Source: Oculina patagonica (lineage: Eukaryota). Taken from it: a DNA stretch of 64,000 nt. Positions 1 through 64,000 of the stretch are shown one piece after another. Where the stretch lies: the NCBI RefSeq assembly GCF_052425735.1, contig NC_135769.1, forward strand, positions 2,604,001 to 2,668,000, written 5' to 3'. The translations under genes were made by a program, and so were the position numbers. Below the pieces are notes generated by a model that was not told where the DNA came from, searched no databases, and worked only from the letters and a program-made list of their open reading frames with translations. Position 1 is the stretch's first letter, and each line of letters begins with the position of its first letter.

Positions 1-387
1 TCTCTTAAGCTTGATAACAAGTTATGTTCTAATTCAAGTTCGTGGTTGCCACGGACATCAGTATCAAATTTCCTTGACTGTTCCCTGATAAAAAACAAAT
101 TTCCCTGATGTCTGATATAGTATCCTCCTCCAGCCTCCATTCCCGAAAAAAAAAGCTGAGTTCACATTGACTTGAAATATTTCTTGCAGCCTTCAATGGT
201 ATTAAATCAGAGGTGCTATAATTTAAATTTTACCTGACTTTTCTTTAAAATGTCAATTTTCTCTGACTTAAAAGTAATTCCCTGACTTTTCCCTGACCTT
301 CAAGAATTTTATTTCTCCTTAAACAGTTCCAGACCTGTGGCAACCCTAACATTGGCTGCATCACAAGTGACAATGTAACTTTCTTAC

Positions 388-3300
388 CATCATATCCAGG
401 CACAGCTTTTCCAGTCGTCTCTAAATGCTCATCCATGGGTCGGCCCAGGCCTACCGCGTGTGCTGTGATGGCCCAGCCAGTTTCTATAGCAACACAGCAC
501 AGTCAAAATTGTAAGTATTGATGACTGGAAATCCATTTTGTTTCAAGCCTGTACCCTTAGTCTTCCCCGTGTTACGACGTTTGGTCCAAATGTTATTTTA
601 AAAAAACAAAACGGCAACAACAAAAACAAAAACAATACTTTATCGGGAATCAAGAAACGATCTAAAAGGTAAATTTCAAGCTTTTTTCGGTAGTTTTTTT
701 CCCCTTAATTAATAGACGGTCTTATCAGAGTGTTCTCAAAACCATTTTCACATCCCTTCTGCCGTTCCTAAAACTTTGATGTTGACGTAAATAACGTTAG
801 AGTCAGTTAGTGGTAATAAATCCAATATCATCCTACCAGTCTGCCACCAATTGTCATAAACTGGCGCGCTGATAGCTTTCCTAGTCCACCTCATGGTATC
901 TTTGTCCATGTGCTCTCCAGCCACAAACAGGTCACGAAAACTGACAATAACAAGAAAACAATAAGAGTTTTGCATTGCGAAGAATTACGTGCAATTAAGT
1001 CTCTGAATTTCCAAGCCCAGTGTTTCAGGGTCAAACCTTTGCTTACTCATTTCATCAGCTTGTACATTCAGTTAAAATCAGTTAACGATGTTTTAGTGGC
1101 AGAATACAAAGAAACGCGGTCGGATTAATAATGTTAATAATGTGCGATAGAAAAGTCAGTCACAACAATAGAAAAGTCAGTCACAACAAGCAAAAACTAA
1201 CTACATTCATTTTCCTGGCTGCTTATCTTCGATTATCTCACTGCAAGCACAGCAAAGGATTTCAGTGATGATAACTTAGCAAGTTCGATTGGAATGTTGT
1301 AGTCTTGAAACTCTAAAAAAGTAGCTTTTTTGTGTGTTTGCTTCTTTATATTGACTTAGATTGACCAACCACAAACAAAGAAGTCTAGGATGAGCAGAAG
1401 TTTAACCAGCCACGCGCAAACAAAATTCACGTGTGCCTGTTGGCTATATGATTGGCTGAGAAGTTTGGAAAACCAATGAAAAGATATTACCAGGTAGCCT
1501 TCATTGGGTTTACTGTTTATAGCTGTTAGATTCGCTTCTACACATTTAACTGAAACACTATAAGCCAAAATGTCTCTAGCTAAGTTAATCATTCCTACCA
1601 TAAATGTCGCTAGTCTTTCTCTTGCCTGGTTCTTCCTGACTGTAGCTACACAGAAAGCGTTTTTATTCCTTCTATCAATACTCGTCTTATTCCTCGAGGT
1701 CATAATAAAATTCAAACTTACTGTGACAGATCATACTGTTTAATTAATTCACAGTTTGGATCCTGTAAACAAACCAAACGAATAGGGGGCCAGTTAAATT
1801 CACGCCCGCAAAGTACATGTAATTACGCCACAGTGGAAATCCAAGTTAAACTGAGAGACAATGTTCAAACGCATAAATGTTCTCAGTAAGCATAGTTTAT
1901 AGAGGGAAGTGGTTAGGAAGCCTCGGCAAAGTTCTTTGTTGTATGTTTTTGTTCGTTATTTTGGGGGTTTACCCTTCACAAAACCTGACAAAATACAATA
2001 GGTGGTAACGTGTGTCACCAATACGTAATTGATGCATAGTGTATGAGCGCAAAACAAAAGATGTACAGGGTCGTGGACCTTCCAACATAAATCTTTGCCT
2101 CTTTGTTTGCTCCTTTGATATTTGCCGGGCTTCCTAACTATTTTTCTCCATTAACTATGCTTTTAAGAGATTTTCAAATCAAGATAACACTAGACCGTGA
2201 TTGTAGAGCCAATCACAAGGCTCGTAAAATATGACATAACAAGCCAATCACAACGCCCGTTGAAAATGGCAACAGACCAATCACAATACCCGTAAAAATG
2301 ACGCAACAAGCAAATCAGAACGCCCTAAAGAAACAACATTAAAACGCAACAAGACTCGCAACAAGCCAATCACAAGAAAGCAACGGAAGTTAAACAAATG
2401 AACCTCGGTGGCTGAAAACTGTACGCAAGGGTTTTAAAGATGTTTGGCGGGTGAAAGGCGAGTTAGGGTCGGCGCAGCAAATTTCTCTTTCGTAAACGGT
2501 CGTTGCCTTTTAAAGCGGTCGATGCCATTTCTCAGAACGGTCGTTGCCATTTGAAACGGTCGATGCCATTTATACTTTGGACCAAATCGCATGAAAGGAT
2601 CTTTCAAACTTCTTCGAAGTGGACGAATTCTTCGAGCTTGTGCATTTTAAGAATCGCTTGGCATTTCTAAACAAGCATAGAATATTCTCATTAGGTTACT
2701 AAAGTAAATGGAGATATTCATCCATTCATTCGTTTGCGTGAGGTTTTCTGCAGTTTTCTGCTTCAATATTTCTTACTTCCGGGCCGAGCCAGAGAGAACA
2801 TAGCGATCTTATGGTATACCGAAGCTCGGATATTTCGTCAACTAGAAAACCAAAATAATTTTTGGAATCGCTTGACATTTCTAAACAAACATCTGATACT
2901 CTCAAGAAGTTTGAAAGATCCTTTCATGCGATTTGGTCCAAAGTATAAATAGCATCGACCGTTTCAAATGGCAACGACCGTTCTGAGAAATGGCATCGAC
3001 CGTTTCAAATGGCAACGACCGTTTACGAAAGGGAAATTTGTGTCGGCGCAGAACCAAATACAACGAAAAAGTTTTTAGGCTTACCTCAGCCCTTATGATC
3101 CTGATAGCTGTTGGGGCAGTGAACATACTAACTACTTTGTGCTGCTCAATTACTCGGAAAAATCCACCTGCATCCGGGGTCCCTACTGGTTTACCCTAAA
3201 AAATAAACGAAGGTATAAATGTCAATGTCACTGCCTGTTAAATGAGCCCACCCACCCAGCTTTAGAATTTCTCTTTCTCTTTCCCCTACCTCCTAGCCTG

Positions 3301-6300
3301 CGAACCCGGACGCATTTCCGGCTGTCCGGCGCTTATTTTCCGGCGGACACAAGCGACAGCCGATACTGCGTCTGGGTTCACAGGCTACCTACCCCCATGT
3401 TCAGGGGTCCCCTTTTAATATTCCCACGAATAATATTCCCTTGAATAAAACTTAGAACTAAAAATATAGAAAGAAAATAGATTTAATGCGACAGGAGCTA
3501 TCGCGTGAATTTCAATTCTGTAGAAAGCAAATTTTCTACGAAATTTTCCGCTTACCATCAGCTCAGTCCCAGGCCAATCCTCGTTTCTGACGCGCTTGTT
3601 GGCGGCAGTTTTCGCGGGAAAAGTTTGCCAACGCGAAGTCAAGTTTCAATCAGTAGTTCAGAAAAATCGTCATACTTTTATTGAATTTAGTACGTTTGAG
3701 CAATTAACGAAAAAAGAAAAAATGCCCTCTGCAAAAGAAGGACGAAAAGGAACTCCTTCCAGAACGGTTTCTGGGAAATTCAAGGTAACAAATGTTGAGT
3801 TTAGTGCGCGCACAAACTGCTCGCACGGTCTCGCACAAACAAATTGCCATTCGCATTAAAATGTTTGCTCGTTTGGTTATCGATGTTTACAGAAAGTTGC
3901 TCCGTTGATAAGCTCTGGAATGATGAAAAAACTGGAACCAGTTCTCCAGTTTGAGAAACGAACAATGCACTGTCATCCCCTTGGAACAATTAAGCCACTA
4001 AATGCTCCTCAAGACGATATTCAATCAAAGAAGCAAAAAGATCCAGGTGAGTTTTGTTTTCCGTCGTCTCCAGCAAGGGAAAATAACAAAGAAGAGGCAA
4101 CGTCTTTTAAAGGCGAACGAGAGAAGGAAATAAAACTGACCAAAAAAGCTGCCAAGAAGGCTGAAAAGGTTCTAAAGGTATGCTTAATATTTTAAGATTA
4201 AGATAGAATGATGAAAATAAGGGGGAAATTTTACTTGCCAATGATTATGGGCAGTACGTCTGTTTATGCAGCAAAGTGTTTCACAAATATCAAATATCCT
4301 ATAGCTAATGGCGTAAAAAGTAGTAAAAGAATTCAAGATTATTTTATCATAGGATTGGTTCACCATTAAAAAAATTTCCTTTTAGAAGTTGGCAATGTAC
4401 CACTCCCATACAAATTTACTAGTTGACCTTGTTAGGATTGTTTGTTTGTTTGTTTGTTTTGAAAAGAGATTTAATATTTGCTCACTGCACTCACTTTAAA
4501 AATTACTTGAAAAAGGTTTTTGATGTAAGATATCTATAACATTTGCTTGACTTAAAAAAATTCCTTTCAAAAATATTCACAATCCCTCCAGTCCTTGTCA
4601 GCTCAAACAAGAAGTACAATCATTTTTTTGTTACAAATGTTTACAGAGATATGCCAATAAAGAAGTGTTAGAGAATATTAGAAACACAAGAGAGCACATC
4701 CAGTTACTGAGAAGTCAACTTCAGGAAAACAAGAACTGGGCTGAGCAGCAAAGATTTCACTAACCAGATACCATAAAGGCCAGTCAGAGAGGGGACATAA
4801 CATTTACCTATGTTACTGGTATTTATATGATAAAAGCTTAAGGTCTTGCAACCGGACTAAAACGAAGCTTTTAAATGAACACATTGATTTGCTGTGCACA
4901 GTGTTATAGGCAATATTGAGTATGGTAACTGTTGCATTTGGATTTTCACAATATAACACTAACAATCTGAACTCAAATAATCCTGGAAAATGTTCAGACA
5001 TACTCTACTAACTATGGTACAGAAAAGTAATAAATTGTCTCTGCACTTTATCTTCTTGATTTGGTAACAGAAACATGATTTAGACGACTGTATCAGTCAG
5101 CCTGGGAATTGTGCCAGTTTAGGCAAATCTTTGTTGAAGCACTCAAAGAGTTTCCAAATTATTTCATCCAGTCAAATACAAGTGTAAGCAACTAGTGTGA
5201 GTGCTCATGAGTACTCCAAAACCAATTGCATGAACAGATACATCATGTTGCTTAGCAACTTTTGGGATGAACATCATAGGCTTAGTCCCATCTAGGAAGC
5301 AGGATTTTGTCAAAAACTGGCACTTATTCCCCAAGTAGTCAGATTTTTCCTCACAAATGTTGGAAGCGACATGCTCATGACACAACTTGGATTGGACAAC
5401 ATACACTGATGCATGGCTTTGCCGTGACAGGAAGTTGAAATTGTGTACCAAACATCACAAAAAATAAAAAAGTTTGGTCAGCAATGGGGTAATGGGCGCA
5501 CCATGTACTTAATTTTAGGGAGTACACAGCCCTAAATCAGCTTTTAAAATGCCAAATGAATGTACAAAATCGCATTCACTTGTGAACAAAGGAGTGAGGT
5601 CAGTAAAATAAACCAACAGAGAGGAAATTGTCGGAAATGTTCTATATTAAACATACCTCAAACAAAACTGTCGTGCAACCAGACAACAAAGGTGCATAAA
5701 CTATGTAGGAATGGCCAACAACCCAGCCAAGATCAGAGGCTGCCCACCAGACCTGAAAGAGGACGATGAAAAATTAAACCAGTGTACATATAAATTATCA
5801 GATGGTGATGATTTGAATACAGTAAAAACCCGCGTATAAGAACCTAACATTTAAGAACCTGTAAGGCTAAAATTTCATTTTTAAGCACCCTTCACATAAG
5901 AACCATTCTAGGCTAAAATTCTAATTTAACAGGTTCTTATTTTCATGTTATGTTGTTTTGTATACAAGATTTATTGGGAATTATAGTGAAGGTTACAGTA
6001 TAGGTTTGATTTTAACAGAATCAGATTAAAATAGTACAGAATTTTGCTGACCGAAGCCTCCAAGAATACTGTTATTGGACATTAAAGACCAGATCATTTA
6101 AAAATTCTACTTTATTTCTTGAACAAAAGTTAAGAACCTAATTAAGAACCTAGTTAGCCTAATTTTACACTAAATACCATTTATATAAGAACCTGTTTAG
6201 GCTAACTTGAAAAAACCTAGGTTCTTATACGCGGGTTTTTACTGTAATGGAAGTGTTGATAGCAGTTTACTTTAATAGTTACCTCTCCAGGATTAATGCC

Positions 6301-9300
6301 ATACAAATTTCTCATGCTCCAGTGAAGAGCAACAGCATGGCCACCATTCTCACGCACAATACCCTAAGCAAACCAACCAAAAAATCAAATTAAAATAAGC
6401 AAACTATCAGATAAAAGACTTATCATTATCATTTCTATAATCTTGTCTATTTTTGTATATATTTTCAGCACCTAGTTATATATTACATTTTTTCAGGTGA
6501 GTCACTGCTTAAGATGGTTTCCGCACAGCTTTCGAGCAATACAGGCAAAAATAAAGTTACCAAAAAGACCTTTTAGCATGGCAACAGTTTTAATACAGCT
6601 AACAAAAACCTGCCAAAAAATGAGCACTCAAGCTGACCCCGCGAGAGAAAAATGGATTTGAAGTCGTATATATTTCAGTTAAAACGGACGTTTTGCGCCA
6701 GTTCAAAACAAAATGGCACGCGTTTTAAACATTTTTACAAGGTTTGACTTTAATTTTCTCGAGAATGCTTTAAAATTTAATTACGGGGTCACTAAGACAA
6801 ATAAATTTCGATGAGATCTTTTAAATAGTATACAAAATGTTGCCCTGCTATGAGCAGATTTTTGGTGCTTAATTTTCGCACTCATTGCTCAAACTTTCAG
6901 CAGAATCCGTCTTAACTTGTTTTTGGTTTGACACTCCACCCCTTTGGAGATTCCAGTTGAGCTTCATAATTTTCTTTTAAAAGATTTTGCCTTTGTTGCC
7001 CCATCGCCTCCAAATCAGAATTTTTACTTACTCTCTGTGCGGTGGCTTCGGATATTCCAGGGATGTGGCTAAGAAAACACTAAGCCAGCTCATCAACAAG
7101 CCCAGCTGGCTTTTCTGACCTTGGCAGCTCTATACGTTTACCTTTCAGTAGTCATTGTTTTCATGTGAATTTTCAGCTGGATTTAAGTTCTCTTTCAGCT
7201 GGTGAAATTTGCCAGCAGCCGGCCCTTAGCGATATCACTGATATTCTTTGAATCCACACACTTGGTTTGAAATTTTTACATTCTATGCTACTGAAAATCT
7301 GAAAATGTGTGGAAAACTGTTAATCCATTGAACTGCCCTGTACCTTTGGGTCACCTGTGGTACCAGATGTGTATAGAATATACAGAGGATCGTTTGACAG
7401 TACAGGGACACAGTCATGTGGCTGTGCTTTCTCCATCACTTGATCCCATGTGATATCCTGCCCTGGAATGATTTCACCTGAACACTGAACACAAAAAATA
7501 AGATATCATATAGTAAGCAGATGACCACAAGATATTTTACTAGAGTTATTTTATTCTGAAGTACATGTGCACTTTTGTGAGCATGAGTATTTAAATCCCT
7601 ATTCAGTAGTTGAAAGTTCTATGTTGTACGCTAAAACATGCATACCGTATTTTCTCGATTAAACGCCGGGCCCCGAATAAACGCCGGGTCTCCAAGGTAG
7701 AGTGGTAAGTAAGCCTTTCAGGTATTTTTTCGAGGTGTAATATGCTTTAGGTATGATGGCAAGATACATTCATGTCAGAAATAATGATTAAAAACCCTTG
7801 CTTAATAAACATTTTGCTCGAATAAACTGCACCATTCAAATAAACGCCGGATCTATGGTACCTAGTTTGAAATAAACGCCGGGGGCGTTTAATTGAGAAA
7901 ATACGGTACTTCATAAATTTAATCCACTCAGGAAAAAGTTAATCACTCTCTGTATGACTGGCATGTAATCATTTATCACTAAGGTGTTCAAACTCAAGAG
8001 TTCTTATAAAATTATTGATATTTTTTTTATCCCATTTTATGCACTGATTTTTTGCATACCACATAATTAACCTGTCTCAATTCTGCCCATATCGGGTGTC
8101 ATGGATCACCTCTGCATACTCTCTGAACACACTCTGGGATTACTGAAGTTTTATTTATAGTTTTACTAAAGATGGAAACAGGGAAAACAAGAAATTTATT
8201 AGGCAAGAAGTTTGACTAGGATCAAAGGAAGAAATATAATCAAAACATACTAATCTGATTGAAATTTACCTGGTCTCTTTGGTACACAATACAAGTAGAA
8301 GGTTTGAAACTTGACAGCTTGATGGCCTCATCCAAAATAGGTTTGTAATACACTAATCGAGTTGGCTCGATACCACAAGATGCAGTCACCACAACACGCG
8401 GCTAAAAAATAATGATTATAACAAGTGAAAATCTTTATCACAGCATGATGTTATGAGTTCATCAATCCGAAACTACTGGTAATAAGTGCATAGATTAAAA
8501 TTTCAAAATTACACTGTAACTCTGAATACACAATACAAAATTAATTTGTTTACTTACTTCAGCATGCTCTATCCTTCTTGCTAACTCCTGTGCAGCAAAA
8601 CCTCCAAACACCACTGAGTGAACTGCACCAAGCCGGGCACAAGCCAACATGGCAATAACAGCCTAGAAATACCAAAAATGAAATTGGAATGAAAAATGTT
8701 AATACAATGTTTTAATCCACCAAATACACCATCACTTTCTAGCTCAGATATAGGGTCGTCATAAAGTGTGAGGCATAAATATAGCACTTCAGTTGGCCTA
8801 CTGTTAGCTTAATTAGGTACCTTGCAGTTAGCCTTTTTATTTCTGCCTCACATGCCTTGCAAACCTCACTCCCTTGCCGCGCACGCCTTGCTTCCTCAAA
8901 ATATGGGAGCCTCACAGGATGTCATTTACTGCCTGAATTATATTGTCAATGAAATATTATAACAGGCACACAATCCAAGCCAGGGCCGGGACACAATGCA
9001 CGCAGAGCGTGGTATAGACGTAACCCTTTGCATATGTTGCAGACCTATGATGCTAGATAATAATATAAAACTTAAGGTCATTGCCCTGTATTGCATTGCG
9101 CATCCTTACTGCGCAGAATTTTACGCGTAATAAGTGCGCGCACATAAACAAAATGGCGGCTTTTTTCTATGCGGCTTAGTTTGCAAGAGAAGTAAATTGA
9201 CGCTTTCTCGTAAACAAGTCTGGTGACCTATCAATTTTTTCTCATATTTTGGATGTAGCGATCAAATTCTTACTGTAAAATGAAAACAGATCAATTCCTA

Positions 9301-11412
9301 TGTTTGAAAAATAAATTATCACTAAAAACGTGTACTTTAATTGCCAGTACTTGCAGAGGAATTATAAAGGAATTATATGGAATAAACAAGGTCTTCCTGC
9401 TCCTAAATGAATGCGGTGACCCCCCTTTTTTATTTAAAAATTTAAGTTCCCTTAAAGCAATAAACCAGTAGGCGAATTTTGGTTAAAAATCTATGTTCAG
9501 TTATTTTTCGGGGCAATGACCTTAACTTCTCAAGCTTGATCAAATGATCTTAGATAATGGAACAGACTGCTGCAAATACTGAATGTATTATTTTATATAC
9601 CTGAGGAACCATTGGCATGTAGATCACAACTCGGTCTCCTTTACCAACATTCAACTGTGCCAGTGCACCAGCAAACTTTGCCACCTAAAACAAAATTTTC
9701 GTCACCTACTGTTAATATCACTCAAAAATAGCAGAACAAGGGGTAGATAAACTCTGTAACTGTTTCAAGCCTAGGGATCAAAGCAGCTGGATAGTTTCAA
9801 CACTTGTTTTCCATTTCTGTAGCATGAAGCGATTAGGAGTATTGCCAGTTTCCTGCTTAACCCCTAGTATTTTACCCAAGAACACAACACTCAGGCTAGT
9901 AAATGAGCACAAAATCAGATATTAAAAAAATAATTACCATCTTACAAATTTAAAAACCCCAGGGGGGAGGGGTTTAATCTATTATCACTATTTTGCAAAG
10001 CACTCCTAAACATTCTATGACAAAGTTTCCAGAAACATTTGGTTATAAGCCCTGGACTTATACAACTTTGTAGGGGGTTTTGGGTGGGCTTATAAATGGA
10101 TGGGCTTTTATCCTGGGGGGGCGGGGGCTTATAACTGGATTAAAAAAAAAACATTTCAAACTTGTAAGCCACGGCAGTGTTATTTGAAACATGTTTTTTT
10201 AAAGTTCAAAAAAAGTCATAAAGCAGCAATTATAGCCCTGTTTGGTACTGTCATCCATCAAATGGGGGCTTATAACCAGACATATCCTTTAGGTAGATGG
10301 GCATATAACCGGGGGGGGGGGGGGGGTGTCTGATAACCAAATTTTTCAGGTATCTTATTTAAGGAGTTCTTACCAAGCGCTGTAGATTTTTATATGTGTA
10401 CATTTCTATCTTGCCACTCAATGGACTGTCATAAATCAAAGCTATTTGATTTCCTTTTCCTTTTTCAATATGACGGTCAAGGCAGTTATAACAAGTGTTC
10501 ATCTCGCCACCAACAAACCTAAAAAAAAAAAACAGTTTGATGTTCAATCTTGACTTTTATTAATGTCTACCTGTACAAAAAAAATGGAACACTTGAAACT
10601 TAAAAATAACTTTTAATCCTGATGGGGTGTAAGTGTAACATGGCAGCAGGCAAGATTTTTGCATGGGTGGGTGCAAGCATCCAAGGCGTGCACATCAAAG
10701 GGGGTCTGGGAGTATTCTTCCTCAGAAAATTAAAAAGAAAATCAAGTTGTGGAACACCGCCCCAGGATTATGACAGCTGTCTTTAAAGACAGATCAGAGG
10801 TGTCTGCGTTATATGCAAATTTTACGCATAAGTGCCGAGAGAAAGAATTAAGGAAGCTGGGGAGAGATGCAATATGATAAACTAACATAAAATCCTTGGT
10901 TTAATAAAATACAGAAACGGTTTACCATAGAATAAATGTCTGCTGGTCGGGAAATCCATCTAGATAAATTATATTTCTATACCATGTTTAACTAATAACC
11001 TTGATAATTACAATAAACCAATAATGCATGGTGATGCATGCGCAAACACAATAATAACATTTCACATTTCACATTTCACGAATAATATTACAACCTACCA
11101 TTTAGTAAAAGGTGGATTGCTATTGTCCATCACTTTTCCAAATGGCTTATGCCAGTCAATGTCTTCCGCCAATTCCCCCCAGAATTCTTCTGGTTCTTCG
11201 ATAGACTTCTTGAACACCTCATCATATTCGCGCAACACCCTTCGATGTTGTTGTGAACTGTGAAAATGGCGGCTTATTGGCAGGGCTGTTCCACAACGCA
11301 AACTCTGTGTTTGTGCTACATTCTGCCATGAATTCCACAGACTTTGAGAGCAAATCTTCCCTTGCACTCTATTCAAGCGAGCTGCGGTCTGAATCGCACG
11401 TAGCATCGCCAT
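388..11412 (-). CDS. ACSS3: Acyl-CoA synthetase short-chain family member 3-like (mitochondrial acetyl/propionyl-CoA synthetase); the 3' end lies beyond the left edge. Exons: 11412-11099, 10518-10374, 9684-9601, 8662-8558, 8401-8270, 7484-7344, 6363-6283, 5752-5657, 3195-3085, 1762-1722, 940-837, 483-388
   Basis: GT/AG-bounded exons join in frame. They give an Arg-rich transit-peptide-like N-terminus, [33 protein letters not shown], the AMP-binding motif [53 protein letters not shown] and DNWWQTETGW. Confidence 0.93.
2477..3041. mobile_element. MITE with ~155 bp TIRs and a 9-bp TSD (Mutator-like)
   Basis: Long inverted repeats contain ~20-bp subrepeats (aaacggtcg[t/a]tgccat). The direct repeat gtcggcgca flanks it at 2468-2476 and 3042-3050. 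Confidence 0.8.
3293..3388. mobile_element. Short palindromic MITE (TAGCCTG...CAGGCTA family)
   Basis: Imperfect inverted repeat tagcctgcgaacccggacgca / tgcgtctgggttcacaggcta. A related element lies at ~25629-25702. Confidence 0.6.
3722..4763 (+). CDS. Hypothetical 154-aa basic/coiled-coil protein; 3 exons (3722-3784, 3893-4177, 4647-4763) nested antisense in an ACSS3 intron
   Basis: ATG in an aaaATG context. Two phase-0 GT..AG introns have tttacag acceptors, and the spliced frame is open to TAA 4761-4763. No recognised domain. Confidence 0.55.
5820..6244. mobile_element. Tc1/mariner-type MITE
   Basis: TIR cagtaaaaacccgcgtataagaaccta / taggttcttatacgcgggtttttactg, TA flanks, internal taagaacc repeats. 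Confidence 0.85.
6513..6911. mobile_element. TTAA-flanked MITE (Kolobok-like)
   Basis: ttaa|gatggtttccgc ... gcagaatccgtc|ttaa, an imperfect TIR with a TTAA duplication. Confidence 0.6.
7058..7240. mobile_element. Short MITE with CAG...CTG termini
   Basis: Imperfect TIR cagggatgtggctaag / cttagcgatatcactg, with atattc on both flanks. Confidence 0.5.
7645..7906. mobile_element. Tc1/mariner-type MITE
   Basis: TIR ccgtattttctcgattaaacgcc / ggcgtttaattgagaaaatacgg, TA flanks. Confidence 0.85.
9076..9521. mobile_element. TTAA-flanked MITE (Kolobok-like)
   Basis: ttaa|ggtcattgccc ... gggcaatgacc|ttaa. Confidence 0.8.
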
Positions 11413-12203
11413 TTTGATGTGCAACCCTTTGATCTCGCTGCCTTTGCTCTTTTGAAAACGACAACAACCAACAACCGCCGAGAGAGATAGCGTGACGCGT
11501 CGGGTGTCACGGTCACGTAACTGGTACACTCTTTCCGAACCGGAAGGCGTAAAACATGACTCCCATCACGTGCACCATTTTAAACTGATGTGACAAACTT
11601 TACGCCAGCTTTTTGTGCAACTGGATGAAACACGGACAATTTCAAAGCATAATTGGTTTAAAGAAGAAATACGGTATGGGAAAGAAGGAGGGGAGCCCTC
11701 TCAACGACCTCAACAATCTCTCATCATCGCCCCAGGGTCTTCTCCAAAACCCTGGGGACGAGGTTCGGGTCGGCCTGTCACGCAATCTGCAATTCCGTAA
11801 AGTTCAAAGGAGAATCGAAAGAGTGGGTGGTTTTCGTGCCAAGCACCATGAGTTGATCGCGAGACGTGCTTTGCTTTAATTATAAACTTTCCATATTTTT
11901 ATACCGATGAAAGCGGAAATTGTGGCGATATTCAAAGATTTTCGTGTTGATACGGAATGCAGAAATTTCTGTTTCAGATTCTGTTAAAAATCAGAAAAAT
12001 AACCACACGGATTTTGTTTACAACGTTAATGGTGAGTTCTTTTTTTCTCAGTTACTTCAGAAAGGTTTTTTGGCAAATGGTATTCACTCAAGTACTCGAG
12101 AGCTCTGCAAAGCATAAATGTGCAAGTCGTAAAAAGCGTCCCATTTTTTTCTACAAGTGTCCTAATATTCTAATAATCACTCTTATTCTGATCATTTATA
12201 GTA

Positions 12204-12359
12204 CAGTCGACTTTCTTTAAAACCGACACCGTCAAAACCGGCTCCAACGGTCCATTTTAGAGAGGTGTCCGTCTTATAGGGAGTTAAGTTACAGTAAAAT
12301 AACTGAAACGGGAGCAACACCAGGTGTCCGAAGTGTCCGTTGAGAGAGAGAGTTGACTG
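12204..12359. mobile_element. Tc1/mariner-type MITE (cagtc..gactg, ggacacc-repeat family)
   Basis: ta|cagtcgactttct ... agagagttgactg|ta. Relatives lie at 15786-16840, ~17125-17198 and ~47930-48020. Confidence 0.7.
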
Positions 12360-14140
12360 TAAACTTAGCAAGTGCTCAGGGTAGCGACTGGAAAAGCTGG
12401 AAAAGGTTTAAGCAAAGAACTATTTGGACCTATTTGCTTCTACGTTATTTATTACCCATCAAAAAATACCGAAGGGTTCAGAGAAGTTTTTTTTTCAAGC
12501 GTCTTCCTCTGGTCGCGCGCTCCCGAGAAAGTGTTTCTGAAAAGGCACCCTGTCTCTATATTACCTTATTATAGGAATATAACGAAGCATTTTAACAACG
12601 CGAACAAAATATACGCGTAATAAAATTAACGCGAATTTAAGAAAAGTTCTGGTTAAATACTTATAGTAAAAAAGTTAACATCATTCGCGTTAATAACATG
12701 TATCGTTAATTTCCTATAATAAGGTAGGCACCCAGTCGCTTTTGGCGCCAAAACGACGCCAAAACGAATCATTGCCATGATTATAGGTACAAGTCCTCTT
12801 CTGCCTCTTTTGTGCTCTCCCAAGATTTCTTCCATGATATATCGAATACGTGACCGTAGATTTCTAATCGGGCCGGCTGAGAACCAATCAGATTCGAGAA
12901 CTTTGTTATAGTTCCGATACCGGCTGAGAACCAATCAGATTCGAGAACTTTTTTATAGTTCCGATATTAGCCGCAAGAAAAATTACAACATATTCACTCG
13001 TTTCGCAATCTGACTGAAGTTTCTTTGAAAGATTCAGAAGCCCCGACCAGCGACCTCGCAAGCTTTTACATGATATTCTGACATCGACATCTCTGCTGAT
13101 TTTATAAGGTGAGTGAATCAGCAATTACTGCAACTGATATCTAAATTCAACAAAGGCGAGGTTAAGTGAATATCGGCCGACGCCGAAACCTGAAGGTTAA
13201 TATTACCTACCGCTTACCTGATATCTTTATTTTATCATCAGTCTGGATATCACACAAACCTCGTGGAAATAACTTTCCGAACAACGGTAGATCTTCGCGG
13301 CCATGAATATTTGTTTAGCAGTGAATGCACACCCATGATCGAAAATATAATTACTTAAAGAATCAACGTCAACTGAGATCAGAGGTCGCTGTCATGTAAT
13401 GGTATTTAAAAGATCTTGAATTTTCAACTCTTCTTGAGTTTTGTCTTCTATTCATGGTACTTTTCTTATCAGTGCAGTCTCACTTGTTCAGATGCGAAAC
13501 ATTAATGTCAACTTAACATGTACCCGGAGTCGCGAGGTAAGACCGATTTGAACGAGAATTTTCTTAAGTGTCATGACTCAGTTTTATTAGCACACATTCA
13601 AATATAACTAACGTGCCCATGACGATTTTTTCACGCGTGATATTATGCGATCTACGGCAAAGTGCCTCACCCGAGGGGAGGGGGCTACTCCCTTTTAGGG
13701 GCTGGCCCATTATGCTCCTAAAAATGGCTTATTTTGCTGCTAGCACTGCTCCCAATTTTGTCGAAATATGCCAGAAATTATGTCACCTTATTATAGGAAA
13801 TTAAGGTCGCGTTATCTTTTGTTGACGTTCATTTCCGCGCCGTTAATTAAGTGGAACGTTAATTTCCATGAACTTAATTTCCATTATTTTGGCCCCAATT
13901 TTTTGATACGGTCCAGACATTCTTGACTCCTAGTAAAAGGCGTTATTTTATCAGGGTAGAAATCTGCCGGTATCACTGAAACTGGGAAGAACGCTCGAGG
14001 TGGTAATGATCAGATGATGAATTTGCTAATATTCGGCCACTTGTTGCTAATTTTATTATTACAGCGCCCTTTCTAAACGTTGTCTTTGAATAGAGTACAC
14101 AACGGTGCACTGATAGTCTTACTTGTCGTTTTCTTCAGCA

Positions 14141-17100
14141 ATGGCTGATAACACAAGCGTATGTCCTCACAGACAGTTCATGGATGAACCAGGAATTCAG
14201 TGGCGTGAAGGAAAACCTGACTTTACAAAAGTTGATAAAGCTTACTTAGAGGGCAGGACACGAAAGCACAAAGAGGGCTCGCTGGAGAAGATTGTAGAGG
14301 ATTTGGTGAAGACTTGGGAAATGGAAGCTTCGCATAAAACTCGAATTGAGGTGAGCAGAGCTTTGAGAGCTCTACCGTGTCTTTAATTCTACACTTTCCA
14401 ACCGCTTTTTGCAAAGCCTTTCACCTTCAAGAGTGACACCTTGTTCTATTTTTCCATGAGTACCTTCAAAATTTCTTGGGAGAGCTGTCAGAAGATCGAT
14501 CTTTATTGAAGTGATTTGTTTTCTAATCATGACTTGAGCCCTCTAACGCTGGCTGAATGTTGTGCAATGCGAGGCCTATTCTGGGACCCAAAGTCGCCGT
14601 AACTTTGGGCGACTTAAGGCGACTTTAGGCGATTTTATCTTATTTTGTCCAAAATTACGGGCGATTTTGAGCGATTTAAGGCGATTTAAGGCGATTTTGG
14701 GCGACTTTAGGCGACTTTGGGCGATTTTAGGCGACTTCAGGCAATTTTAGGTGACCTTTTAGGCAATTTTAGGTGACCGACCTAAGTACAGTTTTAGTTT
14801 TACATAGTTTACTATTAATATATAAACTATATACAACGGATTTAAAGCGACTTAGAGCGACTTTAGGCGACTTTGGGCGACTTTGGGCGACTTTAGGCGA
14901 TTTTGGGCGACTTTGGGCGATTTTGGGTCCCAGAGTAGGCCTAATGCGACACAACGGGAGAATTCAAGCTCATTGGAAACTCAGGCATAATTTACATAAT
15001 ATGAGAGGGTTTGTGACATTTTAATCTGTAAGATCTACATATAATCCTGTACACAACACTGGGACACGGAAAAATATATTCACATTGTATTCGCTAGCAA
15101 ACAGTGAAAGTATAAAAAACAACTCCAGATACTGTTTCAATAACTTTAAAGAAACTTCAGTTCGAAATTCCGGGCACAAACTCTTAAAATATGCAAGTTA
15201 TGCCTTTCCTATGAAAATGCATAAGTTGAAAAGAAAATGTCCAGGTTTACATGTTCGAGTACGGGTTTTTGTCTCTACGGAGAAAGCTAGTGTGTGACCA
15301 TTCAAATGAAAGCTATTGAGCAGTTCTTTCATGTGGTACTGCATGTTTACTATACTGTATAAAATCATTCTAACTTTAATGTCATTTTTCCATCGTTAAT
15401 TCGTTCTTTTACTTACAGGACTGGCAGAGTGTTGACAGAGAAGCATTTACCATCCGAGGAAACAATCAGCGTTCCTACAATTTAAAGGAACTTGTTGAAG
15501 AGGGAAACTACAATATCCTAATGCAGAATCAACCGCTGTACAACAGTGAGGCTCACACGTTTGAATCATCGCATAACTTATTCAGGTCTGCGTTCAACGA
15601 GGGGTTTCCATGGGAACTGATAGAAGTCTTTTCAGGTAACTAATTACATCGAAAATGTTAAAATTTACATTGTCGCGTTGGACTAGCATCCCATCCAGGG
15701 AGGGGTGGAATTCATGCTACAGAATCTTGGGTGAGTCCAGTACGGTAACCCAGTTTGGGTCGAGTGCCGCTTTACCTTCCTTTTTCAGTCAACTCTCAAT
15801 TAACGGACACCTCTATAAGACGGACACCTGTTTAAAGGAGCAGTGTTACGATATTTTAAGTCATTTTTCTGTTTACTTTCAAATTGAAGAAAACCTTAAA
15901 ATAATAGTGACAATAGAAAGCAAGGGACCGCGGACGAAAATGCTGCTAGTGTACGTAGGAGTTGGCGACAGCTCTAATCAGCCAAAAATAAAAATACAGA
16001 GACAAGATAAGCAAGGCTGACACTACGTAGAAATGAAAAAACCTTAACGGGACAACGACATGATAGAGTCCAAACTGAAAGTCAAAAATGCAAACTCTGG
16101 ACAGCTGTTTCGACCTGATTGGGTCTCTTCAGCAGAGTGTATGCCGCACAGAATAGAACAACCAGCGCAAAGACAGTTGTCTATAAAGTGGTCGTGGTAA
16201 TGACAATCCGGATGGACTCAAATTCAAACACCCGCCCACTGATCATAGCCGCGTGACTATTACTCAATAGGTCAAGAATGCTATGATCAGTGGGCGGAAT
16301 TTGAGTCCATCCGGATTGTCATTACCACGACCACTTTATAGACAACTGTCTTTGCGCTGGATGTTCTATTCTGTGCGGCATACACTCTGCTGAAGAGACC
16401 CAATCAGGTCGAAACAGCTGTCCAGAGTTTGCATTTTTGACTTTCATTTTAGACTCTATCATGTCGTTGTCCCGTTAAGGTTTTTTCATTTCTACGTGGT
16501 GTCAGCCTTGCTTATCTTGTCTCTTAAAATAATAGCTGTCTAACAAAGAAAAACAACAAAGGAGTAATAGAAACACAAAAATAACCAAGGATGGTTTCGA
16601 CTGACAAATTACGAAGATTAAAATGGATTACGATCGACAAACTTTGAAAAAACTTGCCAAGTTTTTCAAGATGCGTTGTCCGCGAAGAAGCTTTTTTAAG
16701 ACGGACACCTGGTGTTGCTCCCGTCCCTACCGTATATCAGTCATTTTACTGTAACTAAACTCGCTATAAAACGGACACCTCCTTTTTAACGGACAGTTGG
16801 AGCCGGTCCCGACGGTATCCGTTTTAGAGAGAGCTGACTGCATCCCCTATAATAAGAACCTTTGGAGCTGTGCTGTGGGAGGTGCCGTGGACTTGGATTG
16901 TTCTTAGGCAAGCTACATTACTCTCACAGTGCCTCCCTCCACACCAGGAGTATAAATGGGTACCGGGTAAATGGTTGGGGCAGCCTGATTGAGTATTGGA
17001 GTGTACCCAGCGATGGACTAGCATCCCATCAAAGGGAAGTAGCAATACTCTTAATCGCTTCATGCTACAAAAACCGGGGTTGAGCGCGGAGAGAAATGAG

Positions 17101-17737
17101 CCAGCCGGGCTCAAAAGAATTTAGAGTCAACCCTCTCTTAACTGACACCTCTATAAGACGCACACCTATCTAAAACGGACAGTTTAGAGAGAGTTGACAT
17201 GCCACAGTAGACTTGCTTACAAGTCGAGCTCACAGAGCGCGAAGCGCGAAGGCGAGCGCGAAGCGCGAGAGCTCGAGCGCGAAGCGCGAGAGCTCGCACC
17301 GGGGTCTACTACCACCAAACCGGAAAAGAAAAAGCGAACGACTTTTAGAAAGTCTAATGCCACAGAAGCAACGTGTTCTACCTTATACTGCTGCTATTTG
17401 TGTGGGAAGTGTGCTGATTTAAGCGATCCTGCTAGTTATCTGAGATTTGACTTACATTTGCCGCGATTGCGACGTTCACTGACAACGACAAACACGTCGT
17501 GGCAAGTTTTGACTAAGGTTGTGGCTATCTTGTCCTCTAGGTCCCCCGCGAGTAGCTTTCTCGTGGCGCCATTGGGCCCACTGGACGGGCCCCTATAAAG
17601 GAAGGGCCCCAACGGGCGAATTGCTGGAAATGCATGGAATGGCTGTAGCGGAGGTGGACGAGAACTTAAAAATCAAGTCACTCGATGTTCATTATGATCC
17701 GAACCAGCTCCTGATGAAATTGGAAGGAGAGAAGTGA
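14141..17737 (+). CDS. Pathogen-related protein-like (plant/fungal PRP family, NTF2/SnoaL-like fold), copy 1; exons 14141-14350, 15419-15635, 17541-17737; 207 aa
   Basis: The spliced product has QWREGKPDF, GSLEKIVEDLVKTWEMEASHK, GNYN.L, TFESSHNLFRSAFNEGFPWELIEVFSGPPRVAFSWRHWAHWTGPYKGRAPTGE and V.YDP.QLL. These match the motif series I recall for barley pathogen-related protein. Confidence 0.88.
14572..14942. mobile_element. Non-autonomous TIR element with AG...CT termini, a 6-bp TSD and internal 10-bp tandem arrays
   Basis: TIR aggcctattctgggacccaaa / tttgggtcccagagtaggcct. TSD aatgcg at 14566-14571 and 14943-14948. Arrays of ggcga(c/t)ttt(a/g). Confidence 0.8.
16094..16138 (-). ncRNA. Minimal type I hammerhead ribozyme (copy on - strand)
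   Basis: Exact reverse complement of 16384-16428. Confidence 0.8.
16384..16428 (+). ncRNA. Minimal type I hammerhead ribozyme
   Basis: Stem I ACUCUG/CAGAGU; core CUGAAGA; stem II GACC-caauca-GGUC; GAAA; palindromic short stem III CAGCUG; GUC cleavage triplet (cut after 16422). Confidence 0.82.
16870..17112 (+). mobile_element. SINE-like dispersed repeat
   Basis: Shares the block ttgggcaag...ctctcacagtgcctctctccacccagg...gatggactagcatcccatc...cttcatgctac with 59697-59945 (+), 51530-51790 (-), and fragments at ~15680 and ~63230. Confidence 0.65.
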
Positions 17738-18994
17738 ACGATGAATGAGACAGTGAGGTAGCTTGTGAAGAAGTAATGTCATGAATAGGGCTGTTTAAGC
17801 ATCTTGGAAAATTTATCCAAAAGTTTTCAAATGTTTGACATGGTGATAATAAAATAACCATAGCGACAAAAAAGAAATAAAGAATGTCTAATGAATTTGA
17901 TCATCAAGTGGAGTCAGTGGACGCTTTGTATCGCGTTTGAATAATTACTTGGGACCACTGTCTAATCCCCCTCCCTCCCCTTCCCCACCTTCCCCGTGCG
18001 GCCACATCCCAAAATTAAAGCGACCACTTTTCCAAAATCCCAATGAATTTCCCAGTCAAATCGTATTTAAGCGACCACCTCTCGTGGGCGACCGCGATAA
18101 CTTTAAGGGCTGGTGATTTAAAATTTTCTATCGTTTTTCAACCTCCGTCATGCGACCACTTCACGTGATAATAGTTTGCCGTGACCCGACCTTATAACGA
18201 GAGCCAACTGGGTGACGAGATGCCTTTGACCCTGATTTGACGATAAAGTTTGTTCTTCCATAAGAAAATTTTCTCATATCTAATGTTCGCGGGTAACTAA
18301 ATATTGGTTTTACACAAGTCGGAATTTGCACTGGACGCACTAAAATCTATTCAAATTATAAGGGAGGCTCGACTGCAGTTAATGAACCTTGTTTAATTGG
18401 ACTGACATTAGTGAGAAAGACCACTCAAGTGTAGTTTAACAATTAAACTGCATTTTAATTGACATCATTTTTTGTGAACAAGCCATCGAAAATTCCCCTT
18501 GCTTATAAAGGAGGAGCTGAATCTATCAAGCTCAGGCTTAAAGCTATTACACACATCTTTACATTTAAACAAATCTTTATGGCAACAAAAATGGATGTGA
18601 ATTCACTGAATATTTCTTTGCCCGGAGCGTTTTGCGGCGCCTTTGATTAGCATTTGAACTGAAGCAGCCTGGCGCCATCGATAAAATAAATTTCGCAATC
18701 GATAAAAACGTTAAACTACCAAATTAGTCTTGTTTTAAGCATTTATGAGTAGTTGGTTTTCTTTGTTCTCCAAATCTATCGCTTGACAGCTGATTGGAAA
18801 CTGCGCCTTCGTCAACTGTCACGTGACAAAAAACTGGAGCGAATAATGTGCTAATAATCGGCCACTTACTGCCAATTTTATAGCGCCTTGCAGTCTTAAC
18901 TTCGTAAACGATGCGTAAAGTTCTGTAAATAGTTGTAAATAGAATTCATAGCAGGGCATCATATAGCGGTCATAGATTGTCGTGTTCTTCAGCA

Positions 18995-20497
18995 ATGGCG
19001 GCAGATAGCATAAGTGTGTGTCCTCACAGACAGTACATGGATGAACCAGGAATTCAGTGGCGAGAAGGAAAACCTGACTTTACAAAAGTTAATAGAGCTT
19101 ACTTAGAGGGTAGGACACGAAAGCACGAAGAAGGCTCACTGGAAAAGACGGTAGAGGATTTGGTGAAGACATGGGAAATGGAAGCTTCGCATAAAACTCG
19201 AATTGAGGTACATAACCAAGTTGTACTCCGTCTTTGTGGGTCTTTCCAACCGTTCACCTTTAGCCTTCAAGACCCTTTAAGAGTAACAAAAAATTCACTC
19301 ATTATTATTTAGAGTTTAAAAATCGACACCGTGACTAGTCAAGCAAAAACCATGATAAACCCAAGCGGAATTTACATGACAAAAGTGTTTGCACTGAATC
19401 GATTTTGAACTTTAATTTCTTACTGTGAATAGAACCCTAGTGTGCAACAATTCAAGTGAAAGCTCTTGAGCAGTAGGAGCAACGTTGCGATATTTTAATT
19501 CATGAAATGCAGGAAACTTCAAAATAATAGTATTCTTACATGGAAAAACAACAAAGAAGCTAAAAGAAATCGAAAATAAACAAGGATGGTTTCGACTGAC
19601 GAAGGTTAAGACAGATTACGAATGACAAACTTGAAAAAACTTGCCAATTTTTTCAAGATGCGTTGTCTGTGACGTTGCTCCTATTAACCTCAATGCATTA
19701 AAACGCTGGTATGCAACTATTGAAATGCCACATCAGGTGCTAACACCGTTATTCCGTTTCTTCGTTTCCAGGACTGGCAGACTGTTGATAGAGAAGCATT
19801 TACCATTCGCGCAAACAGCCAGCGTTCATTCAATTTAAAGGAAGTTATTGAAGAGGGAAGCTATAATATCCTGATGCAGAACCAACCGCTGTACAACAGT
19901 GAGGCTCATACTTTTGAATCATCGGACAACTTATTCAAGTCTGCATTCAACGAGGGGTTTCCATGGGAACTTATAGAAGTCTTTTCAGGTAGTGATATAA
20001 AAACTTTCCTGCCGACAAGCTTCCTTCACAAAAAAACCCGGCTAGCAAAAACCGTTAGGAGTCTGGGTAGAGAAAGATTTTTCTCGCCTCAGTCCGCCTA
20101 ACGTAATGTTTCACTGGTGAACGTTGGGTTGATTGGTAATGGTAATGTTATTTCTGTTCTCTCAGACCTATCTCTGTGTTTTAGAAGTCTAAAGTAACAA
20201 TGAAGTGCCAAAAATGGATTATACGTATCCACCCCACAATGACAAACGTGTCTTCTGCTTGACAAGTTTTGACTAAAGTTGTGGCTATCTTGTCCTCTAG
20301 GTCCCCCGCGAGTAGCTTTTTCGTGGCGCCATTGGGCCCACTGGACGGGCCCCTATAAAGGAAGGGCCCCGACGGGCGAATTGCTGGAAATGCATGGAAT
20401 GGCTGTAGCGGAGGTGGACGAGAACTTAAAAATCAAGTCAATCGATGTTCATTATGATCCGAACCAGCTCCTGATGAAGTTAGAAGGAAAGAAATGA
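18995..20497 (+). CDS. Pathogen-related protein-like, copy 2; exons 18995-19207, 19772-19988, 20301-20497; 208 aa
   Basis: Same intron positions and phases as copy 1, a near-identical protein and an open frame. Confidence 0.88.
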
Positions 20498-20580
20498 ACG
20501 ATGAATGTGCAGACATTGTTTACCTGACGACGAGTCATTGTATTTTCAAAACATAGAATAAAATAAAACGGAATACTAAA

Positions 20581-20730
20581 GAGAGGAGAAGAGCGTAGAG
20601 TAGAGTAGAGTAGAGTCGAGTCGAGTCGAGTCGAGTCGAGTAGAGTCAAGTCGAGTCGAGTAGACTAGAGTCGAGTCGAGTCGAATCGAGTCGAGCCGAG
20701 TCGAGTCGAGTCGAGTCGAGTCGAGAAGAG
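20581..20730. repeat. Pentanucleotide microsatellite (GAGTC/GAGTA)n
   Basis: Tandem gagtc/gagta units directly visible. Confidence 0.95.
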
Positions 20731-21254
20731 TTGAGTGCGAAGTAATATAACGCACACTGCATAGTACTCGTGTTTGAGTTGTCAATAACCATTCTGTTTA
20801 AGTGCATCTTGAAAAATCTATCCCAATGTTTTCAAATATTTGTCAAGGTGATATTATAATCACCAGAGCGACAAAAAGAATTAAAGAATGTCTGTTTTAA
20901 TGAATTTGATCATGAGTATACGTTTTGTATCTCGTTTGTGTAATTACTTTGGACTTCAGTATTCTTCTAAAACAAACAAATTATTGGTCCTTGATTTCTA
21001 TGGCCTAACAAATGATTGAAAACTGCGCCTTCATCAACTGTCCCGTGATTAAAATCTAGAGGGAATAATGTAATTGTTGATTGGGCTGCATACCAGCCAA
21101 TCAGAATGCGAGTCTGCTGATAATCGGCCACTTATTGCAAATTTAATAACGCCCTTCGACAAGGTAAGCGGTGCACAAAGTTCTGTAAATATATAGTAGA
21201 GTTCACCTCAGAGCATCCACCTATATGGGTCACAGATTGTCGTGTTCTTCAGCC

Positions 21255-24155
21255 ATGCCGGCAGATAGCACAAGCGTTTGTCCTCACAGACAGTACATGG
21301 ACGAACCAGGAATTCAGTGGCGTGAAGGAAAACCTGACTTTACAAAAGTTGATAAAGCTTACTTAAAGGGAAGGACACGAAAGCACAAAGAGGGCTCACT
21401 GGAGAAGACGGTAGAGGATTTGGTCAAGTCTTGGGAAATGGAAGCTTCGCATAAAACTCGAATTGAGGTAAGCAAAGTATTACTCCGTCTTTGGACCTCT
21501 TTGCACATCTTTCCAACCTAAGAGTGACACAAAATTCACTCTTTATATCTAGAGTTTTTAAATCGACACCGTGACTGAAATGTTCAGGAAAAACCCACGA
21601 CAAAGCCAAATATAATTTGCATGACAAAAGTGATTGTACTGAACTTTCTAACTGAGAGATTTACATGCAATCTTAATCACGAAAGGACAGATTGACCTAA
21701 AGTTTCATCTTCGAATTGCGAGGAAAGAGTGGAAGTATAGAAAACAAACTAGGCAATATTTCGACAACTTTACTCAGTGAGTTTTCTTTTATTTATTGAG
21801 CTAAAGAAATTCTCAGATCGATCGAATACCACGCAAACTCTTGTGTTATTCAAATTTATGCCTGGAACTCGGGGGTAACCTTCACGAAAAAATTAACCTT
21901 AACCGTAAACCTAATCTTGACCCTTACACCAATCCTAAAACTAAGCCTTTTCTTATACAGCTAGCCCCAAAACTATCTTAACCTTTTTTCAGTCTGCAAA
22001 TGTCACACATCGTTAACTTTTAAGTCTGTGGATAAGACTCTAGTGTATTACCATTCAAATGTAGGCAATTGAGCAGTACTTTCATGTGGTACTGTTTTAC
22101 TAGAGCGGTTTTTACTTGAGTGTCGAAAGTAAATTTCGTTTGCTTTGGTTTTGCATTACTACGCTTAGTGATTGGCTAAAAAATCTCGCGCCACTTTCTC
22201 AGCCAAACAGGAGTAAAACCAAAACCAATCGTGACTCGCTCGCGCACGTTTTCCTGCGCTTCGTGCCAGCTACATGTATTTGCTTCGAGTTTTGATTGGT
22301 TCACTGGATTGTCTGTGTCCTTTGTGATTGGCCAGACTGATTACTTTGGTTTTAGTTTTACGACACTCAATTGAAAACTGCTCTATACTGTACAGGGTGG
22401 TTCAAACTTTCTGTGGACGACACTATAGTGTCTATTGAGCAGTGCTTTCATGTGGTACTTTTTGATACTGTACAAGGTTGGTTCTAACTTTAGGTCAATG
22501 CATTAAAACGCTAGTATGCAGCTATTTAAATGTCACGCCAATTGTCAAGTCCTTTATTTCGTTTCTTCGCTTCCAGGACTGGCAGACTGTTGATAGAGAA
22601 GCATTTACCATTCGCGGAAACAACCAACGTCCCTTCAATTTAAAGGAAGTTATTGAAGAGGGAAGCTATAATATCTTGATGCAGAATCAACCACTTTACA
22701 ACAGTGAGGCTGAAACGTTTGAATCATCGCACAACTTATTCAGGTCTGCGTTCAACGAGGGGTTTCCATGGGAACTGATTGAAGTCTTTTCAGGTAATGA
22801 TAAAATTCCCTGCCAGCAAGTTTAGTTTTCTCCACAAGAACCGGGAGGAGTCTGAGGAGAGAAAGATTCTCCTCCCCGGTCTTTCTCGGCCTCAGTCTGT
22901 CTGAAGTAATGTTTCAGTGGTGAAAGTTAGGGGAATTCGAAATAAAAATTGTTATATTTAGAATTCCGAAGAAAAACTATCGGAGCAAGGCGAGAACCAA
23001 CAACACTGAAACTCAATCCACATATGACAGCCTGCCGGAATCAAACCTCGGCCACATTGGTGGGAGGCGAGCGCTCTCAACACTGCGCTATCTATGCTAC
23101 CCATAATAGAGCGGTTTTCACTTGAGTGTCGAAAGTAAATTGCGTTTGCTTTGGTTTTGCATTACTACGCTTAGTGATTGGCTAAAAAATCTCGCGCCAC
23201 TTTCTCAGCTAATCAGAACTAAACCAAAACCAATCGAGACTCGCTCGCGCACGTTTTCCCGCGCTTCGTACCAGCTAAATGTATTTGCTTTGAGTTTTGA
23301 TTGGTTCACTGGATTGTTTGTGTCCCTTGTGACTGGCCGGATTAAGTACTTTGGTTTTGGTTTTACGACATCTCAATTGAAAACTGCTCTAAAATAGATA
23401 AATCGTTAAGACTTTCGCAATGGTAGTTCTTTTCTCTCGGATCTTTGACCCGGCAACAGTACGTGATTTCATAACAGTAAGACGCTCCACTTATAACCTC
23501 AGAGGCAACACAATTGTGGACCTTCCAAAAGTAAAATCAACAACAGATATACTGCATCTAAAATGTGGGACTCCATACCAGACGAAACAAAAAAAATAAA
23601 AACTTACACGGTTTTTCAGAAGAATTTAAGAACATTAAACCTAACGGAAGTGTGTCAATTTTTAATACTATTTTTAAATACAATTTTTACTATTTTACTG
23701 TTTTTAATAATATTTTTATATTTTTAGTCAAAATATTGTAACATGTAGTTATTCTTAATGATAGCTTACTCAATTTATACAGGAGCTGATTTATACACTT
23801 TTTATACACTTCCAGGATTTTATTTTGTATTTTTATTTCGTAGACCTGCAAACTAGCTTTTTAGCAAAGCGTACCGACCACGTTAATAAGGATTGATTGA
23901 TTGATCGATTGATTGATTGACAAGTTTTGTCTGACGTTGTGGCTATCTTGTCATCTAGGTCCCCCGCGAGTAGCTTTCTCGTGGCGCCATTGGGCCCACT
24001 GGACGGGCCCCTATAAAGGAAGAGCACCGACGGGCGAATTGCTAGAAATGTATGGAATGGCTGTAGCAGAGGTGGACGAGAACTTAAAAATCAAGTCAAT
24101 CGATGTTCATTTTGATCCGAACCAGCTCCTGATGAAGTTAGAAGGAAAGAAATGA
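21255..24155 (+). CDS. Pathogen-related protein-like, copy 3; exons 21255-21467, 22577-22793, 23959-24155; 208 aa (alternative in-frame ATG at 21225)
   Basis: Same structure as copies 1 and 2, with an open frame. Confidence 0.88.
22101..22385. mobile_element. MITE, TAGAGC...GCTCTA family
   Basis: TIR tagagcggtttttacttgagtgtcgaaa / ttttacgacactcaattgaaaactgctcta. Further copies at ~23108-23391, ~24280-24835 (reverse, interrupted) and ~42165-42424. Confidence 0.8.
23108..23391. mobile_element. Second copy of the TAGAGC...GCTCTA MITE
   Basis: Highly similar to 22101-22385. Confidence 0.8.
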
Positions 24156-24532
24156 ACGATGAAAGCACAGACATTGTTTAACTGACAACGAGTCATTTAA
24201 TTTTCATAACCTAGATTAGTAGTCACTTGGCGTGTTCCGTTGGAAATCCGCGAATCTGAATACAGGTAGCCGGTACGAAGCGCGGGAAAACGTGTGCGAG
24301 CAATAGACCATATTCTTTTTCTCGGTATTGGACTGAAACTGCTGCAATGGAGGTTCATACGAGGAAATATCATTAAAAAGATTTCTTTTTTTTAAAAAAA
24401 TACCCCCAACAAACTACACCCAAACAAAAACAAAAAAAAAAATTCACGATTGGTTTTGGTTTATTTCTGATTGGCTAAGAAAGAGGCGCGGAGTTTTAAA
24501 CCAATCACTAAGCGTAGTAATGCAAAACCAAT

Positions 24533-24793
24533 GGCCGTTTTCACTCTAGAGACGGACAAATCGTCTGAGAAGGACAAATCGGTGTGAAAACGGGACGGAC
24601 ACGATTTTGGACGTACAAGTCGACTGAATTTGTCCGTCGATTTGGCCGTCTGGGAAGACGATTTTTTTAGGGCGACTTAATCGTCTTGACAGACAACTCG
24701 TCTAAAAGCTGTCTTTAATTCACACTAGACGAACAAATTGTCAGACGACTTGTCCGTCTGGACGATTTGTCTATCTTCTAGTGTGAAAACGAC
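24533..24793. mobile_element. MITE nested in a TAGAGC-family copy
   Basis: TIR ggccgttttcactctaga / tctagtgtgaaaacgac. The host element resumes as aatgcaaacacgaattactttcgacactcaa. Confidence 0.65.
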
Positions 24794-25124
24794 AAATGCA
24801 AACACGAATTACTTTCGACACTCAAGGGAAAACCGAATTCAGCATTGTATTTGGCGATTTTCTTCGTAGTAAGTCCATGCACCGAAACGAATTCGCAAGG
24901 TTTAGCACTAGGAAAGGCTTAAGGGGAACGACATGCAGTAATACATATTTAACGACTAGATAATTATAACAACTAAATTTGCATTGAGTATAATAAAGAC
25001 ACAAACACTGCTCATAGTTGCGTACGAGTCATTTTATTTGCATTGTCTAGGGCACTATTGTAGCAGCTCAAATATTAAGTCTTCACACTGTTACAGCTGA
25101 ATGCATTAAAGACTGAACAGAGAA

Positions 25125-25184
25125 GAACTTTACTCGAGACTATTTCACTGACTAAGCAGTTTACAAACAGTCTGTCATGAATTC
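25125..25184 (-). promoter_or_regulatory. Type II SECIS element, candidate for the GPx gene
   Basis: The - strand reads gaattc AUGAc agactgttt gt AAA ctg-cttagt-cag tg aaatagtct cGAg taaagttc. This fits AUGA-N12-AA-N25-GA, with a 9-bp helix II and an apical mini-stem. AATAAA follows at 25038-25033. Confidence 0.7.
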
Positions 25185-26101
25185 GAGCCAGAATACAATA
25201 ACTATGTACCTTCTAAACACTACAGATAAATTGTTCCTTAAGAAGAAACCAGTTCTTGTTCCAAATTTAAATGCATGGGAGTTAGAAAACTCAAATTCAT
25301 TAGGACTTCGAATAGATTTTTCAATTCTCGGATTGAAAATTATATCTTTTGTATAGTTTTACAAATTTCAAATTAAATAAATTTTGTCATGAATTAGAAG
25401 CAAAATATATAAATTTTTAGTCCAGGTATTTGCAAATTGTCGAATTTTACTTGTTCAAACTGTTTTACTTTTCCTTGTGTAGCACTTCAAGGGAAATTAC
25501 CACGAAGATTTATTTCTCTTTTTTCAATGTTCATAATTAATTCTGTAGCGTGAGAAGGGTTCAGTGAGCTGGGATTTGAAGGAAAAAAAAGTGTTTGAAA
25601 GCTCAACGAAGTAGAACAAGGTAAACAGTAGCCTGCGTGCAGCCCTCTCCTACTTCTTTGTGTGTAAAGGGGAGGAAATAGGAGGCGGTTTCACGCAGGC
25701 TAGGTCAGCAGACCTGCATCCAAAACCAGTGTGTCCAAAAACTGACTGAGCCCGCGCGCGCGAGGCAGTTGCTAAGCAACATGACGTCAAATCAACGTCA
25801 TCATACAGTCGGGAGAACAAGTACTAGTTGGCCTGCGATTTTCTTGATCGATGTTGCTAAGCAATATGACGTAACTTATTGCGCCATGCTGACGTCAACA
25901 TTTCAGACTATTCAGGAGCTTTCGCGCTCAGTTTTGATTGGCTAATAACAGCCGTCAATTCTTCGAGTGCCGAAAATGGCGTTTGTTTTCCCTAATGTAC
26001 AACAAAAATTTGCGTTTAAAAAAAATACATTTCTGTTTCCAGTGAGTATGTTGGCAAGCTACAATGGAAAAGAAAAACAGTTTCAACAAGCAATTTTCAG
26101 T

Positions 26102-26589
26102 CTAGTCTCCTTTGCCCCAGATTCTATTCTTTTGTTTTCGATTTCTCTCCTCTTGGCATGCGGTCATTAGCTTTTCGATGTGAGCCCGTATATCGTCTGG
26201 TTCGTATGGTGCGGTGTATCGAGCTTTCGGTTGCCCCGTGTGATCTATCAGCACCTTCTCGAAATTCCAGTTGATGTCGTTGTTTCGAACGGGTGACCAT
26301 CTGATATTGCTCAAGTCATCTATGAATCCGTATGGAGTCGGACATCGGGACTGAAACGAAGCAATAAAAATAAAAAATAAAAAGACAGACAAACACACTG
26401 TTAGGTAGGTAGGCATTTAGAACTTATATTTACCGTTGAAGGTTAGATAGGAAAACAGGCAGGCAAGTAGGTGGGTGGGTGGGTAGTTAGGTAGGTAGGT
26501 AGGGGGGGATAGGTAGGTAGGTAGGTAGGTAGGGAGGGAGGGAGGGAGGGAGGGAGGGAGGGTGTGAGGTAGGCAGGTAAGCAGGTAAG

Positions 26590-26620
<31 letters not shown>

Positions 26621-28152
26621 CTAGGTGTGTAGGTTTAATTCACCGTTTTGCATCTTTTGCACCAGCTTCTGGCCTTTCGGCTTTCGCGGCCAGCGGGCGA
26701 CGCCAAATTTCGCGTCTCATCCTAAATGGTGCGTTCTTCGGGGAAACTTCATTGAACATATTCTTTCCTATAACGAAGTCTCTTTATATTAGCCGAAATT
26801 TCAGTTTTCTTCCTCAATTAAAAGCGCTCGGGAGCTGTGATTTAGAACGTTCACATATGACTGCATTTAAACCAGTTTTGCCGGATTTTCTCAGTTTTCC
26901 ATGTCACCTCTGACAACTTTAAAGTCAGTCTGAATAAATACAAGCGTGGTTTCGAGAACAGGTGTACAAAATAGAGACGAACAGTTCTTGCGACATTATA
27001 TACTGTGTTATTTACTCAAGATTGCAAGAGAAAAGCTTAAATTTCTAGGCCGAGAAAACTTACGTCAGTGTCACGCCCTGCCGTTTCTTTACAACTTACC
27101 TTTATGCATGACTTCTAGCTACTCACGCATGAGAAGCAGCATGTCTTTTTATAATTCAATGCGAGCTGCCTCACAGACGTTTTTATAAAAGGAGTATAAA
27201 ACGGTACTTGCCTCCACACAATCTACAAAATAAATTTCTCAGCCAATTTTCACATACTTTGGCCTTTCGCAGCCTCAGCGGTCTTATAAAAAACCTGAAA
27301 ACACTTTGCTTTGCGCGCTGTTTTTAATCAATATTATTTAAATTTATTTCATAAGTCAACTTAACTTTCTTGTAACCCAGGATCAAAGTCTGTGAAGGCA
27401 ATACCATTTGCTTTCTTGTGGGGTTTTGTATTTAATGTCTGGCTAAGTCAGACACTTCGACTGAGCCTTATTAAAATAAACGCGATTGAAATATTTGTAA
27501 GTAGGGAGCGCCAAGTAGAGGTAAGTGAAAACAATCAATCCCTCTTTGTAACAGCTACATTTAAATTAGGTAGGATATGTAAAGTAGTTGGTCGCAATCA
27601 TGCAGATCTCAGATTTCGAGATAAAATAAAAAAAAATATATAGGCAAATAAAAAATAACGACAAAAGACTGAACTTACCTTGAAAAACGAGTAAATTTCG
27701 TCCTCGTTTTTGCCATTCACATCTATCTTCTCGAACAACGGAAAGGTCGGCTCAAAACCGTGACCTGGGCGAACATACTTCAACCCGTTCACGATCTCGT
27801 ATTTGTTTTTCCCTGGTTCTTGGTATCCGAACTGGTTACATGGAAACCCGACAATTCGTAGGCCGCAGGCGTCTGTGTTTCCATCTTTTGATGTTAGTAA
27901 ATCTTCTTGTAATGCATTCAATTTTAAGTACTGATACGTGAACTCTCAAAAGGTGGCCACATTCACCGCCAACACAACATGGCCGGTAAACTCGCTCATG
28001 GATACAATGTTCCCGTCTAAATCTTTCGCGCTGAAGTCGTAAAACGACTCAGCGCCACTTCCGTGGCATAAAGAACGTGATGCCCGTCTTTCAGAACTGT
28101 CTAACGCGCCTATAAACAGGCAGAAGACAGCGAAGAACGACCAAACGTCCAT
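26102..28152 (-). CDS. GPX: Secreted selenocysteine glutathione peroxidase (GPx3-like); exons 28152-27679 and 26350-26102; 240 aa with Sec encoded by TGA at 27948-27946
   Basis: Signal peptide. The two listed ORFs are one frame through TGA: [23 protein letters not shown]. Also [34 protein letters not shown] and [12 protein letters not shown]. The intron is phase 0, GT..AG. Confidence 0.93.
26450..26625. repeat. Compound tetranucleotide microsatellite (AGGT/AGGG/AGGC)n in the GPx intron
   Basis: Directly visible. Confidence 0.9.
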
Positions 28153-28782
28153 GGTCGATACTCACTGAAGCGTTGACGGCGCGCAATATTTTTGAAAGGC
28201 GAATCAAAATTTTTTATGTAAATGACCTCACCATCGATCTTCCGTACACCTGCTTTAAAAGCTAGCTTTGTAAATAAAGCTAATTATCCTTTTATTCAGT
28301 CTCTCTTATCGGGCACCTTTTATATGTGACACTCACAAAACTACAACACATTACTTTTTTCTAAAGCGGCGCGGGTGAAAAATCTTCAAAAATGTTTTTA
28401 AAATTCTCTCTGACGCCGGAATAGAAAAAGGTTTCGTTTATAAATATCAAGATATTAATATTAATGATATCAGTAATTCAAGACAACACTATTTGCAGTA
28501 TGCATCTTTAATTTGACTGAAATTTGCGATAATGTAATATTTGCTTTAATAGTTGTGTGTTTCTTTGGCAGCGTCTTTAAGTAACTCACACATTTTCTAT
28601 CTCAGCCAATAAGAATTCGTTTCGTTTAACAACTTGCCCAGGGATGTAAAAGAAGTAATTAGAATTTGAATTAACTTTTTCCCGCAAGGCAACATCGCTT
28701 TCTTGATCCTGATAAAAACAAAAAATTGTCATTTTCTGACTTAATTTCCATATTGCATTTCCGAATACAACCAAATAAACTA

Positions 28783-28977
28783 CCTTATTGTTACTTATTT
28801 TCGCGGGGACTTAATTTCGCGAAAGTGGAGCGGGCATATTTTCGCAATTTGGCCCCAAAATACGTTTAAGACATAAGAAATACAATAAAAAAACGTTTAA
28901 AATAAATTTTCGTGGGTCTTTAATTTCACGATTTTCAAAAAATCGCGAAAATTAAGTCCCGCAAAAGAAGATAAGGT
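28783..28977. mobile_element. TA-flanked MITE
   Basis: taccttatt...ttttcgcggggacttaatttcgcg / cgcgaaaattaagtcccgcaaaa...ataaggta. Confidence 0.6.
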
Positions 28978-29843
28978 AAATAAAGTAAAACACATTAAAA
29001 TGGACAGAACCAGAGAGGGGTTTTACATTGGTTTCGTTGTAAATTTATTCAAAACATCACAAACGGCACATACATACGGCCCTGATTATTCCCAGTAATA
29101 TTCAGCCCGACACCTTTGATTGAATATGAAATAAATGAAATTTGCTATTGTCATTGCCTATTTAAAACACCCTATTTAATTTTTTTGAGTGGGGGTTTTT
29201 CATCTAAAATTACTTGACGTTTTTTTCTCTCTTCTTACAACTCATGCAGTTCTACCACATCTATCTTTATAGATTTGTGACTCTGATAGATTTATTCACT
29301 TGGATATAAAGGTTTTTTTTAATTATATTCAGATCACAATGGCCACTGAAAAACCATTTTATGGATGTAACTAAAAAAATTATTATAATTATTACTATCT
29401 CACATTTATTTCACACTGTCAGAAAAAAACATCTCTAGCTGCAGTAGAATTACGGTGTTAGTTAGTTAGTTTGTTCAGTTCCATTTAATCCTTATTTTAT
29501 ACTTAATGCTCTAACTGGGGAAAATAGCTAACAACATTCAATATAGCTCGCAACTTGCTTGGCGCGCGCGAGGAAACGCGTAGATCTCCTACGTGCGACC
29601 CCGAAGCTCGTATGCTAGCTCTAGTTCAGTGTTAACTGGATAAAAGGAAAACTGGCGAGCATCTAAGGGGGTGGGGGGTGGGGGGTAGAAAATTTTTTCT
29701 CTGCAATTTTTTTTAGTTTATGCAACTCTGCAAACTTTTTTTTGAATTCTACCTATGTTTTGTTCTAAATATCGTGTTTTCAATTTTTTTCAATGTTTTT
29801 CATATCCCCCTCCAAAAAATAATGGACTAGTTCCCCTAACACA

Positions 29844-30698
29844 TCAATTGACCGTGCTCATACTAAGTAATTTAGCTGCTTGCTCTCTGATGTCGTCATC
29901 AAGCGCAACGAACATCTCATTTCCCAGGCGAACTTTCGGGATGCGATCTCTCTTTTCAGCGCTCCTCTTTTTCACGCCAAGCTTCTGATAAAAGGGGACA
30001 AGCTCATTTCGGCAGCCTCCAATAACTTCCTTTACCCCGAGACCGGAAGCCACTTGGACCGCGTACGCACACATACCTTTCCCCAGGCCACGGCCGCGGA
30101 ACTCGGGCTTCACAACGAGGGCGGAGAGCGTGATGTTATGAATTGTGTTTGGGGAGGGCGTTTGCGATAGCTCCAGTTCTTCGGAATCTTTTTTGTTTAA
30201 CAGTGACGGGTCTAAACCAGCTACTTCCATGTACTGTTGAACTGCAGGAAAAGAAAGTCCCATCTTAAGCATCTTTCGAAATTTATTTAAATCTGGTGAC
30301 CTTGAAAAGGACATTTCCTTTAACACGCAGTGCGCAACAACTTGCTTTTCTCCGTTGCTTGAAGCCAAAGCGAGCAAATGGCACGGCAGGGTATCACGAG
30401 ACTCCTTAAGACTTGACGTGCGCACAAAGTTGGCTTCCTCGATGCCCTCGGCGGTCAGGGGGACAGGCCATTCTGACGTCACAAGGGCGGATACCTCCTC
30501 CGTATACTGGGGCACCTCGTGAAGTTTGTAAAACTCCACATGGGAAATACCAGGAACAAAATGGCGTTTATACCATAGCCATGAGAGCGCTATGATCAAA
30601 ACGCCCAAGCCAAGAGGAACACTGTGCAGTACAAGAAGAAATGCACCAACCAGCAACACGGCAGACCCCAAGAAAGCGGTATATTTACTATTTAACAT
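29844..30698 (-). CDS. GNAT acetyltransferase, NAA80-like, with an N-terminal hydrophobic anchor and an inserted CCDC53-like motif; single coding exon; 284 aa
   Basis: Acetyl-CoA motif A LVVKPEFRGRGLGK and motif B LVPFYQKLG. NAA80-like segment LHEVPQY..EVSALV.SEWP...R.SSL..S.D.LPCHLLA...VVAH..L. Residues 7-43 are hydrophobic. A 5'UTR splice acceptor lies near 30797. Confidence 0.8.
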   Translation of the reverse strand: MLNSKYTAFLGSAVLLVGAFLLVLHSVPLGLGVLIIALSWLWYKRHFVPGISHVEFYKLHEVPQYTEEVSALVTSEWPVPLTAEGIEEANFVRTSSLKESRDTLPCHLLALASSNGEKQVVAHCVLKEMSFSRSPDLNKFRKMLKMGLSFPAVQQYMEVAGLDPSLLNKKDSEELELSQTPSPNTIHNITLSALVVKPEFRGRGLGKGMCAYAVQVASGLGVKEVIGGCRNELVPFYQKLGVKKRSAEKRDRIPKVRLGNEMFVALDDDIREQAAKLLSMSTVN

Positions 30699-31031
30699 TG
30701 AAACAAATATTGATGAAGAACAAGGAGGAAAAATCCTACCAGGCGTACCGGCAACTTTGATGTTGACAAGCTAGTTTTGCTTTGTTGGCTTTAACCTGGA
30801 AAGAAAAAGAAAATTCAATAGTAGACTTAGAATTTTCTAAACATTAAGGAAGTCGTCTTCACTTTCTAGCTCGTGAGTTATTTATGAGGTATGAGTCAAC
30901 AAAGCATAGTTGAGTTGATTTTGGCTCTTTGAAATAAATTGAAAGCGAGTTGAAATCCTTCACCAACGGACATCACCCGTAGGGCAGACACCTCTCGTAA
31001 GTGGACAAGTAATCATGGTCCCAGCCACAGA

Positions 31032-31529
31032 TAGGCTTTTGTACATTATGCTAGCATTTTTTCGAGCATTTTAGTGGGGCAAAAGCATTGAGCATTATTC
31101 GAGCATTTTAGTGGCATTTTCCCAGAAAATTTTTTTTTCCAGAGAAAATAAAAAAGAAATTAATTTTTTAAGAGAAAATGAAGACTAAAACTAAAAATTC
31201 AACTACAAATAGCTTTCTAGAGATAGTCAACTACTTTCTGTACTTAGTCTCGTAGATGATTTCGAGGATTATGATTTTTTTGGCTGTATTTATGAACTTG
31301 TATACGTTGTTGTTGTTACTTGCAACACTTGTACGTTTTTGTAAGTGTTAACAGTTAACACCATGTCAAAAACTTTGAAATTAATTTAAAAAAAACCGTT
31401 TGTATAATGAGCATTAACCGAGCATTTTAGTGACTTTTTTGGGGGAGACCGAGCATTTTAGTGGGAAAAATAGAGCATTAAAGTGGAGCATTTAAGTGGG
31501 GAAACAAAAGCATAATGTACAAAAGCCTA
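31032..31529. mobile_element. hAT-type MITE
   Basis: TIR taggcttttgtacattatgct / agcataatgtacaaaagccta, 8-bp TSD gccacaga, subterminal gagcatttta repeats. Confidence 0.88.
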
Positions 31530-34499
31530 GCCACAGACAAACAATATATATTTAACCTTCCATAAGTGGGCATCGTTTTCCGTTTTTCACACATTTGTCT
31601 GTAACAGCAAATCAAAAGTCCGCGGAAAAATCTGCTGAAAACAAATTGGAAAAAACCCAACAACTCAGACATGTGTACGCGTTGCGGACCTACCTAATTA
31701 ATTCGCTGCGATCGTGCGTGCGATGGTTCTGCGCGAAACAGAGCCTCGTTCCCAGCTGGGTCTTTTCTTAAGAACGAGGTTTAGATTGCATGCAGTCTGC
31801 ATGAGGTCTTCAATTTACTTCAAGTCAAGAGCATTGCTCTTTTGAAGTAGACATGACACATGTTTTTTTTCAGCCGTTCCTGGAATAACCGAGACATAAC
31901 TTTAACAACACGCACATTAAAAACATTAAGTTGACCAGAATTTTCCAATGCAAGGCGTCTAAAAACAAGTTAATCGTCTTCAGACAGTTATGAAAAAGCA
32001 TTTAAGCGGGTCAAGGGCGACTGATTTAGCTTGCAGAGCTTTGTGTGTGGTTTGACTGGTATCAATGTGTGCTGGCTGTCAACGAAAGTTTTTTTTAGAA
32101 ATTCGAAGGGCACGTGTAACACGACATCTTTTTAGAGCCCGCCTGTTGCGCGGTTCTCGACATCATCTTTTTCAATTATCTTGTTTGGGCTCGTCTCGAA
32201 AGACGAGAAGAGTCTCTGAAAAAAAAAACTTTGAAGCAAGGACGGCGCGGCTCAACTTAGATTACTGTAACAGCAAATACTCTTACAAGCTTGAACTACT
32301 GAGTACAATTTAACTTTTTTCATAAAAAGGAAAAAACACACATGAATATTGGCATTATTGCATGTTTTGTTCACGAAGCCACAAGCAGAGGTCAAGATTT
32401 AATATTTCCCAAGGCTGAAATAATTTCCTTTTAACTTGACACCTTTCAATATTGGATATCACCGAATCTGCCTTGACAACACGAAAGTAGTCTGCCTAGC
32501 AGGCGCCGTCTCGCGCCTTTTGCATTTCTCAAATGCGCGCCTAAAAAATATACAGACGCTTGCTACTCAGGCTAACACGAAAGACAAAACAAAACAAAGC
32601 ATAAGATACTTGATTTTAGAATTAAAGAAAAAAGAGAGCGTTTGAACCATTTTTTTCCGTTTCACTTCCGCCAAAGTGTTCAGTTATTTCCTGCCTTGCA
32701 AAACTCAACAAAATGGCCAAACTTAGTAACAAAATGATCAGAAATAAAGCATATTTCACTTCACAAACCTCAATAAGATAAAATAACGTATTCTCCCGGC
32801 TTTCGCGCCAAAATCAAGCATCCTAAGTCATTAATTTTTGGCTCGTAAATCTTAAGATATTACTTTCAAAATTTTGCGAAAATATTGGACTTTGTTTGTG
32901 ACATTTTAGAAACAAGCTTAAACACGTTAAACTTTGCGTGCGTCTGACGTCCGGCTAAATGTTAAAATAACTGGATAGTCTTACAGAATCAGTCCGAAGG
33001 AAATGAAGTTCTATATTTTAGTGTTGTCGGTACTTTCAGATGTACATAGATGTTTAGTTTAAAAAATAACAAAAAATCGTAAAATAACGAAATCTTCACG
33101 ATGTCCATAATGCCCAATACAGTCTCGGCAACCGTTCACGACGCCGGGCGGAAAAAGGTTGGAAGTCAGTTTGAAAAAGTCTCGTGAGAGAGCATACGTA
33201 ATATATGACTTTGAAAAACCGATAGGAAGTTTATTGCACAACTCCACAGAAAGTTTTCGCAATGAAAAACTGAAGTACGATCATAATTCGAATTAAAAAC
33301 AAATCAACATAACTGAGACCAAATGAGGAAAATACCTTCAATTGACTCGTAAACAATTCCCTCATTTCCTGGATTAAAAGAAAAGTCGAGCTTGCCGTGT
33401 AATACAAGTTTTTCTTGTTTACTGAATAAACCAGTAGAGCTCATTAATTCGTGAAATGGTATATTACAACTGAAAAAATAACAATATTTTATACGACGTC
33501 AGTTATACTCTATGTTAAAGCCTTGTGAACTCAAACTAATGAAAGAAAGCAATATCTAGTAAAATATCCGAAGGGAATCTCGCGTCAAATTGGCTCACTT
33601 CCTACAAGTTCATTGCTGCATATTTCATGATTAGATTGTAATCCATTTCTATTCAAGCAACCCTCACTTCCTTATGGCTTCCTGTCATTGAAAAGCATTT
33701 ACAAGAGAGAGCTAAATAGCTACAGCGAGAATAGGGAAGAGAGTGCGAATACAGCCGCCTCTCATTCGCTCCCGCTAGCGAATGAGAGGCGGCTGTATTC
33801 GCAGGCGAAGAGAGTGCTGTTTTTTATGATACCACTTTTGAACCCAAAAAGAAAATTACACTCGGAAAACGTTTTTTTTTTGTCGTTCTCCTTGGTTTCA
33901 GCCACTGTTATTAAGTCACCCCTTACCCCCCTACCCCTACCCACTTGCGTACATAGCTCGGGGCTGGGGTGGGGTGAGGGTTTGGTGAATTATTTTTTCA
34001 AAATTTTCTTCCTTCTTTCCAGACCATTCCTGACCCAGTTGAATATTTTAAATACAACACATGTATTCAAAGGTGTGCTACTCATATTGTTATTGACCTT
34101 ATTAACCCAACTCAGGAAGAATATAAAGCCCAAATGGAACTCGGCAAGGAAATGGCGAGAAAAGACGAGCTGCAGGTAGAAAATAGGAAAATAAAATACT
34201 GCCCCTTAAATGTCTCTATGTACTGTTCCAATGCTTACGTAATACCAGTATTCCCCCTGGTGGGCCAAAGTTATATAATCTGGCCCTTCGCCAAAAACAG
34301 CACGGCAAAGGAAATCTTCCGAATCAGAGTAGGTCAATGCACAAGTTAATGCGGCTTTTACTTTTGCCTCTTTTTGGAATATCTCTGATGAAATAATCAT
34401 ATGAAGGACCTCCATTCATTTCCGGTACCGGGGCAATTGAACCCAGTCAAAACAAAGAAAAAATATCTGATGATTGAACTTTCAAGTGCCTAACATAAA

Positions 34500-35253
34500 A
34501 AAAAATAAATAAAAAGTATTTTTTTTAGCGCCAAAACCCACTAATTGCTCATGGCGCTTTACAATAAAAAATATTAATAAAATGATGTTAAAAAGTTAAA
34601 AACTCTAAAAATTTTAAAAACGGATATTTACAAATATAAGTTCAAATGTACCTAATAAATAATAATAATTAAAAAGCCTGTTTAAAAAGGTACGTTTTTA
34701 AATGTCTCTTAAAAATGTCAATAGAAGGACTTAATCTAAGTTCAAGTGGGATTGTGTTCCACAGCCTTGGGGCTGCCACGGCAAACGCTCTCTCTCCATA
34801 TGTTTTTAATTTTGCTTTGGGGGTCGCCAGAAGGTGCTGTGTAGATGATCTTAAAAATCTCCGAGAGGTGTGATAGTAAAGTAACTCTTGCATGTAGCAA
34901 GGCGCTGCCCCATGGAGAGCTTTGTAGACTAGTAAGAGAATTTTGTAAATTATACGATAGCGGACAGGTAGCCAGTGTAGCTTCTTAAGCACAGCGGAAA
35001 TATGATCGAATTTCCTAGTATGTGTAATAATTCGAGCTGCCGTATTTTGAACGGATTGTAATCTTGAAAGTAGATGCTGTGGAAGACCATATAGCAGTGA
35101 GTTGCAGTTATCCAGCTTCGAAGTAATAAAGGCAGGAACAACAGTTTTGGCACTCTCTTCATCAATGTACTTTCTAATTTTGGCTAGATTCCTTATATGG
35201 TAATGAGAAGACTTGCAGATTGATTTGATGTGTTCCTCAAGGATAACAAACAC
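34500..35253 (-). mobile_element. 5'-truncated LINE (CR1/L2 group); 3' end of ORF2 plus 3' UTR
   Basis: ORF 35253-34669 has FITSKLDNCNSLLYGLP, LQSVQNTAARII, LHWLPVRYRI.YKILLL, GERAFAVAAPRLWN.IP and FKRHLKTYLF. Confidence 0.9.
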
Positions 35254-35378
35254 TGTAAATTCTTTCTCCTTTTCAAAAATGTCTTTGCAGGAATAGAATC
35301 AACAACGTTTCCGCAAAGAAAAATGTTTTCTTTTTATAGTGAAACTCCCAAGCGCTTCCGAAGTCTTGACCACAAGGC

Positions 35379-35800
35379 CCCGGGGGGGGGGGCACTCCCT
35401 ATAATGGCCTATACGGGGAGGCTCCGCCCGAAAGGGGTACCTTTTTCAGGCTCCAGGTATATAAAAGGGTAGGGATTTCACGAGTTTAAGTATATGAAAG
35501 GGTATGGAAATCTGACATTTGGCTACTTAAAAGGGCTTTTAATTAAAATATTTCGAACAGACGCAATTTATGGCTGTATTATTTTAATTTATTAAGCGCT
35601 ACATATAAATGACAAGAAAACGTCCTATTTTAAGTCCACGCCATGCCTCTTAGGTATATGAAAGGGGTACCTTTTTTCAGTTAAAGGTATATGAAAGGGG
35701 TACAATTTCTATCAAAAATGGTATATAAATGGGTAAGGGGTTAGAACTTGGGGCGGAGCCTCCCCGTATAAAACTTTTTTGAGTACCCCCCCCCCCCGGG
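35379..35800. mobile_element. MITE with CCCGGG(G)n termini and an 8-bp TSD
   Basis: TSD cacaaggc at 35371-35378 and 35801-35808; internal subterminal inverted repeat tatacggggaggctccgccc. Confidence 0.85.
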
Positions 35801-36368
35801 CACAAGGCATTCGGCAAAAAGCATCATGCAAAGCGACTCACGAGACCGGAAATGCGTACCTCAAATTACGCCGGTGACACAGACAAAACACCGACAATTT
35901 TCTACGCGGAAAAATCACTTTCTGATCTAAAATAAAAAGAGAAAATTGAACGTTTGAATTTATCCAAAAAATCTGTCTTCTGCTCTCTCAGTCTGCATAA
36001 ATAATATTTATTTTCAGAACTACAAACAAGCGTCTTATCCAGCCGGTATTTCAAGGTCACGTTTATTTACCCGCCGCAAAACCGGTTTTCGAATCTTGTT
36101 TGTCACGTCACGTCAACGACAGCCCTGCCAAGTTCATTGAACTGATTGGCTCTTTCAGGTTTCCCTTTAGCGCGAGCAAATCACATGCCGCGAAAGATCG
36201 GGGGTCAGTGAGGGGCGGTGACGAGGCGTACAACACGCAAAAGAAAAGCAATGTTTATTTACATCTCGTGGAACGGCCACCATGACTGTCGATGAATTTT
36301 TCTTGGCTTTCTAGTTGGATTTTACGAGAGATATCCGTTTTGAATAGTCAGGAAAACGATCTTCAGTC

Positions 36369-37778
36369 ATGACCGAAGTCCAAGATCTCAATTTGACGTT
36401 TTCTGGATGTGGGTTTTTGGGAATCTATCATCTCGGAGTTGTGTCGTGTCTGAAAGAAAATGCTCCCGCGCTTTTGAAGAGAGTCAAATGTTATGGAGGG
36501 GCAAGTGCCGGTTCTTTTGCAGCGATTGCCTTACTTCTGGACTTAAATATAAGTGATAGTGCTGAATTTGTTATCAGGCTCGCCAAACGAGCGAATTCTT
36601 TGACGCTGGGACCGCTTCATCCAAGTTTTAATGTCGTCAGAACACTTCGAAGATCATTTGAAAGGATCCTGCCAGATAACGCTCATGAACTCGCGAGCGG
36701 AAGACTTCATCTCTCGTTAACAAGAGTTTCTGATCTGAAAAATGTTATCGTGTCTGAATTTCACTCCAAAGAGGATCTTGTCGAGGTGAGTTGTTGTTTC
36801 CTGAAGTTTCATATTTCAAATGATAACGATCTGCTCGCCATCGCGAAATGAAATGATGACGACGCGACGATGCTTTACATTTGTAGTAATAGACAAAAAA
36901 TGTACTCCGGGCGGACGCTGTCTTTCGATGTAGTGTAAATGAAAAGTATTCTAGACGTTATTTCAATAGCTTATAAATAAAAGCAATGTAATCATTTAAG
37001 CATCTTTTTCTTCAAGGCTTAAGAGAAGTAAACACACGACCGGTCGCGTGATATTAATTAAGGTTGTAATGTACATTTATTGCGCAACGGCTTTGAAGAG
37101 AAATGGTTCTCCCTCGAGGCTTCAAACACGTGTTTGAAGCCTCGAAATTTGATATCGACGAGTCGGAAATATTTATTTCGACTTTTCTGAAGTAAAGCTG
37201 TAGAGTTTCTTTCACTCTGTGGATGTTTTTGTTTCAAATTACAGTATGCCACAACAGAAAAAGAGCGTTTGTAAACTATAGTGCATAATTTTGTTGTCAG
37301 TTTGGTTAAGCGTAAATTTGCATGTTAAATAATATATGTACTGAGAGCGTCGCGTTTTTAGAGGAATTGTTTTGACTATTGGGGCAAGTTTCCTGCTGCT
37401 AAAACGAAGATTCGAAATATTTTACTTCACTTTCCACATTTTTATGCCATCTGGTGGTCAAATCCAATCACTTGTGGAAAAGCTAAAAATCAAGGACAGT
37501 ACTAGAAAATAACAAAGGCAGTTGATTTTGCAGTAAGTCAAAGTCAGTTTCAACTTGTTTGATTTTTTTTTGCATTGTTTGAATCCAGAACAGTCAACAT
37601 GCTTCCAATGAAAAACAATACAAATTTTCATGTGGAGCCAAAAGGACCCGCTAAGTTACATCAGACAAGTGAGCCACACAGCATGAAATCCTGTGATGCA
37701 TAATAGTAATTGGACTGAGTGGAGTACAATTCAAGGAGTAATCGGGCGACGATTTGAAATTACGAGCACGATTACTCT

Positions 37779-37817
<39 letters not shown>

Positions 37818-40800
37818 TGTCAATAACAAAATTCGAGGTTAGGAAGTCTTTAGGAACCTTTTCTGTAAGAAAAAGTCAAAGGTAAATTCAATTGGTTGCA
37901 CACAAAGTTAGAAAACAGCAAGAAAAAAACCATTCAAATTCGCGTGATTGACGCGCGGATGGCGTAGGTGTCCAATTACAGGTATCCAATTTGAAGTTGC
38001 TCAAATTGGATACCTGTAATTGGACACCCACGTGATCGCGCGCCGATTACGCGACAAATAGGCGCGTGCAGAACCAATCAAAATCGAGAATTTTGTTATA
38101 GACACGATTAATCTTAAAATAATTCGCAGTCAAAAACGTTGCTAAGTTTCACTGTCCAAATGCCGACAGGTACCTTAAGTAATGAAGAGACTGCGACATT
38201 TTGAAATTCACACTAATTAGAACTACACCACCTCCCAAGGCCAACGAGAGTTGGGAATTGTTCTAACAGCTATCAAATCTTTGGTATCAAGTGCTTTGTA
38301 AACTGCTGACATTCTCACGCTGAGTTGTATTCTGAATGCTGCGACCTGTAATGCATGGTGCCACATTAAAATTTAAGGAATTCTTTTCTACCCTTAGGGT
38401 GATTTGAGGTTCCACATTTCTTAGTATCTGTTTTCAGTATAATTCTGAAATTTGGGATGTGTGAGTGTGTTTTTGCTTTAATGAGTTCCAGACTTGGCCA
38501 AAAAAAAGATTTAATTTGATTGATTGAGTTTTCTTTTGCTATTTTGCAACATTTGGAAATGTTTTCTGCATGTGATTCATTCATAATAAAACATCAAGTT
38601 TTATCTTTCCAGCCGCTTTATAGTGATGACTTCTCCAATAAAATACCATCACGCAAATCAATCCTGAGCTTGCTTAACAAGGACTGTTGACTTTCTTTAT
38701 AAAGTTAACAAACTGTATTTGTTGACAATAAATTTGACCTGTTGCATAAGTGCATTAATTTAATCTGTAGTTGCATGAATATTGGTTGTATCAATATATG
38801 ATATATGGATCCCTGTTATTGGATATTATCATCTTGCTCTTGACCTCGCAGTTGGTGGAATCTTAGTTATCAAGTCTGTTGCTAAATAAAGCTAACCTTC
38901 AGATCAGTTTTTTTAGCATCAAAAAGAGGTCAGATAACTCATATTCCAGGGTATTATCAGTTTATTCTTTCTCAAGAGTTAATTTAACTTTCAGGTTCAC
39001 ATAATAAAAATTATTTAGAATGGGTTATGGATGAGTCTTGCTGTTATCTTAGTTTACCATTGAATGCTACAATATGAAGTGCATTAGTCTGTCAAAGCAC
39101 ACTTCACATGTGACACACGGCGCCCAAGGAAGAATCAAGCTTTATGCATTAGGCAACTTGAGACTATGACAATATTTATAATATAGAGTTAAGTTGCATG
39201 AAAGAACTAGAAGAGGGGATTAACTCATACCTTACAAAATTAACTGTTCTGTTTTTCTTGTCACAGGCATTAATTGCAAGCTCCTACGTTCCCTTTTACT
39301 CTGGAATCCTTCCTGCCAAATTCAGGGGAAAGGTAAATATTAAAAAAAAAAACGTTACCTAGAAATAGTATTTATTGGAGTTGTCACCCCCACCCTCTGA
39401 AGTTAACTTCTTTAATATTTTTGATAAACAAGACATAAAATCCTGGGTTTAAGATTGTGGGATTTGAAGTCACAAAAAGTGCATTGAGCACCGACTTCCG
39501 TGAGGGAGGTCTCGGGTTGGAGTCCTAGACTGGACCAACACTCAGGGTCTTAAAATAACTAAGGAGAATATGTTTACTTTGCAATGGCATCTGCAAATGG
39601 TTAGATATTCTAGTCTTCTCAGATAAGGACAATAAACCGTAGACCCCATCTCCTGCATATTCAGTGTTATGGACAGCAGGGGATGTTAAAGACTCAATGC
39701 ACTTATTGTAAAGAGTAGGGCACAAAGTTACAGGTGTTGTGTTCTGGTCTTTGCCCGTTGTATTGTTGAAATGCTTGGAAATATTAGCTATGTTATAACC
39801 CAGGGAGGGTACTCTGGCTTGTAAATGACGGGGATGATCGAATGGAGGCAAAACTAAGGACCCAAAAAAATCCCTAAGTCTTCCGACATTACCCAAAAAA
39901 ATCCCTGGACCAAAAATAACCCCCAAAAAAATCCCTTGTCAAATTATCCCTAAATTGCGAGGAAGGGCAATAATATAACACAAAGAAAACCATAATAAAT
40001 TTAACGCTTGTGTTTGTTTATTCATCATACCATAAATACGCCAAGGCCGCGCCAAGGCACTTTAGTTTGTTTTTAATACCCAAAAAATCTCCTTTTTAAA
40101 TTATATCACCCAAAAAAATACTTGCCAAATTTTCCAACCCAAAAAAATCCCGGAATCAAAAATTTCAAACCCAAAAAAATCCTTTGATCATTCCCGTCAT
40201 TTACAAGCCGGAGTACCCCCCCCCCCCCCCTGGGTGTTATAAGCTACTCTACAATCCAAGGGTAAACAAAGTATTGACTTCACTTCACTTTAACTTTGAC
40301 CGAGGAGGGTGATTTATTTCCCTATCCTTAAAAGCAGAGAAAGTCACAAGAAGCCATCTTTATAATATTATTAATACAAATACAAATATAAAAATATCAT
40401 GAATAAATGCTGTTGTTTTTCAATTATGTTAAAAGTCATGTTGAGAGATTCATGTGTGTGAATTGTGTTTTCAGTATTATGTGGACGGAGGGATTTCTGA
40501 CAATCTCCCGCAACACTTCAAAGAAGGAGAAACCATCACAGTGTCGCCGTTCAGTGGTGAAAGTGACATCTGTCCCAAGGACAGTTCATCAAACGACATC
40601 CACATTGATCTACGTAATACTAGCGTGCAGTTTACACTTCAGAACCTCTACAGGTGTTCTCGTGCGTTCTTTCCTCCTCAACCTGACGCCCTTTTTGACA
40701 TGTGCAAGAACGGATACAGAGACACGCTGAGATTTTTGAAAGAGCATTGTAAGTGAATGAGAAATACTTAGAGGTTATCGCACGTGGCACAATGATATGA

Positions 40801-40891
40801 ATTTTATTTTCGAGTGATGAAAACAATATTTTAGGAATAAGCGCAGCAAATGAGTCAAATATGTAATTTTTTTTTTTTAAAAAAAAAAAAA

Positions 40892-40922
<31 letters not shown>

Positions 40923-43764
40923 ATTATAAAATCCTCCCCATTTTTTTTATAAGTTTTTTCCAAAAACCCCGGCCCAAAAAAAATACTGCAAATAGTTTTA
41001 AAAGAAGTGGAAAAAAATTATTTTTAAACTCTGTCACAGCCCAGGGGTAGTCTCTGTCCTTGCTCAGTGCAGCAAATTAAAACTATGCAGGTTTATTGTC
41101 TTTTTTAAAATTACAAAAATAGTAGACTTATATACCCAGGAACCTTGTCTCCTGACCCAAGATGTTTACATAGTGAAATTGTCGTCATCATCTTAGTCAT
41201 TATTTACTTGCAGTCATTGATAGAATGAAACAGTGCTGTAATTGCCATGCTTTTGTTACAAGTAACAATAATTTTATTGATTTGCAACTCAGATCCCAGG
41301 TTTCTGAAGAAGGGCTCCATCAAGAGGCCATCCATGTCTCAATACCTTCCGCCATCTTGGCCAAAGTCTGGTCATGTGACTGACAGACTTCAGACCTTAA
41401 GCAGCAGCTCCACGTCAGCTTACAGTACGTGTAGTAGTGGAGAAGCAGATGTGTTTACCAGCTCCGAGAGTGATGAAGCTGAAACTGACGACTCAACAGA
41501 AGTGGAGGAGGAGGAAGGAGAATCCAGACTTACAATCAGTGAGTATCTTCTGGGTGCATTTTCTCTCTTCAGTCACAATAAGTACTGTTCTCTGCTATGT
41601 CACTGTGTTCTGCTGCAGAGAAAACGTTTATGTTCTTGTAAACAGAAAAAATAATAGACACAGTGATGTAAAAAGGACATGACCAGTTGTTTATTGGAGT
41701 CGAGAAATGAAAAGGCTTACTTACATACAGCAATAACATATTTAGTGGCTAAGCAAGGAAATGAAAAATAGTAAATTACATGGACAATTTCTTTTCCAGT
41801 TCTCCATCGTACAAGTGAAGCAGTAACAGAGGCAGAGCTCTGGTCCTGTTACTTCATCCGCAGAGTTTTCTGGGTACTGAAGCTGGCAGCAAGACCATGT
41901 GTGATTTCCCTGAGACAAATCTCACATCTTGCAAACAAGTAAGTATCAATCATGGTTATTTTCAATACCTGATTTTCCCCCTTAGAGAAATTTACTAAAT
42001 TTAAATGTTCTTTTTCTGTTCTTCAGGATCCTGGAATCATTGCCCAAAGTGGAGAAGACAGGAAATGAGTATCTTGATGAGTTGTTGTCAATGATTTACA
42101 TGGTCATACACACGTACCAGGACAAGCACCAAGTACAGTGCTGGTGAGTATAGCTAAAATAATACTAGAAGAAGGAGTGTCACAAAACCAAAACCAAAGT
42201 ATTCACTCTGGTCAGTCACAAAAGGCTCAGGCTATCCAGTGAACTGGTCAAAACTCAAAGCAAATACATGTAGCTGCATGAAGCACAGAAAAACATGAAC
42301 AAGTGAGACTGGTTTACTTCTGATTGGTCGAGAAAGTTTTGCAAGTTTTTTAAACCAATTAGTAAGCAAAGCAAAGGCAGAACCAAAGCAAATGCAATTT
42401 TTTTGAAACTTGAAAATCGCTCTTACCTGGAAAATTATATTTATCACAAGAGCTCCAAAAAACTTACCGGTATCTTTTAATGTCCACTAGGAAAACTTCA
42501 GGACAAGCCATAACTTCAGGGCCTGTACAGGAAGGTAAGACCTTCTTATATTGTGTAGTGTGGACATACTAAGACAAACCCTCAAATATTGGTTTCAACC
42601 CCGGGGGGGGGGGGGGGACTCACATATGAAAGTGATGGGGATGCTCGTCGTCTCGCTTAGGGGTGTAAATTTCGGTTTTTGGTCTCGCTTAGGGTGTTCT
42701 GGGCAAAACGCCAATATATGCCAATATTTTAAGCCATAATGGTCTCGTTTAGGGTTCCACACGAAGAAATATACAAATATAAATTCTATTCTTAGTTTTT
42801 TGGTATCTTTTAGGGGTCAAGAAAAGCTTGAGCCACACCCAGATTGGTCTCTTTTAGGGGTTCTTTTCAAATTTTCCGACGAGCATCCCCGTCCGTTTCA
42901 TATAGGAGTCTCCCCCCCCCCCCCCCCGGGGTTTCAACAACCATGATTGATATCGTCCATTAGCTGTGCCAGTCTCTATCTTAGTGGTAAAACTGCAGTA
43001 AAAATTCAATTTTATTGTTGTGCCGTCATCGTCGTCGTCATCATTATTTCTTTTCGTGCCATTAGGAGAATATGGCCACAACATTGTGTTTCTAACACCA
43101 TCTTGTCTGTTGCTACTGTTCTTGGTCCTCCGTCACCACTCCAGCCCACTTTTCTGTTGCGTCCACTGTCCTCCTCCAGGTCATTTCCAGGTCTTCCAAC
43201 TGTCCCTTTACATTCTGGTCTCCCTAGTAACAATAGATGACCTTCTATGTATTTACAGCAATGTCTAATATCTTGCGAAACAAACTCAAGATTCCTGTTC
43301 CTTTTGCAGATGGATCAGGTGTCAGTTCAACTGATGAATCAACAAATCCAAGTGACAATGTAAATTTTGCTTCCATCCCTGAAGCAGTGGAGGAAAATGA
43401 TATGCCAAGTTCAGAAACACCAACACCTTCACTAACAGCCTTGAATTCTGATGAGGACAGCGACATTGAAGTTCTCTTGGGTCATAATGTGTCAATAACT
43501 GCATCTGCAGAGAGCTTACTGCTAAGTGCAATAAGATGGGAAGATGACATGAACAAAAGTGCTTCCTTTACGAGAACAGAAGATGACAGCAATCAAAGTG
43601 TGAATAATTCTGTGGGAAGATGGGAATCAGAAGGAGGAGCATTCATAGAGGAGCCAGCCAAGTGTCGCTCAGAGAGCTTTGATGATTATGTGGTTCTAGA
43701 TGGGTATGAGAGTGATGTTGACTCTGAATTGAGTGGCTTGGATGAGCTGCAGCAAAGTCTCTAA
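36369..43764 (+). CDS. PNPLA2: Patatin-like phospholipase domain protein 2 (ATGL)-like lipase, copy A; exons 36369-36785, 39267-39332, 40475-40748, 41293-41538, 41800-41938, 42027-42143, 42491-42534, 43259-43764
   Basis: [14 protein letters not shown] oxyanion motif, GASAG nucleophile, [26 protein letters not shown]. Exons join in frame. The symbol indicates the family (PNPLA1-5 type), not proven orthology. Confidence 0.88.
37967..38028. repeat. Perfect 28-bp-arm hairpin inside a dispersed repeat (~37702-38112)
   Basis: ggtgtccaattacaggtatccaatttga-agttgc-tcaaattggatacctgtaattggacacc. Confidence 0.9.
39799..40234. mobile_element. MITE with CCCAGGG termini and an 8-bp TSD
   Basis: TSD tgttataa on both sides; TIR cccagggagggtactctggcttgtaaatgacggg; internal cccaaaaaaatcc repeats. 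Confidence 0.85.
42600..42930. mobile_element. MITE with CCCGGG(G)n termini and an 8-bp TSD
   Basis: TSD gtttcaac; TIR cccggg...gactcacatatgaaa / tttcatataggagtc...cccggg. Confidence 0.85.
43020..43235 (-). mobile_element. Degenerate 3' fragment of an RTE-like LINE
   Basis: The - strand has a frameshifted GRP..TWRRT...W...A.D.W motif series, followed by a (GAT/GAC)n tail. Confidence 0.55.
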
Positions 43765-46492
43765 CATAAACGTTGGTAGCACTGTGAATTTAATTGGATT
43801 CAGGTGAAAAAAATTTCAAGCCTGTCTTGAGCCACACCACACTTTCTTGTTTATGTTTTTTGACCAGCACAAGGACAAAAAACCCTGAATCAGAGTTTGC
43901 TTAAAATTATTTTTTTCCAATACCATAAGACCAACACCTTCAAAAATTGAATTTGTTAAATGGTAGGACTAGGGTGTACTGAGTTTGTGGTTAATGGGAA
44001 AATTTTTTTTGCCAAGAAATGGAACTCTTCTTTGGGGGATCTATAAATACATGTTACTTAGTTGCCTGGTGGCTTGAAAAATGTGTAAATTATAGAGATT
44101 ATTGTTTTCAAGATAATTTTCCATCAGGTACAGTAAATTTTGTTACTGAATATTAATAATGTGACAATGAGAGAGATCATGTGGCTAGCTTTTCTGAAAT
44201 GAAGAGAACATAGAAAAAGGAAAATTATCTGAGTGGATAAAATTATTCTCCAAACGAACAGGCAATACAAAGGGAGATTAAATATTTCAGAGTTTAGAGA
44301 CTGAAATCAAGCCTTGAACCTTTAGAGAAGGTGAACAGGCAACATTATTTAACCATTTTTTTATTTTATGTAAAACACATGGAAAGTTTTAACTTATCCA
44401 GTTATGACAAGGCAGTTATTTACCAACTTTGGGTATGATCAACATGCAAGTTCTCAAAAGTGAAAAGGCAGATGCATGCAGGCATGCAGTTTAAATTCTA
44501 CAAAAGATCTTATCACCAAGGCAAGACTGTCTTGATACAAAACCAATTCTCTCAACTTGTACTTTACAAAAATTATGTACTGAGACTAGTATGGAGAATC
44601 AATACTTTGACAGTTTAAGATCAAATTGTTTATAAATATGTACAGGTCAAAATGATGTGGCTATAGAGTGTGCGAGGCCGTGGCCGTAAAGGTTTAAGCA
44701 GTAAAACAGTAAAGAGTGTATTTTTCAAATACAGTATGTGTAGAGTTGTCAGAGAATGTGACAAGTTTAGAACACAAAATGTTTTATTTACTTGTATTCA
44801 AATTCTCTTAACTCATTGTAAAGAGTAATTTTATTGAGACCAGTATGGATAATTTTTATGTTGGCATCTTGAGAGGTGTTTGTATATAGTTCTACTGGTG
44901 TAAAATGGATGTACAGAAGTTTATGAATTATATGGATGAAAGAAAAGAGAACCAGTCAAACTATTGTATGTTAAAGTTAGTTTGGTCTTGTACAAATATA
45001 TTTTAAGTAATTTTAATTTAGTGTAGATATATTGTAAAAGGATCACTTGAATTTCATTATTTGCACAATTTGCAGCAATTAAATTAATATTGCCTTGAAA
45101 ATTACTATTTTTGCTGTTAGTAATAATAATATCATTTTAAATTAATGACTTATTAATTTACTAATTTATTTTGTACATAAATTAAAATAGAAGAATACCA
45201 TTATTTTCATGTGATGAAAAGAAGTATGTGTGATAATGTATATAGACAATAAAAGTGATATGTATTGGAAAGCTCCTCTCACTTTACTAACTTCTCGAGG
45301 AAAACAAATTCTGTGATTCAGACTTGCATGCAAAATGTTCCAAGCCATCTTTATGATTTACTGATTTGAAAAATGCCTGGTGCAGCTGATTGTAGGGGAT
45401 TCTCTAAAAGTCTGTGTGGGGGTGTGAACCATGCTTGACACAGTTATGCGATTTTTCCAACACTGTTTCAGACCTGACCGAAAATTTGATACCCTATTCT
45501 GGAGGGGACTGCCCATGGGAGTTGGATGCCTAAAAAACGTGCAATTCCACAATTGGTTTCGGCTCCATTTCAGACACATCCAGACATTTTACCAGGCTTG
45601 ACGTTCTACCAAACGCGACTTAATTAAATCGCAGTTGTCAAGTGATATTTAAGAAAAATTTTCAGAAAAATAGTTTCTTTCAAGAATTCATACCAAATTG
45701 CTACTACACAAACGTCACAAACCATACCTTATTTTGGACCAAACTGGTTAAAATCTATGCCCCTATTTGAGACTGTTATCACATACGGGGCAAAATTACT
45801 GAATGCTGATTGGCTGAGACAGAGGGCATTTTCTCTTAATCACGGGGGCACTTTTGGTAATCAAAAGGACATGATTTCTTGACCCTGATTGGCTGAGCGC
45901 ACGGCGCCTGCAATGAGTTGGTTTCCCGCCTGAAACGAGTTTTGAAAAAAAAAAGCTCAGAAACGCAACGCTTCTGAGTTTGATATAAATGCGGTTATTT
46001 CATCAAATCATACCCTTTTGCACAGCACAAATAATTACAAATTCATAACTTCAAAAAAAATACGTCTCCTTATCTCGATTTGCGGGTATAGCGCAAATCT
46101 AGGAAGTACTGGAGGGGGGAGGTACTTTAAAGGACTAGCCTGCGTTCCAGTATAAAAGGTCATGCATTGAACAGAATAATTCCCGGGCCGGGAAATCCGT
46201 GCAACATCGTCAACAGCAATACCTAAATTTTTGTCTTCCGCTTCGATAATTCGGTTGATAGATCGGAAGTTCGAAAGATCGGAGGCCTGAAGTTGGATCA
46301 GCTGTTTGAAGTTCGATTGCCAAAATGGCGCGATGCGCGCGAAACGTGAAGGTCGCTGAAGGTGACTTCCGGTCACATGGACAAACATGATGTCACAATC
46401 GGCTGATTTGATCCGTGACGATAAAACGGATTTTTTTCCCTCTACCTTCAATTAAATTTTATAAACTGGCAAAAGACATCTGCTTTTCAGAC

Positions 46493-49400
46493 ATGGAGGA
46501 TATTCAAGATTTGAATCTCACTTTTTCTGGCTGTGGATTCTTGGGAATCTACCATATCGGCGTGATGTCTTGCCTCAAACAAAACGCGACCGGCTTTTTA
46601 CGACGAGTCAAATGTTTTGGCGGAGCGAGCGCAGGTGCTTTCGCCGCTGTCGGTTTGGTCGTAGATTTAGATATCAGCGAAGTTGCTGAATCGGTTATAA
46701 GACTCGCAAAAAGAGCAAAGTCTCTTTCATTAGGACCGCTACATCCAAGATTTCAGATCGTAAAAACTGTGCGGAGAGCTTTTGAAAAAATGCTTCCAGA
46801 GAACGCACATGAACTCGCTAGTGGAAGACTGCACATTTCATTGACTCATGTTCCGGATTGCCAAAATGTCATCATATCCGAATTCTACTCCAAAGAAGAT
46901 CTTATTGAGGTAGGCCGAGTTTGATTTCATTACCTGTATAAGAAATAAATTCATACTCGCATTTATAAGCTCAGTTAAACTTTAGCCACATAATAACTTA
47001 TTAACTACGCCAAAAAAAATGAAAATTGTCCTTTTCAGTCGCACAAAATTATTTTGATTTTTTTTTTGACCAAGAAGATAGATCGTTCAAATGTATATGT
47101 ATTTTTTTTAAAATTTGGGCCGTGTAAAATTTCCAGCTCTCTAATTATTGCGGCAAGGGGACGGGGTACACTTTTATACAAACGTCTCCAAACGTCCTGA
47201 AGTTTGTTTTGGCTTCCAAATTATTTTTAACGACGCTATTTAAAGATTTATGGCTTGCAATTACTGTATTAGAAGTGCTGATCAATTATTTATCATGAGC
47301 AGACTTAGGCCAGGCGAATAATCAAAACAATCGACTACTCTTGTGTCATAGCCCTCCCTGGGAGGAAGGAGCAGGAAAGGGGGAGGGGGGGGGGGAGTGC
47401 AGGTTCCTTGCATGCTGTGTTGGAGGTGTGGGCTGGTAGGGGGTAATAGGAACGCGGGGCTTACAAAAACAACCAGGGACTTGAGGTCGGCACACACAAG
47501 GGGATTAGTCGCAGGGACTTGTTGTAGTGACTAGTAGCACACATGCGACTTGTAGTAGGGTTAAGTCCCCTGTAGTGTCGCAGGGACCAACCACTTGTCG
47601 CACAAACAGTACACACGTAGAGACAAGCAAGATTTCATGGGAGTAGTCTCTGGGACTAGTTCCATGAAATCAAACTGGCAAACAAGTTTGAATTCGTAGG
47701 ACTAGTTGCAGGGACCAAAATTTGTCACTGTGACTAGATTTTTTGACGAAAATGGGTAGTCAGTCACACAAAGGGCGTTAATCCCCAGAACTAGTCACAG
47801 GGACTATTTCCCTTGTGTGTGCCAGCCTTTACCCAGTGGATAAGATGCTGCCCTTTCTTTGAATAATCTGGGCCAGTACTAACAGGTAGACATCCCTGAA
47901 AGGCACGCATTTTTTCAGTAGTCTTGTTTGCAACTAAACTCTCTTTAAGATGGACACCTCCCTAAGGCAGATGCCTGGAAGCTAGTCCCTAGGATGTCTG
48001 CCTCAAGGAATGTTCACTTTAATCTTGTTATTAATTAATAATATATTAATTTTTTGAATTATACAGGCATTAGTAGCAAGTTCTTATGTACCATTTTATT
48101 CTGGAATCTTCCCAGCAGTGTTCAGGGGAAAGGTAAAGAACTTTATGTGTTTTTTGGTAACTTAACTCTCCTTTAGTTAGGCACCTCTATGTTGGACAGC
48201 TAGAACTGATCCCATGAAAGGTGTCAACCTCAGAGAGAGTTCACTCATGATCAGTGGAAACTGATCATAACTCAGTAGACTGCTCACAGCATCATTATTT
48301 TTCAATGCAAAAAAAAACGTGAGAGACAGTGAGCGAAGCGAGCATGAGTGCAAAGCATGACCAGCCCTCCAAGTTTATTTTTTTCCTTAGTGGCCATTTG
48401 GCCACCGACTGCTCAGGTTTGGTTGCCAGGAAAAATTTTTAGTCGCTAAATTAAGCTCACGCTTTCAATCCTTCTTCTCAATTTTAGTCGCCAGGCTGGC
48501 GACTTTGGTTCCAATTTAGTCGCCATGGCGACTAAAATGATCTTAACTTGGAGGGTTGATGACGGGGTGGGGGCAGAGAGTGAGCAAAAGAGTGAAATCT
48601 TTTTTTCTCGCTCCCTGCCCCCTCACCCCCTTGTGGTTCTTGTTTTGCGCTGGCATCTGCAGTTCTCTCTTGATTCTTTTTCCACGTTTAATGATCAAAG
48701 AAGAATAGGGTACCAAAAAATATGAGAAAATAGAGGGCTGTGAACAGCTGTCTAAGAACATCGTGGAAACATAATATTAAATATTATTTTAAAAAAAAAT
48801 GGAAAGTGTTCCTTTAATATTGTTTCCGTAAAGTTGGTATGGCTTGGGAGAAAATGAAAGAGCAGTGGAAGCGCTTGCCTCTATAGCTAATTGTTCTCAC
48901 AATTATTCACTTGTGTTATTGTGCTGTTCCAGAAAATATCCATACCCACCCATAGAAGGTCATTGGAAATTCCAAGAGGGTGAGGGCTCTCAAAAGCCAA
49001 AATTTTTAGAGGAAAGAATGGGGCTTAACTGGAATTTCCAGAAGGGTGAGGGGATTTAAACTAAAAAAACCTTCTATGGGAGGGGTATGAATATTTTCTG
49101 GAATAACACATTATACATGTAACTATAGAAACCAAATTATTTACTTTGAACTATGTACATTTCTTCTTATTGTCATATGTTTTGCCTTTCTCAGTACTAC
49201 GTAGACGGAGGGATTTCTGACAACCTCCCTCAGCACTTCAAAGAAGGTGAAACCATCACAGTGTCGCCGTTCAGTGGTGAACATGACATTTGTCCAAAGG
49301 ATGTTTCATCAAATGATGTTCATATTGAACTACGGAACACTAGCATCCAGATAAACTGTAATAACTTGCAAAGATTGGCAAGTGCCTTGTTTCCTACTGA

Positions 49401-52400
49401 TGAAACAGGGTTGAGTGATATCTGCAGGCAGGGATACAGGGACACCCTGAGATTTTTAAAGGAGCACTGTAAGTTTTATTCAGATGGCATGTTTGACAGT
49501 ATCGTATCACAGTATTATCAGTTTAAAGGGGCTATGTCATGCAATTTTAGGCAATTTCGGCACTGACCAACTGGTCATAGAATTAACTGAAATATCACAA
49601 TAATGCCTTTAAACCGTAGAAGAACTCAAAAGAAACAGAGAAAGACCAAAAACGGGCATGGATGGGCAAAATTTGAGAAGATTAAAACGGATTCCATTGG
49701 AGACTTGAAAAAATGTCGCCCCAGCTTTTTCAAGTTTATCTCAATTTGTATGAATGTGTCATTCACAATGCTTAAAATCGTCCTTGTTTGTAACATGGCT
49801 GTGAATTTGCCAATAAAAAGACTTTCGCTCTATCAATTTGAAGTTTAGCAATTTTAATTAACGAAAATAAATAGAATTACCTAAAATACCGTGACCTAGC
49901 CCCTTTAAGAAAGCTCGCTGAGATCTCCAGGCAGTATATATTTTACTTATTGAACAGATGTAAAAAAAAATTAATAGGTAGGTGTTACACAAAAAAAAAA
50001 TTAAAAAGATCATGATGGCCACTGTTGGTTAAGTGAATTGGACTCTAAACCAAAGAACTCTAAGTTCAAGTCTGACTTGATCTCTGTGTAGTGTTCTAAT
50101 GTGCAACAAACTTTTCTCTAGCAGTTTGTCTCTCTTCCCAGAAGTAAAGATGGGTACTAGTACTAGCAAGTGGTTAGTTCAAGGGTAACATGTCAAAATT
50201 CTGGGTGTAGTCGCAAAACTTTAAATGCTGAGGAAACTTCATTAGATAATGTAATTGACTTAGGAGGTGATACTGGGCCACCAACTGGCCAGAAATGCAG
50301 ACTAACTTTCATTAGATAACAGTTTTATTTTTATTGATAAACAAGGACCAATTTTTTGTTTTTCAGATCCTGAAACGCTAACACAGGGGTCTCCGAGAAC
50401 AGCTTCCATGTCTTTAGATCTTCCACCATCCCACAGTAACCCACCTGCTTCCTGCCAAGAAACATTAAGCTCCAGTCGCAAAACAAGCTGCAGTTCAGAA
50501 ATTTTATCAAACAGCTCGTTCTGTAGCTGCAGTGAGATTGAAGTTTTCTCTGGATCAGAAAGTGAAAAGGATGAGACTGAAGTGGAGGAAGGGGAATCAA
50601 AACTTTCCATGTGTGAGTCACAATGAAATTTTAAAAATAAATGAAAATTAATTCAAATTATAATATTGTCATTTTATTATACCGGTATATTTACATTATG
50701 GTCATAAATCTGAAGTTGGCGGCTCTTGAATAAGGTACAGTTAAGGTTTGGCCCCAGTCGTTCAAAGGGTGGATAAGGCTATCCACCGGATAAATCACTA
50801 TCCAGTAAATAGTGAAGAAGGTTTGGTATGACAGTTATCCAGTGGATAGCCTTATCCTAATTACTGTTGCCTTTGCCTCCCCTACTCACTTCAAAATATA
50901 TAAATTGCTACTGAATCAAACTGAGGGGTAAACAGAATTTGCAAGAAAAATCGAACATGATTATAGCAATTGGCAAGAGGAAACAAAAGCAGATAAATGA
51001 AAAATCAGTTAAACTTTTGAACCATAAAGTTTGGTATATTTCAATATTTTTTTCTGTTGATGAACCGGTAATTCATTTCAAACGCAATGCTTAGATTCGT
51101 CAGCTTATTTTCTATTGTTTTTTCTCTAGGTTTGTTGCCCAAATTCCAATCATTTTGCCTGAGAAAATTTTGCCCTGGGGGGAGGGGCTGCAGCCCCCTC
51201 TCCTCTCCCCCCACCTTGTACACCTGTGTAATTTAATAATAATCATCATTCCCTGTCTTTTCACTTGCAGTACTCCACCAGGCCAGTCAAGCTGCGACAG
51301 AAGCAGAGCTTTGGTCATGCTTCCTAGTGCGAAGATCAAAATATTTCTTGAAAGTTTTTGCACAGCCATGTGTCATTACTATCAATCAAGTCGTGGTCAT
51401 GCTCAAAATGTGAGTTACCGGTAGAAAACATTTCTTACATTTCCAAGAGTTACAAATTTATGTGGGACTTTGACTTGTTAAAATAAAAACAAAATTAATT
51501 CATGTTAAGGTAAAGGTTAAGTCTGCGATAGAGCCTAGTGGCCCACCAGGCCAGAGCTTTTCCTAGTTTCAGTAGTATATGAAGGGGCTAGGAGTACTTT
51601 AACTCCCTCCTGGATGGGATGCTAGTCTATCACAGGGTCACCCCCCAGCATTATTTCGTCAGTACCCATTTATACATCTGGGTGGAAAAAGGCACAGTGA
51701 GAGTGAAGTGTCTTGCTCATTGCCTTGGCCAGGGCTTAAAAGCCGGACTGCCCAATCTCAAGTCTAGTGTGCTAACCATTAGCCCACTTTAGTGCCTCCC
51801 AAATTAGGACAAAGTGGAGGGTTTTGCATAATGTGAATTATTTTTTATTTATTTAAATTCAACCCTCCAAGTTTACTTTTTGCCTAAGTGGCCATTTGGC
51901 CACCAACTACTCAAGTTTTGGTCGCCAGTGAAAAATTTTAGTCACCAAATTAAGCTGATGCCTTCAATCATTCCTCTCAATTTTAGTCGCCAGGCTGGCG
52001 ACCTTGGTTCAAATTTAGTCGCCAGCTCCAAAATTTTAGTCGCCATGGCGACTAAAATGGTCTTAACTTGGAGAGTTGAAATTATTTTGTCTTTCTTTTA
52101 AAAATTAATACAGAGTAAGCTTATAAGATTTTGTGTGTGCGTGTGAGGGGGGGGGGGGGGCTGGGCAGTGAGCCCAGCCTGGTTGGAGTATAAGTTTCAG
52201 CTGTGAGGTCCACAAAATGAGATGTGACACTTAAAGATGGTTATGCTATGCTACATTTTAATAAATAAACTAAACAATTTTGCTTACTTCGATTTTAGAT
52301 TTTTGGAATTGCTGACCAAAGTTGAAAAGACAGGAAACAAGTATTTTGATGAGCTGCTGTCAGTCATCACCACAATGTTCCACACTTATGAAGATAGGCA

Positions 52401-53100
52401 CCAAGTATCCATACAAACATGGTGTGCCGTCAGCCTGTTTCCCTTTAATACCCAAGGGTGATGAATAACTAAATTTCCTTTGCCTTCTTACTACAGTATA
52501 TTGTAGTACAGAAAGGTTACAAGAGTCAAGATATTTAAACAAAGTTATGTAAAGTTTAAACTAGAGAACCGGGAAGATATCTTGGTTTGTTAAAAATTAT
52601 CCAACATAATATTCAAAGAATATAACTGCAATCCAGTAATGAGAGTTTTGAAACTTTGTAAAACCAAGCTCTTTTTCTAAGAAAGTGACAAAATAAAAAT
52701 TTTAAAAAAAGCCTTTTAAAAAACTTTAACTTCTTGTACCTGTAACCAAGTAACTGGAAAAATACTGCAGGCTTATTAATAATGTCTTATATGCATTTTT
52801 AGTATTAATAATGCATTAACCTACTTGGTTCTTATTTTTACTAGGAAATCTGGATTACAGGTTACAGAGATTCCCAGGGGAGGTAAGTAAACATACATTC
52901 TGTAACTGTGATTTGGGAAGTTAATCCTTTAAGTTGATCCTTGGTAAATGTGTTAAGTTTTCCATTCCACATTTCAATGTTAAACTATCATAAGAAAACT
53001 TTCAAATAAGTCCTCGTTGGACAAGGGGAGGTTTCAAACTATGTAGTGTTTGTATCTGTTGGAGACCATATGCTAAGTAGAGGTAGCTAGGGGTCACAAA

Positions 53101-53157
<57 letters not shown>

Positions 53158-54018
53158 GTAATAGTAATAATGATAATAAATATGCATTTATATCGCGCAA
53201 ATTCAACAAAAGTTTTCAAATGCGTGTTACAAATATAAATTAAAAGGTAGATAAAAAATAGATAAAATAAAAGATGGATTAAAAATTAAAAATATATTAT
53301 ATGACTGTACACTAATAAAAAGCTTGTTTAAAAAGATATGTCTTCAGAGCTCGCTTAAAATGATCAATGGAAGTGATTCTCCTTATTTCTACGGTAGCTG
53401 GTTCCATAGTTTAGGCGCAGCCGCCGGAAAAGCCCTGTCACCGAGGGTAGATAGAGTCTTTACAACAGGTGGTGACAAAAGCAGTTTGACATAATTTGAT
53501 CTCAGGCCATAGTTCGATTCTGACTTGACAGATATAAGAACAGAAATGTATTTAGGGACAAATCCATGGATCGTTTTAAAAGTAATTAAAATAACCTTAA
53601 ACCTTAGTAGAGGTTTAACTTTAAATAAATTCAATGCATTCCTGAAGAAAAATAATTTTTATATTTTTTCACAGCTGCTGCATCATTGCTTACTTTATCT
53701 GAGTGGACAAAAAACATGAGCGATGATTCTAGAAGCTGCAAATGCCGTTGTAACGCTGAAGGTCTGGCTACTTCTTGTGATAGAGAATGCAGCATGGCAC
53801 ATGCCGGAAGTAATGCATGTACCGTCAACATGGATGCAGGCAGCAGCGATGATACCTGCAAGTTTATCTTCAATGCCAATGCTTTGTGCAGGGAATTGCA
53901 AGAATGCCTTTCGGAAACCATGGTTATGATGGAACGTCATGTTGGTGACAGTTATGCAGGAAAGGAATCCGACAATACACAGGATGAAAGCAACAATAAC
54001 TCATCTGTTATAGTTTAA
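46493..54018 (+). CDS. PNPLA2: PNPLA2-like lipase, copy B; exons 46493-46909, 48067-48132, 49195-49468, 50367-50612, 51271-51409, 52299-52421, 52845-52882, 53675-54018
   Basis: Same catalytic motifs (SGCGFLG, GASAG, DGG). The first five exons have the same lengths as in copy A (417, 66, 274, 246, 139). Confidence 0.87.
47483..47829. mobile_element. MITE with internal gggactagt repeats
   Basis: TIR aggtcggcacacacaaggg / cccttgtgtgtgccagcct. Confidence 0.65.
48362..48558. mobile_element. MITE (ttagtcgcca-repeat family); second copy at ~51860-52078
   Basis: TIR cagccctccaagtt / aacttggagggttg. Confidence 0.7.
48920..49110. mobile_element. PIF/Harbinger-like MITE
   Basis: TIR tgtgctgttccagaaaatatccataccc / gggtatgaatattttctggaataacaca. 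Confidence 0.7.
49527..49904. mobile_element. TTAA-flanked Kolobok-like MITE
   Basis: ttaa|aggggctatgtca ... tgacctagcccct|ttaa. Confidence 0.82.
51530..51790 (-). mobile_element. SINE-like dispersed repeat
   Basis: Reverse complement of the family at 16870-17112 and 59697-59945. Confidence 0.65.
53101..53620 (-). mobile_element. 5'-truncated CR1/L2-group LINE 3' end with a (TTA)n tail
   Basis: FKVILITFK.IHG..P.YI and TLGDRAFPAAAPKLWNQLP, in the same class as 34669-35253. (TAA)n at 53101-53180. Confidence 0.82.
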
Positions 54019-55322
54019 GGGATGTGGGTGGGTCTAGTTGCAGCTCAGAGCATGGTTGCCGATGAGTGAAGCAATGCTCTTAAATAAGGCCCTTTTCTCC
54101 CTTTATTTCTACAAATTAAGTTATTTGGTGGGAAAACTTCAAGCTGATGTTAGGGGCTGGATTACCCTTACTAATGATATGTAGCTTTAAATTTGTATAG
54201 ACATCTTTGTGTAATAAATTAAATTCTTTATTGATAAAGGAAACTAAAAAGAGCGGTACATGAGACAAAGATGTGTGACTTATCAAAAAGATTTTTAAAT
54301 TGTTTAATTAGAATAATTATTAATATCTTTTCTATATTATACAGTATATGGTACATTATTGTTCCCTAAAAGTTTATGTGTGTTGCATTGTACACAGTTA
54401 TTAAATAATTTTCTATTTCAGAAACAATACATGGAATTATACTATTAATTTCTAACCGTCCAAAAGTGTGAAAATTAATATTAGAATTGTGTGACTTTAT
54501 TACAACCAATTTAAGCATATTTTTGCTCCTTATTCAGGTTTACAATTGTAAATATCAAATTAAAACTAAATTTTTCAAAGAATGAATCTATTTGATATAT
54601 AAGAAATTATTTATAAATATTGGTATAATCGATATACATGGTTTCAGCACTGTTATTAATATATGCCTCCAGAGTTGATCACAGAATATTATTTTTCCTT
54701 ATGACATCAATCATATAGATCACAAGAAAAAAAGATATTAGGGGAGAAGAAATGTATATAAACACAAGTGAAGGAACATTTGAATGTTGACATTTAAACA
54801 ACAGTTACTACTTAAAATATCCTTAACTTAGAGTTAAACAGTTTTCAGGATGAAATGACAGCAATGCCATGGAAGATGTTAAGATTTACAATATTAAGAA
54901 GGGCAAGATCTACTTTTCACAATGCTTGCAGGAGTCGACTATTAGTTACTTATCTATTAACTTATTTATTAAGTGTTCAAAATGAACAGTCCTAATATTG
55001 AACCTTAATGTCATATTCTGTAATAGCAACTTCCAGCTTGAAAAAATTTTTATATATTTTTTTTTTTTTTCTCTTTTTTTTTTTTTCTCTCAAAATATAT
55101 ATTTTTTTTTTTAAAAAAATTTTTTCTCAAAATTTATTTATATCACGTCTTTTGTTATTAACCTCCAGGAATGATGTATCATTCAGCTGGAAAACTATAC
55201 CTGGTTGGGTGCTCAGTGTCATTTGTGGCAGAATAAAACTTGAAGTTGTTTTGAAAATAGTGGTATGAATTTTGCTTCAAGGTTGTGGGGTGTGTATCAT
55301 ATCTGTAGGCCCCTCCTATGAG

Positions 55323-55552
55323 GAGAGGCGGGTTTCTTTTACAGGTCACATTCCACAGGTCACAAGCACAGGTCACTGTGCTACTGACATATTAACAGGC
55401 TAAACATAGCGTTCTATTCCTAGAACACTTGTTGGATAGCTGTTTAGGGCTGGGAGACTGTGTTTAGGTTGTTTATATATCAGCAACATATGTATACAGT
55501 GACCTGTGCTTGTGACCTGTGGAATGTGACCTGTAAAAGAAACCTGTCTCTC
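55323..55552. mobile_element. MITE with ~55-bp TIRs containing caggtcac repeats
   Basis: gtttcttttacaggtcacattccacaggtcacaagcacaggtcactgt and its exact inverse; tcctatga on both flanks. Confidence 0.75.
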
Positions 55553-57023
55553 CTATGATGCACTGTCAATGTTAAGCTGACATGTAGAGGGTGGCATAGG
55601 TGTGTTACAAAAAGTATTTTCGATAGGGTGGGGGGAATCATAAAAGAGAGAGGACTCTTGTAGACCTTTCCTATGTCAAAAATGCCATTTAATCTGTTCC
55701 ATTTTAGTCTCAAAGAAAACTCAAGGAGAAATCTATTTGTCAAGCGTGTCACTGTTACAAGATCTTTAACTTGGCATTCCCCCTCCCAACAGGGGCTACA
55801 GGGCTTTTGAGGGGCTCAGTCCCCGCCCACATTTTAGTGCTGAAATTATTGTTAGTGCAGCATAAAATTGGTTTATCAGGATATTCAGTCTAGTGATCTT
55901 TTCACAAATTGTTGCATCAGCATCAATTTTTAATACCCCGCACTGGCTGTTGATAAGTTGAAACTTTCATGTGTTTAAATAAAATGTCATTCCCTGTTCT
56001 AGGAATTTTCTCTAAAATGGATACACCATTCTAGATCAGGAGTCCCAAAATCACAACCCTGTTGGGTGGCACATACCCATATAGGTATTTTAGGGAAGTA
56101 GCCCTCCCCCCCCCCCCCCCCCAGCACATCCCTCCTGATCTTCTGTAAGATGTTTTAGTACATTTCACCCACCTGTCTACCCAGCCATTACAATGTGGGG
56201 TATTTCAATTATTTTATAACATTATAGACACGCTGTATGTAAAGGGGTCTATGTGGCTGTAGTCCTTTGCACGCGTTGCGGGCTTATATACATTCGCACA
56301 GACGCGTACGATCCATGGGATCCAAGTAGCTAAAAGGTCTGTAATATTTTTCTACAAAAACATGCAGTATTAAAATAGCTATTGTCTTACAATGCAAGCC
56401 TTAGCATATTGTTTACGAAATACCTGCAAGTTTTGATCGCAGTGATAAGATGTATGCATTCAGCTCCGGCCCAGAGCTTCCTGTGATCGTTCACGATTCC
56501 TCCCTTTGCGTTCGTCTTTCTGCAAACGTGACTTTTTGGAATATACAGAATCGAACCTAAAGATCAAAATAACAGGCATAAATTTCCTCTGCTAAAAACG
56601 ACTACATGTACCCAGAAATATCTACGCTGTGGGATTAGGGTTCGGTTCGGGATAAATCACCTTTTCAGACTTTTCAATGTAGCGTGAATTTTTAAACACC
56701 TTGAACTTGGCACTTTGCAAGGATCCCCTGTTGTGGATCTTGGAGGGTCCCCTCGGGAATACTATCCCGGACGAACAAAACACCTTCTGACTAGAGTAGG
56801 GAGGGAATCGTGTCCTGCTCAAAACTTCAAAGTTGTGAGTAGTCCCAGTAAGCTAGTATATTTTTTTGCGCAAAGAAAACTTTATAATCATTCCCAGTAA
56901 ATAATTCAGTTTAACTTAATAAAAAATAAAGGAAAAAAACCCAAAGAGTTCAAGTTTATGATCACACCGTCGGGGATAGGGTCAGGGGGGAGAGGACTCA
57001 CGTTTTGGTCAGCGGCTTGTATT

Positions 57024-57048
57024 GCGCCAAATACGTTCCCGCCATTTT
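57024..57048 (+). promoter_or_regulatory. E2F-type sites and a YY1-like motif upstream of POLD1
   Basis: gcgccaaa (57024-57031) and ttcccgcc (57036-57043), the latter overlapping ccgccatttt, about 110 bp before the ATG. Consistent with an S-phase gene. Confidence 0.55.
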
Positions 57049-57150
57049 CAACTTTCATCTTGCAAACTCTTGCAAACTAACCTCCAAATATTACGATCAA
57101 AACGGTTGCAAATCTGTTGAAAACTGGCCAGTTTGCCCAGTTTAGGCGAC

Positions 57151-60100
57151 ATGGATGGTACTCAGAAACGAAAAGGAAGCCAAGAGGGAAGCAGCTCTGC
57201 AAAACGTTCCCGAAACGATGAAGGGTCTTCAGGTGGTTTCGAGGAAGAGTTGGCTTCGCTCGGTGAAATCTCCATCAAAAATCCTCAATCCAAGTGGCCG
57301 AGGCCAGCAGTGCCGAAAATAAATGCCTCAACAGATAGCATCGTGTTTCAGCAGCTGGAGGTGGATAACTATATAGGTTTGTATCCTCAATTAGATGTTC
57401 GATCAAAGAAATTGTTGTGCATGTTTTGGAAGACGAGTTTTCGAAGCCTTCGCTAAAGGCTTCGATCTGACTGTTTTATTATGTACAGTTTGATGTGTTT
57501 GTTTTTATCGCACTTATTCTAATGTTGATCGAACCAAAATAGTTTTGGATATACGATCCACTGTTGTGACGAATCTATAAATTCTTCAAACCTTTTTGAA
57601 CCAAATCAAAGTAGTGAGGTTATGTATCAGTCAAATCGAAGGTTCAACATCCCCCCCCCCCCCGGGCATACCCCGGGCATTTGACGCCTTTTCCTTCCCG
57701 GGGGAAGGGAATTTGATAATCAAAGTCTTCCCGGGGGTGGGGAATTGATCCGACCACATAGGGGGTGGGAAATTTGAACGCAGACTTGATTTCTGGTTAT
57801 ACGTGTCCCAGTAAATGCACGTGGGTTTATAATCATGGCAGAGATGATTATCTTCTATGTATTTTATCTTCTAGTATTAACTATAGAACAGAGGAAAAAA
57901 TGTGTGTCTATTTTTAGAGCCAGTGTGCAGACAGGATTTTACGATCATAAGAAGCTACACAGATAAAACAGTCGTCTGTTTAACTATTAATTTTTCCCGG
58001 GGGTGGGGACATTTGATCACTGAAAACGGGCTCGTGGTGGGGCATTTGAACGGCTTTTTGGCCCAGGGAGGCGGGAATTTGAACGCAAATTTTCTAAAAA
58101 TTCAAATGCCCGGGGGGTTGCCCGGGGGGGGGGGGGATGTTGAACCTTCGATTTGGCTGATACATTATGAGAATGAAAAACTTGATCATCTTAGGAAAGA
58201 AGTCTTCACTTCAAACCTACGATGGGAATATTTTGGTAGTGTCTATACAGCCCCTTTCTGAATCTTCAATTTTTTCTATAAGTGGGAAGTTCAGAATTAT
58301 GGAATCATTAAAATTGAATTTGGGACCTGTCAGAATCAGTTTTTACTAAATCCCAGCCCTGTCAGAATCTGAAGAAAATCTGCCCTCTACTGGGAGAAAA
58401 TTTTTGGAACATCCCATTACATAGCATCAAATATCTGACTGATGACAAAATGTTTGATGGGAAAAAGTCACAGATAGCATAAAGCTTGGACATATTAAAA
58501 ATGTTGTGCATGCAAGATAAAATGAAGATTTAAAAGCTCTACGTGGTCAGGGCTTTACAACTGGGAAAAAGTTAAAGCATATTTTTGAAGGGTTTTCTGT
58601 GTACCAGATTTGGAGGGGGTGCTTATCTTGAGAATTTTACAGGAGCCTTAAAGAAAAGACAAGCGTCCCACATGTGGTATATCTCAATGAGTCACAAAAT
58701 GACAAAATCAATTCCAGTATATTATGCTTTCTGTTTTGTCTTGTTTAAGGTTCACCCCTGCAAGGGATGCCTGGTTCAAAAGTTGGTCCAGTGCCGATTG
58801 TTCAAATGTATGGAGTGACGATGGAGGGGAACAGTGTTCTGTGTCACATTCATGGTTTTGTGCCGTACTTCTTTGTCCCTGCTCCTCCAGGATTCCAGCA
58901 AAGTCACTGCAGTTTATTTCAGGATGGACTGAATAAAGCTGTGTTGAATGACATGAGATCTAATAAAGACAACATAAGCCAAGTAAGTGTTCAACATGCC
59001 AAATCCTCCTTGTGCTATTTCTGGTGACTTGTTGAATGGCAGTCCTCTCTTAGTTCCTTGCCCCCTGGTGGGGGATAGGGCCGGACCGGTTTCCGTAATC
59101 AGCTTGGTTTTACGGGATGGGGTGATTGGCCCCATGCCCAACCCCCAACCTGGAGGACCAGGGATTTTCTGTCGGGGTGTCCTTCCCTTAGCCACGGGTA
59201 CCAGATATTTAAAGGCGCTGGAAGCTCGCCTTTCACCATTGTCACTCAGCTACATCGTATTACCAGGGTCACCAAACGTGGAGGTGTGACATATGACTTG
59301 CTGGCAGAGCCTTTTTGAGACGGTAGGCATTTCTCGGCACTTACGAGAGCTACCTAGTGGCAACAGTAGCTCTCACCGGGACCTTTTACCAGCCTTTGAC
59401 CCCGTTGAATGGCAGTACTGCCCAAAAAACTTTTTTAATGTATTTCAGCGCTGGAAATTTTGTATTAATTAGTATAACATTTTTTTAGGCTGTCCTAGCT
59501 GTTGACTGTGAGATGAAGGAGAGTATCTATGGATATCATAACAACAGAAAGATCCCTTTCCTTCGCATCACAATGGCACTACCAAAACTTATCGCACCAG
59601 CCAAAAGGATCTTAGAGACAGGCTTTAAATGTGCAGATTTTCCAGAGAGAGGATATTCCACCTACGAGAGCAATATTGATTACGAGGTAAGTGTTGTAAG
59701 TGGCTAGACTCCTGATTGGGTGGGGTGAGTCTGAGCTCTGGCCTAGGCCATTGTGATGTGTTCTTGGGCAAGTCACCTTGCTCTTACAGTGCCTCTCTCC
59801 ACCCAGATGTATAAATAGGTATCGGCTTATTAAAAACTGGGAGTAGGGAGTTACCCTGTGATGGACTAGCATCCTATTCAGGGGGGAGTAGAAATATTCC
59901 TAGTCACTTCATGCTACAGAAATCAGAGTTCAGCACTGACCATATGGGAGGCTCCCCCAGGGTTTTTCAGTAAACAAGAGAACATGTCCATAACTTTTTG
60001 GGAACGTGGGAACAAAATCATATTTTAGGGAACACCAAAATCAAAGAAATATTTTTTAGGGATTTTTACGGAACATGGGAACACAAGGGAAATTTTGTTG

Positions 60101-63100
60101 GAAACAATGGAACCCCCCTCCCCCAACCTCTAAATATTATAACATAAACCCCATTAAAACAAATGCAAAAGGTAACTCATAATGGCCTATTAAAAATGTT
60201 TGAATTAAAAAAAAAATTACCAATAATTTTTATTTATTTTTAACAAGTTTGACTTTTTTTTTTGATTGTCTCAAATTCATAATTATAGTCTGAAACACAG
60301 AAATAAAAATCAAACTGGTTTGAAAAACTTAAACCAAAGATAAAATAATTAAAACCACAACCTATATATGGACATGAAAACAGAGAACAATTTGCTGGAT
60401 TTTTCTCATTGTAGGTTCGGTTTATGGTAGACACAGAAGTTGTAGGCTGTAACTGGATAGAGTTACCTGCTGGAAAATACAAAATGCGCTCGCCTTTAGG
60501 TGAAGGAAGTGCAAAGAGTGATGGTCGACCTGTGTCACATTGTCAAATTGAAGTTGATATAGCATATGATGAGTTCATCAGTCACCCTCCTGAAGGTAAA
60601 TAATTATATGGTTAAAACTATATACGTTCATTCTTGACCTTGAGTTCATTTAAATAATAGTAATAATATTTCTCGTCACAATGTCTCTACCGTGGACAGC
60701 GAAAGGAAAATCAAGAAAGCCATCCGCATCAGGCACCAACATCCACCAGTAGATATAGATGGGGTTATAAATTACCACCATTTTAAACCACTTTTTGTCA
60801 CGTGACTAAACAAACCATGAAACCATTTGACAACACAGAGCTCATTTTGCTGAAAAAGACTGTGAGATACATGGTCGAAAGCTTCATTTGATTTAATTTT
60901 CAGACCTTGTGACGAGAATTATGTTCATTTAATTTTATGGTTAATTTTGTGATTTTTGGAAACAACTATGTTTAGACTAGTGAATGTTTTTGTTGCTTCC
61001 TGTAAATTGCTTGACTTTTTTACATGGCTGGTTTGCATTGTTTATTCATACCTGGGGGGGGGGGGGTATGAATAAACCCGGAGGGATCCTCAGTTATGTT
61101 TTGGGTGGATATGTGCCGCCTGTGTCTCTAAATTAGCACCCCATTTTTAAAAGAATTTGCATTCAAACTGATACCCTCATTCTGAAAATAGATCAATTTT
61201 TAATACCCCATCTGGCTGCTGATAATTTGAAACTTTTGTGAGTTTGAAATATCAAACCCATTCTAGGAATTGTCTCTAAAATGGATATCCTGTCCTAGAT
61301 CAGGAGCCCCTTTGGACAGCACATACCCATATAGACTGTGAAGATCTCATTCTATTTCATTCTTTTTTTTTTTCATCAAGGTGAATGGTCCAAAGTGGCT
61401 CCTGTTCGTATCTTGAGTTTTGATATAGAATGTGCAGGAAGAAAGGGTGTGTTCCCTGAACCAGAGAAGGATCCAGTGATACAGATAGCAAACATGGTCA
61501 TAAACCAAGGTGATAAGGACCCATTCATCAGGAATGTCTTCACACTTAACTCATGTGCACCCATTGTTGGATCACAAGTGTTGTCATACTCTAAAGAAGG
61601 AGATATGCTTCAGGTTTGTTAATGATTTATCTGTTATGGTTTAATTATTTTCCATTTTAGCAGAGCTCCCTGCGGCCCAAAGGGCTGCAGGGCTGAGCCC
61701 CATAACCATAATGCAGGCATAGAAAAATTGCATAGAAATGGGAGAACCATACGTTTCATTTATTATGGTCATCATGGCTAGCAGCATGGTTTGCGACAGC
61801 ATGCGTGCAGCATGGTCTGACCAGCATGCGGACAGTCGTGTAGGTTCAACTCCCTTTGAGAGAACTTGGAAATTTCTCCAAGTACGGTAACTTGCGCCAC
61901 CGACTAATTGAAAAATGTCTTTATCATACTTCTACCAAGTTTTATTAATATAATATAATTATTTATTTATTTTTATTAGTTTTTACTACTTTTTGTGGTC
62001 TACAGGCATGGAGTGATTTTGTCAAGAAAGTGGACCCTGACATCATAACTGGATACAATGTTGTGAACTTTGACCTTCCATATCTGCTTAATCGAGCAGC
62101 AGCTTTAAAAGTTCAGCCGTTCTCACTGCTAGGACGAGTTAGAGATGAAAAGAGCACAATATCTAACACAACTTTCCAATCTCGAGCGTATGGTAAACGT
62201 GAAAACAAAGTCATAAACATTGCCGGCCGTGTGCAGTTTGATCTGTTACATGTTCTTCTGAGAGACTACAAGCTGAGATCTTACACGCTTAATTCTGTCA
62301 GTTTCTATTTCTTACAAGAACAGAAGGAGGATGTGCATCATAACATTATCACAGATCTACAGGTATGGACAAAATTATTGGCTGGAATAACAAGCTTTTG
62401 ATTGTACCTTTGGGTGATGTTATTAAAAAGGTTGTTGTTCATTATAATATGGTAATTAAATAAAATAACCAAGTATTTATATGTAGTCACTTGTGATTAT
62501 GAATTGCGAGGTTTCAACTGCTTCTATAGTCTTTATCAGGTGATGAGGTCAACTGGTTACAAATAACCTCTTAACTAGGCACAATGCTACACTGTGATTG
62601 GTTGGTTTTCCTTGTACAGTTCTCCTGTCGTTGTGTTTCTTGATCCCTAACCTGTTCTTGTTGTTAGGGTGGAATCTTATGTGAAATATCTCTTTGACAC
62701 TATGAAGATGATGATCAATTATCTTTCCCTCATTCCAAAGCATGCCCGATACAGTGTACAGTACTGCTCAAAAGAAGGGTACCACCCTCTCCCGAGACGA
62801 GACACTCGTCTCGGGAGACGCTTGAAAAAAACTGGAAGTATGTTCTATCATGTTACAAAATTGTCTAGTTCTATTTTTTTCTTTGCATCCTGAATTAGTT
62901 ATTTTGGATATTATTATTTTTTTATCTAGAATGGCAATGACCAGACCCGTCGCAGACTGGCTATCTACTGTATGAAAGATGCAATTCTCCCATTGAGGTT
63001 ACTGGAGAAGCTTATGTGCATAATTAACTACATGGAAATGGCTCGAGTGACTGGTGTTCCACTGAGTTACCTGTTATCCAGAGGACAGCAGATTAAAGTC

Positions 63101-63841
63101 ATTTCACAGCTTCTACGAAAGGTGATTCTTTTAATGTACTTCCAGTCATTCTAGTTTATAAATGTATTACATATGACCAACATTTCTGTAGCTTATAATT
63201 TTCTAAGTTATCAAGCAAGAGTTTAAGCCAAGCTGGGCCATTTTATTGTGTTCTTGGGCAAGGTGCTACTATCACATACCTCTTTTTACCCATGAGTATG
63301 TATCAGTCCTACAAAGGATAAGCATTCCTTCAGGGATACGTCGTTCACTTCAAACTTTAAATCAGTCGTTGCCCTCTTTGATGGACCAAAAATAATTATT
63401 AATATTGGTCTGTCATATTTATCAGTGTTAGTTTGTTAAGACATAGACAAGCAAAACTGATTGATAAAATCTGACTCTTTGAAGTCATCACGATGGCATT
63501 GTCAAGATAACTTATGTAAAAAGTGTAAATAACAACAAGTATTTAAAGCAGTGTTGTTGCCAGTTCGTGTGTTTTAAGTTGCACTCAGGCCACAATGCTC
63601 CACACAGCCATGGCTTATCCCAGTTTCCCCAGTCCCCTAGGTGGATACAAGTCCAAGTTACAGTGTACTAACTACAGTGTATAGGAAACTGACTGTCTCT
63701 CTAACACACCGGTAAAAATGATTATACTAAAATTTTGGTGTTTTTCCTGTAGACCAAGGAGCAAGACTTGGTACTCCCTGCACATAAGGCAGAGGCTGGA
63801 GATGAATACACTGGAGCGACTGTCATCGAGCCATCAAAAGG
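57151..63841 (+). CDS. POLD1: DNA polymerase delta catalytic subunit, 5' part (continues past the right edge); exons 57151-57376, 58750-58982, 59489-59686, 60415-60595, 61381-61613, 62006-62362, 62930-63121, 63753-63841
   Basis: [36 protein letters not shown], Exo[25 protein letters not shown], Exo[20 protein letters not shown], Exo[34 protein letters not shown] and [10 protein letters not shown]. Confidence 0.97.
57623..58164. mobile_element. PIF/Harbinger-type MITE
   Basis: TIR tgtatcagtcaaatcgaaggttcaacatcccccc / ggggggatgttgaaccttcgatttggctgataca, TTA on both flanks. Confidence 0.85.
59044..59403 (-). mobile_element. 360-bp non-autonomous RTE-derived retroelement (bipartite 5'UTR plus 3' tail) with a 13-bp TSD
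   Basis: gttgaatggcagt at 59031-59043 and 59404-59416. The RTE-like block ggtcctccaggttgggggttgggc...cccgtaaaac is present. It starts with an HDV-like ribozyme. Confidence 0.78.
59240..59403 (-). ncRNA. HDV-like self-cleaving ribozyme
   Basis: P1 GGGGUC/GACCCU with a G1-U wobble; long J1/2 with hairpin gagagcuac/guagcucuc; P2 UGUCAC/GUGACA; P3 ACC/GGU; L3 UCCACGUUU; P1.1 CC/GG; short P4 UAC/GUA; J4/2 G-C-U-G-A with the catalytic C at 59249. Confidence 0.75.
59697..59945 (+). mobile_element. SINE-like dispersed repeat
   Basis: Same family as 16870-17112. Confidence 0.65.
60666..60922 (+). mobile_element. Penelope-like element 3' remnant (GIY-YIG C-terminus plus decayed hammerhead)
   Basis: Frameshifted [15 protein letters not shown]....DG.YKLPP..; ctgaaaaa-gactgtg-agata-catggtc-gaaagcttc at 60850-60885; terminal inverted repeat tctcgtcacaa / ttgtgacgaga. 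Confidence 0.6.
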
Positions 63842-64000
63842 GTGAGAAAAGACTTCATGTTATCTCTAGGTGAAGTGTGGAAGAAAGGTGGTCAGGGTTT
63901 TCTTTTTCAAACAGAGTCGGTGTAAAAATAGAAAAAATTGAAAACAGGAGGAGAAATTAACAAAAATAAGTCTTGAGAAACCCAAGGATTGTTTTGCAGT

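Follow-up and report, generated by a model that had tools for sequence, protein, structure and literature searches.

A predicted membrane-anchored, NAA80-related acetyltransferase of the coral Oculina patagonica with a CCDC53-type helical module inside its GNAT fold

A gene of the coral Oculina patagonica encodes a putative N-terminal acetyltransferase that is related to NAA80 but is neither a NAA80 orthologue nor a member of the CCDC53 family. The gene lies at 29844-30698 on the minus strand of the window, the whole 64,000-nucleotide stretch of contig NC_135769.1 that was analysed. Its 284-aa product combines a predicted membrane hairpin, a GNAT domain of NAA80 type and, between two strands of the GNAT fold, a helical module shared with CCDC53/WASHC3 and with oomycete formins. 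This architecture was unfamiliar to the first-pass annotation, and no published description of an anchored, insert-bearing NAA80-like family was found in the literature either; the literature on NAA80 and cnidaria yielded a proteomics list and no account of the architecture. The features of the gene are as follows.

30699-30797, minus strand: 5' UTR stretch of the coding exon (30699-30795) and an AG acceptor (30797-30796) with a polypyrimidine tract before it; from the sequence and a contig end
29844-30698, minus strand: complete single-exon coding sequence, 284 aa plus stop; from the list of open reading frames and an identical protein in the protein collection
30567-30680, minus strand: hydrophobic hairpin, aa 7-44, two short helices parted by HSVP; from a hydropathy scan and the AF2 model
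30315-30545, minus strand: NAA80-specific N-terminal half of the GNAT domain, beta1, alpha1, alpha2, beta2 and beta3, aa 52-128; from phmmer to 5wjd, hhalign and secondary structure
30423-30449, minus strand: nine residues extra relative to NAA80, EGIEEANFV, aa 84-92, in the alpha1-alpha2 substrate loop; from three alignments
30138-30314, minus strand: beta3-beta4 insertion of about 59 aa, aa 129-187, a core followed by a low-confidence linker; from Pfam, the hhalign gap and AF2
30198-30296, minus strand: core CCDC53-type helical module, aa 135-167, PDLNKFRKMLKMGLSFPAVQQYMEVAGLDPSLL; read from the open reading frame
29901-30137, minus strand: C-terminal half of the GNAT domain, beta4-beta7, aa 188-266, including motif A; from Pfam
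30078-30113, minus strand: VKPEFRGRGLGK, with the acetyl-CoA motif A RGRGLGK at aa 201-207; from Pfam and conservation
29850-29897, minus strand: C-terminal amphipathic helix, aa 268-283, moderately conserved; from the AF2 model
29457-29843, minus strand: 3' UTR, reaching at least to 29457 and possibly to about 29021; from contigs of run X1

The gene is present in one copy in the 529-Mb genome, and the protein collection holds the identical protein together with 26 full-length homologues. It appears to be transcribed. Positions 29021-30797 are covered by contigs of runs taken as probable RNA (the type is a guess); those of run X1 span 29457-30729 (record 2) and 29021-29454 (record 1). The flank at 31561-33727 is near-empty, with one low-depth X1 contig of 151 nt (31760-31910) and trace depth below 1 in runs X2 and X4 near 32349-32742. 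Coverage in X2 and X4 falls at 30797. The genome match of a 1014-nt X2 contig ends at the same position, the polypyrimidine-AG acceptor, and is followed by a further 62 nt that are absent from 29000-34900. The transcript therefore seems to contain a 5' UTR intron, the coding sequence itself being one exon. The 3' UTR holds a high-copy repeat, at about 29590-29985, and word depth is 650-1040 in 29591-29984 as against about 29 in the coding sequence. The GC content of the gene is unremarkable. Seven of 14 well-supported differences from close relatives are synonymous, and among the best-supported differences all five in GNAT strands and helices are so.

A motif A placed after beta4 and a mixed alpha/beta fold assign the enzyme to the GNAT superfamily. 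The Pfam profiles Acetyltransf_1, _7 and _10 score above their cut-offs, with the GNAT core at aa 188-249, and in Foldseek the model finds GNAT structures by the hundred. Within motif A, R201-G-R-G-L-G206, the residues G202, L205 and G206 are invariant in the family; over 27 sequences the invariant columns comprise motif A and 31 others.

The first-pass annotation had seen a NAA80 pattern in the N-terminal half of the domain, and several comparisons agree. For this half Drosophila NAA80 (5wjd) is the sole PDB match in phmmer. Searched against the PDB, the family profile finds DmNAA80 best (1.1e-8), both halves aligning as two stretches. Comparison of the family with a NAA80 profile by hhalign gives 99.2% probability (E 2e-19, 33% identity), and the insert appears as a single clean gap. 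The NAA80 profile was made from P0174, a 171-aa protein from the exhaustive search, and four relatives; P0174 is a true NAA80 orthologue (1e-28 to the human and 4e-27 to the fly enzyme). The top structural matches in Foldseek are also NAA80s, 5wje in the PDB (2.1e-10) and Q59DX8 in Swiss-Prot (5.1e-10), the latter followed by human and mouse NAA80, with AANAT, NAA50 and NAA60 all below. A feature search of the ESM Atlas returned generic bacterial GNAT clusters only. Given specific profile and fold similarity over both halves, the GNAT domain belongs, as judged from alignments and a model, to the NAA80 branch of the N-terminal acetyltransferases. NAA80 (NatH, the enzyme that acetylates the N-terminus of actin; human Q93015, Drosophila CG8481, structures 5wjd/5wje and 6nas) is thus the closest relative by profile, PDB profile search and fold. 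The two have in common the signature LH..P...LL..EWP...R..SL..S.D.LPC, a VxAH strand, motif A and the residues equivalent to W36 and R43 of the Drosophila enzyme.

In DmNAA80, W36 and R43 hold Asp2 of actin and mutation of either abolishes activity, K73 and S88 contact Asp3, and E87 is dispensable (PMC5924903). The equivalent of W36 is W77, which is invariant, and that of R43 is R93, which is at least 90% conserved; both are kept in the animal members of the family, and members of protist type lack the W and R equivalents. The Asp3 contacts have no counterparts. V125 stands in place of K73 and A193 in place of S88, and E87 is replaced by S192. Two positions past V125 on the strand, K/R127 is conserved as a basic residue. 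The spacing of W77 and R93 is 16 residues, compared with 7 for W36 and R43, and all three alignments place a 9-residue gap on the NAA80 side. In the stretch opposite this gap, G85, E88 and N90 vary little or not at all among family members. The stretch belongs to the alpha1-alpha2 loop, which confers specificity on NAA80.

Because the genome also carries a separate four-exon canonical NAA80, the gene is, by the evidence of profile searches, a NAA80 paralogue. With P0174 as a single-sequence query, the best match in the genome is the gene at 29844-30698. A search with the NAA80 profile found that gene again and, on another contig, the canonical gene at G000:C13:35084836-35086925, as four collinear exon-sized matches with GT-AG introns that encode an (incomplete) GNAT protein of 157 aa, lacking anchor and insert and having the W-x6-R spacing. 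With the NAA80 profile this 157-aa protein reaches 132.5 bits, versus 50.7 for the 284-aa protein (61.9 when the insert is removed). The multi-exon gene rules out the insert-bearing one as the coral's NAA80 orthologue. A separate canonical gene and a phylogeny had been named by the first-pass annotation as ways to check its reading, and the tree too sets the insert family apart. In a quick maximum-likelihood analysis 18 insert-bearing proteins, the protist-derived ones included, form one clade (SH-aLRT 95), and the four-exon gene pairs with a NAA80 sequence (SH-aLRT 90); three unrelated GNAT ORFs from the Oculina genome served as the root, and as the tree has none of the other NAT families, relative age is not readable from it. 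With a canonical NAA80 in the same genome, acetylation of actin would not rely on the insert-bearing gene.

The N-terminus had been described at first reading as two hydrophobic helices at about aa 7-43, and so it proves in both hydropathy and the model. The Kyte-Doolittle mean in 15-aa windows stays above 1.4 throughout aa 6-44, with a break at H25-S-V-P28, and AF2 (27 homologues, mean pLDDT 78.7) predicts helices at 4-25 and 27-47. The two hydrophobic helices are about 17-19 aa each and are flanked by K5 on the N-side and K44-R45-H46 on the C-side. From these flanking charges both ends of the hairpin, and with them the catalytic domain, are predicted to be on the cytosolic face of a membrane. 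A hydrophobic N-terminus is found also in the Nematostella, Owenia and protist-type members.

The inserted module was placed by the first-pass annotation at aa 135-167 (nt 30296-30198), between the VVAH strand and motif A; the coordinates are exact and the AF2 model confirms the position. In the full-protein model the insert has helices at 138-145, 150-159 and 171-174 and a disordered linker. It is flanked by a strand at 117-128 (VVAH) and a strand at 188-196, the latter leading into motif A. The likeness to CCDC53 noted there is upheld by Pfam PF10152, in which positions 105-147 of 147 align with aa 123-168. The match has 28.9 bits (E 1.8e-6), where the curated cut-off is 24.6; the score in the genome scan is 30.2 bits. 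The two profiles that had been proposed as a check, CCDC53 and Acetyltransf_1, thus both exceed their Pfam cut-offs. What is common with CCDC53/WASHC3 is a C-terminal helical unit of about 35-40 aa, Y.K[FY]FKMLKMG.P..AV..KM...G.DP..L. The N-terminal coiled coil (profile positions about 1-100), which builds CCDC53 into the WASH complex, is absent from the 284-aa protein. Also, the module of CCDC53 is at the end of the protein and an intron divides it, whereas here it is uninterrupted and inside an enzyme fold. In the coral genome the module is confined to the true CCDC53 gene (contig C2) and the gene described here, and the insert is about 37% identical to the C-terminus of the coral's own CCDC53.

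An exhaustive HMMER search found the unit of about 40 aa 614 times in 132 proteins, with a maximum of 11 per protein, and the insert alone drives most of the matches. FH2 domains are present in 34 of the 70 module proteins scanned, FH3 in 3 and WH2 in 2. The formins with a source name are all oomycete (Lagenidium, Pythium, Phytophthora, Nothophytophthora). This accords with the likeness of the motif to protist formins that the first-pass annotation had noted; the same unit occurs there in tandem. The insert matches such formins (for example Lagenidium giganteum DBA02399.1 and Pythium insidiosum GLD93157.1) to E 1e-30. They carry 6-11 copies of the module, with Ala/Pro/Thr-rich linkers, directly before FH2, in contrast to the one copy within the GNAT domain of the coral protein. 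Five formins were looked at closely, and in each the last unit stands 19-48 aa ahead of FH2. They lack a polyproline FH1, with no proline run of four or more between array and FH2. The array thus takes the place of FH1 in these five proteins.

The isolated module, modeled by AF2 from 96 aligned units, consists of three short helices with a core pLDDT of 81-86. Foldseek of this model against the PDB gave nothing below E 1.8, and VIA-align gave a Z of at most 3.8, which is the noise level for small helical units. A UBA/CUE-like identity, considered on account of the MG.P turn and the terminal LL, was rejected; UBA domains appeared only at E above 3.6 and Pfam reported no UBA or CUE even at E 10. 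In the literature CCDC53 was not found tied to formin repeats or to any GNAT, and no function was found assigned to the C-terminal module of CCDC53/WASHC3. A 2008 formin survey makes no mention of CCDC53-type repeats, and a preprint on WASH/WAVE assembly is silent on the CCDC53 C-terminus.

NAA80 is a soluble enzyme in which the beta3-beta4 turn is short and polyproline serves to recruit profilin. The 284-aa protein differs from it in a predicted membrane hairpin, a module of CCDC53 type and nine extra loop residues, has neither polyproline nor equivalents of K73, S88 and E87, and belongs to a separate clade. Two other families offer partial parallels. NAA60 (NatF), an enzyme of the Golgi, is likewise a membrane-associated, cytosol-facing NAT (a topology that is predicted for the coral protein) with an unusually long beta3-beta4 loop over the substrate path. 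It differs in that amphipathic helices at the C-terminus anchor it and in that the loop is a hairpin of 20 residues, not a helical domain, and it is more distant (Foldseek 7.7e-6, versus 5e-10 for NAA80). The NAT8/camello enzymes, GNATs of the ER membrane, have an N-terminal anchor and a GNAT domain that align structurally over aa 2-273, depending on the entry, but they have neither specific similarity in sequence nor an insert. The usual description of NAT8-family enzymes is that they are luminal and have small molecules and lysines as substrates.

The predicted anchor, the split GNAT domain and the insert are found together in full-length homologues of many anthozoans (for example Stylophora LOC111326000, 62% identity), and also in Nematostella XP_001634129, the annelid Owenia fusiformis, a protist transcriptome of the MMETSP and metagenomes. 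Distant members keep the insert at scores under the Pfam cut-off. The homologues are named "uncharacterized", "predicted" or "unnamed", or bear automatic GNAT-type names, such as the UniRef name "Glucosamine 6-phosphate N-acetyltransferase" for the Nematostella protein and "RimI-like" for metagenome members. The Owenia and Nematostella genes are likewise single-exon. As judged from this distribution the architecture is ancient and conserved, and the intronless coding sequence is an old trait of the family, since the single-exon state is common to Nematostella and Owenia. The first-pass annotation had taken the intronless coding sequence as a hint of retroposition or horizontal origin. As a recent event this is rejected in view of the single-exon coding sequence of Nematostella and Owenia, the unremarkable GC and the one family clade that takes in protist-derived sequences, and the apparent 5' UTR intron also speaks against it.

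The best explanation of these features, offered tentatively and at a little less than an even chance, is a cytosol-facing, membrane-tethered N-acetyltransferase aimed at actin or the actin machinery, with the module docking the substrate. The hairpin would hold the enzyme on an endomembrane, and the intact motif A would be expected to bind acetyl-CoA. Acetyl-CoA would be the donor, and the amino group of an acidic N-terminus, in all likelihood that of actin, would receive the acetyl. An acidic N-terminal substrate is proposed because the equivalents of W36 and R43 are conserved; the actins of this coral start MADDDVAALVVDNGSG (MADDD). In NAA60 the beta3-beta4 loop is door-like and lies partly over the substrate path (PMC4993997). 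As the same position in NAA60 borders the substrate entry path, the module is probably a docking element that touches the protein substrate. Its ligand is probably monomeric actin or profilin-actin. The polyproline of formin FH1 serves to recruit profilin-actin. NAA80 orthologues have a polyproline at the C-terminus, which is missing from the 284-aa protein. The polyproline of human NAA80 is reported to perform the same recruitment (PMC7864067, PMC7141826). The module is proposed as a recruiter of G-actin or profilin-actin because it stands in for polyproline in some formins and is present in a polyproline-free relative of NAA80. Actin, or a factor of actin assembly, would in this way be acetylated at its N-terminus locally, at the membrane.

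When aa 48-284 were modeled in complex with a near-identical actin (residues 3-376), the score was 0.44, the best control scoring 0.00. Of 78 solved complexes 51 attain the mark for such a complex, as do 2 of 108 mismatches. This score, rated "weak support", falls in the range of 0.60 or under that holds only 5 of the 78 solved complexes and, of 180 mismatches, all 4 that pass. Between runs at least 85% of contacts agree, and the partner pLDDT is at least 87. The score may reflect only likeness to the solved NAA80-actin complex (6nas). The suggestion in the first-pass annotation of localised acetylation of actin or its regulators thus keeps the standing of a conjecture. In its favor are the equivalents of W36 and R43, the occurrence of the module in actin-assembly contexts and the weak pass of the predicted complex, and against an actin substrate would count the canonical NAA80 of the same genome, the remodelled specificity loop, the loss of three contacts (those to Asp3 among them) and the protist-type members without W and R.

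The same observations make a non-actin protein substrate at the membrane a serious rival, which we regard as a substantial though lesser possibility. The enzyme would then be a membrane-tethered protein acetyltransferase acting on N-termini or lysines of membrane-proximal proteins, as the Golgi enzyme NAA60 does, and the module would be a regulatory lid over the substrate path or a dock for some partner with no relation to actin monomers, for example a protein of the WASH complex or another endosomal protein. Such a reading fits a genome with its own canonical NAA80, an insert family that forms a clade of its own, a conserved 9-aa insertion between alpha1 and alpha2 and the lack of conserved K73 and S88 equivalents, as well as the protist-type members without W and R. 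NAA60 also sets a precedent, being anchored to a membrane and having its activity restrained by a long beta3-beta4 loop (PMC4993997). It accounts less well for W77 and R93, the equivalents of the essential Asp2 binders, being conserved in animal members, for a module that is otherwise nearly always in actin-assembly proteins, and for the weak pass with actin when controls gave 0.00.

We think it improbable that the protein is a membrane N-acetyltransferase of small-molecule or lipid-linked amines (as are NAT8/NAT8L, AANAT and GNA1), with its NAA80 likeness due to shared descent only. The C-terminal half does match the N-acetyltransferases of glucosamine-6-phosphate and of serotonin (E 1e-5 to 1e-7), the automatic name of the Nematostella member points the same way, and NAT8-family enzymes align over anchor and GNAT in Foldseek at about 7e-7. 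These sequence matches, however, cover only the generic acetyl-CoA core (aa 185-250), whereas the substrate-side half matches NAA80 alone, and a protein-interaction module beside the substrate groove would be hard to explain. Least credible of all, and very improbable, is a catalytically inactive scaffold or a decaying gene. The Ser at the equivalent of NAA80 Glu87 might be cited for it, but E87 is not needed in NAA80 (PMC5924903). The other sign is S149, which replaces a module Pro that is nearly invariant in other members. Set against decay are the invariance of motif A and 31 further columns over 27 sequences, an open reading frame intact from cnidarians to an annelid, the synonymous nature of all five best-supported differences in GNAT strands and helices, and the apparent transcription of the gene.

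The preferred reading, an actin-directed enzyme on a membrane, can be carried further, to a proposal that we consider unlikely. The CCDC53-type unit would be an overlooked recruiter of actin monomers or profilin-actin, in the role that polyproline has in other proteins, in the WASH complex, in formins without FH1 and in a NAA80-like enzyme, and the enzyme would be a second, membrane-bound actin N-terminal acetyltransferase, ancestral to animals and lost in vertebrate and insect models. NAA80 has been described as a single, dedicated, soluble actin enzyme (PMC5924898, PMC5924903). The conserved sister family, with its predicted membrane anchor and an actin-regulator module beside the substrate groove, is present in cnidarians, in one annelid or more and in protist-derived sequences. 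It suggests that this modification system has a second branch, confined in space. The family also gives experimental access to the C-terminal module of CCDC53/WASHC3, which would be predicted to bind G-actin or profilin-actin because the module stands where FH1 would be in formins or polyproline in NAA80. The genetically tractable Nematostella has an orthologue, XP_001634129.

The coral genome that carries the putatively membrane-anchored NAA80-like acetyltransferase also has, on another contig, a gene that its profile score and sequence identify as the canonical NAA80 orthologue.

C13:35084836-35086925 of assembly G000 (locus L012, 2415-326), minus strand: canonical NAA80 orthologue, NAA80 profile, 132.5 bits

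The gene has four or more exons, of which those upstream of the C-terminal exon(s) were traced and meet at GT-AG splice sites. The traced exons keep the usual W-x6-R spacing and have neither the membrane anchor nor the insert.

Within the inserted CCDC53-type module, the window's copy reads GLSFP around residues 149-150, whereas the majority of corals have GLPLP or GLPLA. Residue 149 is Ser in place of the module's nearly invariant Pro. At residue 150, F150L (window 30251) was read by all four sequencing runs, including X1, a probable same-species run.

The acetyltransferase lies among the following features of the window.

26102-27921, minus strand: glutathione peroxidase gene exons (Pfam GSHPx, 6e-21 for exon 27601-27921)
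29590-29985: high-copy repeat by contig word depth, within the 3'UTR and shortly beyond the stop codon
34669-35253, minus strand: 194-aa ORF that looks like the C-terminal end of a reverse-transcriptase polyprotein encoded by a retrotransposon; no Pfam match
36369-36848, plus strand: exon 1 of a gene encoding a patatin-like phospholipase (Pfam Patatin at 4e-13)

The glutathione peroxidase gene is directly downstream of the acetyltransferase on the same strand, and the patatin-like gene is transcribed divergently from the acetyltransferase. Summed contig word depth is 650-1040 in the repeat versus about 29 across the acetyltransferase CDS, and contig breaks are numerous at 29707, 29743 and 29819. 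High-depth contigs also end at 34556-34596, near the 194-aa ORF. The chromosome-scale contig C12 carries both the window and an actin gene cluster of at least 12 copies (23.10-23.56 Mb and 19.23-19.24 Mb; loci L018-L023); the first exons read start MADDDVAALVVDNGSG.

Among the proteins from the exhaustive HMMER search (P0037-P0179), oomycete and other protist formins, such as P0039, P0040, P0041, P0042 and P0046, carry 6-11 CCDC53-type units in tandem, the last of which ends 19-48 residues upstream of FH2. The polyproline FH1 is absent from these formins, and no description of such arrays before FH2 in formins lacking it was found in the literature. The position of the array just before FH2, together with the absence of a polyproline FH1, suggests that the CCDC53-type unit functionally replaces FH1 in these formins.

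Follow-up and report, generated by a model that had tools for sequence, protein, structure and literature searches.

In the stretch of Oculina patagonica DNA that we analysed (the window, 64,000 nucleotides), a 360-bp minus-strand insertion carries a predicted HDV-like ribozyme that starts at its first base. In our reading, an active, ribozyme-headed RTE gave rise to this insertion, a young copy that is internally deleted and was dead on arrival, probably through one template-switch event rather than through an amplified SINE-like lineage, and we put the probability of this reading at about 80%. Sequence comparison makes the HDV-like ribozyme at G1 well supported, because every helix is kept through compensatory changes in three diverged lineages; from the modelled fold we infer that it cleaves itself.

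The features of the insert and of its surroundings are listed in Table 1. The target-site duplication, read from the sequence, is a perfect 13-mer (ACTGCCATTCAAC), and its two copies bracket exactly 360 bp, so that G 59403 is the first inserted base and the repeat directly adjoins G1. The host gene is on the plus strand and encodes a family-B DNA polymerase, whose POL3_N and exonuclease exons are found from 59513 on. Since the insert is on the minus strand, it lies antisense in an early intron of this DNA polymerase delta-like gene. An initial annotation of the window had described both the 360-bp insertion with its perfect 13-bp duplication and the antisense position in an intron of a DNA polymerase gene, and was right on both. 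It had also proposed that such elements are released from host read-through transcripts by self-cleavage, which may hold for the family but, as host-gene read-through, is inapplicable at this locus, the copy being antisense to the gene. Because of this orientation and the lack of an ORF (neither an RT ORF nor any long ORF was found within the 360 bp), the window copy is most likely inert.

Table 1. Features of the insert and host gene (window coordinates; ribozyme positions are counted from 59403 = 1, minus strand) and junctions of short copies (last parent position of the 5' part/first parent position of the 3' part)
Feature	Coordinates	Strand	Remarks
5' target-site duplication ACTGCCATTCAAC	59404..59416	-	13-nt repeat next to G1
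3' target-site duplication	59031..59043	-	second copy of the 13-nt repeat
Whole insert, internally deleted RTE copy	59044..59403	-	parent 1-318 + 3402-3443; 99.7% / 100% identity to L031:67-3509
HDV-like ribozyme (predicted)	59239..59403	-	165 nt; predicted cleavage immediately 5' of G 59403; covariation; model R1, 208 bits
P1 5' strand GGGGUCA	59397..59403	-	positions 1-7; pairs with 59265-59271; in family B, C6-G becomes U-A and A7-U becomes G-U
J1/2 insert	59292..59396	-	105 nt; self-contained domain, closing stem + 9-bp hairpin; fold z-score -2.19
P2 5' strand UGUCAC	59286..59291	-	positions 113-118; pairs with 59240-59245
P3 around L3 UCCACGUUU	59272..59284	-	2 bp, CC 120-121 with GG 131-132 (family A); CC at 59280-59281 forms P1.1
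P1 3' strand UGACCCU, then GG of P1.1	59263..59271	-	positions 133-139, then G140-G141
P4	59251..59259	-	3 bp, UAC 145-147 with GUA 151-153, + triloop (family A); 5 bp in families B and C
J4/2 GCUGA	59246..59250	-	positions 154-158; putative catalytic C at 59249; C in 19/20 aligned copies
P2 3' strand GUGACA	59240..59245	-	positions 159-164
Remaining RTE 5' leader + first ORF codons	59086..59238	-	parent 166-318
RTE 3' module	59044..59085	-	last 42 nt; CCCCC/GGGGG hairpin; stop codon inside in parent
Next exon-bearing ORF, DNA polymerase delta-like host gene (context)	59513..59704	+	POL3_N
DNA_pol_B_exo1, host gene	60424-60600, 61338-61619, 62030-62398	+	domain matches
Junction, window copy	318/3402
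Junction, L002	316/3404
Junction, L019	317/3404
Junction, L009	329/3389
Junction, L010	321/filler/3406
Junction, L007	452/3403
Junction, L004	522/3286
Junction, L014	639/3400
Junction, L042	173/3404

The annotation had further noted that an RTE 5' block and an RTE-like 3' tail were joined in the absence of an RT ORF and of any evident tRNA head, and had suggested looking for an autonomous RTE that shares both ends. Such an element was found: the insert aligns with the two ends of a 3443-bp element (L031:67-3509), 318 nt at the 5' end and 42 nt at the 3' end, and differs from it at only 1 of 360 positions. The entire head is thus RTE leader, and a tRNA search of the insert found none. A second copy of the parent (L034; intact element at C9:24881316-24884762) has an intact ORF of 1077 aa with Exo_endo_phos, RVT_1 and DUF6451 domains. 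In the parent the first in-frame ATG is at position 269 and the stop codon is 5 nt away from the 3' end, which lacks an A-tail. Homologues with this architecture, proteins of ~1000 aa, are encoded on contigs of ~3.3-4 kb. With its single endonuclease/RT ORF, compact size, minimal 3' UTR and absence of poly(A), the parent appears by architecture to be an RTE-type non-LTR retrotransposon, the homologues found carrying no clade names. One copy of this RTE is rearranged (L046:1501-3042): parent 2665-3443 on one strand abuts 855-1623 on the other.

A first search for relatives of the element in the O. patagonica genome gave 447 candidates, and a covariance model of the head gave 68 matches. Among 27 head-bearing copies with unrelated upstream flanks, 18 started at the same G and the others differed in their first 1-7 nt; whether 5' ends coincide was a check suggested in the annotation. 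Target-site duplications adjoined G1 in L001, L004 and L009 (13, 13 and 11 bp, respectively). Together, the coinciding 5' ends and the duplications at G1 indicate that the template RNA begins at G1. RNA reads on the element amounted to 2-10 per raw RNA run and formed no 5'-end pile-up, a coverage too sparse to reveal an end at G1. One contig of run X2, a run whose type is a guess, reaches G1.

Starting from G 59403, all elements of an HDV-like fold named in the annotation (a full double pseudoknot with G1 as the first inserted nucleotide) could be read, and their order is that of the HDV-like nested double pseudoknot with a 105-nt J1/2. P1 has a G1-U wobble at its base (G 59403 with U 59265), the CC of L3 can pair with G140-G141 to form P1.1, and the C of J4/2 comes directly before the 3' strand of P2. 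A descriptor search, also proposed in the annotation and done here with a descriptor written from these very features, gave a single match when both strands of the window were searched, at 59403, and 0 in 10 shuffles, a result that is post hoc, partly circular and therefore weak. The plain MFE fold of the first 174 nt was no better than that of shuffled sequences (z +0.70), as expected for a pseudoknot. An Rfam scan gave nothing at E<=10 in the window region, and nothing at gathering score in the family B and C loci. This miss counts for little, because a pseudoknot is beyond what covariance models can describe and the core is interrupted by the 105-nt J1/2.

Stronger evidence for the fold came from comparing three lineages, i.e. 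family A (which includes the window copy), family B (~79% identical in the head) and the metagenome contig L068. Of the 29 modelled pairs, 10 had changed on both sides in a compensatory way between the A and B consensus sequences, 2 had a compatible single change and 0 were disrupted. In alignment counts, 96% of cells were paired, compared with 28-48% when the partners were slid, and double changes occurred in 12-15 pairs, compared with 1-4 in the slid controls. Compensatory changes were present in P1 (C-G in family A, U-A in family B), in P2 (A-U in A, G-C in families B and C; C-G to U-A in L068), in P3 (CC/GG in A, UG/CA in B, CA/UG in L068) and in P4 (A-U in A, G-C in B, with two extra pairs in B). 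The J1/2 insert, which folds on its own, covaries as well, with 5 compensatory pairs in its hairpin and 1 in its closing stem. J4/2 GCUGA and the UCC of L3 are constant, L3 reading UCCUCGU in families B and C; P1.1 is invariant across the compared lineages and so gains no support from covariation. Points that weaken the case are the shortness of P3 and P4 in family A and one C-A mismatch in P1 of the single copy of L068. Model R1, which was used for the alignments, omitted P2 and P1.1, so that P2 is an unbiased test; P1, P3 and P4 guided the fitting of alignments A3 and A5. With three lineages, the covariation represents few independent events.

The short copies of the element, about a dozen in number, each have their own junction (Table 1); the short element itself served as query when these loci were collected, so that the 5' breakpoints sampled are a biased set. 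Junction 318/3402 was absent from every other copy that could be read. The SINE-like family proposed in the annotation is not supported by this comparison: the window junction is private and those of its siblings differ, which points to independent deletion products of the same RTE. Most 3' breakpoints, those of at least 8 family A copies, fall within 3400-3406, which is the 5' edge of the 42-nt unit. TSD-flanked insertions of 41-44 nt that consist of the tail only start at the same place (3400-3403), where they would mark a sharp stop of reverse transcription. The clustering of 3' breaks where tail-only insertions begin ties the break to reverse transcription. A second RTE family, family B (L024-L030, L035, L036; 68% identical over the first 1.2 kb), carries the same ribozyme, and 5 of its 7 sampled head-bearing copies are short deleted forms. 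Their 5' breaks are all different (at 334-506) and in the four readable copies the homologous CCGGCCC box opens the 3' part. On the basis of these sequences, the short forms look like recurrent products of reverse-transcriptase template switching and not like an amplified family.

Two other origins of the junctions were considered and rejected. The missing segment does not have the GT...AG ends that splicing would leave, and no observed junction is the product of a simple deletion between the CCGG repeats at 315-318 and 3404-3407.

Individual loci add some detail. Only the last 41-44 nt of the RTE are present at L054:1499-1542 and L063:1501-1541 (as also in L043 and L066), with TSDs of 9 and 13 bp in L054 and L063. 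In L042:983-1564, J1/2 is broken by ~345 nt of foreign sequence and the 5' part ends at parent 173, just past the ribozyme; this is the nearest approach that we saw to a bare ribozyme-plus-tail element.

We propose the following sequence of events. The ribozyme in the first 165 nt of the parent would cut the transcript just 5' of G1 and so free the RNA from the upstream transcript, with the consequence that the template starts exactly at G1 whatever promoter made the RNA. The protein of the element would recognise the last ~42 nt, i.e. the hairpin module, and prime reverse transcription there. Very often the enzyme would stop at the 5' edge of this module (3400-3406). Stopping would yield the tail-only insertions of 41-44 nt, while continuing on the 5' part of the template would yield head-plus-tail mini-copies, each with a private junction. 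Template switching would thus be the cause of the deletions, and the window copy the outcome of one such event, at 318/3402.

It is conceivable that the short copies form a true non-autonomous lineage, SIDE-like or SINE-like, in which a short master RNA of ribozyme head and 42-nt tail, once transcribed and freed by self-cleavage, is moved in trans by the RTE protein; such lineages exist for R2 (PMC3414825). The junctions of L002 and L019 are indeed within 2 nt of that of the window copy, and the three differ in age, with 98, 96 and 99.7% identity to the parent, respectively; the closeness of the L001, L002 and L019 junctions (within 2 nt) leaves some room for common descent followed by small indels. 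Yet the junctions of any two copies differ, no derived substitution links the window copy to L002 or L019, and a probe across its junction gave at most about five full-span matches in the genome, none identical and with junctions all differing. As family B junctions are equally scattered, we regard such a lineage as unlikely. A genomic deletion that removed the interior of a full-length RTE after its insertion at this site is hardly plausible. It would likewise leave a head, a tail and an intact TSD, but would not account for the 3' breakpoints at 3400-3406 in at least 8 family A copies and at the homologous CCGGCCC box in family B, nor for the TSD-flanked tail-only insertions that begin at the same place; moreover, the copy differs from its parent at a single position.

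A different objection concerns the uniform 5' end, which could be a transcription start set by an internal promoter, with a structure that does not cleave and serves, for example, translation initiation or protein binding. In its favour, coinciding 5' ends would look the same whether set by a transcription start or by cleavage, conservation is higher in the 5' leader than in the ORF, and in L1Tc a promoter and a ribozyme share the same 77 nt (PMC3383444). What is conserved or covaries in the coral leader is, against this, the HDV-like catalytic core (G1-U at the base of P1, the UCC of L3, P1.1 and the C of J4/2), and PMC3774820, in the part that cites Ruminski et al. 2011, reports cleavage at the element junction by RTE ribozymes of this type. 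An internal promoter with a non-cleaving structure is thus very improbable.

Ribozyme-headed RTEs and ribozyme-headed, internally deleted elements have precedents. Passages in PMC3774820 and PMC6765202 that cite Ruminski, Webb, Riccitelli and Luptak 2011 state that RTEs have HDV-like ribozymes at their 5' ends, with cleavage at the junction of the element, and propose as their role the 5' processing of co-transcripts. The RTE ribozymes described there (PMC3774820, PMC6765202) resemble that of the coral in having the nested double pseudoknot at the very 5' end, with the first nucleotide of the element as the cleavage site (a predicted one in the coral). Compared with the published ribozymes as these citing papers present them, the coral family is set apart by the absence of an Rfam match and by a structured J1/2 of 105 nt. 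R2 ribozymes tolerate large J1/2 loops, and ribozyme-headed deleted R2 elements exist (PMC3414825). The latter, the R2 SIDEs (Short Internally Deleted Elements) of Drosophila, consist like the coral short copies of the 5' ribozyme of the parent and its 3' RT-recognition end, without an ORF, and both have a large J1/2 loop and compensatory changes in P1-P4 (PMC3414825). R2 SIDEs form homogeneous amplified lineages at one rDNA site that have diverged from their parent (PMC3414825), whereas the coral copies have private junctions, are dispersed and are nearly identical to the parent. The insert shows the SIDE-type combination of parental head and tail, lack of ORF and TPRT hallmarks, but among the copies read no set shares one junction, as SIDE-type propagation would entail. 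In Trypanosoma cruzi, the autonomous LINE L1Tc and its truncated non-autonomous partner NARTc have a common HDV-like ribozyme in the first nucleotides of their RNA (PMC3185411, PMC4035085). NARTc differs from the coral short copies in being an abundant and stable family of another LINE clade, with a 77-nt ribozyme that also acts as promoter (PMC3185411, PMC4035085). Among the papers searched, none ties HDV-like ribozymes specifically to corals.

LINE-tail SINEs (RTE/BovB- or L2-tailed; the UnaL2/UnaSINE1 stem-loop model) depend on the short, hairpin-bearing 3' module of a partner LINE. SINEs have a Pol III-promoter head derived from tRNA, 5S or 7SL, and occur in high copy number. The coral short copies have a similar hairpin 3' module but neither a Pol III head nor a high copy number; in the insert, the place of a tRNA, 5S or 7SL-derived head is taken by RTE leader.

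The device is thus already known, both as an HDV-like ribozyme on RTE and as ribozyme-headed deleted elements, and the coral case is a good new example of it, not a new kind of SINE. Its interest is that a stony coral has a family of HDV-like ribozymes with clean support and an intact autonomous parent that can be tested, and that the short form is a by-product of RTE replication instead of a new class of mobile element. From the clustering of breakpoints comes a simple and testable picture of the first origin of LINE-dependent short elements, and the recurrent, position-specific formation of mini-elements deserves most attention in further work. A bolder idea, which we put forward only tentatively and would not favour at present, is that a strong stop or template switch of the RT built in at the 5' edge of the 42-nt module continually makes mini-elements of ribozyme head plus tail, a standing supply of SINE precursors in no need of a Pol III promoter, and that RTE lineages with far more divergent proteins retain the ribozyme leader as a module or pass it between them.

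With respect to the leader, the 5' region (ribozyme plus ~150 nt) of L068:2530-2855 is 78-83% identical to those of L030 and L034 across these three RTE lineages, while their ORFs can barely be aligned as DNA, and the A and L068 proteins are 44% identical. The leader would be either far more conserved than the coding sequence or exchanged between RTE lineages. A relaxed ribozyme descriptor gave only noise on the other metagenome RTE loci, L068 being the one further ribozyme of this type. Three metagenome RTE relatives (L071:~560-800, L105:~3800-4030 and L118:~2270-2420) have a different conserved leader upstream of a common CCAGGTTGGGGGTTGGGC motif. This leader did not match model R1 and may be another structured RNA or ribozyme type. 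In the contigs of run X2, the summed depth was ~1600 on the 3' tail (window 59043-59096) compared with 13-120 elsewhere on the element, which fits very many 5'-truncated copies in the sampled organism.
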